From assembly GCA_000004985.1 (NCBI GenBank), contig GG739289.1: 2,119 nucleotides of DNA. The stretch is one strand, 5' to 3'. Made by a program: the position numbers and the translations under genes. Positions 1-2,119 of the stretch are shown in pieces. Each line of letters starts with the position of its first letter. Positions within the stretch are counted from its first letter, which is position 1. The notes under the pieces were generated by a model, which was not told where the DNA came from, ran no database searches, and worked only from the letters and a program-made list of their open reading frames with translations. The DNA comes from Naegleria gruberi (Eukaryota).

Positions 1-2
1 TT

Positions 3-119
3 GATGCTTTGCACTTGCTCGTCACTTTTATTTATGACAGAAGAGTGGCAGCTGAGACAGTTGCTGGTACATTTGATTTTGATCCAACAAGAGCCAGAAA
101 CATTCTCCTGACTCAATAA
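3..119 (+). CDS. Possible C-terminal fragment (38 codons) of an upstream gene. The strand and frame assignment is tentative.
   Basis: Frame 3 is open from the window start to TAA 117..119 (...DALHLLVTFIYDRRVAAETVAGTFDFDPTRARNILLTQ*). GC is ~42% here against ~30% in 120..226. AATAAA lies at 162..167, 43 nt after the stop. Plus frame 1 (1..108) and a minus-strand frame (ATG 125..123 running leftwards off the edge) are also stop-free here, so the coding frame is not resolved. Confidence 0.2.
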   Translation, partial: DALHLLVTFIYDRRVAAETVAGTFDFDPTRARNILLTQ

Positions 120-161
120 GGTCATATTTTTAGTAAAGTTGGTATATCAAAATAGATATGA

Positions 162-167
162 AATAAA
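162..167 (+). terminator. Putative polyadenylation signal (AATAAA) for a plus-strand gene ending at 119.
   Basis: Exact AATAAA hexamer 43 nt downstream of the frame-3 TAA, inside an AT-rich non-coding-looking stretch (120..226). Confidence 0.2.
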
Positions 168-226
168 TTCTTCAAAACTATATTTGCAGGAAATCAAACA
201 ATTTTTCCATTTTACAATTCCAAGTT

Positions 227-1372
227 TCACACAAGTGAATTTGAGTTGATGTTTGAGTCAATCCAAAGCTTCAACAAAATAGACAGTGAAATACTTGTTT
301 GTGAGGCCCACCGTAGAGAATACTTTGTGCAGAAAGTTGATAATTCCTTCATTAACATTCTCACTGAAAGAGGTGACAACCCTACACTTGTTATTTCAGC
401 ATGCATTCTATCTCTTATGTGAATGTAGACGTTTTTACATTCTTCAACCAGTTTTTTCTCATCACCTTTGCAAGTAAGCATGTCATTAATCAATCTCTTG
501 GATAAAACTTGCATTTTATCATATCCTTCTATAGTATTACTCGACAGGAATAATAATACAGTGAGCGGACTATAGTTTCCATTCTTGGTTTCATTTAAAA
601 TTTCCAAACAATGCTTTTTGTCTAGGTTGTAAATTTTGTTGATCATTGTTTCTTGATTTTGTAGTCGTTCCTTTTCATTTGAATTGAATGTAAAAGCATT
701 ATTCAACTCTAGACAAAAATAATCATAGACACGAATAACGGCCAAACTACTTTCAAACCACAATCTACACTTGTAGATTATATTAAGCAACAGTAATGGT
801 CTGGATGGATGAGATAATGAGTTTTTTGGCACTTTTCTCGCTGCATATATTCTCATATAAAGGCATTCATCAAATAATAGATGTGATAGTGATTTTTCAG
901 AACAACCAACACCAAATGCAAATATTGAATGACTTCTTGAGCTCTTTGGTGGATTTTTAATAGTAAAAGAGTATACAAGAAAGTTGTCTGTGTTGTAATT
1001 TCTAATGTCCAACAAGTGATGTTTCATGTTCACTGGGTCAGATATATTAAGGGAGATGTATTTGGAAACTTCCTTACACCATGGCTTTAAAGGAGGTTGT
1101 TCTTCTTTTATGGGTGTTTTAAAGAGCTGCATAATCGACTCCATACAACCTTTTGATGTTTCCGATAGTTGGCTTCTCTCACCCGAAAGTGATTGATTAT
1201 TATCGGATGGCTCAACAGTGGAACATAAAATTTCCCATGTATCAGAGTTTCCGTAATTGTTTGCTATTGATATAAGGACTGAGTCGCTCTGGTATAAAGT
1301 GTCGAGCCCTTTGTTGTGGCCTGCAATTATCGACAAAAAGGAAAAATCAAAGAATGCCATTTTTTTAAGCAT
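227..1372 (-). CDS. Hypothetical protein, 381 aa. The N-terminus is signal-peptide-like, the protein is Cys-containing, and it has no recognisable domain.
   Basis: Complete ATG-to-TGA ORF (ATG 1372..1370, TGA 229..227) of 1146 nt. The sequence is ~67% AT, so random frames hit stops every ~15 codons, and the other five frames are closed across this span. GC content is modestly higher than in the flanks. The N-terminus MLKKMAFFDFSFLSIIAG has a basic n-region followed by a hydrophobic h-region. A second in-frame ATG (1360..1358) lies in a strong aaaaaaATGg context. No Shine-Dalgarno sequence is present upstream. Confidence 0.75.
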   Translation of the reverse strand: MLKKMAFFDFSFLSIIAGHNKGLDTLYQSDSVLISIANNYGNSDTWEILCSTVEPSDNNQSLSGERSQLSETSKGCMESIMQLFKTPIKEEQPPLKPWCKEVSKYISLNISDPVNMKHHLLDIRNYNTDNFLVYSFTIKNPPKSSRSHSIFAFGVGCSEKSLSHLLFDECLYMRIYAARKVPKNSLSHPSRPLLLLNIIYKCRLWFESSLAVIRVYDYFCLELNNAFTFNSNEKERLQNQETMINKIYNLDKKHCLEILNETKNGNYSPLTVLLFLSSNTIEGYDKMQVLSKRLINDMLTCKGDEKKLVEECKNVYIHIRDRMHAEITSVGLSPLSVRMLMKELSTFCTKYSLRWASQTSISLSILLKLWIDSNINSNSLV

Positions 1373-1680
1373 ATTGATAAGGATCCAGTCGTGATAGTCT
1401 TATTGGTTGCGTCACGATAAGAATGATGTAGATGATCTACTTGTTCAGTAATCTGCAGATTAACCTTATTCACAACGATATCAAACCCAAAATATGATAG
1501 ACATTACTTGCTTATCGATTATGATTCTAATATATTCTTGGACTGTTGATTGATACAACAACAGATCAAGAAACAAACAAATTATTTGTAAAGTTTGGAA
1601 ATCTAATTGGTTACTCTCTCCCACAATTTATCCGAAATGGTTAACTATCATCACTAAGAGTGAAAAGGAAACAAAAGAAA
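1373..1680. promoter_or_regulatory. Shared 5' and putative bidirectional promoter region between the divergent ORFs.
   Basis: This 308-bp AT-rich gap (~29% GC) lies between two ATGs that point away from each other. No ORF of meaningful length occurs in it. It contains clustered GATA-type motifs, a central AATATATT palindrome (1529..1536) and a perfect 13-bp dyad (1428..1440). Confidence 0.4.
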
Positions 1681-2119
1681 ATGTTCGACAATCATCGAGT
1701 CTTTTGTCCACTCCAGACGAGCAGGCTCTTTCGAACCCTCTTCCTTCTCCTTCCACTTTTATTTTACTGTTCATGTGAAATTATGAAAATCACATGTGAA
1801 TTGACTAGATTAAATTCTCAACAAATGATGAATAGCATGTTTTCACTTTCTGACAGTAAATCAAGCAACACTCAACAAGGAAATACCAACGTTCTAACCA
1901 AAGTTTACCTTATCCATTCTCAATCACCATATCCAAGTAATTACAATTGTGAAATGTATCCTTGCAAGAGTGTACAAGAGGCACTTGGTCAATTTGCTGT
2001 AAATGCAGATGTTATTCAGTTTATATCATCTCTCAATAATGGAACTGTTAAGACAATTGGAATAACTTTTGTAATAATGGCATCTGACAATTATTTTTGT
2101 GATTTCCACATGACAACAC
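1681..2119 (+). CDS. Hypothetical protein, N-terminal part (3'-truncated by the window edge). It has a signal-peptide-like N-terminus followed by an S/N/Q-rich stretch and then a Cys-containing segment.
   Basis: I translated this by hand in frame 1. ATG 1681 is followed by 146 sense codons with no stop through 2119: MFDNHRVFCPLQTSRLFRTLFLLLPLLFYCSCEIMKITCELTRLNSQQMMNSMFSLSDSKSSNTQQGNTNVLTKVYLIHSQSPYPSNYNCEMYPCKSVQEALGQFAVNADVIQFISSLNNGTVKTIGITFVIMASDNYFCDFHMTT. An in-frame TAA at 1642..1644 makes 1681 the first possible start, in an aaagaaaATG context with A at -3. The three minus-strand frames and the other plus frames over 1700..2119 all contain stops. The ORF is absent from the supplied track, presumably because it has no stop inside the window. 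Confidence 0.6.
   Translation, partial: MFDNHRVFCPLQTSRLFRTLFLLLPLLFYCSCEIMKITCELTRLNSQQMMNSMFSLSDSKSSNTQQGNTNVLTKVYLIHSQSPYPSNYNCEMYPCKSVQEALGQFAVNADVIQFISSLNNGTVKTIGITFVIMASDNYFCDFHMTT

Follow-up and report, generated by a model that had tools for sequence, protein, structure and literature searches.

The right-hand end of a stretch of DNA of 2119 bases, referred to here as the window, was found to carry a long open reading frame, designated ORF A, which begins at an ATG at position 1681 and runs off the right edge. The open frame is real and probably belongs to the beginning of an ordinary gene, cut at the edge. The preferred reading, to which a probability of roughly 0.55 is assigned, is that ORF A is the 5' part of a genuine orphan gene, translated from ATG 1681 and carrying a predicted signal peptide; that it belongs to a real gene, whichever start codon is used, appears appreciably more likely than this.

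Re-translation of positions 1681-2119 gave a product beginning MFDNHRVFCPLQTSRLFRTLFLLLPLLFYCSCEIMK..., with 146 codons and zero stops, and the frame scan led to the same extent. The original prediction, which had described a stop-free frame of at least 146 sense codons from this ATG across 1681-2119 and off the right edge, in DNA of about 67% AT, was therefore borne out, the measured GC content of the window being 33.8%. Frame +1 is open from 1645 to 2118, that is for 158 codons, and is the longest on the plus strand, where the runner-up open run has 86 codons; each of the other five frames of 1681-2119 contains 8-12 stops. The in-frame TAA that closes the frame upstream is followed by 12 sense codons lacking an ATG (a GTG is found at 1660), such that ATG 1681 is the earliest ATG of the open frame. 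Under other genetic codes, 4 and 6 among them, the ORFs were not materially longer. ORF A was missing from the ORF track for want of a stop inside the window, as had been suggested, since the list drops ORFs that cross an edge. The complete 381-aa ORF to the left, designated ORF B, lies on the minus strand, and the divergent arrangement of the two frames noted earlier was confirmed. The coordinates of all features are collected in Table 1.

Table 1 Features of the 2119-base window, with positions counted from its first base.
Feature	Position	Strand	Basis and remarks
Left-edge reading frame (frame 3)	3..119	+	38 sense codons, then TAA 117-119
ORF B, complete 381-aa ORF	227..1372	-	ATG 1372, TGA 229-227; orphan
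Divergent spacer ORF B/ORF A	1373..1680	.	308 bp, intergenic
Upstream in-frame TAA closing frame +1	1642..1644	+	sequence, frame scan
ORF A, 5' part	1681..2119	+	146 sense codons from ATG 1681; stop-free to right edge
Putative signal peptide, codons 1-32	1681..1776	+	hydropathy, charged residues
Polypyrimidine (CT) tract	1736..1754	+	19 nt, CCCTCTTCCTTCTCCTTCC; encodes most of the putative core (LFLLLPL)
Alternative start ATG, Met35	1783..1785	+	product would begin MKITCELTRLNSQQ..., without signal peptide

On composition alone, the probability of 146 open codons is ~2e-5 to 6e-5 per start. Dinucleotide-preserving shuffles were also made, and the longest open run in any of the six frames was recorded. 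Runs of at least 158 codons occurred in 0.065% of the shuffles of 1373-2119 and in 0.62% of those of the whole window, and runs of at least 146 codons in 0.115% and 1.1%, respectively. The length of ORF A exceeds chance for one window and is locally significant. Across thousands of AT-rich windows, chance ORFs of this size are expected, and length alone proves no gene. The statement that such a run is very unlikely by chance thus holds for this window, with p of ~1e-3 to 1e-2 by the shuffles, but claims too much when many windows are scanned.

An unlikely alternative, though one to be taken seriously, is that ORF A encodes no protein and is open by chance, within intergenic or intronic DNA, and that its apparent signal peptide is a CT-rich tract read in frame. 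The whole-window shuffles leave room for it, as 0.6-1.1% of them reach this length and a scan of many windows finds such runs, while the local shuffle p-value of 6.5e-4 argues the other way. The position of the frame is also hard to reconcile with chance: ORF A occupies the very place at which one would expect a divergent neighbour, the locus being ~60% coding without it. In addition, its ATG follows the upstream stop within only 12 codons, for which the chance probability is ~0.22.

The intrinsic coding signals bear on the same question. The codon-position periodicity of ORF A is not significant (chi2 p=0.20), and its amino acid composition is matched equally well by a random translation of the local nucleotides and by a yeast-like proteome, for which approximate frequencies were used. 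Near-random composition, a lack of significant periodicity, the absence of homologues and a low-confidence structure model, the last two described below, are all consistent with a chance frame. ORF B, however, presents the same picture. Its run of 390 open codons has a probability of (1-0.071)^390, or ~3e-13, at the stop frequency of the window, so that its length is far beyond chance, yet codon-position periodicity is practically absent from its 1146 nt (chi2 p=0.24), and its amino acid composition is near that of a random translation of its own nucleotides. How so long an ORF comes to be so random-like is unexplained. Because ORF B, which is surely not due to chance, is equally flat, flat statistics count little against ORF A; in this DNA they separate genes from non-genes poorly.

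Codon usage was compared by means of a sense-codon model trained on ORF B, with random codons of ORF A composition as the reference. ORF A was nearer to ORF B than random sense codons were (z=1.9, p=0.027), and in both cross-trained comparisons the ORF A frame was the best of six. This in-frame sharing of codon usage, though weak, speaks against a chance frame; other short open runs of the window scored about as high under the ORF B model.

As regards the start codon, translation would most likely begin at ATG 1681, the earliest in the frame and with an A at -3 (context aaagaaaATGT). The sequence AAGGA occurs 11-12 nt upstream of it, and the spacer includes a 6-codon uORF at 1637-1657. It is also conceivable, if improbable, that the gene is real and starts at Met35 (ATG 1783) or at Met49/50, in which case 1681-1782, with the CT tract, would be a 5' UTR or a promoter-proximal pyrimidine element and the product would have no signal peptide. 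The coding-like signal does sit from Met35 onward, both in codon position (chi2 p=0.03, the first 34 codons giving 0.36) and in codon usage under the ORF B model (p=0.014 and 0.50, respectively), and the polypyrimidine tract and an unusually long n-region point in the same direction. Tests on 34 codons, however, have almost no power, and the frame is open throughout 1645-1782. Both ATGs have an A at -3, but the context of ATG 1681 was rated better, ATG 1783 having T at -1/-2, and a ribosome scanning from upstream of 1681 would meet that codon first.

If translation starts at ATG 1681, residues 1-32 would form a cleavable signal peptide of the Sec/SRP type. Its n-region, M1-R18, contains D3, R6, R15 and R18, is net positive and, at 18 residues, is unusually long. 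It is followed by a putative h-region, T19-C32 (TLFLLLPLLFYCSC), in which 14 hydrophobic residues run uninterrupted between R18 and E33. This segment is the hydropathy maximum of ORF A, with a mean Kyte-Doolittle value of 2.07 over the 14 residues, and such hydrophobicity is reached by only 8 of the 2010 stop-free 14-mers of the six-frame translation. The original prediction had placed a hydrophobic core after a basic n-region; the core that it quoted, LFRTLFLLLPLLFYCSC, includes Arg18 and has to be redrawn as T19-C32. The candidate cleavage site lies after C30-S31-C32, before E33, and would give a signal peptide of 32 aa in total; Cys at -3 and -1 is permitted but is a minority choice, and positions -4 to -6 are without a helix breaker, Pro25 being at -8.

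The same prediction had offered a signal anchor as the other possibility for this segment. A membrane anchor would need an uncharged span of ~18-20 residues or more, whereas the span here has only 14 and is bounded by R18 and E33/K36; even the best 19-mer, which contains E33 and K36, averages only 1.71 on the Kyte-Doolittle scale. A signal anchor or transmembrane helix was therefore rejected, and of the two options only the cleavable signal peptide fits. A bacterial lipoprotein was likewise rejected, as neither L27-F28-Y29-C30 nor Y29-C30-S31-C32 resembles the lipobox [LVI][ASTVI][GAS]C.

The polypyrimidine tract is the sole pyrimidine tract of at least 12 nt in the window, and GC skew is strongly negative over 1601-1900. 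Alternatively, the tract may serve as a promoter-proximal element or as one of the splice-acceptor type. The nearest AG 3' of it is ~50 nt on, near 1806. When random ATG ORFs were generated with the Markov composition of the window, ~3.5% had a similar N-terminus by a crude criterion, a frequency that also suits a chance frame. A cleavable signal peptide on ORF A is a plausible and reasonable proposal, short of a finding, because of this likeness among random ORFs, the coding of its core by the CT tract and the lack of a codon bias shared with ORF B in this part.

The features of the predicted N-terminus agree in kind with those of Sec/SRP type I secreted proteins, namely a basic n-region, a 14-residue h-region, a candidate cleavage site with C30 and C32 at -3 and -1 and an acidic residue next, and, after it, a polar mature part that contains Cys and an N-X-T sequon. 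ORF A differs in that, at 18 aa for the n-region and 32 aa in total, its signal peptide would be among the longer ones, and its double Cys is uncommon. The likeness is to a functional class, not to a homologous family, and is silent on the role of the mature protein. The part that would remain after cleavage has Cys at 39, 90, 95 and 140, a single N-G-T sequon at residue 120 and 8 Met. On the preferred reading, the mature product would enter the secretory pathway as a polar protein, rich in S, N, T and Q, with at least 4 Cys and one N-X-T sequon.

A homology search with the 146-aa fragment, which had been proposed as a check, disclosed no credible homologue, either by phmmer among 1.84 billion proteins or in the family libraries. 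A word-indexed search of 5.8 billion clusters gave no match. The exhaustive phmmer search of the 1.84 billion representative proteins returned a single match, P0001, at E=2.8e-6 over 7 stretches. P0001 is a 589-aa head-to-tail repeat of seven near-identical 83-aa units, each of which shares 12/46 identities with ORF A residues 62-107. The E-value, however, sums seven copies of one weak stretch of ~25 bits, which on its own is far short of significance in a library of 2.4e11 residues. The repeat also contains the motif 'DSNP...RCDALPTEL', which we take to be typical of translated tRNA/SINE-like DNA. P0001 was thus rejected as a homologue, its score being a tandem-repeat artefact made of one insignificant stretch repeated. 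As this case illustrates, multi-stretch E-values against repeat proteins may mislead.

In the family libraries, the best matches of ORF A were below threshold: ssDBP in Pfam (E=0.17, 12.3 bits against a cutoff of 27) and an entry of E=0.12 in PHROGs. NCBIfam, PADLOC and PDB sequences gave no match, tblastn against phages and plasmids found nothing, blastn was likewise empty, and scans of viral and prokaryote genome contigs with back-translated patterns found no relative. An exact-protein look-up of the fragment returned no record. The single-sequence AlphaFold2 model of ORF A had a pLDDT of 42 and was unusable, and Foldseek of this low-confidence model against the PDB gave only matches of E>2, with no fold match. 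Paralogy of ORF A and ORF B was rejected, none being apparent on comparison of the two.

ORF B is an orphan as well. No homologue or family was found in Pfam, PHROGs, NCBIfam, PADLOC and the other libraries searched, pattern scans of viral and metagenome contigs gave no relative, and exact-protein look-ups from the M1 and M5 starts returned no record. Its single-sequence AlphaFold2 model (pLDDT 34) was unusable, and Foldseek against the PDB found nothing. The start of ORF B is not preceded by a Shine-Dalgarno sequence.

The peptide of the left-edge frame, DALHLLVTFIYDRRVAAETVAGTFDFDPTRARNILLTQ followed by the stop, is protein-like in composition, and this frame has the best codon-position signal per length in the window (chi2 p=0.058 on 117 nt). 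It matched Pfam DUF4476 at E=0.0044, over profile positions 57-90 of 91, below the cutoff, and this match was lost in the six-frame Pfam scan; a homology search with the 38-aa peptide padded with GG gave no match. An AATAAA is present at 162-167, 43-48 nt 3' of the TAA. Another gene, cut by the left edge and convergent on ORF B, probably ends in frame 3-119. Like ORF A, this frame is absent from the ORF track.

Together with ORF B and the left-edge frame, ORF A would bring the coding share of the window to ~80%, against ~60% when it is left out, and the spacers between the three frames are 107 and 308 bp. Given this compactness, the right end is likelier to contain a gene than to be free of genes for 440 nt. 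Over the whole window, CpG has an observed/expected ratio of 0.46, TG/CA of 1.35 and TA of 0.65. CpG loss accompanied by TG/CA excess is the signature of methylation-driven decay and suggests eukaryotic DNA or that of a eukaryotic virus. The Cys content of the ORFs is 3-5%. In the divergent spacer, sigma-70-like sites are at background level, terminators are absent and no Rfam family was found; nor did the window as a whole show an RNA family or a tRNA. A bacterial or phage reading is disfavoured by the CpG depletion, the Cys content, the background sigma-70 level, the absence of terminators and the lack of a Shine-Dalgarno sequence at ORF B. The phage, plasmid and prokaryote collections yielded no match, which points the same way. 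No viral contig contained any of the exact 32-36-mers taken from three parts of the window, and the 36-mer of the right end was missing from metagenome and genome contigs as well.

It seems very improbable that ORF A, and perhaps ORF B with it, is what is left of a mobile element, endogenous virus or pseudogene, with a frame still open after selection has ceased. Such an origin would agree with two orphan ORFs of random-like composition, and unannotated ORFs borne on repeats are often absent from protein databases. The six-frame Pfam scan of the window was empty, however, with no transposase, RT, integrase or other Pfam signal, and the window contains no tandem repeat. Its repeats, terminal or internal, are 15-22-mers at chance level only, and related copies were found in none of the viral, metagenome and prokaryote collections. 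A decaying element, moreover, would not hold 390 codons open in ORF B.

On the preferred reading, positions 1681-2119 would be the 5' part, or the first exon, of a genuine protein-coding gene that has no detectable relatives and sits in a gene-dense, AT-rich, CpG-depleted stretch, probably of a eukaryote or a eukaryotic virus. The 308-bp spacer would then be a divergent promoter region common to ORF A and ORF B. In having no homologue, a composition close to mutational expectation and a low-confidence structure, ORF A resembles the ORFan genes of AT-rich, compact eukaryotic or large-virus genomes, and its neighbour ORF B has the same properties; by comparison with that class, 'orphan' may here merely reflect an unsampled lineage.

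For annotation, the case indicates that ORF tracks restricted to ORFs with both ends inside a window hide edge-truncated genes, here ~20% of the window, and that edge-truncated ORFs should be reported as partial genes. The result stands as a note on annotation; its biology is ordinary and touches no new mechanism or open question. A further-reaching proposal, which we regard as tentative and rather doubtful, is that both ORFs are expressed genes peculiar to one lineage, an AT-rich eukaryote or eukaryotic large DNA virus not sampled to date, with ORF A founding a new family of secreted, Cys-containing proteins. If true, this family, for example of an effector or a surface protein, would have no relative among ~15 billion catalogued proteins. 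In biological terms little is gained unless the source organism is identified, in which case a poorly sampled lineage would acquire two or three further orphan genes, one of them perhaps encoding a secreted protein.
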